Below are positions 1 through 5,005 of a stretch of DNA of 5,005 nucleotides, in pieces. The notes below the pieces were generated by a model. That model did not search any database. It had not been told where the DNA came from and worked only from the letters and a program-made list of their open reading frames with translations. The position numbers were made by a program, and so were the translations under genes. Origin of the DNA: a virus (taxonomy: Duplodnaviria > Heunggongvirae > Uroviricota > Caudoviricetes). The DNA lies in IMG/VR virus record IMGVR_UViG_2698536450_000013. One strand, written 5' to 3'. The number at the start of each line of letters is the position of its first letter. Position 1 is the stretch's first letter.

Positions 1-103
1 CCAGCGACCAGCGACCAGCGACCAGCGACCAGCGACCAGCGACCAGCGACCAGCGACCAGCGACCAGCGACCAGCGACCAGCGACCAGCGACCAGCGACC
101 AGC
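1..103 (+). repeat. Perfect heptanucleotide tandem repeat (CCAGCGA)n, 14 full copies plus a 5-nt partial copy; tract continues past the 5' window edge
   Basis: Direct reading: ccagcga repeats without mismatch from 1 to 98, then ccagc (99-103). The unit is not a multiple of 3. All three + frames are open through the tract and encode the same heptapeptide in circular permutation (QRPATSD in frame 2). Confidence 0.95.
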
Positions 104-2155
104 AGTAAATCAAGAAAGTCTGTAAAATCTGTTGAGCCGGAAATTACCGAACTGGCGAACTCATGGCTTAAATCTTACAGGCTTGATTACAAGTTGCAGA
201 ATGCATCACTTAACGGAGAGATCGATAACGCACTGGACGCTTATTTTTCGAAAAATGGCGGCGCAGGCGGTAATCGTCCCGACGTAAAACTCCTTGTTAA
301 GGACAAATACGGCAAGCAGTATCCCGTTCTCATCGAGTATAAAGGCTACAAGGACAGGCTTATCAGACTTGGCAGCAACGGTATTATTGAGAACAAAGAT
401 GCCAGAAAAGAATGGAATTTTAAAAATATTAATGGATACGCGGTGAATGGCGCAGTCCATTATGCCAACGCACTTCTTCAGTTCACCAATTACCCTGATA
501 TTATTGCTATTGGTATGACCGGCTGGCGCGATGATGGTACAGGCGAACTGCATCATGAAATCGGCGTGTGGTACGTATCAAAGAATAATTTAGGAGCCGG
601 ACAGAAGGTTGGTGAATTCACCGACTTATCGTTCCTTGCTGATAAAAATGTTGATGGATTTCTCAACAAGATAAAGCTGCTTAATCTTCCTCCCGAAGAA
701 CTGGAAAAAATCAAGGCCAGCAAAGAGGAAGAGATAGACACGCGACTTTCCCGTCTGAATAACGATATTTACCAGAATGAAAAGGGGCTTGGTGAAAGTG
801 ATCGTGTTTACCTTGTTGTGGCTACCGTTATTGCAACGTTGGGGATTCCGGGAAAGTTAGCACCGCTGGATAAAAAAGAACTGACCTCTTCAACGGAGGA
901 GGACTTGCGTGATGGTGATATTATTTTCAGGAAAATAAGGAATTTTTTAAGGCTGAAAGCTGTTCCTGAAACAAAAAGAGAAATGATTTTGCGCTCGTTG
1001 CAAAATACGCTGTGGACTGAAAACATTAACAAACCAGTCAACGGTGAAAGCCAGTTAAAGCGCGTGTTTGTTAAAGTTGTTGATGATCTTGGGGAGTATT
1101 ACAAAATTGGACTGACCACCGATTTTACGGGCAAACTGTTTAATGAGATGTATCGCTGGCTTGGATTTACGCAGGACAAGCTCAATGACGTCGTTCTGAC
1201 ACCACCTTATGTTGCCACATTGCTGGCACGACTCGCCAGAGTAAACAAAGATTCCTATGTGTGGGATTTTGCTACAGGTTCTGCGGGATTGCTTGTGGCT
1301 GCAATGAATGAAATGCTCATTGACGCCAGAGAAAATATTCACTCACCGAACGAACTACAACTTAAGGAAGCGCAAATCAAGGCTGAACAGCTTCTTGGCC
1401 TTGAGGTGTTATCCAGTATTTATATGCTGGCCATCCTGAATATGATTTTGATGGGGGATGGTAGCTCGAATATCCTCAATAAAGACTCGCTGGCCGATTT
1501 TGACGGCAAGTATGGATTTGGGAAAACAGGAGAAAAATTCCCTGCGGACGCATTTATTCTCAATCCTCCGTATTCAGCTAAAGGTAACGGCATGATTTTC
1601 GTGCAGAAGGCGCTGTCGATGATGGATAAAGGCTATGCTGCAGTGATTATCCAGAGTTCAGCTGGCACAGGAAAGGCTACGGAGTACAACAAAAAAATAC
1701 TCAAGGAAAATACCTTGCTGGCAAGCATCAAAATGCCTGCGGATCTGTTTATTGGTAAATCAAGCGTTCAGACGTACATTTACGTTTTTCAGGTAAAAAT
1801 TCCGCATAACGCGAAACAGGCTGTTAAGTTTATCGACTTTTCCAATGACGGCTACGCTCGCTCTAATCGCAAAAAGGCAAGAAACAATCTTGTTGATGCC
1901 GATCGTGCAAAAGAGCGTTATCAGGAGGTTGTGGATCTGGTTCACTTCGGGAAAGGTTGCCTTAATATCTTTACGGAGGATGAATATTTTGAGGGAACAA
2001 TCGATCCTGATAGTGGTGAGGACTGGAATCAGACCAGGCCAGTAGATGCTAGGCCAACGCTGGAGGATTTCAAAAAGACGGTAGGTGATTACCTTGCATG
2101 GGAGGTCTCGCAATTACTGAAAAAACAAGGTGAAAACAATTTTGCGGGAAAGTAA
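2..2155 (+). CDS. 5'-partial CDS: gamma-class N6-adenine DNA methyltransferase with an N-terminal putative PD-(D/E)xK nuclease domain (Type IIG/IIB-like or Type I HsdM-like modification subunit)
   Basis: Frame 2 has no stop from the window start to TAA at 2153-2155. The ORF track starts at TTG 194 only because there is no ATG/GTG/TTG earlier; the upstream translation (SVEPEITELANSWLKSYRLDYKL) reads as ordinary protein and TTG 194 has no convincing Shine-Dalgarno. Motifs seen: LTPPYVATLLARLARV followed by VWDFATGSAGLLVAA (SAM-binding motif I, about nt 1258-1300), FILNPPYS (catalytic motif IV, about nt 1552-1575), and the post-NPPY region AAVIIQSSAG...LASIKMPADLFIGKSSVQTYIYVFQV typical of HsdM/MmeI-type enzymes. 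N-terminal RPD (D codon 281-283) ... IEYK (E 335-337, K 341-343) fits PD-x(n)-ExK. Confidence 0.8.
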   Translation, partial: QRPATSDQRPATSDQRPATSDQRPATSDQRPATSSKSRKSVKSVEPEITELANSWLKSYRLDYKLQNASLNGEIDNALDAYFSKNGGAGGNRPDVKLLVKDKYGKQYPVLIEYKGYKDRLIRLGSNGIIENKDARKEWNFKNINGYAVNGAVHYANALLQFTNYPDIIAIGMTGWRDDGTGELHHEIGVWYVSKNNLGAGQKVGEFTDLSFLADKNVDGFLNKIKLLNLPPEELEKIKASKEEEIDTRLSRLNNDIYQNEKGLGESDRVYLVVATVIATLGIPGKLAPLDKKELTSSTEEDLRDGDIIFRKIRNFLRLKAVPETKREMILRSLQNTLWTENINKPVNGESQLKRVFVKVVDDLGEYYKIGLTTDFTGKLFNEMYRWLGFTQDKLNDVVLTPPYVATLLARLARVNKDSYVWDFATGSAGLLVAAMNEMLIDARENIHSPNELQLKEAQIKAEQLLGLEVLSSIYMLAILNMILMGDGSSNILNKDSLADFDGKYGFGKTGEKFPADAFILNPPYSAKGNGMIFVQKALSMMDKGYAAVIIQSSAGTGKATEYNKKILKENTLLASIKMPADLFIGKSSVQTYIYVFQVKIPHNAKQAVKFIDFSNDGYARSNRKKARNNLVDADRAKERYQEVVDLVHFGKGCLNIFTEDEYFEGTIDPDSGEDWNQTRPVDARPTLEDFKKTVGDYLAWEVSQLLKKQGENNFAGK

Positions 2156-2195
2156 ATTCCCCGCTCAGCGATAAATTAAGAAGCGTTGAGTGGGG
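2146..2195 (+). promoter_or_regulatory. Candidate programmed -1 ribosomal frameshift cassette: slippery heptamer G_GGA_AAG (2146-2152), in-frame TAA (2153-2155), 6-nt spacer, 12-bp stem-loop (2159-2170 paired with 2184-2195, 13-nt loop)
   Basis: GGA and AAG are the last two sense codons of the upstream ORF. The -1 frame (GGG AAA GTA AAT...) is the frame of the downstream ORF, which is open from 2134. Stem CCCCGCUCAGCG pairs with CGUUGAGUGGGG (10 Watson-Crick plus 2 G-U); it may extend to 14 bp from 2157. Confidence 0.45.
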
Positions 2196-2214
2196 AGAGT
2201 TCAGGATTGGCGAT

Positions 2215-3309
2215 TTGTTCTATGTGAGCACAGGCTCGCTTATCTCCTCAGGAAGATTAAAACCAGGCAAAATCAAACGTGTTTCAGCAAAGAGCGATCA
2301 AAACGGTATCATCGGAGAGTTTGATACCGAGTTTATGGATGATGCAAGGCATTATGAAAATTTTATAAGCGTTAATTTTTTTGGAGATGCTTTTTATCAT
2401 CCTTATTGTGCCAGCGTAGAAATGAAGGTGCATGTTCTTACATTAAAATCAAGTAAGTCCGACTTTAATGCAAAGCGCGGACTGTATGTTGCCAGTATGA
2501 TTAATAAAGCTTTAAAGGGGCGTTTTAATTATGGTCAACAGTTATCGAGTTCCAAACTCAGAGATGGAGAATATTTCATCTCATTACCAGTGAAAAATAA
2601 TGAAATTGACTGGTTTTTTATGGATAATTATATAGAAGAGCTGGAAGCGGCCCATATAGAAGAGCTGGAAGCATACCTGATAGCTGCTGGGCTGAGTGAT
2701 TACCAACTAACGGAAAAAGATTATCTTATCCTGGAGCATTTTAAAAATATTGAATTTTCAGGCTTTCCTGTTACTGAGTTATTCTCAGTGTGCAATACAG
2801 GAAACATATTGTCTAGAGACATCATAGAAAATAGTGGGGATGTTCCTTATCTTTGTGCTAGCCGTGATAATAACTCTGTTAGTTCTTATATCGCCTATGA
2901 TGACTCACTCTTGGAAAAAGGGAACTGTATTTTTATTGGTGGTAAGACATTCGTTGTAACTTATCAGGAGCGAGACTTTTTTTCAAACGACAGTCATAAT
3001 TTGCGACTCTATGTTAACAATGAGGATGGAAGGACAAAGTTTGCTTATTTGGGCATTATTTCATGTATTTATAGGTCTATTTCACATAAATATTCATGGG
3101 GGGATAGTGTTAGTAATAGAAAAATTAAGAACGATGTTATTTGGTTGCCAGTGAAAAATAAGTCACCTGACTTTTGTTATATAAATGACCTTATTTCAGT
3201 TGTTCATAAGCTTGTCATTAAAGATGTTGTCCAGTACGCAGAACGCAAAATGAACGCATACAGGCAAGCTATAACAAGTCGCGGTTATGATGATTCTGGT
3301 GTCAGTTAA
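2215..3309 (+). CDS. Restriction-modification specificity (S / HsdS-like, BcgI-B-like) protein with two target-recognition domains; true N-terminus probably upstream of 2215 (frame open from 2134)
   Basis: ORF-track ORF of 364 aa ending at TAA 3307-3309. No ATG or GTG start and no Shine-Dalgarno; the listed start is TTG. The upstream in-frame translation VNSPLSDKLRSVEWGEFRIGDLFYVSTGSL looks like the start of a target-recognition domain. A second domain begins similarly (FSGFPVTELFSVCNTGNIL, about nt 2760). A repeated central region (IEELEAAH IEELEAYL) lies between them. The gene is visibly more AT-rich than the tRNA/TerB region. Confidence 0.7.
   Translation: MFYVSTGSLISSGRLKPGKIKRVSAKSDQNGIIGEFDTEFMDDARHYENFISVNFFGDAFYHPYCASVEMKVHVLTLKSSKSDFNAKRGLYVASMINKALKGRFNYGQQLSSSKLRDGEYFISLPVKNNEIDWFFMDNYIEELEAAHIEELEAYLIAAGLSDYQLTEKDYLILEHFKNIEFSGFPVTELFSVCNTGNILSRDIIENSGDVPYLCASRDNNSVSSYIAYDDSLLEKGNCIFIGGKTFVVTYQERDFFSNDSHNLRLYVNNEDGRTKFAYLGIISCIYRSISHKYSWGDSVSNRKIKNDVIWLPVKNKSPDFCYINDLISVVHKLVIKDVVQYAERKMNAYRQAITSRGYDDSGVS
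2630..2672 (+). repeat. Tandem duplication of a 24-bp (8-codon) unit inside the S-subunit central region: two perfect 19-bp copies of ATATAGAAGAGCTGGAAGC at 2630-2648 and 2654-2672
   Basis: Direct reading; the period is 24 bp, so it is in frame, encoding IEELEAAH / IEELEAYL between the two target-recognition domains. Confidence 0.9.
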
Positions 3310-3376
3310 AAAACATTTTACAATCGTAAAAATCCTCATATCATGATAAGAATGGTTACATTGCCACGCTGCTTAA

Positions 3377-3398
3377 CCCGCCGATGCGCGGGTTTTTT
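3377..3398 (+). terminator. Putative rho-independent terminator downstream of the S gene
   Basis: GC stem CCCGC (3377-3381) / GCGGG (3388-3392) with a 6-nt loop, followed by TTTTTT (3393-3398). The stem is short. Confidence 0.5.
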
Positions 3399-3573
3399 GT
3401 ATCCGGAATTCTGTGGGTTACCCTGCCCCCCTTAGAAAGGTGCGACAGCAATTAATAACAAAATCTTAAAAATCGCATATGGCACTATTAGTTTTCTAAA
3501 TATTGTATATTTTAAGTATTGCAGGATAACCCTGTAACGAAGTTTGCGTAACAGCATTTTGCTCTACGAGTTT

Positions 3574-3602
3574 GCCAGCCTCCCCCAGTGGCTGGCTTTT
3601 TT
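3574..3602 (+). terminator. Putative rho-independent terminator
   Basis: 7-bp stem GCCAGCC (3574-3580) / GGCTGGC (3590-3596) with a 9-nt loop, followed by TTTTTTAT. Confidence 0.6.
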
Positions 3603-3604
3603 AT

Positions 3605-3724
3605 GTCCGTAGCGTCAAAGCAGCAATGGCGCTGGGGCGTCGTGCAATTGGCGTTGAGCTGGAGAGCGGGCGTTTTGAGCAGACGGTCAGGGAAGTTCAG
3701 AATGTAGTCAGTCAGAACGGATGA
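3605..3724 (+). pseudogene. 3'-terminal remnant of a beta-class (CcrM/Dam-like phage) DNA methyltransferase gene; N-terminal and catalytic parts absent
   Basis: Frame 2 translation ending at TGA 3722-3724 reads ...AAMALGRRAIGVELESGRFEQTVREVQNVVSQNG*. This resembles the segment that follows the C-terminal SAM-binding motif in beta-class amino-methyltransferases (pattern LGR-x-[FA]-IG-[IV]-E). The expected DPFxGSGTT motif is missing upstream, where the sequence is non-coding-like and contains the terminator. Confidence 0.45.
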
Positions 3725-3726
3725 TA

Positions 3727-3755
3727 TTGCAGAATTAGTTACGTACCGTTATTAT
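3727..3755 (+). promoter_or_regulatory. Possible sigma70 promoter for the tRNA cluster
   Basis: -35-like TTGCAG (3727-3732), 17-bp spacer, -10 TATTAT (3750-3755), then a GC-rich discriminator (CCTGCGCCC) before the first tRNA at 3765. The -35 match is weak. Confidence 0.3.
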
Positions 3756-3764
3756 CCTGCGCCC

Positions 3765-3840
3765 GGCCCTTTAGCTCAGTGGTGAGAGCGAGCGACTCAT
3801 AATCGCCAGGTCGCTGGTTCAAATCCAGCAAGGGCCACCA
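3765..3840 (+). tRNA. tRNA with anticodon CAU, resembling enterobacterial tRNA-Ile2 (lysidine, AUA-decoding) more than initiator or elongator tRNA-Met
   Basis: Hand-folded cloverleaf: acceptor GGCCCTT/AAGGGCC, D-stem GCTC/GAGC, anticodon loop CTCATAA, T-stem GCTGG/CCAGC, T-loop TTCAAAT, encoded CCA at 3838-3840. Confidence 0.88.
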
Positions 3841-3847
3841 TCACATA

Positions 3848-3924
3848 CCGCCATTAGCTCATCGGGATAGAGCGTCAGCCTTCGAAGCTGGTTGCGCGGG
3901 GTTCGAGTCCTCGATGGCGGTCCA
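3848..3924 (+). tRNA. tRNA-Arg, anticodon read as UCG (CGA/CGG-decoding)
   Basis: Hand-folded: acceptor CCGCCAT/ATGGCGG, D-stem GCTC/GAGC, anticodon stem TCAGC/GCTGG, loop CTTCGAA (U33, anticodon TCG at 3882-3884, A37), T-stem CGGGG/CCTCG, T-loop TTCGAGT, discriminator T, encoded CCA. Confidence 0.82.
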
Positions 3925-3937
3925 TTATCTGCACACT

Positions 3938-4014
3938 GTGTTGTTAGCTCAGCCGGACAGAGCAATTGCCTTCTAAGCAATCGGTCAGTGGTTAGACTCC
4001 ACTACAACGCGCCA
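3938..4014 (+). tRNA. tRNA-Arg, anticodon UCU (AGA-decoding, rare codon)
   Basis: Hand-folded: acceptor GTGTTGT/ACAACGC (one G-U), D-stem GCTC/GAGC, anticodon stem ATTGC/GCAAT, loop CTTCTAA (anticodon TCT at 3972-3974), T-stem AGTGG/CCACT, T-loop TTAGACT, discriminator G, encoded CCA. Confidence 0.85.
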
Positions 4015-4027
4015 CACTTATTTTCCA

Positions 4028-4051
4028 GGCTCGCTTCGGCGGGCCTTTTTT
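4028..4051 (+). terminator. Rho-independent terminator closing the tRNA cluster
   Basis: Stem GGCTCGC (4028-4034) / GCGGGCC (4039-4045) with a UUCG tetraloop (4035-4038), followed by TTTTTT (4046-4051). Confidence 0.7.
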
Positions 4052-4183
4052 GTATCTGCGCCACGCCCGGCGCATATCAACCACAGAGCCTTTCGGGGGT
4101 GAGCTTACGGAGTGGTCAGTGTGACTTTCTCTGTGGGCAGATCGCTCCCGGGCGTTGGCTCACCCACCCAAAGGAACGTCACG

Positions 4184-4615
4184 ATGTTTGGTATTTTTGG
4201 TAAAAAAGCCCGCCGAGCGGCAGTGGAAATTAAAAAGTTTGAGAAACGTGATCTGGCACAGGCGGTTATTAATGCTGCCTATCTGGTGGCCTATGCAGAT
4301 GGTGAATGTGAGGCTTCAGAGAAAGCGAAGATCGAGCAGGTCTTGCGTAACCAGCCTGCGTTGTCCGCGTTTACGTCAGAAATTAATGCGATTAGCGCAA
4401 CCATTATCGGTCAGCTGGATACCAATTTTAAAATTGGTCGTCGTGCCGCGTTACGCGAGATTGAGGATGTGAAACACGATACGCGTGAAGCGGAAGACGT
4501 GCTGGATGTGGCGGTGGCCATTGCCGAAGCAGACGGCGAAATAGAGCCGGAAGAGCGCAAGGTGCTGGAAGAGATTGCCGGTGTTCTGGGCCTTCGTCTG
4601 GAGAATCATCTGTGA
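4184..4615 (+). CDS. TerB-like (tellurite-resistance TerB family) domain protein, 143 aa
   Basis: ATG at 4184 is preceded by AAGGA (4171-4175) at 8-nt spacing; stop TGA 4613-4615. Two acidic ADG motifs typical of the TerB fold: VAYADGECEASEKAKI and IAEADGEIEPEERKVL. The ORF-track start at GTG 4112 adds 24 residues with no ribosome-binding site. Confidence 0.7.
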   Translation: MFGIFGKKARRAAVEIKKFEKRDLAQAVINAAYLVAYADGECEASEKAKIEQVLRNQPALSAFTSEINAISATIIGQLDTNFKIGRRAALREIEDVKHDTREAEDVLDVAVAIAEADGEIEPEERKVLEEIAGVLGLRLENHL

Positions 4616-4623
4616 CGGTAAAA

Positions 4624-4776
4624 ATGCGTCTGGCTGTGGTTGCGCTCCTGCTGTTTCTGGTGGTGATGGTGGACTTCAGCAGTCGGATAATGTCAGTGCT
4701 GGCTGACGGTGTGCTGGTGGCGGGTGTGGTGGTTGTTGCTTTCCCGTTGCTGAAAAAGAAAGCATCAGGCGATTAG
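4624..4776 (+). CDS. Small hydrophobic protein (50 aa, probably a single- or double-pass membrane peptide), possibly co-transcribed with the TerB-like gene
   Basis: ATG 4624 to TAG 4774-4776 encodes MRLAVVALLLFLVVMVDFSSRIMSVLADGVLVAGVVVVAFPLLKKKASGD: two hydrophobic stretches and a basic C-terminus. It starts 9 nt after the TerB stop; an in-frame GTG at 4612-4614 overlaps that stop. No strong Shine-Dalgarno, and it is below the ORF-track length cutoff. Confidence 0.35.
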   Translation: MRLAVVALLLFLVVMVDFSSRIMSVLADGVLVAGVVVVAFPLLKKKASGD

Positions 4777-5005
4777 CAGGGTATCAGTTACCCGTTGAAA
4801 TTTTTAAATACCTCACAATTCAGGCGGTTGACTGTTGTCTGGTTTGCGGGGAGTTTGTTAAAAGAAACTGGCATGGTGAATCCCCCTGTGCGGAGGGGCA
4901 ATCAGCAACCAGGTATATGTGATAATCGCGGATTCAGGTGCTGATACTGAATTCACCGGGAGGCACCCGGCACCATGCTTTGCCACAAAAGTGTTGTTTC
5001 TGTTT

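Follow-up and report, generated by a model that had tools for sequence, protein, structure and literature searches.

Repeat-driven phase variation of restriction-modification (RM) genes is characteristic of Haemophilus, Neisseria and Helicobacter; in Escherichia coli the single report, to our knowledge, concerns the type III mod gene of Shiga-toxigenic strains (STEC). The 5,005-nucleotide stretch analysed here (the window), from a Caudoviricetes record (IMGVR_UViG_2698536450_000013), begins in a perfect heptanucleotide array with a long RM frame directly behind it, which raises the question of whether that array acts as an ON/OFF switch within the gene. With a probability of roughly 0.8, judged from sequence comparisons, the tract works as a contingency switch, driven by strand slippage, within the 5' coding sequence of a prophage BcgI-like (type IIB) enzyme.

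The repeat tract and the genes behind it

The window is 100% identical to its source record, NZ_CP148357.1, from E. coli Z1323HEC0393. Tandem Repeats Finder detected a single array, at window positions 1-103 (period 7, 14.7 copies, 100% matches, score 206, unit CCAGCGA), which cannot have arisen by chance in 5 kb. The earlier note had counted at least 14 perfect copies; the repeat is real, but the count was far too low because the window begins inside an array of 89 copies. In the source record the full tract spans 623 bp (L001 3481-4103; GACCAGC/CCAGCGA), is perfect, and is free of stop codons in all three frames, each of which encodes (DQRPATS)n. The features of the window are as follows.

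1..103, + strand: 3' end of the tract, 14.7 copies (CCAGCGA = GACCAGC), with 520 bp more upstream of the window
104..2155, + strand: body of the RM subunit in frame 2, nuclease plus methyltransferase, stop TAA 2153-2155; the true start lies outside the window
106..125, + strand: out-of-frame stops for the OFF states, TAA 106-108 and TAA 123-125
194..196, + strand: TTG, the RefSeq/PGAP gene start, which would remove about 30 N-terminal residues, 20 of them invariant or nearly so
2215..3309, + strand: S subunit with two target-recognition domains; frame open from 2131, first canonical start TTG 2215
2632..2683, + strand: 24-bp tandem repeat in S (IEELEAAH, 2.2 copies), a spacer between the recognition domains
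3375..3394, + strand: terminator-like hairpin with T-run, downstream of S

Short-read assemblies break or collapse at the tract and some long-read tracts contain 1-nt indels, as an assembly or sequencing artefact would predict; nevertheless, the tract was found at the same position in 25 independent complete genomes, one phage genome and many metagenome contigs, leaving an artefact with a negligible probability. The reverse-strand repeat protein that RefSeq annotates across the tract is spurious. Downstream of it the frames behave as the earlier note described, with frame 1 closed by TAA 106-108, frame 3 by TAA 123-125, and frame 2 open to TAA 2153-2155.

That note spoke of a methyltransferase gene. 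The gamma-class N6-adenine methyltransferase motifs DFATGSAG and NPPY are indeed present, but they are fused to an N-terminal PD...ExK nuclease (PD 278-283 and EYK 335-343 in window coordinates), and profile matches and domain layout identify the predicted product as a BcgI-like (type IIB) nuclease-methyltransferase subunit, paired with an S subunit of its own. PADLOC assigned REase_MTase_IIG over the full length (E=3e-232), Pfam returned N6_Mtase and a weak VRR_NUC, and P59-D60...E78-Y79-K80, DFATGSAG and NPPY were invariant in the homologues compared. The S subunit carries Methylase_S twice (Pfam, two stretches) and Specificity_II (PADLOC), and its IEELEAAH repeat is present in 3 copies in two other strains. 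A possible -1 frameshift at G_GGA_AAG might yield an RM-S fusion of roughly 1,070 aa. The same combination of a fused nuclease and gamma-methyltransferase with a separate two-domain S, lacking a companion methyltransferase or HsdR, characterizes the BcgI-like type IIB enzymes BcgI, BsaXI and NgoAVIII (Loenen et al., 2014, PMC3874165); homologues with 72% identity are common in Neisseria. BcgI-like enzymes cleave to either side of a bipartite site and combine two RM subunits with one S. No solved structure matched the RM subunit by sequence; Foldseek matches to HsdM, BsaXI and BpuSI had low TM-scores, with that to BsaXI extending over almost the full length.

Two other assignments were considered and rejected. 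The RefSeq name implies a type I RM enzyme, whereas TIGR00497 HsdM scores 36 bits against a cut-off of 242.75 and the locus annotation holds neither hsdR nor an extra methyltransferase. As for the type III mod family, the RM subunit has N6_Mtase only, whereas STEC mod combines PF01555 and PF12564 with a DEAD/DEAH neighbour.

The gene belongs to a lambdoid prophage and follows closely on the Q antiterminator, with hok, a methylase remnant and tRNAs as neighbours of the locus. The hairpin at 3375..3394 is likely the end of the RM-S transcription unit, and its segment is homologous to the Q/pR'-tR' region of Stx-type prophages; in one strain, stx1c is located directly downstream. A promoter scan revealed no convincing sigma-70 site just upstream of the gene, only a pR'-like site after Q; thus, expression in the lysogen is uncertain. 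A conserved TTGATTTT block was considered as a -35 element and rejected, since the matching -10 would overlap the ATG.

Start codons and the proposed switch

The earlier note made the ON state depend on a start codon outside the window. In the upstream sequence of the source record, ATG CTG CCA (ATG2) directly precedes the tract, its ATG lying 9 nt upstream of the array and 7 nt downstream of the Shine-Dalgarno sequence AAGGA. Because hok/gef ends 175 nt upstream, the tract is not an internal linker of a longer upstream protein. [quoted passage not shown] Two alleles are unexpanded, with 2.7 copies (L045) or none (L046), at the same position after Q and in frame with ATG2. With an ATG before it and the conserved N-terminus directly after it, the tract falls inside the coding sequence; as befits a contingency locus, the unit length is not a multiple of 3, and the array comes after the start codon but ahead of the conserved protein.

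In the proposed mechanism, translation would start at ATG CTG CCA and convert (GACCAGC)n into (DQRPATS)n/3, an extension of the N-terminus, so that the nuclease-methyltransferase would be reached only if n is a multiple of 3 (for this allele). Gain or loss of one unit would shift the frame by one, and out-of-frame ribosomes would halt at TAA 106-108 or TAA 123-125. Because nuclease and methyltransferase share one polypeptide, restriction and modification would switch together; the S subunit would be made separately and be inert alone. ON alleles would carry 18-40 heptads. Since n=89, the present allele is predicted to be OFF. We infer actual initiation at ATG2, activity of the enzyme in the ON state, and slippage that is both common and reversible in a single culture.

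RefSeq annotation implies a different start. PGAP places the start at TTG-194 in every genome, whatever n (WP_001178557.1, 653 aa), which would make the tract a mere leader or spacer whose length might at most tune transcription or reinitiation, with the enzyme produced independently of frame. Reinitiation is conceivable because the out-of-frame stops lie 70-90 nt upstream of this codon. However, TTG-194 has no Shine-Dalgarno sequence, and every repeat-free or unexpanded homologue begins before that codon. All 20 invariant or nearly invariant residues of window 107-190 precede TTG-194, as does a nuclease-domain helix (11-24) that AlphaFold2 models at pLDDT ~92, in a model that is good for the N-terminal domain only (mean pLDDT 59.5). 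Given the loss of about 30 residues that include these positions and the confidently modelled helix, TTG-194 is probably wrong as a gene start and RefSeq probably mis-annotated; a frame-independent enzyme is extremely unlikely. Frame 2 contains no other ATG, GTG or TTG between the tract and TTG-194.

A subtler complication is a second ATG (ATG1), 8 nt upstream of ATG2 and reading MILCCQTSDQRPATS.... At n=89 its frame ends at TAA 106-108 and that of ATG2 at TAA 123-125, the two ORFs of the source strain being 214 and 217 aa. If both codons initiated, the tract would be a three-state switch with two of the three frames productive, though perhaps to differing degrees, and a full OFF state confined to n=2 mod 3. 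Most lambdoid alleles have both ATGs, and gene callers predict MILCCQ... proteins (P0005, P0010); the ATG1 frame is, moreover, open into the full ORF in 8 of 26 genomes (below). Set against this, AAGG abuts ATG1 without a spacer, compared with the 7-nt spacer of ATG2, and in the unexpanded ancestral alleles it is ATG2 alone that shares the frame of the enzyme. Nor is ATG1 itself conserved: L017 and L178 carry ATA in its place, and both L046 and the type III mod cassette of L048 lack it. We therefore regard initiation at both codons as unlikely and retain ATG2 as the start of the switch.

Copy number and frame across strains

In 26 long-read loci, n ranged from 31 to 120 (up to 840 bp in the longest tracts) and all three frames occurred, where copy numbers are those of consensus assemblies and where 1-nt interruptions in 6/26 tracts (two in L012) may be assembly errors and decide the inferred frame of those loci. 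A full-length ORF of 812-966 aa was present in the ATG2 frame at six loci, including those of strains G8, DETEC-S792, JNEC-KY173 and strain 48; eight were open in the ATG1 frame only, and at the remaining 12 neither ATG led into the full ORF. The earlier note's reading implied that tract length would differ among related isolates, and it does so despite identical flanks. Strains with near-identical flanks (0-1 mismatches across 4.1 kb) differed in n within each of four sets: Symbioflor G6/7 (83), G8 (99) and G1/2 (91); O111:H8 strains (56, 83 and 58); E2855 (31), 2013C-3250 (64) and 09-00049 (72); and UCPROB strains (83 and 76). The Symbioflor strains are near-isogenic natural strains, with G8 ON and G6/7 OFF, while G1/2 is open in the ATG1 frame.

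Copy number is thus far more variable than the flanks, with frames split 6/8/12, the pattern of a contingency locus. The proportion that is ON by the ATG2 rule (6/26) fits neutral drift among three frames (chi-square ~2.2) and gives no evidence of selection for ON. Together, a start before the tract, a conserved N-terminus after it, variable n and the occurrence of all frames support the ON/OFF switch that the earlier note had proposed.

The same distribution might be expected of decaying cargo, an unselected pseudogene in which the tract is a runaway neutral microsatellite: in 12 of 26 genomes neither ATG is in frame with the enzyme, the tracts are very long, and no nearby promoter was found. 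Yet the loci examined, OFF ones included, retain an intact 2 kb RM ORF past the tract and an intact S ORF; the catalytic motifs are invariant, and the tract has stayed perfect and free of stops. An out-of-frame share of about two thirds is also the output of a working switch, as in NeuO, of which 65.6% are OFF in complete genomes (PMC13001214). Decay is, in our judgement, highly unlikely.

A shared cassette and related switches

The switch cassette of the prophage gene is also found on a different enzyme. In the STEC type III mod (M.Eco131I, CAGCGAC[n]), fragment analysis showed that tract length varies within cultures (Atack et al., 2018, PMC5909438). Like the prophage gene, this mod has its tract between the start codon and a conserved N-terminus, with n varying between strains; the repeat unit, its register and the start ATGCTGCCA are identical, and the leaders are related, with 18 of the 25 nt before the ATG matching, including TTGATTTTT. 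The enzymes themselves are unrelated and have just the 5' cassette in common: STEC mod encodes a type III Mod (PF01555 plus PF12564), its Res helicase being a separate protein, and it resides on ~100 kb mobilisable plasmids rather than in a lambdoid prophage. Its tracts are also shorter, with primer-to-primer spans of 227-415 bp in eight complete-genome plasmids and 35 copies in L048. The published type III mod primer had no match in the viral-contig scan, and neither primer was complete in the loci compared, but searching E. coli genomes with a 47-nt concatenate of the primers led to the plasmid-borne mod locus.

Repeat-free Mod relatives start MQTELI..., and the cassette consequently looks grafted onto the type III mod. 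We lean slightly towards the view that leader, ATGCTGCCA and (GACCAGC)n form an ON/OFF cassette portable between unrelated DNA-modification genes and mobile elements, which arose in the prophage BcgI-like gene and then replaced the first two codons (MQ) of the plasmid type III mod. This direction is favoured because the BcgI-like family is the only one in which unexpanded forms (MLPNQRPTNKSRK, MLPDQRPATNKSRK) were seen. The long perfect tract could supply the homology for such grafting. A (GACCAGC)n unit also heads an EcoRI-family methyltransferase in Pectobacterium, the only relevant match in a genome-contig scan for 4 copies that otherwise returned mostly high-GC genomes with short chance arrays. 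Searching phage genomes with the repeat peptide (tblastn) recovered PhiR12_3 alone, and a repeat-peptide search gave five uninformative matches, for which composition filters are probably responsible.

Repeat switches on E. coli mobile elements have precedents in this mod and in NeuO of prophage CUS-3, so the earlier note went too far in calling such a switch unusual for an enterobacterial prophage. In E. coli K1, NeuO is ON if n is divisible by 3, has 3-53 copies that are translated into an N-terminal heptad extension, and is OFF in about two thirds of complete genomes (PMC13001214). Like the RM gene, it is E. coli prophage cargo whose start codon is followed immediately by a heptanucleotide repeat; it differs in its unit (AAGACTC), its product (a capsule-modifying O-acetyltransferase), and its phage type and locus, and the prophage RM tracts (31-120 copies) are longer. 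In contingency genes of the NeuO type, enzyme activity is modulated by how long the heptad extension is. Coding-sequence repeats likewise confer ON/OFF expression on the type IIG gene cj0031 of Campylobacter jejuni and on the mod phasevarions of Haemophilus and Neisseria (PMC4889913, PMC5909438). In those chromosomal genes, which belong to host-adapted pathogens, the repeats are homopolymers or units of 4-5 nt in far fewer copies, whereas the gene described here has a 7 nt unit, up to 120 copies, and a temperate E. coli phage as its carrier. No report of a repeat switch in a characterised BcgI-like enzyme was found in the literature, and searches covering 13 of the 14 rotations and reverse complements of the unit, as well as BcgI, type IIG and prophage contexts, turned up no account of the system.

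The prophage gene would be the second repeat-switched RM system in E. coli, in an enzyme class other than that of the STEC type III mod, and it occupies the Q-to-lysis cargo slot, which lambdoid prophages also use for stx. If the enzyme is active, sister cells from a single lysogen would not all restrict the same incoming phages and plasmids, nor share one genome-wide m6A pattern, and progeny phage would leave with or without modification. More speculatively, an OFF-to-ON change of a type IIB enzyme in an unmethylated lysogen may cut the host chromosome and lead to SOS induction of the prophage. Finally, the presence of a shared cassette on unrelated methyltransferases suggests horizontal exchange of hypermutable switches themselves.

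The repeat tract and its start codon

The window is 100% identical to the genome of Escherichia coli Z1323HEC0393 (NZ_CP148357.1), and its 5' edge falls within a heptanucleotide array. Tandem Repeats Finder reports a single array at 1-103 (period 7, 14.7 copies, 100% matches, unit CCAGCGA); in NZ_CP148357.1 the full array comprises 89 perfect copies over 623 bp, with a GC content of 71.5%. The perfect repeat described in the earlier note thus stands, its count of at least 14 copies being that of an array cut by the window edge. Translation likewise reproduced the frame calls: TAA 106-108 ends frame 1, TAA 123-125 ends frame 3, and frame 2 is open up to TAA 2153-2155. Upstream, the source-strain locus (L001) is ordered as follows.

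Genes for NinG, NinH and antiterminator Q
pR'-like promoter TTGAAA-16-TAGAAT, following Q
L001 3142-3297, hok/gef toxin gene (Hok/Gef family) between Q/pR' and the gene for the nuclease-methyltransferase subunit (RM); frameshifted in loci L042, L044, L178, L180 and L181
L001 3481-4103, the tract, with its gene

A promoter scan found no sigma-70-like site upstream of the gene besides the pR'-like one. The start codon, which the earlier note placed outside the window, was found in the sequence leading into the tract, aaaaggATGattttATGctgcca(GACCAGC)89, where GACCAGC is CCAGCGA read in a shifted register. This ATG (ATG2) lies 9 nt before the tract with AAGGA 7 nt upstream; a second, ATG1, lies 8 nt further upstream and is abutted by AAGG. 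On direct translation, ATG1 opens a 214-aa frame ending at TAA 106-108 and ATG2 a 217-aa frame ending at TAA 123-125; since neither reaches the enzyme frame at a copy number (n) of 89, the source allele is OFF. In this allele, ATG2 requires an n divisible by 3 to be in frame, and ATG1 requires n = 1 mod 3. The OFF-state ATG2 frame (L001 3472-4125, up to window 125) is almost all (DQRPATS)n, and OFF cells may make this long low-complexity peptide.

In RefSeq the gene begins at TTG 194; between the tract and this codon, frame 2 offers no canonical start. Frame-independent translation from TTG 194 is very improbable: repeat-free homologues from Neisseria, Providencia and Methylophilaceae (72% identical, 677-686 aa) have an N-terminus, M..KSxKSIEPNIADLANGWLKSY, that aligns to window 107-190, and in a 20-sequence alignment 20 invariant or nearly invariant residues occupy positions 9-29, all upstream of TTG 194 (residue 31). 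AlphaFold2 gives a confident N-terminal domain (helix at residues 11-24, pLDDT ~92) within a model that is poor as a whole (mean pLDDT 59.5).

The ancestral start is settled by two unexpanded BcgI-like alleles, both located after a Q antiterminator gene. L045 reads ATG CTG CCA GAC CAG CGA CCA GCG ACC AAT AAA (2.7 copies; MLPDQRPATNKSRK), and the repeat-free L046 reads ATG CTG CCA AAT CAG CGA CCA ACA AAT (MLPNQRPTNKSRK), with one ATG only, behind GGGAGGA. L017 and L178 have ATA in place of ATG1, which is missing altogether from L046 and from the type III mod plasmid locus of Shiga-toxigenic E. coli (STEC; L048), so ATG2 is the conserved start. The coding sequence therefore includes the tract.

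At a fixed distance ahead of the ATG (about -27 to -19), L001, L045, L046, L048 and L179 share a TTGATTTT(T) block, which thus occurs in BcgI-like and type III mod cassettes alike; were it a -35 element, the matching -10 would overlap the ATG. RefSeq also places on the minus strand (L001 3454-4113) a 'YXWGXW repeat-containing' or hypothetical protein consisting of repeat only, and both this protein and the TTG 194 start recur in L003-L015. Identical DNA for the specificity subunit (S) is called intact in some genomes and split pseudogenes in others. The reverse-strand protein, the TTG start and the split calls look like annotation artefacts.

Tract length among genomes

The gene is present in about 30 of 5,426 complete E. 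coli genomes and in one phage genome, PhiR12_3. Across 26 loci (25 E. coli genomes and PhiR12_3), n spans 31 to 120, and it differs among relatives whose flanks are near-identical, a comparison that the earlier note had proposed.

Copy number within near-identical groups (0-1 mismatches over 800 bp upstream and 3,300 bp downstream)
Symbioflor: G6/7 83, G8 99, G1/2 91
O111:H8: 56, 83, 58
E2855 31, 2013C-3250 64, 09-00049 72
UCPROB: 83, 76
KY174 82, CFIAFB20190167 50

Direct translation is full length from ATG2 at six loci (G8, n = 99; DETEC-S792, 54; JNEC-KY173, 66; strain 48, 120; 09-00049; 2012EL-2448), from ATG1 only at eight and from neither at 12, a split that by our calculation on the 26 loci does not depart significantly from equal thirds. 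Single-base interruptions, possibly assembly errors, set the inferred frame in six of the 26 tracts (one carrying two). The split resembles that of NeuO, which is OFF in 65.6% of 64 complete genomes (PMC13001214).

Together, the succession of start, tract and conserved N-terminus and the variable n bear out the frame-switch reading: we put at roughly 0.8 the probability that slipped-strand events within the coding sequence would switch the frame translated from ATG2. A three-state switch, with ATG1 as an additional start, is unlikely; the eight ATG1-only loci speak for it, and the four loci with ATG1 mutated or absent against. Gene decay, with the tract as a runaway microsatellite, is quite improbable, as RM and S both keep intact ORFs at the loci inspected, OFF ones included, and the tract stays perfect. 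An artefact is hardly conceivable. Under switching from ATG2, ON alleles would carry an N-terminal extension of 18-40 heptads; in NeuO, the heptad extension affects activity.

A BcgI-like enzyme in a prophage module

The product, previously described as a methyltransferase, does match Pfam N6_Mtase, but is a fused nuclease-methyltransferase: it also has a weak VRR_NUC match and matches PADLOC REase_MTase_IIG over its full length (E=3e-232), and PD...EYK, DFATGSAG and NPPY are invariant in the 20-sequence alignment. The next ORF, S, matches Methylase_S in two stretches and PADLOC Specificity_II. BcgI-like type IIB enzymes combine two RM subunits with one S subunit and have no companion methyltransferase (PMC3874165); on domain content, the RM and S genes have this architecture, and the switch would consequently toggle restriction and modification together. 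An hsdM identity was rejected, the equivalog model scoring far below cut-off and the neighbouring genes including no hsdR. BsaXI and BpuSI are among the Foldseek matches of the RM model, with low TM-scores. GC is 35-44% in the module, against ~50% in the phage backbone.

Window 2128-2224, RM-S junction: RM stop TAA 2153-2155, S frame open from 2131, first canonical S start TTG 2215
Window 2632-2683, 24-bp repeat (IEELEAAH), two copies, in the spacer between S recognition domains

Conserved residues, KLRSVEWGEFRIGD, are encoded in the S frame ahead of TTG 2215, and the Neisseria homologue has its S ATG at a position that is AAA here. RM ends GCG GGA AAG TAA, its stop codon immediately preceded by G_GGA_AAG, a heptamer of the classic -1 slippery type. 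Ribosomes slipping by -1 at this point would continue directly into S (385 aa) and produce RM and S as one fused chain. Neisseria shares both this heptamer and the open -1 frame. SCU-104 and JNEC-KY173 carry three IEELEAAH copies (L043 and L044, 4121 onward), and by analogy with EcoR124I/II the copy number could change half-site spacing. L046 has (GLADSRTR)x5 in its S-gene region, just upstream of the second half-S ORF.

Window 3302-3400, segment after S, ~92% identical to the Q 3' end and downstream region of more than 500 Stx-type prophages
Window 3317-3344, promoter-like site in this segment
Window 3375-3394, terminator-like hairpin in this segment
Window 3610-3723, C-terminal remnant of a site-specific DNA methyltransferase
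Window 3765-4014, three tRNA genes (ARAGORN: CAT, Arg-TCG, Arg-TCT; PGAP: first = Ile)
L012 5336-6398 (strain 2013C-3033), stx1c A and B, directly 3' of the RM-S module

The segment after S may represent the remnant of a second pR'-tR' junction, upstream of which the module may have recombined in. The CAT/Ile, Arg-TCG and Arg-TCT trio is typical of Stx phages. Because stx1c adjoins RM-S in 2013C-3033, the switchable enzyme can ride a Shiga-toxin-converting prophage.

The cassette on other methyltransferases

The STEC type III mod (M.Eco131I) has CAGCGAC[n], with length heterogeneity within cultures (Atack et al., 2018, PMC5909438). The unit is GACCAGC in another register. Recovered in E. coli genomes with the primers of that study, the mod locus sits on 92-117 kb plasmids, adjoining mobA and a relaxase gene, and reads ...aaaaagcTTGATTTTtattGAGGGAaatttttATGCTGCCA(GACCAGC)35, leading in frame into a Mod protein of 713 aa (PF01555 and PF12564); start, unit and register are all identical to those of the window. 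By manual count, the mod locus and L046 agree at 18 of the 25 nt preceding the ATG, and comparison found no similarity of the two further upstream. Repeat-free Mod relatives start MQTELIRELN; in the STEC mod, MLP plus repeats took the place of MQ. Unexpanded forms are limited to the BcgI-like family; the origin of the cassette therefore probably lies in that family, and mod would have acquired it by grafting. Pectobacterium carotovorum DSM 30168 (L058 6520-7662) carries ATGTC(GACCAGC)17 behind a less similar leader; the frame continues into an adenine methyltransferase of the EcoRI_methylase family (380 aa), a third unrelated family with this repeat. On balance, we slightly favour a portable cassette moving between unrelated methyltransferase genes.

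Repeat-driven frame switching is a classical mechanism, and the GACCAGC unit is already published for another E. coli gene; a literature search found no description of the present type IIB prophage system or of the shared cassette.

Follow-up and report, generated by a model that had tools for sequence, protein, structure and literature searches.

A putative programmed -1 frameshift site between the nuclease-methyltransferase and specificity modules of a prophage-borne, BcgI-like restriction-modification gene

In E. coli dnaX, programmed -1 frameshifting lets one mRNA encode both tau and gamma, which share their N-terminal part. The signal combines an X_XXA_AAG-type heptamer with a Shine-Dalgarno (SD)-like sequence some 10 nt ahead of it and a stem-loop that follows after 5-6 nt. 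The locus described here has the same three signal parts and is likewise predicted to give two products that begin alike, and the dnaX heptamer, A_AAA_AAG, is identical to that of an enterobacterial class A cassette. The two differ in that the shifted ribosome ends almost at once in dnaX, giving the short product, whereas here the shift would give the long one, and in that dnaX is a replication clamp loader gene and not a restriction-modification gene. IS3-family elements (IS911, IS150, IS3) produce OrfAB when ribosomes shift by -1 on A_AAA_AAG or A_AAG near the end of the upstream ORF; as proposed for our locus, overlapping ORFs are fused, the downstream ORF is without an efficient start and the upstream product is also made alone. 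Their stimulators vary, often being pseudoknots, and their products regulate transposition, whereas the nuclease-methyltransferase (RM) and its fusion to the specificity module (RM-S) are proposed here to co-assemble into one enzyme. The lambda G/GT tail assembly chaperones shift at a few percent and are not known to have a strong downstream hairpin. They are likewise a phage-borne pair kept at a fixed ratio in which frameshifting gives the longer product, although their function is unrelated. Their heptamer is also G_GGA_AAG (PMC3296357, on lambda programmed frameshifting).

On the enzyme side, the composition of BcgI is A2B (PMC4027205) and that of BsaXI is (RM)2S (PMC11997821). Both share with this locus an RM protein made of an N-terminal nuclease and an N6-adenine methyltransferase, as well as an S with two recognition domains, and their expected ratio of two RM per S, found also in Type I M2S, is that of the composition proposed here. 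Their S gene, however, is independent and has its own start, whereas here S follows a slippery site in the -1 frame. Single-chain Type IIB enzymes (TstI and AloI; P0021 and P0059 from Campylobacter) have the R-M-S domain order of the predicted frameshift product; the TstI/AloI type exists as the fusion only, 1:1:1 (PMC4027205), whereas both fusion and free RM are predicted for this locus. The engineered EcoKI HsdM-HsdS fusion (‘Type IMS’; Roberts et al., 2012, PMC3510504) does not cleave DNA in vitro unless free M is supplied as well. Functional fusion plus free M corresponds to the product pair predicted here, although the EcoKI fusion is artificial and comes from a Type I system, in which HsdR is separate. 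Natural EcoKI differs from our locus, having a 1-nt overlap with translational coupling and no frameshifting.

The RM gene and its continuation in the -1 frame

The window analyzed here is a stretch of 5,005 nt, and all features below lie on its + strand. The gene is a BcgI-like (Type IIB/IIG) restriction-modification gene borne by a lambdoid prophage. Its RM ORF (107..2155, frame 2) is open from the start of the window and ends with ...NNFAGK-TAA. The ORF matches PF02384 (E = 5.8e-21) and, weakly, VRR_NUC, and the residues P58 D59 and E77 Y78 K79 (PD...EYK nuclease) and N486 P487 P488 Y489 (NPPY N6-adenine methyltransferase) are invariant. As in Type IIB enzymes, an N-terminal PD-(D/E)xK nuclease and a gamma-class N6-adenine methyltransferase (NPPY) are thus carried on one polypeptide. 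The RM ORF matches the PADLOC model REase_MTase_IIG (771 bits), and PADLOC models of BcgIA and BcgIB size match the locus with E = 1.4e-44 and 1.3e-24, respectively. None of the solved structures is related by sequence to the enzyme.

The tail of a (CCAGCGA)n heptanucleotide repeat, read from the sequence, occupies 1..103 and runs into the RM ORF. This tract is a candidate phase-variation switch. In a 100% identical genome it counts 88 copies, and a Shine-Dalgarno sequence and two ATGs, each in a frame of its own, lie ahead of it. With 88 copies, both upstream ATGs are out of frame with the RM ORF in the window strain, so its RM copy may currently be silent. The repeat belongs to the same gene as the frameshift signal but is no component of that signal.

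An earlier, sequence-only reading of this DNA had placed a downstream ORF in the -1 frame, open from 2134. We found a TGA at 2131-2133 and an open frame over 2134-3309, in agreement with this. From the heptamer onward, the -1 frame continuation (2146..3309) consists of a linker, GKVNSPLSDKLRS, and a specificity (S) module with two target-recognition domains, and the junction peptide reads as had been proposed, GKVNSPLSDKLRSVEWGEF. The S module comprises 385 codons from 2152, with its stop at 3307-3309, and the predicted transframe product is 1067 aa long, counting from position 107. PF01420 matches the module in two stretches, PADLOC Specificity_II also matches, and the 385 aa align with two-domain single-chain homologues, as expected of an HsdS-like module with two recognition domains. 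The absence of a start before the S domain was borne out as well: the first TTG is at 2215 and the first GTG at 2224, while Pfam Methylase_S is matched from residue 18 of the 2134 frame onward, about 2185. Homologues were checked for an ATG and a ribosome-binding site belonging to the S ORF itself, and none is conserved. The S ORF overlaps RM briefly, in the -1 frame, and lacks a conserved start. The opening of the -1 frame precedes the heptamer by 0-19 nt in most loci; in 3 loci the shift is pinned to the heptamer, because a TGA directly precedes GGG_AAA.

Slippery heptamer, hairpin and SD-like element

The RM ORF ends with the codons GCG (2144), GGA (2147), AAG (2150) and TAA (2153-2155). 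This codon-by-codon reading agrees with the earlier claim that the last two sense codons form an in-frame X_XXY_YYZ heptamer, G_GGA_AAG (2146..2152), on which re-pairing would go from GGA to GGG in the P site and from AAG to AAA in the A site. The 0-frame TAA (2153..2155) abuts the heptamer, and its -1 frame reading is G-TA A-AT (Val-Asn). G_GGA_AAG is highly shift-prone in E. coli, as stated in PMC5009743. By itself the heptamer is weak evidence, because GGGAAAG recurs in the window (5 copies observed against 0.69 expected), including an in-frame copy at 850-856 which is not conserved among relatives.

We examined 95 loci, mostly the best 80 RM relatives among 185,579 species genomes. Of these, 90 have their S in the -1 frame, 4 are fused and 1 is degenerate, and 26 of 32 viral contigs present the same design. 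The slipping signal is conserved in more than 100 bacterial and viral loci, and the 76 distinct conserved junctions span many phyla. In these junctions (alignment A3, gap-free and restricted to junctions whose stop abuts the heptamer), heptamer, adjacent stop and hairpin are kept at the nucleotide level. The shared pattern is nnG GGA AAR followed by a stop: 73 of the 76 carry G_GGA_AAR, all 73 with GGA as the Gly codon, and the preceding codon ends with G in 74/76, the variant heptamers being A_AAA_AAG/A. Where this preceding codon encodes Leu, it is CTG or TTG in 62 of 63 cases, and the sole CTA accompanies the variant A_AAA_AAA. As stop codons, the 76 junctions use TAG (48), TAA (23) and TGA (5); among 85 distinct junctions, 9 have the stop one codon further downstream. 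An internal control, the conserved IPGK motif elsewhere in the RM protein, is encoded by 39 different NGGNAAR heptamers (116 loci). Unlike in this control, third positions are invariant at the heptamer, which indicates that the signal is conserved beyond amino-acid need. As judged from the alignments, the conservation of the heptamer, its register and its partners across relatives is far beyond chance. Two E. coli-type alleles have imperfect heptamers in which only A_AAG is kept (A_GTA_AAG in L008 and G_GTA_AAG in L012). E. coli and Salmonella alleles with other S genes present a second cassette, made of A_AAA_AAG, one codon, a stop and a hairpin, whose variable codon encodes Q/L/Q/P/R in frame 0 versus A/V/A/A/A in frame -1.

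A putative stimulatory hairpin occupies 2158..2196 (5' arm 2158-2170, 13-nt loop 2171-2183, 3' arm 2184-2196), and its 3' arm codes for V-E-W-G of the first recognition domain. The 12-bp stem reported earlier, 2159-2170 with 2184-2195, is present with two G-U pairs among the twelve, and RNAfold adds the pair 2158-2196, making 13 bp. The hairpin starts 5 nt past the heptamer, within the 5-9 nt usual for such structures. The sequence-only reading had a stop followed by a 6-nt spacer; the 5-6 nt hold from heptamer to stem, but they include the TAA, so that only 2-3 nt separate the TAA from the stem. The minimum free energy is -23.3 kcal/mol versus -14.0 +/- 2.4 for 200 dinucleotide shuffles (z = -3.85), none of which was as stable. 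Of the 85 distinct junctions, nearly all fold a hairpin at this same offset. Across relatives, 92.2% of cells are paired compared to 32-47% in slid controls, double (compensatory) changes occur at 6 of the 13 pairs, and the covariation score was reached by none of 500 shuffles. Columns 51 and 73 covary (Fisher p = 1.8e-9): a synonymous Leu choice, CTT or CTC, follows Lys AAG or Glu GAG seven codons downstream, with T51 in 35/35 loci having A73. Searching 1900-2400 of the window with Rfam covariance models returned no frameshift-element family, the best E for any family being 0.18 and none being at gathering score.

Upstream, an SD-like AGGTGA (2128..2133), complementary to the 16S rRNA 3' end, is separated from the heptamer by 12 nt and represents a putative frameshift stimulator. 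The family consensus in the 76 junctions is GGAGGA with a 9-nt gap. In a profile from -90 to +20, anti-SD pairing was strongest where the 8-mer began 14-18 nt upstream of the heptamer (mean -5.7 kcal/mol, 76 junctions), and a 4-nt SD core is present at the consensus site in 63 of 76 loci. This corresponds to the optional SD-like element known in dnaX and IS911, about 10-14 nt before the shift site. The motif is a third, dnaX-like signal element that goes beyond the earlier reading of the E. coli site. That single site turns out to represent the consensus version of a signal found throughout the family.

Natural fusions and alternative explanations

The predicted fusion occurs naturally. Single-chain homologues of 1036-1084 aa align over 99% of it with 52-58% identity, are colinear with the junction peptide and continue through it without a break (…GKVLTPLNEKLKNVEWGEF…); at the junction, homologue P0024 reads MGKVLTPLNEKLKNVEWGEF. 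A sequencing error is argued against by 20 complete E. coli genomes which share the junction and are 99.8-100% identical over 1950-2350, 19 of them exactly. Conservation, the lack of a conserved start, the error check and the natural fusions all favor the frameshift reading. We put at roughly 0.84 the probability of a dnaX/IS911-type programmed -1 ribosomal frameshift at this junction, yielding RM alone and an RM-S fusion.

A separate S could arise by termination-reinitiation, either on the codon that overlaps the stop of RM or on a TTG or GTG further downstream, giving an ordinary BcgI-type RM and S pair for which the SD-like motif and the hairpin would serve initiation and not frameshifting. 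S genes are indeed separate in BcgI and BsaXI. An ATG directly follows the RM stop in the distant relative L125 and overlaps it in five loci (GGGAAAATGA), where a coupled restart is also possible, and two distant clades (L127 and L128) have a GTG 6 nt past the stop. In the window, AGGA lies 8 nt before TTG 2215, and PGAP places the S start at GTG 2224. However, relatives have TTA, CTA or another codon in place of TTG 2215, and 43 of 76 loci contain no ATG, GTG or TTG before the conserved Trp. The codon overlapping the stop is ATA or GTA in 71 of 76 junctions, both very poor initiators, and about 15 nt separate the end of the SD-like motif from this codon, a distance too long for initiation and right for -1 stimulation. 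We consider reinitiation unlikely, as it also leaves unexplained the invariant GGA, the G-ending codon before it and the conserved -1 peptide that begins exactly at the heptamer.

The split might instead reflect a DNA-level on/off state (pseudogene or A-run phase variant), with functional in-frame fusions and inactive -1 alleles. One extra A in the heptamer distinguishes the fused L013 (GGGAAAAGTA) and L123 (GGGAAAAATAG) from the split form; both keep the heptamer, and L013 keeps the hairpin too. Runs of A7-A8 occur in class A alleles, an unrelated hypervariable repeat lies upstream in the same E. coli gene, and S ORFs are broken in some E. coli relatives. Yet the -1 form is the large majority among the surveyed and the viral loci, the RM and S ORFs are intact across phyla, and the junction is the one common to the 20 E. 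coli genomes. The heptamer, its spacing, the SD motif and hairpin covariation would not persist in inactive copies, and replication slippage is not frequent on runs as short as A3-A4, all of which makes an on/off state very unlikely. The seven or eight consecutive A of class A cassettes (GAAAAAAAG; CCAAAAAAAAG in L006) could also suggest that RNA polymerase, and not the ribosome, changes frame on the A run by transcriptional realignment. Such slippage is among the other known ways of making transframe products (PMC5009743). The window and the consensus heptamer have only three or four A, and the conserved features (GGG/GGA re-pairing, hairpin 5-6 nt downstream, SD-like motif, adjacent stop) are of the ribosomal type, so polymerase slippage is hardly credible here.

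Proposed products and stoichiometry

According to the frameshift reading, tRNA-Gly would occupy the P site and tRNA-Lys the A site when the ribosome reaches G_GGA_AAG, and the hairpin 5 nt downstream would hold it there; the pause is probably prolonged by pairing of AGGTGA with the anti-SD and by the stop codon next to the heptamer. Some ribosomes would slip back one base to GGG_AAA and go on as ...FAGK-VNSPLSDKLRSVEWGEF... through both target-recognition domains, giving a single-chain RM-S of about 120 kDa. The unshifted ones would stop at the TAA and give RM alone, about 75 kDa, so that no free S subunit would be made; S is most likely produced only as the frameshift fusion. The anatomy of the signal, its deep conservation and covariation, the missing conserved start and the colinearity with natural fusions are observed; the slippage, its efficiency and the role of the two products we infer.

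The two products probably form an (RM)2S-like enzyme of the BcgI type, in which one free RM and one RM-S would bring two methyltransferase-nuclease modules to each two-domain S module. This stoichiometry has experimental precedent, since the EcoKI M-S fusion needs free M and BsaXI is (RM)2S. A 2:1 ratio of RM to S is not obligatory in the class, because two-domain single-chain relatives from Campylobacter, TstI and AloI exist. Our search of the literature and Rfam found no description of frameshift expression for these restriction enzymes. If our reading is true, the efficiency of frameshifting would set the RM:S stoichiometry.

The RM/S junction and its setting

The RM ORF (nuclease-methyltransferase; 107..2155, + strand, frame 2) ends with GCG GGA AAG TAA (stop at 2153-2155), so that G_GGA_AAG at 2146-2152 forms an in-frame X_XXY_YYZ heptamer. 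The -1 frame, closed by a TGA at 2131-2133, is then open up to 3309 and from the heptamer on reads GKVNSPLSDKLRSVEWGEF; this continuation (2146..3309, + strand) encodes a linker and the specificity module S. A shift at this site would give a transframe RM-S fusion with the predicted junction peptide ...NNFAGKVNSPLSD..., carrying a Lys at the junction. The earliest ATG/GTG/TTG codons of this frame in the window are TTG 2215 and GTG 2224, and the Pfam Methylase_S match in S begins upstream of both, at about 2185. A sequencing error at the junction was ruled out, as the stretch 1950-2350 is shared at 99.8-100% identity by 20 complete E. coli genomes, with 19 exact matches.

RNAfold pairs 2158-2170 with 2184-2196, which confirms the stem proposed by the sequence-only reading. 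The hairpin has 13 bp, including two G-U pairs, and a 13-nt loop, with an MFE of -23.3 kcal/mol (z = -3.85; 0/200 shuffles fold equally well). The spacer of 5-6 nt between heptamer and stem also holds, provided that TAA is counted within it and not ahead of it as had been worded. The heptamer by itself is little proof, because the window holds more GGGAAAG copies than expected (5 vs 0.69) and a second in-frame G_GGA_AAG lies at 850-856, where the RM ORF encodes its conserved IPGK motif. This second copy showed no nucleotide-level conservation, with 39 different NGGNAAR heptamers among 116 loci; we therefore took it as incidental and used it as a control. Slippage at a low level on it is possible.

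RM and S together are a BcgI-like (Type IIB/IIG) restriction-modification system. RM carries an N6_Mtase domain and invariant PD...EYK and NPPY motifs. The PADLOC model for Type IIG nuclease-methyltransferases matches the whole of RM (771 bits), and a second model, whose 637 positions correspond to BcgI subunit A in size, matches at 1.4e-44. S is HsdS-like and has two recognition domains. A NCBIfam search returned nothing beyond sub-threshold hsdM and MAD2 matches, and among solved structures none has sequence kinship to RM or S. E. coli Z1323HEC0393 contains the window at 100% identity; the locus lies there within a lambdoid prophage. Downstream of the system are a C-terminal remnant of a site-specific DNA methyltransferase (3610-3723), a tRNA-Ile/Arg/Arg cluster (3764-4013) and TerB-family and DUF3927 genes (4183-4776). 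The whole cassette follows the Q antiterminator and hok, in the slot held by stx in Stx-converting phages.

Annotation at these loci is unreliable. PGAP calls of S are inconsistent: it is started at GTG 2224, split into two fragments of which one is a pseudogene, or, in another allele, started at a CTG that overlaps RM. Part of the intact S ORF is labelled a pseudogene in the genome of the window itself (8197-9309 in L001, the 100% identical genome), and in several E. coli relatives (homologous loci L003, L008 and L010) the S frame is broken or called as two half-size S genes. In such loci, pipelines call an 'HsdM family methyltransferase' and next to it a 'subunit S' that is truncated, pseudogenised or given an odd start.

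At its other end, the RM ORF is entered by a long (CCAGCGA)n tract, a 7-nt repeat (window 1-103, continuing upstream; 5483-6098 in L001), 3' of which it has no start codon of its own. The DNA upstream of the tract contains a Shine-Dalgarno motif and a pair of ATGs that differ in frame (MILCCQTS... and MLPDQRPATS...). Copy numbers across genomes are 88, 63, 63, 120, 18+, 7+ and 2, and the RM frame matches the first ATG in L002 and L004 and the second in L005 and L010. Strain 2013C-3250 (NZ_CP027380) is an example with the first ATG in frame. The tract looks like a translational phase-variation switch on a heptanucleotide repeat. With its 88 copies, RM of the window strain is out of frame with both ATGs and may be phase-OFF. 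The 'YXWGXW repeat-containing protein' that PGAP places on the strand opposite to the tract is probably an artefact.

Conservation of the signal across homologous loci

With an RM profile we searched 185,579 species, each represented by one genome, and took the best 80 loci, which include Clostridia, Bacteroidota, Beta- and Gammaproteobacteria, Campylobacterota, Spirochaetota, Lentisphaerae, Gracilibacteria and Saccharibacteria. Nearly all of these loci have an RM ending in ...G-K-stop, encoded as nnG GGA AAA/G TAG/TAA/TGA. The sequence-only reading had pointed to homologous loci as a comparison, and these bear it out: of 95 loci, most of them from these 80, S is in the -1 frame in 90, fused in 4 and degenerate in 1, and both heptamer and hairpin are conserved. 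The same -1 design was found in 26 of 32 viral contigs. Since the design recurs across the survey, the window site is the consensus form of a family-wide signal and not an E. coli peculiarity.

Seventy-six distinct junctions, chosen for a stop directly after the heptamer, aligned without any gap. The heptamer Gly codon is GGA in all 73 junctions having Gly, and the Leu codon before it is CTG or TTG in 62/63, the sole CTA going with a variant heptamer A_AAA_AAA. The control heptamer at the IPGK motif of the same protein has the 39 forms given above. The -1 frame usually opens 0-19 nt 5' of the heptamer; in three loci a TGA stands directly 5' of GGG_AAA, so that a shift is possible on the heptamer only. 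The Lys codon of the heptamer (alignment columns 35-37, L015-L094) is AAG mostly in Proteobacteria, Campylobacterota and Flavobacteriia/Sphingobacteriia, and AAA mostly in Clostridia, Bacteroidales and candidate phyla. This split may be an adaptation to the host tRNA-Lys set.

A hairpin is present in nearly every locus, mostly of 11-14 bp and beginning 5-6 nt 3' of the heptamer. Over the 76-junction alignment, its columns are paired in 92.2% of cells, compared with 32-47% for slid partners. Two-sided changes occur in 6/13 pairs, and 0/500 shuffles attain the observed covariation score. At the Leu-Lys/Glu pair, the synonymous third base of Leu is T in 35/35 loci where it pairs with Lys AAG, and C in 23 and T in 14 where it pairs with Glu GAG; C-A mismatches are absent (Fisher p = 1.8e-9, uncorrected for phylogeny). 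Between -90 and +20, anti-Shine-Dalgarno pairing is strongest just 5' of the heptamer, with the consensus GGAGGA 9 nt short of it and AGGTGA 12 nt short of it in the window. Such a spacing fits stimulation of -1 frameshifting and is excessive for initiation at a stop-overlapping codon. With heptamer, hairpin and Shine-Dalgarno-like motif all found, the complete three-element signal of dnaX is present. No frameshift-element family of Rfam matched (best hit of any family E = 0.18).

Alternative cassettes and natural fusions

In ten E. coli genomes the RM match stops at about window 2109, with different S genes beyond; in L003-L007, L010 and L011 (E. coli and Salmonella) the divergence point lies about 37 nt 5' of the heptamer. 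The junctions of these E. coli, Salmonella and metagenomic relatives, which we call class A, consist of A_AAA_AAG, one codon, TAA or TAG and a stem AAACUCCCG...CGGGAGUUU, and here too S is in the -1 frame. One species thus holds two cassette classes, G_GGA_AAG-stop and A_AAA_AAG-NNN-stop. Between heptamer and stop, the class A junctions have CAG/TTG/CAA/CCG/CGG as their single codon, read as Q/L/Q/P/R in frame 0 versus A/V/A/A/A in frame -1 (GCA/GTT/GCA/GCC/GCG), which argues for selection on the -1 frame right after the heptamer. In two related alleles the heptamer is imperfect, with just A_AAG retained. It seems that the frameshift cassette is exchanged along with S, as a single recombination module.

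A search with the hypothetical fusion retrieved many natural single-chain proteins, of 1036-1084 aa with two recognition domains and about 820-920 aa with one. They are colinear with the predicted junction, as illustrated by the homologous protein P0024 (...MGKVLTPLNEKLKNVEWGEFRIGDLF, vs ...AGKVNSPLSDKLRSVEWGEFRIGDLF in the window). Two homologous loci, L013 (GGGAAAAGTA) and L123 (GGGAAAAATAG), are in-frame fusions with one extra A compared to the split form. Both retain the heptamer, and L013 the hairpin as well; a -1 slip there would yield a truncated RM instead, as in dnaX. Fusions of the Campylobacter type (L014) have neither element. The frameshift reading would also link the natural two-gene, frameshift and fused forms, some of them one base apart.

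The 57 full-length cluster representatives (50% identity) comprise 26 of RM-only length, 26 one-domain fusions and 5 two-domain fusions, so 26 of the 31 fused representatives have one-domain length, and frameshift-linked S ORFs are mostly of 337-549 aa, that is two domains. A strict rule by which frameshifting goes with a two-domain S and fusion with a one-domain S was rejected: this is a tendency only, and Campylobacter has two-domain fusions.

Expression of S, stoichiometry and significance

The best supported mechanism, as judged from sequence comparison, is -1 slippage of tRNA-Gly and tRNA-Lys on G_GGA_AAG. The hairpin and the Shine-Dalgarno-like pairing, and probably also the adjacent stop, would stimulate it, and the predicted products are RM of about 75 kDa and RM-S of about 120 kDa. 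The literature calls this heptamer highly shift-prone in E. coli (PMC5009743).

Alternatively, S could be made through coupled reinitiation. This is possible in L032, L057, L058, L083 and L085, where GGGAAAATGA places an ATG over the TGA stop, and L125 has an ATG immediately 3' of the RM stop. In the distant RM clades L127 (4030-4110) and L128 (1985-2060), of 36-46% identity and with S in the -1 frame, RM ends in A_AAA_AAA GAT TAG or A_AAA_AAG GAC TAA, and a GTG stands 6 nt past the stop, preceded in L128 by AAGGA at 9 nt; their sequences are compatible with either frameshifting or initiation at this GTG. However, 43 of the 76 junctions have no ATG/GTG/TTG in the S frame from the upstream stop to the conserved Trp codon, and the stop-overlapping codon is mostly ATA (43) or GTA (28), and ATG in only 5. 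Where start-like codons do occur, their positions are inconsistent, and TTG 2215 of the window, a Leu codon, is replaced in relatives by TTA, CTA or another codon. Independent initiation of S is thus not conserved, and may have evolved in a few loci and distant relatives. As a general explanation, we consider reinitiation improbable. That the split junction represents a DNA-level off state or a pseudogene is somewhat less probable still, and a frame change through transcriptional slippage is the least credible of the three. None of them accounts for the joint occurrence of synonymous positions that are invariant, a fixed spacing, a hairpin with covariation and a -1 peptide that begins at the heptamer.

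If S is produced by frameshifting, we infer by analogy that RM and RM-S assemble 1:1 as an (RM)2S-equivalent enzyme. This is supported by results on known systems: BsaXI is an (RM)2S heterotrimer (PMC11997821), BcgI has the composition A2B (PMC4027205), and an engineered EcoKI M-S fusion restricts in vivo and cleaves in vitro only once free M is added (PMC3510504). However, TstI and AloI (PMC4027205) as well as the Campylobacter homologues are 1:1:1 single chains, which counts against a strict need for free RM.

A more far-reaching reading, to which we give a probability of about 0.4, is that this large, phylum-spanning BcgI-like clade represents a third architecture between 'RM + S' and single-chain 'RMS', in which S exists only as a frameshift extension and the proportion of RM-S and free RM is set by how efficient the dnaX-like signal is, giving the (RM)2S equivalent. 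Slippage on AAG/AAA depends on the state of tRNA-Lys and on ribosome pausing, so that the balance of complete and incomplete enzyme, hence of restriction and modification, could follow the translational state of the cell. In E. coli prophages, this control would overlie the separate on/off switch of the 7-nt repeat.

To our knowledge, very few conserved programmed -1 frameshifts are established in bacterial genes beyond dnaX, insertion sequences and phage tail chaperones. Searches of open full text yielded no account of frameshifting in restriction-modification genes. Restriction or methylase is not mentioned in the available portion of the 2016 Atkins frameshifting review, DNA methylases appear in the 2013 GeneTack survey only as phase-variable cases, and a 2025 frameshifting preprint does not mention restriction-modification frameshifting. 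The mechanism is already known; what appears to be new is its employment, conserved across phyla, for linking a specificity module to a restriction-modification enzyme.

If true, this would be a rare bacterial frameshift case, in a widespread family of defence enzymes, with a full three-element signal and clear covariation, and one mRNA could set two catalytic subunits per specificity subunit. Because pipelines treat S separately, its N-termini would be misannotated in E. coli and probably at other loci too, and gene-by-gene cloning would mis-express these enzymes. The true product must be known for expressing them and for interpreting the methylomes of carrier strains, which include Shiga-toxin-related E. 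coli lineages with the system in the stx slot of a lambdoid prophage.

Follow-up and report, generated by a model that had tools for sequence, protein, structure and literature searches.

The window, a 5,005-nucleotide stretch of a Caudoviricetes record (IMGVR_UViG_2698536450_000013), carries a gene pair that encodes a combined nuclease and methylase chain (RM, ORF1) and a specificity part (S, ORF2). The host element of this pair is an E. coli lambdoid (Stx-type) prophage, in which Q/hok lies on one side and a tRNA trio on the other. The features of the locus are as follows.

1..103, plus strand: 3′ end of a perfect (CCAGCGA)14.7 tract (TRF period 7, 100% matches), cut by the window edge
2..2155, plus strand: RM polypeptide ORF, open at the 5′ edge of the window, with the stop TAA at 2153-2155
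194-2155, plus strand: ORF1 as annotated (TTG start, 653 aa)
275..343, plus strand: nuclease motif RPD...IEYK (RPD 275-283, IEYK 332-343; D 281-283, E 335-337, K 341-343)
1265..1288, plus strand: methyltransferase motif I, DFATGSAG, the SAM-binding site (invariant; Pfam N6_Mtase)
1562..1573, plus strand: methyltransferase motif IV, NPPY, the catalytic motif (invariant)
2146..2152, plus strand: candidate -1 slippery heptamer G_GGA_AAG, read in the RM frame, with the RM stop TAA immediately after it
2152..3309, plus strand: S reading frame, -1 relative to RM (TRD1, central helix with repeats, TRD2, C-terminal helix)
2158..2196, plus strand: candidate frameshift-stimulator hairpin of 13 bp (arms 2158-2170 and 2184-2196), beginning 5 nt after the heptamer
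2215-3309, plus strand: ORF2 as annotated (TTG start, 364 aa)
2632..2683, plus strand: 24-nt tandem repeat, 2.2 copies (TRF), in the central conserved helix of S (IEELEAAH-IEELEAY)

The RM polypeptide is composed of an N-terminal PD-(D/E)xK nuclease, a helical connector and a gamma-class N6-adenine methyltransferase. The positions originally given for RPD, IEYK, motif I and NPPY hold on rechecking, and the methyltransferase motifs, whose possible degeneracy had been raised as an objection, are intact. D60, E78, K80, DFATGSA and NPPY are all invariant in 48 homologues (~72% identity); thus, the nuclease and methylase motifs are not chance matches. Pfam N6_Mtase matches ORF1 at 4.3e-21, and the match to the VRR_NUC nuclease family is weak (E 0.0033, residues 5-57 of ORF1). 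In the AF2 model, itself weak (pLDDT 61.5), the strand-strand layout at the nuclease motif fits a PD-(D/E)xK fold. Judged from the invariant catalytic residues, the N-terminus of ORF1 is a PD-(D/E)xK-type domain, and the non-catalytic HsdM N-domain that had been considered for it is not borne out. The PADLOC model for Type IIG RM proteins (PDLC03616, REase_MTase_IIG) matches ORF1 end to end (3.4e-232), which supports a BcgI-like reading; PDLC03602, a model of BcgIA-like length, matches at 1.4e-44, and PHROG matches also support this identity. With the invariant nuclease and the intact methylase, we are highly confident that the pair is a BcgI-like restriction-modification enzyme, as the original prediction of a Type IIB/IIG system had proposed. 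The open reading frames at 194-2155 and 2215-3309 also stand as it listed them, but both TTG starts are wrong. For RM, the REase_MTase_IIG match begins 5′ of TTG194, and non-E. coli homologues begin just ahead of a conserved segment, S[IV]EPxI..L.N.WLKSY, that lies upstream of TTG194; the annotated TTG194 is evidently not the true RM start. Neither the 5′ repeat tract nor the candidate frameshift junction between RM and S had been noticed in that earlier reading.

By its profile matches, ORF2 is an HsdS-like protein with two target-recognition domains, which agrees with the earlier description. Pfam Methylase_S is found in two stretches of ORF2, and the PADLOC Type II specificity-subunit model (PDLC03591, Specificity_II) matches it at 9e-21. 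Up to 2133 the -1 frame is closed; from there it runs open to 3309. TRD1 begins at ~2185, upstream of TTG2215, which falls inside the domain. When S is read from 2152, the Methylase_S match reaches profile position 2 of 168 with 86.7 bits; read from TTG2215, it covers the profile only from position 24 of 168, with 71.4 bits. TRD1 is therefore complete only if read from the shift site, since a start at TTG2215 drops the first 22 profile positions. The S frame of the window contains no ATG, GTG or TTG from 2152 up to TTG2215, and this annotated codon is, on the evidence of the domain boundary, not the true S start. The central region, previously described as repeated, holds a real tandem repeat (24 nt × 2.2, 2632-2683). 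The copy number of the IEELEAAH unit varies among E. coli alleles from 1 to 3 full units, and comparable central repeats vary in Neisseria and other homologues. Such variable S repeats recall the TAEL repeats in the S central helix of EcoR124I/II, where the unit has 4 residues as against 8 here. The 8-residue repeats in the S central helix probably determine how long the spacer in the target site is.

To describe the RM/S junction, 74 homologues were aligned. G_GGA_AAR is present at the junction in all 74, and the layout of heptamer, stop and hairpin is likewise kept in 74 of 74, across many phyla. The heptamer's first G falls in the third position of codons that specify six different amino acids, and the glycine is always encoded by GGA; protein constraint can account for neither of these two features. 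The hairpin has a calculated energy of -23.3 kcal/mol (RNAfold, z = -5.9), and its pairing is maintained in 98.6% of cells in the 74 homologues, compared with 35-51% when the partner is slid. Covariation is seen at pair 33-55, with UA 35, CG 20, UG 16 and C-A 0. Part of the junction conservation could be protein constraint, since the hairpin arms also encode the conserved PLN...VEWGE. In nearly all of 80 loci, S lies in the -1 frame, which is free of stops from the heptamer onwards. No start codon at all precedes V[EK]WGE in 46 of the 74 homologues, and in 26 of these, the window included, the codon overlapping the stop is GTA, which cannot initiate. In the other 28, the stretch from the heptamer to V[EK]WGE does contain an ATG, GTG or TTG, in six cases as an ATGA overlap; possible S starts, present in about a third of homologues, are an ATGA overlap or an ATG/TTG 9-10 codons past the heptamer. 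Four different heptamers of the X_XXY_YYZ form occupy the one junction position: G_GGA_AAG, A_AAA_AAG, A_AAA_AAA and C_CCA_AAG. Those other than G_GGA_AAG, each with its own hairpin, occur in an E. coli sister allele (A_AAA_AAG), in H. pylori and in phage relatives of 28% identity. That G_GGA_AAG, known from phage lambda G/GT, is prone to shifting has been proven in E. coli, and S is likely to be reached by a programmed -1 ribosomal frameshift at this junction.

At the 5′ end, the tract translates as (PATSDQR)n in the RM reading frame, which is open throughout. In full loci, (CCAGCGA)n stands between an ATG that has AAGGA as its ribosome-binding site and the conserved N-terminus, and the proteins of the E. 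coli sister allele begin MLPDQRPATS(DQRPATS)n. The tract is restricted to enterobacterial prophage copies. E. coli loci contain between 8 and about 100 units, with all three phases represented, a pattern that points to an ON/OFF switch; the 14 loci examined have perfect tracts of 8-98 units. Sister strains are unequal in unit number, with 55, 57 and 82 units in O111:H8 and 82, 91 and 98 units in G6/7, G1/2 and G8, respectively; of these last strains, G8 is in frame and its sisters are out of frame. Repeat-driven ON/OFF switching of the RM gene is, on this pattern of length variation, likely. Against it, tracts of ~100 units would put more than 200 disordered residues on the nuclease N-terminus, which the enzyme may not tolerate.

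Three other explanations of the locus were weighed. According to one, the gene is a decaying or silent prophage passenger whose tract drifts neutrally and mostly out of frame, so that most carriers would have no active enzyme. The even spread over three phases also fits such drift, the ATG with the good ribosome-binding site is in frame in only 3 of the 14 loci, in 6 of 14 no upstream start at all shares the RM frame, and no convincing promoter was found immediately 5′ of the ATG. In some prophage copies, S is truncated or IS1 has inserted. Both frames, RM and S, are nevertheless intact, with all catalytic residues kept, in the window and most copies; the tracts are perfect, where decaying repeats would gather interruptions, and in-frame variants are present in two alleles. 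The family extends over Firmicutes, Bacteroidota, Proteobacteria, Campylobacterota, Spirochaetes and candidate phyla, and with ~70% identity across phyla it is evidently under strong purifying selection. A silent passenger is thus improbable. Far less credible still is a classical Type I system with its hsdR elsewhere, in which ORF1 would be an HsdM with a non-catalytic N-domain. ORF1 is named 'HsdM family' by NCBI, and the top Foldseek matches of RM are HsdM proteins (BsaXI RM, 8w0p_A, is matched at E 8.5e-6 over 623 columns); however, the match to the hsdM equivalog TIGR00497, weak and partial, scores 36 bits against a cut-off of 243, the full-length match goes to the Type IIG model, and the N-terminal 180 residues contain the invariant PD...ExK. 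The window had been noted to contain no HsdR-like helicase gene, and this extends to the matching E. coli genome, where neither a helicase nor an hsdR gene is seen for 12 kb to either side; 5′ of the pair, where an hsdR gene had been allowed for, lie the repeat tract, hok and the phage Q gene instead. Beside homologues, no hsdR was found within 6 kb in Neisseria, 8 kb in a second E. coli prophage and 3 kb in H. pylori. An ATP-dependent HsdR/translocase partner is accordingly absent from all four genomic contexts (two in E. coli, one each in Neisseria and H. pylori).

The remaining alternative, an ordinary two-subunit BcgI-type enzyme, concerns the junction. In it, RM ends at the TAA, and S is translated separately from TTG2215 or by re-initiation at the junction; the GGGAAAR-stop-hairpin arrangement would then serve coupling, stability or attenuation, or would follow from protein conservation as a side effect. 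The A and B chains of BcgI are physically separate, 28 of the 74 homologues have a possible start, and more distant relatives (L124, L128-129, L133-138) have plain overlapping ATG starts. In addition, TTG2215 has an AGGA about 9 nt ahead of it, and a shortened S could be translated from there on its own. This explanation is at odds with the 46 start-less homologues, 26 of which have GTA over the stop, and a start at TTG2215 costs S the beginning of TRD1. It also does not account for the first G and the GGA of the heptamer, which are kept beyond protein constraint, or for four different X_XXY_YYZ heptamers sharing one position. We regard it as unlikely, though less so than the other two.

The explanation that we prefer, and consider probable as a whole, joins a BcgI-like RM, a repeat switch and a frameshifted RM-S product. 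The RM chain, a PD-(D/E)xK nuclease with an N6-adenine methylase, would work with the HsdS-like part, whose two recognition domains would read a bipartite site, and an ATP motor subunit would not be involved. We infer that translation begins at the ATG upstream of the window and passes through (CCAGCGA)n, where slipped-strand changes in n would shift the frame and turn the enzyme ON or OFF (phase variation). At G_GGA_AAG, some ribosomes would slip to the -1 frame and continue into S, and one mRNA would thereby yield free RM and an RM-S fusion. One RM and one RM-S would give the (RM)2S make-up, as in BcgI and BsaXI, and surplus free RM could provide the additional nuclease domains that BcgI requires for cutting. 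With somewhat more reserve, we lean towards a broader proposal: that a widespread BcgI-like family makes its recognition module only as a frameshifted C-terminal extension of RM, and that a set ratio of RM to RM-S builds (RM)2S. No earlier report of frameshifting in such enzymes was found in the literature searched.

To place this arrangement, we compared the pair with known systems. BcgI is an A2B enzyme activated by excess A, and its B subunit is a free polypeptide. The pair shares with BcgI and HpyUM032XIII the nuclease and gamma-methylase in one chain, the HsdS-like part with two TRDs, the lack of a motor subunit and the two-ORF layout. Unlike the free B subunit of BcgI, S here has no start codon and is apparently reached by frameshift. 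HpyUM032XIII of H. pylori, characterized as BcgI-like, methylates CYAN7TRG/TTC-type bipartite sites. The H. pylori homologue of the pair is 60% identical and presumably belongs with HpyUM032XIII. Regarding the single-chain Type IIB enzymes (AloI, CjeI, PpiI, TstI), their R-M-S domain order matches the proposed fusion; BsaXI, an (RM)2S complex by cryo-EM, has an RM that aligns structurally with the RM here over more than 600 columns. HMMER similarity to the single-chain enzymes and BsaXI is too low to detect, and the 'knob' and 'paddle' domains carried by AloI-type enzymes and BsaXI are not apparent here in the sequence or the model. AloI, CjeI, PpiI, TstI and BsaXI are always fused or always separate, whereas both forms are proposed here. 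Where the original prediction contrasted a BcgI-type separate S with an AloI-type single chain, the junction suggests both forms from one mRNA. Type I M2S methylases such as EcoKI have a similar HsdM-like methylase fold and HsdS-like S architecture; in contrast, the locus here lacks HsdR and has its nuclease joined to M in one chain. For EcoKI, an engineered fusion of M to S has been reported (PMC3510504).

The two regulatory elements also have counterparts. The heptamer is identical to that of phage lambda G/GT, and that of the sister allele, A_AAA_AAG, is the heptamer of E. coli dnaX, where a hairpin lies 5-8 nt downstream, as here. In lambda G/GT, dnaX and RM/S alike, two products of one gene are thought to cooperate; here, unlike in the other two, the gene is a restriction enzyme and the 0-frame stop follows directly after the heptamer. 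The repeat unit is identical to that of the STEC Type III mod gene M.Eco131I, in which CAGCGAC[n] at the 5′ end of the ORF varies in length within populations, as seen by fragment analysis; the gene here differs in class (Type IIB RM) and in its leader sequence, and the M.Eco131I mod primers are absent from all RM/S loci retrieved. The gene neuO, also carried by an E. coli prophage, is likewise switched by a heptanucleotide repeat at its 5′ end. The tracts here, up to about 100 units, are much longer than those of M.Eco131I and neuO.

If the frameshift is true, recoding would be described here for the first time in a restriction-modification system, and restriction enzymes would join dnaX, phage tail chaperones and IS transposases in using recoding for subunit ratios. 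The frameshift would also form a bridge between the two Type IIB layouts, the one with S separate and the one with RMS fused. Many S genes that databases list as 'partial' or 'start-less' would then be mis-annotated, which would explain why annotation pipelines flag such genes as partial or as pseudogenes; as a lead only, frameshifting may explain incomplete-looking models of some Type IIB S subunits. To clone such enzymes for biotechnology, one would have to keep the native junction or fuse the two parts on purpose. In Stx-type prophages, the RM gene would additionally have acquired a heptanucleotide ON/OFF switch, and with it a variable module for defence and epigenetic marking would sit directly between Q, the regulator of the late genes, and the stx or tRNA region. 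This feature could influence phage exchange and methylation patterns in STEC.

The original prediction assigned the gene pair to a BcgI-like Type IIB/IIG restriction–modification enzyme, and both open reading frames and all four sequence motifs were confirmed at the positions proposed. ORF1 (RM, the nuclease–methylase) matches the PADLOC Type IIG model PDLC03616 end to end (3.4e-232) in the profile search suggested as a check, and a second PADLOC model of 637 positions at 1e-44. Across 48 homologues of ~72% identity, D60, E78 and K80 of the candidate PD...ExK motif (RPD...IEYK) are invariant; DFATGSA and NPPY are equally invariant, so the methyltransferase motifs are not degenerate. Pfam places N6_Mtase (4e-21) and, weakly on the N-terminus, the VRR_NUC nuclease on ORF1. 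ORF2 (S, the HsdS-like specificity frame) matches Methylase_S in two stretches, as expected for its two target-recognition domains (TRD1 and TRD2), and the PADLOC Type II specificity model at 9e-21. We rule out a classical Type I system: ORF1 scores 36 bits against the NCBI hsdM equivalog (cut-off 243), the PD...ExK motif is invariant, and the surroundings of the pair in E. coli, Neisseria and H. pylori contain neither hsdR nor a helicase gene, in agreement with the HsdR-like gene said to be lacking here. With these profile matches, invariant motifs and no hsdR nearby, the interpretation therefore survives its own refutation tests. An AlphaFold (AF2) model of RM, built from a shallow alignment, shows a helix–strand–strand layout around the nuclease motif, and its PDB structure matches are HsdM proteins and then the BsaXI Type IIB RM chain over >600 columns; since the model is weak (pLDDT 61.5), these fold matches give coarse support. 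PDB sequence searches with the single protein and with a 10-sequence profile returned no match. The enzyme class is already known, and PADLOC already models the RM family. At least 573 species-representative genomes contain an RM homologue, and the protein is ~70% identical across very distant phyla, including candidate phyla (fetched loci L018–L097). Such conservation is unusually high for a restriction enzyme and, on sequence comparison, implies extensive recent horizontal transfer.

E. coli chromosomes match the window at 97–99.9% identity. The host element in strain Z1323HEC0393 is a lambdoid prophage with the order nin genes, antiterminator Q, Hok/Gef toxin gene, RM/S pair, methylase remnant, three tRNAs, TerB, DUF3927, SASA-family esterase and lysis genes. 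In other strains, the same cassette lies immediately 5' of stx2b or stx1c, either of which is directly 3' of the tRNA trio. The G+C content is 35–44% in the RM/S pair versus ~52% in the flanks, and this AT-richness fits the expectation for acquired cargo. The features beside the pair are as follows.

1-103: (CCAGCGA)14.7 tract, a perfect 7-nt repeat; the window begins inside it
3572-3724 (PGAP: 3610-3723): remnant of a phage site-specific DNA methylase, C-terminal 37-50 codons without the N-terminus; weak Pfam N6_N4_Mtase match
3765-4014: three tRNA genes, by ARAGORN Met(CAT), Arg(TCG) and Arg(TCT); the first is annotated as tRNA-Ile by PGAP
4112-4776: TerB-family gene (Pfam 1e-15; PHROG 'tellurite resistance' moron) and DUF3927 ORF, the latter with a 15-nt tandem repeat at 4696-4733
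4842-5005: gammaproteobacterial sRNA STnc100 (Rfam, 106 bits, E 4e-23); the window end cuts the match

Stx-type phages normally have the methylase gene 5' of the tRNAs, and the RM cassette appears to have taken the place of most of it. In all E. coli copies, the Hok/Gef toxin gene is immediately 5' of the repeat tract (L001 11142–11297; L005 7672–7827), and the hok–repeat–RM–S block occupies two prophage positions, 3' of Q (L001) and in the nin region, 5' of Q (L005), which suggests a mobile cassette. A promoter scan found nothing adjoining the ATG upstream of the tract, the sole candidate being the phage late promoter after Q. The strong sigma-70-like site there (TTGAAA-16-TAGAAT; L001 10939–10966) overlaps the Q end and presumably represents pR', the late promoter, in which case the RM cassette would be part of the Q-dependent late transcript. 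Damaged copies, with S truncation or IS1, occur at L017 6803–8001, L123 and L141 7925–8622: the Stx2b prophage of strain 04-00955 and L123 have an S frame cut off at ~200 residues, and strain 2015C-3121 carries an IS1 between RM and S. Among E. coli, the 24-nt repeat of the S central helix is present in differing copy numbers, and similar repeats vary in Neisseria and other lineages; this recalls the spacer-length repeats carried by EcoR124I/II. Some E. coli S alleles (L104, L106, L108) have a second in-frame tandem repeat, GLADSRTR x2–3, directly after the IEELEA repeats.

The Type IIB/IIG reading of the pair stood; its annotated starts, TTG194 and TTG2215, did not, as conserved sequence begins upstream of both. 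The ORF1 frame is open through the tract as far as window position 2. TTG194 was rejected as the RM start, since it would lose ~30 invariant residues. The conserved segment S[IV]EPxI..L.N.WLKSY, a few residues before which the Neisseria, Providencia and Methylophilaceae homologues begin, is encoded 5' of TTG194, and the PADLOC match also begins there. An E. coli allele of 87% identity encodes proteins that begin MLPDQRPATS(DQRPATS)n, with n variable, and in the full locus an ATG whose ribosome-binding site, AAGGA, is 7 nt upstream lies 5' of the tract. In 14 loci, complete or on long contigs, the tract has 8, 16, 30, 49, 53, 55, 57, 63, 64, 82, 82, 88, 91 and 98 units and is perfect in 13; it is in frame with the AAGGA-preceded ATG in three, in frame with a poorer upstream ATG/GTG in five, and out of frame with every start in six. 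Unit numbers differ between close relatives (55, 57 and 82 in O111:H8 strains; 82, 91 and 98 in strains G6/7, G1/2 and G8, respectively), and IMG/VR copies add further sizes of up to ~101 units. G8 and DETEC-S792 (53 units) are in frame, G6/7 and G1/2 out of frame. None of 80 homologous loci from other phyla has such a tract. Judged by its anatomy, ATG–tract–RM is a predicted simple-sequence-repeat contingency gene; mismatch repair is expected to miss seven-base loops. The STEC Type III mod gene M.Eco131I is phase-variable through CAGCGAC[n], a unit identical to that of the RM tract, and its tract length varies within cultures; neuO offers a further precedent, as a prophage gene switched by a 5' heptanucleotide repeat. 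Literature searches covering 12 of the 14 rotations of the repeat unit, and the peptide repeat, gave these two precedents only and no report of the tract on this RM gene, and the primers of the STEC Type III mod gene matched none of the fetched loci and nothing in IMG/VR. The repeat switch on RM is a new example of an already known switch type. PGAP annotates the reverse strand of the tract as a 'hypothetical' or 'YXWGXW repeat-containing' protein (L001 11454–12113, minus; same place in other genomes); because the tract lacks stop codons in all frames of both strands, this looks like an annotation artefact.

At the RM/S junction, the S frame is −1 relative to RM; a stop closes it until 2133, after which it runs open to 3309, and it contains no ATG, GTG, TTG, CTG, ATT, ATC or ATA 5' of TTG2215. 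As the S start, TTG2215 was rejected because TRD1 would be cut short: reading S from 2152 gives a Pfam Methylase_S match from profile position 2 (of 168) with 86.7 bits, and reading it from TTG2215 gives one from position 24 with 71.4 bits. The Neisseria S start MLESVEWDNF aligns with KLRSVEWGEF of the window, also 5' of TTG2215. Thus, TRD1 is encoded where initiation codons are absent. ORF1 ends GCG GGA AAG TAA, that is, with a candidate −1 slippery heptamer G_GGA_AAG in the 0 frame (2146–2152) and a stop at once (2153–2155), and a 13-bp hairpin lies 5 nt 3' of the heptamer (−23.3 kcal/mol, z = −5.9, RNAfold). Rfam has no family at this junction.

We compared the junction in 80 homologous loci from species-representative genomes (~70% protein identity; Firmicutes, Bacteroidota, Proteobacteria, Campylobacterota, Spirochaetes and candidate phyla). 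In nearly all, S is in the −1 frame, which opens at the heptamer or slightly 5', most commonly two codons before. In an ungapped alignment of 74 junctions, GGGAAAR is invariant (74/74); its first G ends a CTG, TTG, TCG, CCG, GAG, GCG or CAG codon, for six different amino acids, and the Gly codon is always GGA. The following stop is TAG in 50, TAA in 18 and TGA in 6, and in 46 of the 74 no start codon precedes V[EK]WGE. Hairpin cells are paired in 98.6% versus 35–51% with the partner columns slid, and one pair covaries (U-A 35, C-G 20, U-G 16, C-A 0; Fisher's test 5e-8, phylogeny ignored). Other relatives carry different elements at the same place. In the E. coli sister allele, one sense codon separates A_AAA_AAG from TAA, and the hairpin, CTCCCGTT/AACGGGAG, is unrelated. 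Phage relatives of only 28% identity combine A_AAA_AAA with TAG and the hairpin CCCACTCTACC/GGTAGAGTGGG, and in H. pylori a gene of 60% identity carries C_CCA_AAG, then TGA, and a hairpin of its own. Some more distant relatives use plain overlapping ATG starts without a heptamer. We give these differing heptamer and hairpin solutions the most weight as sequence evidence for a frameshift. The phage lambda G/GT shift site is the same G_GGA_AAG, and both this heptamer and C_CCA_AAG are listed as highly shift-prone in E. coli.

S could possibly be translated independently, from TTG2215 or through re-initiation, and an AGGA precedes TTG2215 and some candidate start is present in about one-third of homologues. 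However, this would leave unexplained the nucleotide-level invariance of the heptamer, the four alternative heptamers and the truncated TRD1, as well as GTA as the overlap codon; re-initiation at the stop-overlapping codon was rejected because 26 of 74 homologues have GTA there. Transcriptional slippage was rejected too, as the majority of members have A3–A4 runs at most. It is also improbable that the locus is a silent passenger with a drifting tract: the even distribution over phases and the occasional truncated or IS-disrupted copies would fit, but the RM and S frames are intact and the tracts perfect.

A programmed −1 frameshift, which would yield an RM–S fusion, is the best explanation of the junction. 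The literature searched, which left most subscription journals and REBASE notes outside its scope, contained no frameshifting in restriction systems, and a 2016 recoding review has no entry for restriction enzymes; as far as this literature shows, a −1 frameshift in a restriction–modification system is undescribed. An engineered M–S fusion of EcoKI has been reported (PMC3510504). BsaXI has the composition (RM)2S, and BcgI is an A2B protomer in which surplus free A stimulates cutting. One RM–S fusion together with one free RM would give a BcgI/BsaXI-like composition, and the shift, if it were a minority event, would leave free RM in surplus.

Follow-up and report, generated by a model that had tools for sequence, protein, structure and literature searches.

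Introduction

Does the number of short repeat units in the central helix of a specificity protein vary in nature, and could such variation give a restriction-modification enzyme a new target? This question is raised by a stretch of 5,005 nucleotides from a tailed virus (Caudoviricetes; IMG/VR record IMGVR_UViG_2698536450_000013), hereafter called the window, in which a specificity (S) gene carries a 24-bp unit twice in tandem. [quoted passage not shown] The initial annotation had taken the gene for a Type I specificity subunit, in which two perfect 19-bp copies with a 24-bp period encode the peptides IEELEAAH and IEELEAYL between the two TRDs, and it had proposed that gain or loss of one unit would give a new specificity by altering the spacer of the bipartite target.

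The Repeat and the Fold of the S Protein

An exact search places the 19-mer ATATAGAAGAGCTGGAAGC at two sites of the window and nowhere else in it, both on the plus strand (2630-2648 and 2654-2672), and 200 dinucleotide-preserving shuffles of the window yielded no match to this pair even when two mismatches were allowed; a naive estimate puts the expected number of such fixed-offset pairs in 5 kb at approximately 2e-8. Tandem Repeats Finder reports the region 2632-2683 with a period of 24, 2.2 copies and a score of 69. Read in the frame of the open reading frame (ORF) 2215-3309, the two units are ATAGAAGAGCTGGAAGCGGCCCAT, encoding IEELEAAH, and ATAGAAGAGCTGGAAGCATACCTG, encoding IEELEAYL, and they are identical at 19 of their 24 positions, including the first 17. 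The duplication with its 24-bp period is thus real by exact search, shuffling and Tandem Repeats Finder, and its location between two TRDs is borne out by the translation, by Pfam and by a structural model.

Pfam Methylase_S (PF01420) matches the S ORF in two stretches, and PADLOC assigns the protein to Specificity_II ("Type II specificity subunit", E=9e-21). An AlphaFold model built with 48 homologues (pLDDT 90.2, pTM 0.72) places in this order TRD1, a 25-residue central helix (residues 154-178), TRD2 and a 36-residue C-terminal helix. A Foldseek search with this model retrieved the HsdS structures 1YDX, 1YF2, 2Y7C and 7BST (EcoR124I) together with the S protein of BsaXI (8W0P). Two TRDs, a central helix between them and a C-terminal helix, i.e., the parts that define an HsdS fold, are therefore recognizable in S by Pfam, AlphaFold and Foldseek. 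In the model the repeat units occupy residues 161-176, which is 16 of the 25 residues of the helix between the TRDs. None of the NCBIfam models matches S, and searches of its sequence and of that of its partner protein, RM, against PDB chains returned no match. The coordinates of all features are given in Table 1.

Table 1. Features of the RM-S cassette in the window (positions count from the first letter of the window).
Feature	Position	Strand	Remarks
Right end of (CCAGCGA)n heptanucleotide tract	1..103	+	Within the 5' end of RM; extends beyond the window
RM gene (PD..EYK nuclease and NPPY N6-adenine methylase)	1..2155	+	Listed from TTG 194
S reading frame	2134..3309	+	Open from 2134; first canonical start TTG 2215
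Slippery heptamer G_GGA_AAG (candidate)	2146-2152 (element 2146..2155)	+	RM frame; RM stop TAA 2153-2155 directly after
Candidate frameshift stimulator, predicted 14-bp hairpin	2157..2197	+	Arms 2157-2170 and 2184-2197; 13-nt loop; RNAfold z = -4.0
TRD1 of S	2191..2595	+	Model residues about 14-148; Pfam PF01420 stretch, Foldseek
Central alpha-helix of S	2611..2685	+	Model residues 154-178, 25 aa
Repeat unit 1 (IEELEAAH)	2632..2655	+	Perfect core with 2-nt lead, 2630-2648
Repeat unit 2 (IEELEAYL), terminal variant unit	2656..2679	+	Perfect core, 2654-2672
TRD2 of S	2755..3156	+	Model residues about 202-335; Pfam, model, Foldseek
C-terminal helix of S	3172..3279	+	Model residues 341-376, 36 aa; usual partner of the central helix

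Enzyme Type and Genomic Setting

The partner of S is a nuclease-methylase fusion of at least 653 amino acids. The motifs PD..(14)..EYK and NPPY are visible in the RM translation, Pfam detects N6_Mtase in addition to a weak VRR_NUC match, and the PADLOC profile REase_MTase_IIG is matched with E=6e-228 over positions 36-717 of 721; the PADLOC models PDLC03616 and PDLC03602 also match RM, and one phage record labels it "BcgI alpha chain-like". The RM frame is open to the left edge of the window and its conserved N-terminus lies upstream of TTG 194, the 30 amino acids preceding this codon being covered by homologues from Neisseria and Providencia and by the PADLOC profile. NCBIfam hsdM reaches 36 bits versus a cut-off of 243, and no HsdR is annotated across the 21-kb locus. 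The fused partner and the missing HsdR annotation point to a BcgI-like Type IIB/IIG pair of RM and S and not to a Type I system, so that the Type I assignment of the initial annotation has to be given up, whereas its description of in-frame repeats of varying copy number in the inter-domain helix stands. The domain content of S fits a separate Type IIB S protein of approximately 340-400 amino acids with two TRDs; its frame lies at -1 behind a candidate slippery heptamer and contains no canonical start before the conserved N-terminus, so that S may instead be made as an RM-S fusion.

The window derives from E. coli, and the cassette is carried by lambdoid prophages, where its neighbours are the Q antiterminator and hok at one end and a tRNA trio and lysis genes at the other. 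In one matching genome Shiga toxin (stx) genes occupy this prophage region, and the matched stretch covers stx1c. The complete phage PhiR12_3 of ECOR13 also contains the cassette. Finished genomes with the locus include 2013C-3250, 2013C-3033, E110019, the O111:H8 strains 7-15 45A, 7-32 9A and 7-58 72A, SCU-104, JNEC-KY171/173, strain 48 and 2012EL-2448, in some of which RM is out of frame. At gathering thresholds, Rfam reports three tRNAs and STnc100 only and no known frameshift element.

Copy Number in Natural Alleles

Among 5,426 complete E. coli genomes, 20 contain the central region of the window allele together with both of its TRDs. Eighteen of these have two units and two, SCU-104 and JNEC-KY173, have three, the third unit being an exact 24-bp insertion. 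Where TRD1 is of another type, two units are found in JNEC-KY171 and three in strain 48, and IMG/VR contigs contribute one locus with three copies (L012) and one with four (L011). Proteins of the collection combine the window's TRD pair with two (P0003/P0004), three (P0005-P0011) or four units (P0001/P0002), and the second TRD1 type occurs with one (P0015), two (L003), three (L004, L012) or four (L011). Salmonella alleles have two, three and four units, and Neisseria loci that encode an identical RM protein have two or three. Altogether, 102 homologues could be scored, with two copies in 74, three in 19, one in five and four in four. Single 17-mer matches in IMG/VR were considered as one-copy alleles and rejected, as they derive from unrelated proteins that happen to contain IEELEA.

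Apart from the extra unit, the members of one-unit allele pairs share 99.6-99.9% identity. The S genes of the window and of SCU-104 (L002) are separated by one mismatch and a 24-nt indel, and the pairs L003/L004 and L048/L049 by seven mismatches each and the indel. Within one gene the units are nearly identical in DNA, while lineages differ from each other at synonymous sites, as seen in the unit codons GAA GAG CTG in the window, GAG GAA CTT in L005 and GCC GAG CTG in Neisseria. Such identity within genes combined with differences between lineages is the signature of continuing homogenization by unequal exchange or slippage, i.e., of concerted evolution. Independent recurrences of copy-number variation are seen on at least five TRD backgrounds and in three genera. 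At the same time, most homologues, from Clostridia through to Proteobacteria, share a doublet of the form xxELEAxx-xxELEAYL, and the two-copy mode marks the doublet as the ancient default of the family and not a recent duplication; departures from this default arise repeatedly. The initial annotation had suggested counting the units in homologous S genes and had named two diverged copies in all homologues as one outcome that would speak against its proposal; the counts instead range from one to four, are polymorphic among near-identical alleles and concern units whose DNA is near-identical within each gene.

Simple-Sequence Tracts in RM and S

The window begins within a second type of repeat. 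In full loci (CCAGCGA)n follows AAAAGGATGATTTTATGCTGCCAGA, and it reaches 64-120 copies in long-read genomes. In nine loci n ranges from 9 to 120 with the three phases represented 3/3/3, and RM is out of frame in three of the nine. The tract is read as (QRPATSD)n in all three frames, of which only the RM frame remains open beyond it. A unit that is not a multiple of three, located in the 5' coding region and varying in length so that the frame of the ORF changes, gives RM the layout of a putative phase-variable gene. A minus-strand "YXWGXW repeat-containing protein" annotated by RefSeq over the tract was rejected as a repeat artefact. The literature searched for CCAGCGA and for heptanucleotide repeats in E. 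coli prophages yielded nothing useful, and a survey of Type I systems bearing simple-sequence repeats does not mention E. coli. Sister alleles contain an octanucleotide tract, (GCGGACTC)n, in S just after the central helix; its copy number sets the frame of TRD2, which is in frame at n = 3, 6 and 9 and out of frame at n = 16 and 26.

A Candidate -1 Frameshift Joining RM to S

The end of RM reads GCG_GGA_AAG_TAA and S continues in the -1 frame, in which the conserved N-terminal peptide VNSPLSDKLRSVEWGEFRIGD (2152-2214) contains no start codon. Among 77 diverse RM loci from many phyla, 75 carry GGGAAAA, GGGAAAG or AAAAAAA in register and zero to one codon before the stop, and S is likewise at -1 relative to RM in 75 of 77; other alleles of E. 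coli have the heptamer A_AAA_AAG instead. In the 73 loci with GGGAAA[A/G] abutting the stop, the preceding codon has an invariant final G, whichever amino acid it encodes (L, S, P, E, Q, A). Alignment of these 73 junctions shows that the -1 frame peptide GK(I/V)(D/N)(A/S)(P/S)LN.KL..V(E/K)WGE is conserved from the heptamer onward, and only six have an ATG at the junction. The locus thus combines an X_XXY_YYZ heptamer in the 0-frame with a downstream ORF at -1 that has no start of its own, which is the arrangement of a candidate -1 frameshift site of the dnaX / lambda G-GT type.

A downstream structure is predicted as well, as the hairpin listed in Table 1 begins 4 nt after the heptamer. In the 73 junctions 92% of the stem cells are paired, versus 36-49% when the partner column is slid, and one stem pair covaries (TA 35, CG 18, TG 17, CA 0; Fisher p = 4e-7). 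In-frame fusions of RM and S occur naturally at two loci, L086 and L112. As an alternative, re-initiation from a non-canonical start that overlaps the RM stop was considered and rejected, since the codon in question reads AUA in 40 of the 73 loci and GUA in 27; it is also disfavoured by the invariant G at heptamer position 1, which neither protein needs. No report of frameshifting in restriction-modification systems was found in the literature searched, the coverage of which is incomplete, so that this amounts to absence of evidence only.

Predicted Effect of Unit Number on the Target Spacer

How would additional units affect the S protein? For the natural four-copy allele P0001, AlphaFold predicts one continuous central helix of 41 amino acids next to an unchanged C-terminal helix of 36, so that in the models the central helix grows residue for residue, from 25 amino acids at two copies to 41 at four. 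The four-copy model is less certain about both the helix and the arrangement of the domains, its pTM being 0.54 versus 0.72 for two copies. The sequence of the C-terminal helix is identical in two-, three- and four-copy alleles. Because only the central helix varies and its C-terminal partner is fixed, some copy-number variants may be strained or inactive.

Established precedents come from Type I enzymes. EcoR124I/EcoR124II (Type IC, TAEL), NgoAV (LEAT) and the Group 2 Type I S proteins of Helicobacter pylori (12-bp) likewise contain in-frame repeats in the central helix, the copy number of which is altered by unequal crossing-over and sets the spacer. Two versus three TAEL repeats result in N6 versus N7 in EcoR124I/II (PMC3874165), one versus two LEAT repeats in GAC N6 TGC versus GAC N7 TGC in NgoAV (PMC6789123), and three versus four 4-aa repeats in methylated bases that lie 7 versus 8 bp apart in H. 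pylori Type I systems (PMC3983042). These repeats have 4 amino acids (12 bp), compared to 8 amino acids (24 bp) in the prophage S protein of E. coli, and the prophage enzyme differs from Type I in being a Type IIB enzyme with an RM fusion, without HsdR and with predicted fixed-distance cleavage on both sides. Whereas the effect of the repeats on the spacer is established for the Type I systems, for the BcgI-like S protein of E. coli we infer only by analogy that copy number sets spacer length. As a 4-aa repeat corresponds to 1 bp in EcoR124I/II, NgoAV and the H. pylori Type I systems, a step of approximately 2 bp of spacer per 8-aa unit is predicted by extrapolation from the 4-aa repeats of a different enzyme type. 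Rotation arithmetic leads to the same prediction: four residues rotate by approximately 40 degrees and 1 bp of DNA by approximately 34-36 degrees, so that eight residues, at approximately 80 degrees, come near the roughly 69-72 degrees of 2 bp.

The best explanation, which we hold to be probable, is that the 24-bp units of the central helix vary by recombination or slippage and thereby reset the TRD spacing and the spacer of the target. Unequal recombination or replication slippage between the direct repeats of 19-24 bp would add or remove one in-frame unit, each unit would shift and rotate TRD2 relative to TRD1, the non-specific spacer of the bipartite target would change with the number of units, and both the methylated and the cleaved sites would change with it. 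Several points weigh against this explanation, among them the unchanged partner helix. Two copies are strongly modal in the family, which fits an optimum with other numbers tolerated or defective, and expression is in doubt, as RM lies behind a frameshift-prone tract and S lacks a start codon. The literature on E. coli ST131, Salmonella phage types and temperate-phage mining yielded neither a methylome nor a recognition sequence for strains with the E. coli system, and methylome work on H. pylori could not match the Type IIG S genes with motifs (PMC3983042).

The same modal number could mean that only the two-copy helix is active and that one-, three- and four-copy forms are loss-of-function or neutral products of slippage, which would survive because a prophage can do without its defence genes or often has them switched off. 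We regard this reading, including its account of persistence, as the main rival, less likely and yet of substantial weight. It is in line with the predominance of two copies across phyla, with the constant length of the C-terminal partner helix, with the less confident inter-domain arrangement of the four-copy model and with the out-of-frame RM genes at three of nine loci; furthermore, the related BcgI-like systems of H. pylori 26695 and N. gonorrhoeae showed no methylation. However, the three-copy allele is widespread with intact ORFs (P0005 on 107 contigs, P0007 on 69), the variation arose independently in several TRD backgrounds of three genera, and Type I enzymes whose repeat number has changed retain activity, with the spacer shifted (PMC3983042; PMC3874165; PMC6789123).

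The broad distribution of the doublet, from Clostridia to Proteobacteria, would also be expected if the duplication were an ancient fixed feature of the central helix without continuing dynamics. This is very improbable in view of the near-identical alleles with one to four copies and of DNA copies that are near-identical within a gene and differ between lineages at synonymous sites. Miscounting of repeats by assembly or sequencing, conceivable in principle and favoured by nothing specific in the material, has a practically negligible probability: the array measures 48-96 bp, which is below any read length, and variants are present in the finished long-read chromosomes of SCU-104, JNEC-KY173 and strain 48, in IMG/VR contigs and in hundreds of independent contigs.

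Comparison With Known Systems

The S proteins of the HP1471/JHP1364 family of H. pylori are orthologous to the prophage protein, the homologue P0057 being 48% identical over 98% of the query. At the same place they have a 24-bp (8-aa) unit, which reads QCRLAELE there and AAHIEELE in E. coli, and the repeat region of P0057, IAELEQCRLAELEAYL, aligns with the E. coli unit. In H. pylori Type IIG S genes, the unit CAGTGTCGGCTCGCCGAACTTGAG (QCRLAELE) occurs in 0-4 tandem copies between the TRDs, and its copy number was predicted to vary the recognition sequence (Furuta et al., 2011, PMC3077401). The number of these extra copies varies between strains, comparable to the one to four copies among homologues of the E. 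coli S protein, and the authors noted that no start codon follows the RM stop, as is the case for S in E. coli. Hpy99XXII, a member of the HP1471/JHP1364 family, has the recognition sequence TCA N6 TRG (Krebes et al., 2014, PMC3936762). The systems differ in that the E. coli cassette is carried by lambdoid prophages, in the DNA sequence of the unit and in their simple-sequence tracts, H. pylori having a poly-G tract in S and E. coli a heptanucleotide tract in the RM start and an octanucleotide tract in some S genes. Variation of a 24-bp repeat was thus already described in the H. pylori orthologue in 2011, and on sequence grounds the E. coli prophage case is an added member of this group.

Among Type IIB enzymes with separate RM and S proteins, BcgI and BsaXI, which form (RM)2S complexes, have an RM protein with an N-terminal PD-ExK nuclease and a gamma-class N6-adenine methylase as in the E. 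coli RM, and an S protein with two TRDs as in the E. coli S, the fold of which matches the BsaXI S structure 8W0P. They differ in that the E. coli RM and S have no detectable sequence match to any solved chain, and in that the E. coli S apparently lacks its own initiation codon and would be reached from RM by the candidate -1 frameshift. Variation in repeat number was not reported for BcgI or BsaXI in the literature examined. The product of such a frameshift, if made, would have approximately 1,070 amino acids and 120 kDa, with the predicted junction peptide NNFAGK-VNSPLSDK, and would resemble the single-chain Type IIB enzymes AloI, CjeI and TstI (R-M-S). These are fused at the DNA level, however, whereas the mRNA of E. 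coli would also give the short RM.

Implications for the RM-S Family

These observations can be joined to a broader proposal, to which we give an even chance. In this very widespread RM family, S would never be a free protein and would be made as a C-terminal extension of RM through a conserved -1 frameshift (GGGAAAR, stop, hairpin). A single mRNA would then give rise to RM as well as RM-S, in keeping with the (RM)2S composition of Type IIB complexes. In the prophages of E. coli and Salmonella, three repeat modules would diversify the enzyme further: the 7-nt tract, which would act as an on/off switch for RM and with it for S, the 24-nt unit of the helix, which would change the spacer in steps of approximately 2 bp, and the 8-nt tract of sister alleles, which would switch TRD2 on or off and give a half-S. 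If this is true, recoding would serve a new purpose in restriction-modification, the fusion of S to RM by frameshifting. Such a fusion could account for the inactive or start-less state of "intact" BcgI-like systems in H. pylori and N. gonorrhoeae, and it would correct the annotation of S as a pseudogene or as a gene with ATT, CTG or ATA starts. The side observations, on the frameshift cassette and the simple-sequence tracts, may matter more than the 24-bp repeat.

For the repeat itself, the alleles described above form a natural series in which the same recognition domains are combined with one, two, three or four units and in which the partner helix is identical in the alleles with two to four. 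How a lengthening of only one helix of the HsdS pair is accommodated was called unresolved in a review of Type I enzymes (PMC3874165). If the 8-aa step corresponds to 2 bp, the specificity of this family of prophage-borne defence and epigenetic systems in E. coli, Salmonella and Neisseria could become predictable from sequence.

Candidate Frameshifting Between RM and S

The specificity gene S of the window lies in the -1 frame relative to the nuclease-methylase fusion gene RM and has no start codon of its own, and the junction between the two genes carries a candidate -1 programmed frameshift by which S would be produced as a fusion to RM. This candidate is built from a slippery heptamer read in the RM frame as G_GGA_AAG, the adjoining RM stop codon and a downstream hairpin (see the table). 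The 3' end of RM reads GGGAAAR or AAAAAAA in register at 75 of 77 RM loci drawn from many phyla, and S is likewise placed at -1 relative to RM at 75 of the 77. Moreover, the last base of the codon preceding the heptamer is invariably G, the trans-frame peptide encoded across the RM/S junction is conserved, and the hairpin covaries (Fisher p = 4e-7). A literature search for an RM-S frameshift of this kind found no report.

Two members of the same RM-S family are natural in-frame fusions, namely an 862 aa protein in a Bacteroidetes MAG (L086) and an 895 aa protein in Algoriphagus (L112), which shows that natural proteins with RM and S covalently joined at this point do exist.

Coordinates of features in the window and in homologous loci
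Feature	Locus	Position	Remarks
(CCAGCGA)n tract	window	1-103	
(CCAGCGA)n tract	L001	7481-8103	complete
Probable true RM start codon	L001	7472-7474	AAAAGGATGATTTTATGCTGCCAGA...
"YXWGXW repeat-containing" or hypothetical protein	window	1-113	minus strand; RefSeq call over heptanucleotide tract
Heptamer G_GGA_AAG	window	2146-2152	RM frame
RM stop codon	window	2153-2155	abuts heptamer
Hairpin	window	2157-2197	3' of heptamer and stop
Candidate frameshift region	window	2146-2197	
RefSeq features over S (in L001)	window	2197-2658; 2749-3309	
(GCGGACTC)n tract in S	L006	4069-4196	
(GCGGACTC)n tract in S	L011	9632-9839	
(GCGGACTC)n tract in S	L046	2701-2772	
In-frame RM-S fusion	L086	221-2809	RM, TRD1 and central helix
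In-frame RM-S fusion	L112	1517-4204	RM, one TRD and C-terminal helix
Elements 3' of RM-S cassette	window	3610-3723; 3765-4014; 4112-4615; 4842-5005	

Repeat Tracts in RM and in Sister S Alleles

Directly after its probable true start, RM carries a heptanucleotide tract, (CCAGCGA)n, for which long-read genomes give 64-120 copies and short-read contigs 9-19. The tract itself can be read in all three frames, past it the RM frame is the only open one, and nine loci are distributed evenly over the three phases (three each). Such an arrangement is that of a phase-variable (contingency) gene, probably an unusual feature for E. coli.

A second, octanucleotide tract is found in sister S alleles immediately past the central helix and is absent from the window. 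The second target-recognition domain, TRD2, is in frame when n is 3, 6 or 9. Tracts of n = 16 or 26 leave TRD2 in a different frame from the start portion of S, which is cut to a half-S of TRD1 and the helix.

Annotation and Downstream Region

RefSeq either divides S between a pseudogene fragment and a short CDS or gives it a TTG start, and other records and gene callers start it at ATT, CTG or ATA. These treatments of S and the minus-strand reading frame that RefSeq calls over the heptanucleotide tract are annotation problems.

Downstream of the cassette, a gene for a site-specific DNA methyltransferase is present as a remnant. The same region holds three tRNA genes, one with a CAT anticodon and an annotation as Ile and the other two Arg-TCG and Arg-TCT, together with a TerB-family ORF and the sRNA STnc100, which the end of the window interrupts. 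The match in one of the genomes, 2013C-3033, adjoins stx1c.

Relation to Known Systems and Distribution

According to published notes, S of the BcgI-like system HP1471/HP1472 of H. pylori has no potential start codon past the RM stop, and NgoAVIII of N. gonorrhoeae was reported to lack methylation though the system looks intact. Dependence on frameshifting might account for both, and NgoAVIII may be outside the exact family of the window.

RM proteins about 70% identical to that of the window are present at 80 loci (L053-L132) from Clostridia, Bacteroidota, Proteobacteria, Campylobacterota, Spirochaetes, Gracilibacteria and Saccharibacteria. Such identity across these taxa implies a highly conserved RM that is partnered with variable S genes and would have spread horizontally very widely.

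Follow-up and report, generated by a model that had tools for sequence, protein, structure and literature searches.

The late regions of Stx-type phages are well described in models such as 933W and Sp5 (VT2-Sakai), where the elements follow the order Q, pR', qut, StxS, tR', a short 'putative DNA methylase' ORF, pT, the tRNA genes ileZ, argN and argO, and stx2AB. StxS of Stx phages is a small RNA made in the lysogen; it binds Hfq, with rpoS as an activated and stx1 as a repressed target. It is the 258-nt transcript from pR' to tR', and it is cut by RNase E at GU|AUU (+173) (PMC7547250). This unit resembles that of lambda, where the late promoter is constitutive, a terminator follows at once and read-through depends on Q, with the short '6S' RNA as the transcript, as summarised in the same paper (PMC7547250). 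The likeness is one of logic, with no similarity in sequence expected, and StxS is the longer of the two RNAs and has gained functions in trans. Other phages are built differently at this position. In phiP27 (L24), Stx2a_WGPS2 (gp29) and Stx2c phages a full-length 352-aa methylase precedes ileZ-argN-argO; these enzymes are beta-class methyltransferases of PF01555 and relatives of M.RsrI, CcrM and MboIIA. Phages of the Stx1/H-19B type (BP-4795, Lahn1, Stx1a) go from tR' directly to the stx1 region. In the literature searched we found no discussion of a methylase remnant upstream of ileZ. Here we analyse such a remnant in a stretch of 5,005 nucleotides of DNA from a virus of the Caudoviricetes, referred to as the window.

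A late-control region of the 933W type

Window positions 3302-4061 align with 933W 20651-21419 at 92.3% identity. The promoters pR' and pT of 933W, its qut site, the two terminators and the three tRNAs all have base-for-base counterparts in the window (Table 1). The order and spacing of every element agree with 933W and Sp5, identity over 3443-3764 is 98-100% (98.4% to VT2-Sakai), and the methylase relic and its breakpoint are identical. The window differs from both phages in carrying 4.4 kb of cargo (hok/sok, a heptamer array and restriction-modification, or RM, genes) between the Q body and pR', and in having TerB and DUF3927 genes at the stx position, with homology to 933W and O111 Stx prophages stopping at about 4050-4061. 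It also differs in a patch at 3395-3442 within the 5' part of StxS, whereas the 3' part of StxS (3443-3602) is identical to 933W.

Table 1. Positions of the features identified or predicted in the window
Feature	Position	Strand	Description
3' end of CCAGCGA heptamer array	1..103	+	same reading frame as RM alpha gene
RM alpha gene	104..2155	+	PD...(E)xK nuclease-like N-terminus and gamma-class N6-adenine methylase in one protein (BcgI-alpha-like)
HsdS-like specificity subunit (PF01420)	2215..3309	+	last codons overlap start of 933W-type homology
3' remnant of Q933-type Q gene and right-hand junction of 4.4-kb hok/sok + RM cargo	3302..3329	+	junction at ~3301/3302
Late promoter pR'	3317..3344	+	-35 TTTACA, 16-nt spacer, -10 TATCAT at 3339-3344; promoter scan, 933W homology, PMC7547250
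Predicted StxS_L transcript	3351..3602	+	252 nt; RNase E motif GU|AUU at 3516-3520
qut (Q-utilisation) site	3358..3365	+	transferred from 933W annotation
Hairpin 1 and T-run	3375..3400	+	first 'possible terminator' of 933W; stem 3375-3394 and T-run by terminator scan
Late terminator tR', forming StxS 3' end	3574..3602	+	7-bp GC-rich stem, 9-nt loop, U6; annotated tR' in Nil3 and Lahn1 records
Two junction bases (GC)	3612..3613	+	match neither parental arrangement
Methyltransferase relic	3614..3724	+	last 36 codons and stop of 352-aa beta-class N6/N4 DNA methyltransferase
pT, putative tRNA promoter	3727..3755	+	-35 TTGCAG, -10 TATTAT; 933W homology
ileZ-like tRNA (anticodon CAT), argN (TCG), argO (TCT)	3765..4014	+	
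Terminator after tRNA cluster	4027..4056	+	

Homology with 933W, Nil3 and Lahn1, together with the promoter scan and the folding of the terminators, places a putative StxS between pR' and tR' in the window. Transcription from pR' would start at about 3351. The predicted transcript is shorter than that of Sakai because of 6 nt of deletions, and when these are counted from a start at 3351, GTATT at 3516-3520 corresponds to +173 in Sakai numbering. The surroundings of qut, GTGGTTAC..GCCAC, are also kept in the phiP27 and WGPS2 leaders, as is the stem of hairpin 1 with different loops, and in G6/7-type prophages a mosaic breakpoint lies at this hairpin. Both hairpins fold better than their shuffles (hairpin 1, -12.3 kcal/mol, z = -2.2; tR', -14.5 kcal/mol, z = -3.0) and coincide with the 'possible rho-independent terminator' features of the 933W record, which bears out the two intrinsic terminators that the first-pass annotation had placed before the methylase tail. 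The same annotation took the surrounding sequence to be AT-rich and non-coding; its composition (40.8% GC) agrees, but what lies there is the pR'-StxS-tR' unit conserved in Stx-type phages, not cargo or filler. Positions 3490-3606 also match the RprA covariance model of Rfam, so weakly (28.1 bits, where the gathering score is 70; E = 0.67) that the match has no value as evidence, although it is compatible with the shared rpoS seed reported in the literature (PMC7547250). No StxS family was found in Rfam.

From the sequence identity with Sakai and 933W we infer that pR' is active, that tR' terminates transcription and that StxS is produced in this prophage. If the locus behaves as in those two phages, pR' would fire constitutively in the lysogen and transcription would stop at tR' to give StxS. 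After induction, polymerase modified by Q would pass hairpin 1 and tR' and continue across the relic and the tRNAs as far as the late genes. Transcription of the relic would then occur only within the late leader, and no enzyme would be encoded by it. On the tRNA side, pT begins 3 nt past the stop codon of the relic, and a separate primary transcription start site for the tRNAs has been found between tR' and stx2 (PMC7547250).

The methyltransferase relic and its breakpoint

The methylase tail downstream of tR' is an ordinary feature that is already annotated, and the NCBI pipeline marks it as an incomplete methyltransferase. Comparison of the intact Stx2a_WGPS2 methyltransferase (352 aa) with the whole window by tblastn gave one significant match, between residues 316-352 and positions 3611-3721 (78% identity over 37 residues, E = 3e-14). 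The local alignment score of the tail, 141, is 29 SD above the scores of 2,000 shuffles of it (23.7 +/- 4.0, maximum 45). Neither residues 1-315 of the methylase nor the small ORF that precedes the intact gene left any other fragment in the six frames of the window. The C-terminal end of the intact protein reads ...DFFMGSGSTVKAALALGRRATGVELE..., so that homology in the window begins directly after the SAM-binding motif I (FxGxG; DFFMGSGST in the intact relative), the first homologous residue being V317 at base 3614. Catalytic motif IV, (D/S)PPY, which the intact relative has as DLIVTDPPYF, is missing from the tail together with motif I, and what is present is the segment C-terminal of motif I that is homologous to PF01555 members. 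These results uphold the earlier proposal of a genuine 3' remnant of a beta-class methyltransferase that lacks the SAM-binding motif and all N-terminal parts. The tail ORF alone scores only 12.1 bits against PF01555, below the cut-off of 26.7 (E = 0.19), compared with 150.4 bits for the intact relative, and the homology therefore had to rest on full-length relatives; intact phage methylases were matched by tblastn down to ~50% identity. Judged by these alignments, the tail is a fragment of a methyltransferase gene and not a member enzyme of PF01555. The methyltransferase that another paper describes from a Stx phage (PMC10810198) is a different gene.

Comparison with relatives that carry the intact methylase, a check proposed at the outset, defined the breakpoint at 3611/3614. 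Homology of the phiP27, WGPS2 and Stx2c phages with the window, in register and at 87-95% DNA identity, covers the final 36 codons with their stop, the tRNA cluster and, between these, the 40-nt spacer that holds pT. About 450 nt before the methylase these phages also have a pR'/qut/hairpin-1 leader homologous to that of the window. Unlike the window, they retain methylase codons 1-316, with a 65-aa ORF in the interval from hairpin 1 to that gene, and they have no StxS 3' module and no tR' hairpin. The Stx1/H-19B-type phages, on the other side, match the StxS/tR' module at 95% identity, but in them neither a methylase relic nor a tRNA cluster follows tR'. The StxS-only phages match the window through A3611 and the intact methylases match from G3614. 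Phage records fall into those with StxS and tail (213 records), those with StxS only, ending at 3611 (Stx1a phages, H-19B, BP-4795 and Lahn1), and those that have the tail sequence only, from 3614, within an intact methylase gene. With the intact methylase as query, the whole gene was found in 37 phage records and nt 949-1059 only in ~214, in which the tail always starts at the same first base; 933W, PA16, PA2 and vB_P27 have the same tail, breakpoint and terminators. A full-length copy is present in 1,917 of 5,426 complete E. coli genomes; counted together, whole and partial, the places that match the methylase number 3,557 in E. coli and 251 in phages. The 5' 948 nt of the methylase are replaced by a 213-nt segment (3401-3613) carrying the StxS body and tR', and not by the RM genes.

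It is very probable that window positions 3300-3760 are a standard 933W-type lambdoid late-control region, and that the relic derives from one join, older than the cassette, of an StxS/tR' module with a methylase-tRNA module. By sequence comparison, the tail is an old recombination scar, common to hundreds of Shiga-toxin-type phages without the RM cassette. The join at 3611/3614 would have been non-homologous, bringing the StxS/tR' module of Stx1, H-19B-type phages next to the methylase-tRNA module of phiP27, Stx2c, WGPS2-type phages and exchanging 1,393 nt (the small ORF and methylase codons 1-316) for 213 nt. A single origin is suggested by the identity of the breakpoint, rather than by a phylogeny. 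The relic would have arisen once, long before the RM cassette arrived, and recombination would later have carried the chimera through Stx2-type and related prophages. The event itself may have been a crossover between two phage types or a deletion/substitution within one ancestor. A microhomology, TTTTTT(C)ATG, shared by the U-tract of tR' and the D-F-F-M codons, was considered as the crossover point but was rejected because StxS-only phages share sequence past it, through A3611. Tail variants share polymorphisms with different intact alleles, which requires later gene conversion or recombination.

Two other readings of the relic have to be weighed. The tail could be kept for a function, either as a small protein (a 50-aa ORF from TTG, 3572-3724, or a 32-aa ORF from ATG 3626) or as DNA or RNA that serves pT as an upstream element or takes part in late-leader processing. 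All tail variants examined have an open frame, and a CDS is annotated there in several records, yet there is no Shine-Dalgarno sequence at either start, the TTG lies inside the tR' stem, and one record itself notes 'no RBS found'. Conservation of the tail among 933W-type phages is high (94-100%), but the flanking non-coding DNA is equally conserved, and in vB_P27 the conserved ALGRRA stretch carries L-to-P and R-to-C substitutions. Over the 36 codons pN/pS is 0.1-0.8 and does not separate tails from intact genes; with only 2-19 differences per pair it cannot discriminate. The tail is also absent from nine cassette prophages and from all Stx1-type phages. A retained function is very unlikely, and we give an equally low probability to the particular case in which the 111-nt relic is kept for service to the adjacent tRNA promoter, in spite of the immediate proximity of pT to its stop codon. 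Still less probable is that the truncation arose several times, with terminator-flanked module boundaries acting as recombination hot spots. Mosaic breakpoints do cluster at terminators ending in TTTTTTGTATC-like sequence (about 3400, 3606 and 4050), and the resemblance of tail variants to different intact alleles would fit, but every tail inspected has the same first nucleotide and the same GC filler after the same TCCGTA, a junction with so little real basis in microhomology that independent events would not repeat it.

The RM cassette and its heptamer array

By predicted architecture the RM genes of the window may belong with the BcgI-type (type IIB) enzymes, which combine a nuclease-like N-terminus with a gamma-class N6-adenine methylase in a single polypeptide and have a separate two-TRD specificity subunit but no HsdR; the PhiR12_3 record notes a 'restriction enzyme BcgI alpha chain-like protein'. 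The alpha protein matches PF02384 N6_Mtase (E = 4e-21) and, weakly, VRR-NUC (E = 0.003) over RPD...IEYK, and the S gene matches PF01420 in two stretches. NCBIfam gave only hsdM and MAD2 matches far below cut-off for the RM proteins, and no HsdR is annotated across the 14 cassette loci. In these loci pR' always follows the S gene (14/14), the tail is present in 5 and absent from 9, and the right edge of the cassette is the same in all 14, including an 81%-identical allele; in the window it is at ~3301, between a Q933-like Q gene and pR'. Q of this locus is 74% identical to Q933 and is followed by hok/sok; no second 933W-type pR' flanks the cargo. The RM cassette with hok/sok is very probably a separate 4.4-kb cargo between a Q933-like Q body and pR'.

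The first-pass annotation had it that a low-GC RM cassette landed in a resident methylase gene, or recombined with it, at the cost of most of that gene, and that the right-hand junction is at 3603-3620. The independent distribution of cassette and tail refutes this reading. The RM genes are indeed more AT-rich than the tRNA/TerB region (RM alpha 43.4% and S gene 36.2% GC, against 55.9% for the tail, 55.6% for the tRNAs and 50.5% for TerB) and the methylase breakpoint does lie within that range, but the cassette ends at ~3301, where the sequence becomes 933W-like, and the 312 nt that separate the S gene from the tail are native to 933W-type phages. An identical tail is present in ~214 phage records free of the cassette (933W among them) and the cassette in only one phage record, most cassette loci have no tail, and the pR'-StxS-tR' unit is excluded as a part of the cassette by the hundreds of cassette-free phages that have it.

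The start of the RM alpha gene deserves separate comment. PGAP calls TTG 194 as its start, homologs align from about base 104, and frame 2 is open from base 2. In NZ_CP148357, a 99.5%-identical genome, the heptamer CCAGCGA is present in 88 copies, and the layout is a Shine-Dalgarno sequence with ATG, 11 nt, (CCAGCGA)n, 27 nt and then the conserved SVEP...WLK.Y.L.YKL, at which array-free homologs begin exactly. There is no in-frame start codon between the array and these residues. The unit, whose length is not a multiple of 3, sits between the start codon and the conserved protein body, and the copy number varies from 30 to 120 among 14 genomes, of which 12 are out of frame and two, 09-00049 and strain 48, in frame, with ORFs of 856 aa and 966 aa between them. 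Among the homologs examined only the E. coli gene has such a 5' array, and our literature search found no paper giving the repeat. Because translation of the BcgI-like RM gene runs through a polymorphic array that so seldom keeps the frame, the gene is a candidate for phase variation. It is possible, though somewhat less likely than not, that lambdoid prophages carry between Q and pR' a BcgI-like RM system whose alpha protein is translated fully only through an array of 30-120 copies and is switched by slippage. If this is true, an E. coli prophage would be carrying a phase-variable defence or an epigenetic switch.

Meaning of the relic

The truncated methylase beside the tRNA genes gives no evidence of a recent cassette landing, and represents instead a fixed and widely inherited junction of two late-region modules, situated in one of the best-studied regulatory regions of Stx-type phages. 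For annotation, this means that many phage records list a pseudogene fragment as a 50-aa 'putative DNA methylase' CDS, and that the 'non-coding' stretch before the tail is the stxS gene. The junction at 3611/3614 is also a handy marker for tracing recombination among Stx1-, Stx2a- and Stx2c-type late regions. As stxS is found here in a prophage without stx, the sequence suggests that StxS-mediated RpoS activation may extend beyond toxin-converting phages.

The late promoter region between the S gene and the tRNAs

The window is 99.5% identical over its full length to NZ_CP148357 (strain Z1323HEC0393) and is a portion of a lambdoid prophage of Escherichia coli. The gene order in NZ_CP148357 runs from NinG, NinH, Q, hok/sok, a long repeat array, a 653-aa methylase-type gene and an HsdS-like gene to a 114-nt methyltransferase pseudogene (labelled 'site-specific DNA-methyltransferase, incomplete, missing N-terminus'), tRNA-Ile/Arg/Arg, a TerB-family gene, DUF3927, an esterase, a holin and lysis genes, which places the relic region after the antiterminator gene and before the lysis genes. 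It is between these genes that stx sits in toxin-converting phages. Here, window 4184-4776 has a TerB-family gene (PF05099, E = 4e-16) and DUF3927 in the stx position; among relatives sharing the upstream region, some have stx1c there, some stx2 and some nothing.

Window 3302-4061 is 92.3% identical to positions 20651-21419 of phage 933W, in which the restriction-modification (RM) cassette is absent at the corresponding place, and the features annotated in 933W transfer to the window base for base.

Features of the region 3' of the S gene, transferred from phage 933W
Feature	Window position	Basis
End of Q	Start of 933W-like stretch	933W annotation
pR' (late promoter)	3317-3344	933W annotation; also best promoter-scan match, TTTACA-16-TATCAT
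qut (Q-utilisation site)	3358-3365	933W annotation
'Possible rho-independent terminator' 1 (hairpin 1)	3377-3399	933W annotation
'Possible rho-independent terminator' 2 (tR', late terminator)	3574-3602	933W annotation
pT (putative tRNA promoter)	3727-3755	933W annotation
ileZ, argN, argO, then third terminator	Downstream of pT	933W annotation

The first-pass annotation had proposed two intrinsic terminators ahead of the methylase tail, and both are borne out, as the hairpins are more stable than shuffled sequence (z = -2.2 and -3.0) and 933W terminator features lie at the same coordinates. The AT-rich sequence it described as non-coding is indeed present, but it is not filler. In Sakai, pR' of the Stx1 and Stx2a prophages drives constitutive transcription that stops 258 nt downstream at tR'; RNase E cleavage at a GU|AUU motif (+173) yields a stable Hfq-binding small RNA, StxS, which activates rpoS via a seed common to RprA, DsrA and ArcZ and represses stx1, and for Sp5 'a downstream ORF' is mentioned beside the Hfq site (Sy et al. 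2020, PMC7547250). Since the -10 hexamer in the window ends at 3344, StxS should start at about 3351; a candidate RNase E motif, GTATT, occupies 3516-3520, and the U-tract runs up to 3602. The predicted transcript (3351-3602) is 252 nt, 6 nt shorter than that of Sakai because of two small deletions. Window 3443-3602 does not differ from 933W, and identity to VT2-Sakai is 98.4% over 3443-3764. These identities and the StxS landmarks identify the AT-rich stretch as the stxS gene and the second hairpin as tR'. Judged from sequence, stxS would be transcribed and functional in this prophage. This stxS allele (window 3351-3602) sits in a prophage without stx genes. Processed StxS is given as 74 nt in PMC7547250, whereas the distance in the window between the GU|AUU site (3517/3518) and the last base of the U-tract (3602) is 85 nt, and 258 minus 173 likewise gives 85 nt. 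In Rfam, window 3490-3606, which overlaps the processed region, matches RprA below threshold (28.1 bits, gathering score 70, E = 0.67); this agrees with the shared rpoS seed but proves nothing.

The methylase relic and its junction

The frame-2 peptide ending at 3724, earlier read as a methyltransferase C-terminus, is confirmed as such by tblastn, in which residues 316-352 of the 352-aa Stx2a_WGPS2 enzyme match bases 3611-3721 with 78% identity (E = 3e-14) and an alignment score of 141, where 2,000 shuffles give 23.7 +/- 4.0. This enzyme belongs to PF01555 (150 bits), has M.RsrI, CcrM and MboIIA among its relatives, and carries DPPY near its N-terminus and DFFMGSGST near its C-terminus, the beta-class order. 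The SAM motif and everything N-terminal to it are absent, as had been noted; the window match starts at the residue after ...GSGST, and no further pieces of the gene were found in any frame of the window. The relic thus has neither the catalytic nor the cofactor motif. It has no ribosome-binding site in the window, and the vB_P27 record likewise states 'no RBS found'. In one lineage it carries L-to-P and R-to-C changes, and a test for selection had so few differences to work with that its result carries no information. That the relic is functional, either as a peptide or as an upstream element of pT, is unlikely, and we found no positive evidence for it.

The intact 352-aa gene is present in phiP27 (gene L24), Stx2a_WGPS2 (gp29) and Stx2c phages, where its stop codon lies 40 nt from ileZ, the same distance as in the relic. 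With the intact gene as query, at least 80% of the gene was present in 37 phage records, and about 214 contained nucleotides 949-1059 only, the match starting at one and the same position every time (BLAST-summary counts are per record). A full-length copy occurs in 1,917 of 5,426 complete E. coli genomes.

Searching phage records with tR' plus the tail as one query separates three classes. The first, with both StxS/tR' and tail, comprises 213 records, mostly Stx2a phages. The second has StxS/tR' alone, the match stopping at window 3611 (Stx1a phages, H-19B, BP-4795, Lahn1), and in the third only the tail matches, beginning at window 3614, where it closes an intact gene (WGPS2, Stx2c, Stx2d, 1720a-02). 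BP-4795 reads ...GGCTGGCTTTTTTATGTCCGTA|ACATCC, intact methylase genes read ...GGTTCGAC(A/G)|GTCAAAGC, and the window and 933W read ...TTTTTTATGTCCGTA-GC-GTCAAAGC; side by side, these sequences place the junction at 3611/3614, with two bases (GC) of uncertain origin and no useful microhomology in this comparison. Because the junction is one and identical, repeated and independent truncation is highly improbable.

Phages with an intact methylase have a late leader of their own about 450 nt before the gene, with a -10 region, GTGGTTAC..GCCAC and a hairpin 1 of the same stem and altered loop. After hairpin 1, a 65-aa ORF and the methylase make up 1,393 nt to the breakpoint, where the 933W type has 213 nt (window 3401-3613), namely the StxS body and tR'. 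Most of the methylase was therefore replaced, as the first-pass annotation held, but by the StxS/tR' segment and not by the RM cassette. All three terminators run into a TTTTTTGTATC-like sequence (window 3395-3405, 3597-3611 and 4047-4057), and mosaic breakpoints of cassette-bearing prophages (about 3400, 3606 and 4050) coincide with these ends, as if terminator ends acted like module boundaries.

The RM cassette and its heptamer array

The RM genes are, as previously remarked, more AT-rich (36-43% GC) than the tail, tRNAs and TerB (50-56%). They occur in one phage record (PhiR12_3) and about 30 complete E. coli genomes. Seven modules were scored in 22 loci, which were picked and not randomly sampled. 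pR', qut and hairpin 1 lie directly 3' of the S gene in 14/14 cassette-bearing loci, including an allele just 81% identical. Tail and tRNAs accompany the cassette in five of these loci and both are missing from nine, five of which retain the StxS 3' module before diverging (the JNEC-KY174 match ends at about 3606), the other four diverging straight after hairpin 1 (about 3400, G6/7 type). Conversely, the tail is present and the cassette absent in 933W, PA16, PA2 and vB_P27. The two therefore assort independently among the loci scored, and since the StxS/tR' segment fills the replaced stretch, the proposal that the cassette replaced the 5' part of the methylase is refuted and retains next to no probability.

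Nor does the cassette end at about 3603-3620, as had been suggested; relative to 933W its right edge is window 3301. The cargo comprises 4,407 nt (hok/sok, repeat array, RM alpha and S; positions 7895-12301 of the compared genome L002, window -1105 to 3301) and takes the place of 29 nt at the 3' end of Q, giving Q another C-terminal tail. The Q body upstream is a relative of Q933 (74% DNA identity, PF06530). With its insertion point between this Q body and pR', the cargo lies upstream of the promoter, outside the late operon. Morons such as stx sit in the late operon. WGPS2 and phiP27 also have genes between a Q-like gene and a pR'-like leader. In the S gene, a tandem 24-nt duplication (window 2630-2677, ATATAGAAGAGCTGGAAGC...) puts two copies of IEELEAA(H/Y) into the central part of the specificity subunit; central repeats of this kind fix the spacer length of the recognition site in type I S subunits. 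Several otherwise identical genomes (L002, L015, L017, L020) have this gene split or frameshifted, but it is intact in the window.

The CCAGCGA repeat at the left edge of the window is the end of an array with 88 copies in a near-identical genome and with AAGGAtgattttATG as its upstream flank. The array region (window 1-193, continuing upstream; L002 8472-9193) lies between an SD-ATG and the conserved N-terminus of RM alpha, a BcgI-alpha-like gene, and frame 2 is open from window base 2 into the gene. Arsenophonus, Clostridium perfringens and Acinetobacter plasmids carry homologs of about 70% identity that lack the array and begin MAKLQSVEPNIADMANGWLKSY..., at the very point where the array stops in E. 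coli. Thirteen invariant residues precede the TTG start called by PGAP, and no in-frame start codon lies between them and the array, which suggests that the full protein is translated from the upstream ATG through the array; initiation at TTG 194 is possible. Copy number ranges from 30 to 120 among 14 genomes, and the upstream ATG is in frame in two of them, 09-00049 (856-aa ORF) and strain 48 (966-aa ORF), not significantly different from the one-third expected by chance (P about 0.1, a binomial estimate, the strains not being independent). Array and RM alpha are, on sequence grounds, a candidate slipped-strand phase-variable RM system in E. coli prophages. The heptamer was printed in no paper of the literature searched. 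Across the array (window 1-113; L002 8454-9113), PGAP also calls a protein on the minus strand, named 'YXWGXW repeat-containing' or hypothetical, whose length tracks copy number (336-864 nt) and which is therefore probably an artefact of the stop-free repeat.

Probable origin of the relic and predicted transcription across it

The relic and the arrangement of its region are already known, since the NCBI pipeline annotates an incomplete methyltransferase, many phage records carry a 50-aa 'putative DNA methylase', and 933W and Sp5 match the window region element for element. The origin of the relic was discussed in no paper of the literature searched, to which the original 933W and phiP27 genome papers did not belong. 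The junction at nucleotide level and the three-class distribution may be previously unrecorded, and they are ordinary phage mosaicism.

The relic is very probably the inherited scar of one non-homologous join, spread by recombination, which entered this lineage with the tRNA module and independently of the RM cargo. A single join of two late-region modules, both still found separately, would have created it; the junction would then have spread among Stx-type prophages through recombination, and relic and tRNA module would have entered this prophage lineage together. In the lysogen, pR' would produce StxS. After induction, Q-modified polymerase would pass hairpin 1 and tR', cross the relic and the tRNAs and continue into TerB, DUF3927 and the lysis genes, and pT may supply tRNA expression independent of Q.

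Follow-up and report, generated by a model that had tools for sequence, protein, structure and literature searches.

Why a bacteriophage should carry a protein of the TerB family together with a very small hydrophobic partner, and at which stage of its growth the two would be made, is the question raised by the locus described here. It lies in a stretch of 5,005 nucleotides (the window, i.e., the whole stretch of DNA analysed), and the original prediction had viewed the two genes as a possible membrane-targeted stress or abortive-infection module. To our knowledge, no biochemical function has been established for TerB since the ter cluster was described. By homology, the two genes are the already known, named, and annotated phage pair tciA–tciB, encoding a TerB and a DUF3927 protein (PHROG 632 and 1470, respectively). 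The gene pair itself being already known and annotated, what is new here is the conserved leader preceding it, which is predicted to occlude the Shine-Dalgarno (SD) sequence of tciA.

The Locus and Its Surroundings

The window comes from the late region of an E. coli lambdoid prophage, of which it forms the “cargo” segment; from end to end, it shares 99.5% identity with E. coli Z1323HEC0393. The RefSeq gene order of that genome, which bears out the cargo position after the tRNAs that was proposed originally, opens with antiterminator Q, Hok, a type IIG restriction-modification (RM) enzyme with its specificity subunit, the remnant of a DNA methylase gene, and three tRNA genes. These are followed by a “tellurite resistance TerB family protein”, a “DUF3927 family protein”, and a SASA (sialate O-acetylesterase) family esterase, and thereafter by holin, lysozyme, spanin, and then terminase.

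The tRNA genes, all on the plus strand and supported by ARAGORN, Rfam, and RefSeq, comprise one with a CAT anticodon (3765-3840; tRNA-Ile in RefSeq), an Arg TCG (3848-3924), and an Arg TCT (3938-4014); together (3765..4014) they are context and stand outside the tciA–tciB module. An intrinsic-terminator-like hairpin of 8 bp (six of them GC) followed by a T-run (4027..4052, plus strand), returned by a terminator scan and also present in the MFE fold, closes the tRNA unit and stands between any upstream promoter and tciA. No sigma-70-like promoter was detected at the scan threshold between this terminator and the tciA ATG. The next feature 3' of tciB is an STnc100-like RNA (4842-5005, Rfam 15), and this RNA and the 1.85-kb esterase gene lie between tciB and the holin. 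From this context, tciA–tciB would form the head of a Q-dependent late operon, ahead of the lysis genes. Besides the tRNAs and STnc100, cmscan returned in the window a minus-strand, sub-threshold match to Plastid-ycf2 over the first tRNA (36.3 bits, the gathering score being 65.7).

The TerB-Family Protein and Its Hydrophobic Partner

The mechanically called open reading frame spans 4112..4615, and the real start of tciA lies within it at ATG 4184, giving a soluble, acidic TerB-family protein of 143 aa, predicted to be cytoplasmic, with two ADG...E motifs (4184..4615, plus strand). ATG 4184 is taken as the true start because it is preceded, 8 nt to its 5' side, by the SD sequence AAGGA (4171-4175), because RefSeq uses the same start, and because the conserved N-terminus MFGxFKKK opens there. 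TciA matched the Pfam TerB family PF05099 (E = 3.9e-16, 59.8 bits against a cut-off of 24.4), PHROG 632 “tellurite resistance” (E = 3e-69), and, over nearly its whole length (residues 15-137), the solved K. pneumoniae TerB 2JXU (E = 6e-8). An AF2 model computed with 19 homologues is all-alpha (pLDDT 88, pTM 0.82), and its sole confident fold neighbour in the PDB was 2h5n (PG1108; probability 1.0, TM 0.55-0.62), an entry annotated merely as a protein of unknown function and one which we take to be TerB-like. By every sequence and fold criterion tested, TciA is a member of the TerB family, as had been foreseen. The two acidic motifs noticed beforehand were likewise recovered as AYADGECEASE (residues 36-46) and AEADGEIEPEE (residues 114-124), and are conserved among homologues, with D39/G40/E46 and D117/G118/E124 invariant or nearly so in the alignments.

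The second gene, tciB (4612..4776, plus strand), encodes a hydrophobic DUF3927 peptide of 54 aa, as supported by Pfam, PHROG, alignments, hydropathy, and AF2. It starts at a GTG which overlaps the tciA stop as GTGA, and its SD, GGAG (4600..4603, plus strand, read from the sequence), falls within the 3'-terminal part of tciA, 8 nt upstream of that GTG. An alternative version of the small ORF would begin at ATG 4624 and yield 50 aa. It was in this form that the original prediction described it, as a 50-aa ORF placed 9 nt after the TerB stop; the ORF is real, but the gap to the TGA is 8 nt, and the true product is the 54-aa peptide from the GTG. That prediction had also pointed to the overlapping GTG as a possible start, and GTG 4612 is now the best-read start owing to the GGAG at 4600-4603, the RefSeq start, and the conservation of K4 and R6 in homologues.

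TciB matched DUF3927, PF13064 (E = 4.8e-20, 71.7 bits against a cut-off of 25), and PHROG 1470 “TciB-like” of the category moron (E = 1.6e-24). With a GRAVY of 1.45, it agrees with the small hydrophobic membrane partner first envisaged. Its hydrophobic stretches (residues 7-20, 14 residues only, and 26-46) are separated by a conserved D21-F22-(S/T)-x-(R/K), and both termini are basic; the conserved residues are K4, R6, D21-F22, S28, D32-G33, and P45. AF2 models the peptide as a single continuous helix (residues 3-51, pLDDT 88) with no hairpin. Its homologues fall into 867 clusters at 90% identity and 133 at 50%, and such conservation marks tciB as a real conserved gene and not a chance ORF. 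In a profile search of 1.84 billion representative proteins, the relatives in those 133 clusters were essentially all stand-alone peptides of approximately 45-65 aa; no larger membrane protein with the TciB motif was found among those representatives, nor any link to TerC, DjlA, or YebE. Apparent TerB–DUF3927 fusions (P0127, P0185, P0304, P0340, P0352, and P0363) were rejected, as they look like frameshift or chimeric calls. Profile searches against holin, antiholin, and toxin families returned no match to TciB, the only families hit being DUF3927 and PHROG 1470.

Conservation and Spread of the Pair

The names tciA–tciB were reportedly given by homology in phage P1 in 2004; the original prediction had not recognised them. 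The present pair is 99% identical in nucleotides to the annotated tciA/tciB of Escherichia phage JLK-2012, and its homology to P1 amounts to 41% amino acid identity over the full length for TciA and 50% for TciB. Some part of the pair is matched in 2362 of 5426 complete E. coli genomes, at up to eight places per genome.

The absence of the small ORF beside other TerB homologues had been named as the finding that would count against the pairing; the small ORF proved to be conserved there. In 174 of 184 loci, species-genome loci included, the TciA and TciB HMM matches are adjacent, the ten exceptions being remnants or very divergent small transmembrane (TM) ORFs. Among species genomes (one per species, scanned with a six-sequence TciA alignment), both genes are present in 13 of 14 loci, ranging from Pantoea through Pseudescherichia, Franconibacter, Enterobacter, Dryocola, Serratia, Symbiopectobacterium, and Pectobacterium to an Aeromonadaceae MAG; the fourteenth locus has a divergent small hydrophobic ORF in the place of tciB. 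The viral-contig scan with the TciA alignment covered near-identical E. coli copies only, the diversity being drawn from annotated phages and species genomes. Eighty viral contigs were found by TciB alone, and a tblastn match to TciA lies immediately upstream in 65 of these; the others comprise nine with a truncated tciA and six tciB-only remnants. Two TerB genes in phages depart from the pattern: that of Pseudomonas phage AF has no DUF3927 partner, its stop being overlapped by an unrelated, unannotated 73-aa single-TM ORF, and that of Vibrio phage K481 has neither a DUF3927 partner nor any small ORF at its stop.

The second gene begins within -8 to +3 nt of the first gene's stop codon in P1, Fostie, ChrisDB, FSL SP-076, LIET2, and an Actinobacillus phage. 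The arrangement for translational coupling that was originally suggested for this locus is thus found in every phage lineage examined, and the GTGA overlap favours coupled translation of tciA and tciB here. These phages differ in type, ChrisDB being a jumbo Erwinia phage, FSL SP-076 an N4-like Salmonella phage, and LIET2 a Pantoea phage. TciB alleles, on the other hand, are shuffled: the same TciA (approximately 95-100% identical) occurs with TciB of 100%, approximately 85%, or approximately 70% identity, which argues against a tight co-evolution of any TciA–TciB interface.

TerB homologues of the TciA type were found in 131 phage records, obligately virulent lineages included; the virulent carriers are the N4-like FSL SP-076 and Pollock, jumbo Erwinia and Salmonella phages, and the lytic PMBT3. 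TciB is present in the virulent SP-076, Pollock, and ChrisDB. Such carriage argues that phage-borne TerB serves the phage in lytic growth and not the lysogen. The authors of the Pollock and PMBT3 genome papers describe as unknown what a lone terB does in a lytic phage. The literature searched yielded no functional study of tciA, DUF3927, or the leader described below and no tellurite, colicin, or phage-resistance report for tciA. For P1, a genome-wide CRISPRi screen places tciA, tciB, and tciC among the non-essential genes. Transcripts of the tci genes have been measured in the course of P1vir infection, and purified P1 lysate preparations yielded TciA peptides.

Non-essentiality in P1 would also suit a functionless, decaying moron carried along by recombination, as would the state of many E. 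coli copies of tciA, which are disrupted or truncated. Among the 65 contigs above, tciA is both frameshifted and nonsense-mutated in 27 and is cut or fused in several more; the lesions in E. coli prophages are either an N-terminal deletion or a TAG at codon 46 combined with an additional A in the A-run of codon 7, and tciB is intact. These pseudogenes count as few independent events, since many copies may share descent. Against decay, intact pairs have been kept over a range that extends from Escherichia to Aeromonadaceae and takes in phages of unrelated types; their proteins share 30-50% identity, the motifs are invariant, and the overlap of the two genes is preserved. The leader described below, moreover, shows compensatory evolution. 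We consider this explanation very improbable.

A Structured Leader Precedes tciA

The stretch before tciA (4058..4183, plus strand) is, from alignment, covariation, and folding, a conserved structured leader of approximately 125 nt. The interval from the terminator to the tciA ATG, approximately 135 nt in length, is more conserved than tciA itself, with 77-88% nucleotide identity where TciA is only approximately 41-43% identical; in jumbo phages it is still approximately 75% identical. It also folds more stably than its shuffles (z = -3.3). Four helices on the plus strand make up the model: H1 (4058-62 / 4069-73), Ha (4081-88 / 4129-36), Hb (4097-4105 / 4157-65), and Hc (4089-93 / 4170-74), in the last of which an anti-SD strand pairs with the tciA SD. 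Since Ha crosses both Hb and Hc, it would form part of a pseudoknot or else of an alternative fold. H1, a short inverted repeat, could equally be a DNA operator. No family in Rfam 15 was matched by the leader in cmscan (E <= 0.1). A reading of the leader as a Pas sRNA was rejected by position, since the Pas and STnc100 elements are located after tciB, close to the genes for the esterase and the holin.

Over 18 sequences, 95.6% of the cells in the four-helix model are paired, and eight double-changed pairs were counted against 1.3±1.0 in shuffles and one to three in slid controls. The nested MFE fold was discarded, with 85% of cells paired and double changes no better than in slid controls. A covariance model, built without Ha, recovered the leader in full length ahead of tciA in the loci of E. 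coli, Pantoea, Pseudescherichia, Franconibacter, and ChrisDB; with the same model, none was found in the P1, SP-076, LIET2, Serratia, Pectobacterium, and Aeromonadaceae loci. Weaker paralogous copies occur elsewhere in the same loci, each ending in the SD and ATG of a different gene, and with these included the double-changed pairs number 14 against 3.0±1.4 in shuffles.

When viral contigs were scanned with a pattern for the leader's 3' half, at least 120 loci were returned. Among the matches listed, the downstream gene encodes TciA in 22, a Rha-family regulator in 41, and a 272-aa protein in 28; also among the matches listed, ten loci have a downstream 272-aa protein without a Pfam match, and the remaining loci are scattered. 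This last protein has a glycosyltransferase-like look, which is an impression only, and one downstream family of approximately 270 aa has a sub-threshold Pfam tail-tip match only. When 80 of the pattern-scan loci were searched, all but one or two matched the model end to end (the exceptions being L204, L215, and the L225-L236 region). Across 86 distinct sequences, in alignments that were fitted to the model and thereby favour it, 96% of cells pair, 14 double-changed pairs stand against 3.2±1.0, and eight of the nine Hb pairs are compensatory, the covariation coming from a restricted set of lineages. In 98.6-100% of the sequences, the SD is paired in Hc. Ha, lying outside the model, is kept as varied complementary pairs (CCACAGAG/CTCTGTGG, CGAGAG/CTCTCG, CCGTAGAG/CTCTACGG, and CCCGAG/CTCGGG), with a mean best match of 5.95 bp against 4.78 bp in shuffled controls, and is modestly supported by this test of complementarity.

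The simplest reading of these sequence patterns is that the leader acts as a translational gate occluding the SD of accessory genes. We incline slightly to the broader view that it represents an undescribed family of structured, possibly pseudoknotted, SD-occluding mRNA leaders which gate accessory genes of unrelated kinds in enterobacterial phages (tciA, Rha-family regulators, the approximately 270-aa family, and others) as a common post-transcriptional switch for moron cargo, and that, separately, tciAB may provide a minimal two-gene TerB system through which the function of TerB could be solved. If the leader were confirmed as a regulatory RNA, it would constitute a new and widespread control element for the expression of phage cargo. 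Shiga-toxin phages carry stx at the same locus, and such control, if confirmed, would extend to cargo at that site.

Expression and Possible Roles of the Pair

In temperate phages, the pair typically follows a Q-like antiterminator and precedes holin and endolysin; no other annotated families are as frequent within the three ORFs that follow the pair. In P1, tciABC belongs to the C1-repressed ban operon and is located 3' of its C1-operated promoters. Lytic-phase expression is suggested by the virulent carriers, the Q gene upstream, the terminator at 4027-4052 with no sigma-70-like site after it, the ban context in P1, the P1vir transcripts, and the TciA peptides. The pair would accordingly be made mainly in lytic growth, and with the ribosome-binding site of tciA paired within the conserved folded leader, its translation is probably gated as well. 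Expression of tciAB in lysogens may nevertheless occur by read-through or from an unrecognised promoter.

The position just described raises the possibility of a lysis-timing accessory, in which TciA and TciB would modulate holin triggering, in an antiholin-like or membrane-stabilising manner. Such a role would account for the usual position of the pair, immediately 5' of the lysis cassette; the holin follows the pair by approximately 100-550 nt in Fostie, the Actinobacillus phage, and several contigs, and TciB, a small membrane peptide, resembles a holin in size. (In Fostie, one or two small unannotated ORFs stand between the pair and the holin.) The pair, however, is not beside lysis genes in P1, the N4-like and jumbo phages, or LIET2, and in the window it is separated from the holin by the sRNA and the esterase gene. 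The interval from Q to S is, moreover, a general hot spot for insertion, so that the position may be incidental, and TciB matches no holin or antiholin family. A part in lysis timing thus appears decidedly unlikely.

The original prediction named abortive infection as one possibility, and in its fuller form this would make the pair a prophage defence module of the lysogen, with TciA sensing an incoming phage at the membrane and TciB acting as a pore-forming effector that kills or depolarises the cell. TerB-domain proteins do occur in the validated systems Bunzi, Shango, and Dionysus, the ter cluster is described in the literature as conferring phage-inhibition and colicin-resistance phenotypes, and defence cargo is found nearby in the window, where the type IIG RM enzyme scores 757 bits against its PADLOC model and Hok is also near. 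This reading is nonetheless improbable. The same pair is carried by obligately virulent phages; here it stands behind a terminator in a late operon, with its SD occluded, and TciB has no similarity to known toxin or holin families. The best PADLOC match of TciA is PDC-S48 (E = 0.0032) with no qualifying stretch, TciB has none, and, judged by PADLOC-DB v2, tciAB is not a member of any catalogued defence system. A defence or abortive-infection role in the lysogen is not supported, given the late-operon and ban-operon contexts, this lack of a PADLOC match, and the frequent frameshifted or nonsense-mutated tciA pseudogenes of E. coli prophages.

A phage gene made in lytic growth could also serve counter-defence, with the phage TerB mimicking the host TerB sensors (of ter, Shango, Bunzi, or Dionysus) as a decoy and blocking their activation at the membrane. 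The wide spread over virulent and temperate phages, the timing of production, which fits an anti-defence gene, and the full-length homology of TciA to bacterial TerB are consistent with this idea. The conserved acidic motifs suggest, conversely, that TciA keeps the family's own biochemical activity and is not an inert mimic, and a simple decoy has no need of an obligatory membrane partner. We would regard a decoy as a long shot, on a level with lysis timing.

The reading we prefer, and to which we give an even chance, is that tciAB is a membrane-tethered TerB module made during lytic growth. TciB would insert into the inner membrane as a tether or partner that brings TciA there. Elsewhere, TerB is tied to the membrane via TerC in ter operons, and DjlA and YebE carry fused TM helices; a TciB tether would copy either arrangement. 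More speculatively, the module might keep the infected cell's inner membrane conditioned or protected up to programmed lysis, e.g., by ion or metal buffering or by resisting depolarising insults, and exclusion of pore-forming colicins or of superinfecting phages would then likely be a side effect. On this account, tciAB would not be a suicide or defence device of the lysogen. The two-gene phage version, occurring from P1 to N4-like and jumbo phages, would offer the simplest genetic system for testing the function of TerB.

Comparison with Known Systems

The closest precedent is tciA–tciB of P1. There too, the gene for a TciA homologue runs directly into that for a TciB homologue, the start of which overlaps it; tRNA genes are near, and the pair is accessory, non-essential, and made during lytic growth. 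P1 differs in having a third gene, tciC, for which there is no comparable ORF here after 4776. Its pair belongs to the C1-controlled ban operon, whereas the present one would belong to the Q-dependent late operon of a lambdoid prophage, and P1 tciA lacks the structured leader that is present here.

With the TerB of terZABCDE (2JXU), TciA shares the family, the length, the all-helical fold, and the paired acidic motifs. In ter operons, the membrane partner is encoded next door by terC, whereas here the neighbour is the 54-aa TciB, which has no detectable relation to the multi-span TerC. Neither terZ, terA, terC, terD, nor terE was found in the window or within 12 kb on each side in the near-identical genome; by its gene neighbourhood, tciA is not a ter-operon TerB.

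Bunzi, Shango, and Dionysus similarly combine a TerB-like protein with membrane proteins, and in Dionysus the TerB-like protein works with a 4-TM pore-forming toxin. The tciAB pair differs in having no helicase, ATPase, MAEBL, or 4-TM toxin partner and no PADLOC match, and in being encoded by phages, virulent ones included, whereas the three systems reside in host defence islands.

The leader, finally, resembles SD-sequestering leaders such as RNA thermometers, translational riboswitches, and the T4 gene 32 pseudoknot in its SD–anti-SD helix, its possible pseudoknot, and its compensatory changes. It differs from them in belonging to no Rfam 15 family and in that a leader of the same type precedes many unrelated accessory genes.

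Distribution of the leader RNA

The leader preceding the TerB-family gene tciA (window 4058-4183) adopts a conserved structure in which an anti-Shine-Dalgarno sequence is base-paired with the Shine-Dalgarno sequence of the following gene; compensatory changes are present in its helices and in those of its paralogues, and a pseudoknot is possible. A cmscan search of the leader against Rfam 15 (E≤0.1) found no family. Paralogues among the loci compared include those at L090:3278-3420, L004:4976-5097, L172:7447-7566, and L139:8287-8429. The genes found 3′ of the leader copies include tciA, Rha-family regulators, a family of ~270 aa, and other accessory genes, with tciA lying downstream in only 22 of the 120 pattern matches listed from viral contigs (L184 onward).

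The PPompW prophage records LC567818 to LC567841 resemble window 4020-4099, and in these the IS110-family element ISEc20 is annotated precisely at the end of the leader similarity, at approximately position 48 of the leader, directly 3′ of AGAGCCTTTCGGGGG. This coincidence suggests a site-specific insertion of ISEc20 into the repeated leader sequence.

Decay and mosaicism of tciA and tciB

Many prophage contigs of E. coli carry a tciA pseudogene together with an intact tciB, the gene for the hydrophobic DUF3927 peptide. Defective copies were found in loci L015-L017, L020-L030, L032-L037, and L039-L045 (e.g., L026:2570-3001), as well as at L062:2768-2992. Two types of defect were distinguished, the first combining a one-nucleotide expansion of the A-run at codon 7 with a TAG at codon 46 and the substitution Y37C, which falls within the first ADG motif, and the second being an N-terminal deletion after which 74 aa remain. 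Clusters of truncated TerB proteins (P0163, P0169, P0180, and P0214) contain hundreds of member sequences.

Across L006-L046 and L091-L169, TciA proteins that are 95-100% identical are joined to TciB alleles at 100%, ~85%, or ~70% identity, and the TciA type at ~41% identity is accompanied by TciB at 64-68%. Such mosaic combinations imply recombination at or within the tciA-tciB junction. In Pseudomonas phage AF, an unannotated 73-aa ORF (L086:1932-2153) with one strong transmembrane segment has a GTG start overlapping the TerB stop, and may be a non-homologous TciB analogue.

Flanking genes

tRNA genes adjoin tciAB in unrelated phage types, but not with the same specificities, namely Ile2/Arg/Arg in the window (3765-4014), Asn/Thr/Gly in JLK-2012 (L001), and Asn/Thr upstream with Ile downstream in P1 (L003), while in ChrisDB (L005) tciAB lies within a tRNA array. 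Since most non-E. coli tciAB loci have no tRNAs close by, this association may reflect only a common insertion hot spot.

Further 5′, a type IIG restriction-modification (RM) enzyme of 653 aa (PADLOC REase_MTase_IIG, 757 bits) and a 364-aa specificity subunit, intact here but broken according to the annotation of the closest genome, occupy window 194-3309. They precede a 50-aa C-terminal remnant (3572-3724) of a DNA methylase whose full-length form (349 aa) is present in related contigs, for instance L062, and most of the methylase gene appears to have been replaced by the RM cassette. Directly 3′ of the specificity gene, ahead of both the methylase remnant and the tRNA genes, lie a good sigma-70-like site (TTTACA-16-TATCAT, 10/12; 3317-3344) and a terminator-like hairpin (3375-3394), which may give the tRNAs a separate transcription unit.

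On the opposite flank, between tciB and the sialate O-acetylesterase-family gene, the window carries a strong match to the Rfam family STnc100 (4842-5005, extending past the 3′ end; 105.8 bits, E=3.7e-23). Its location matches that of the PasD/STnc100-type sRNAs that Zhu, Shabalina and Storz (2026 preprint) described in prophages.
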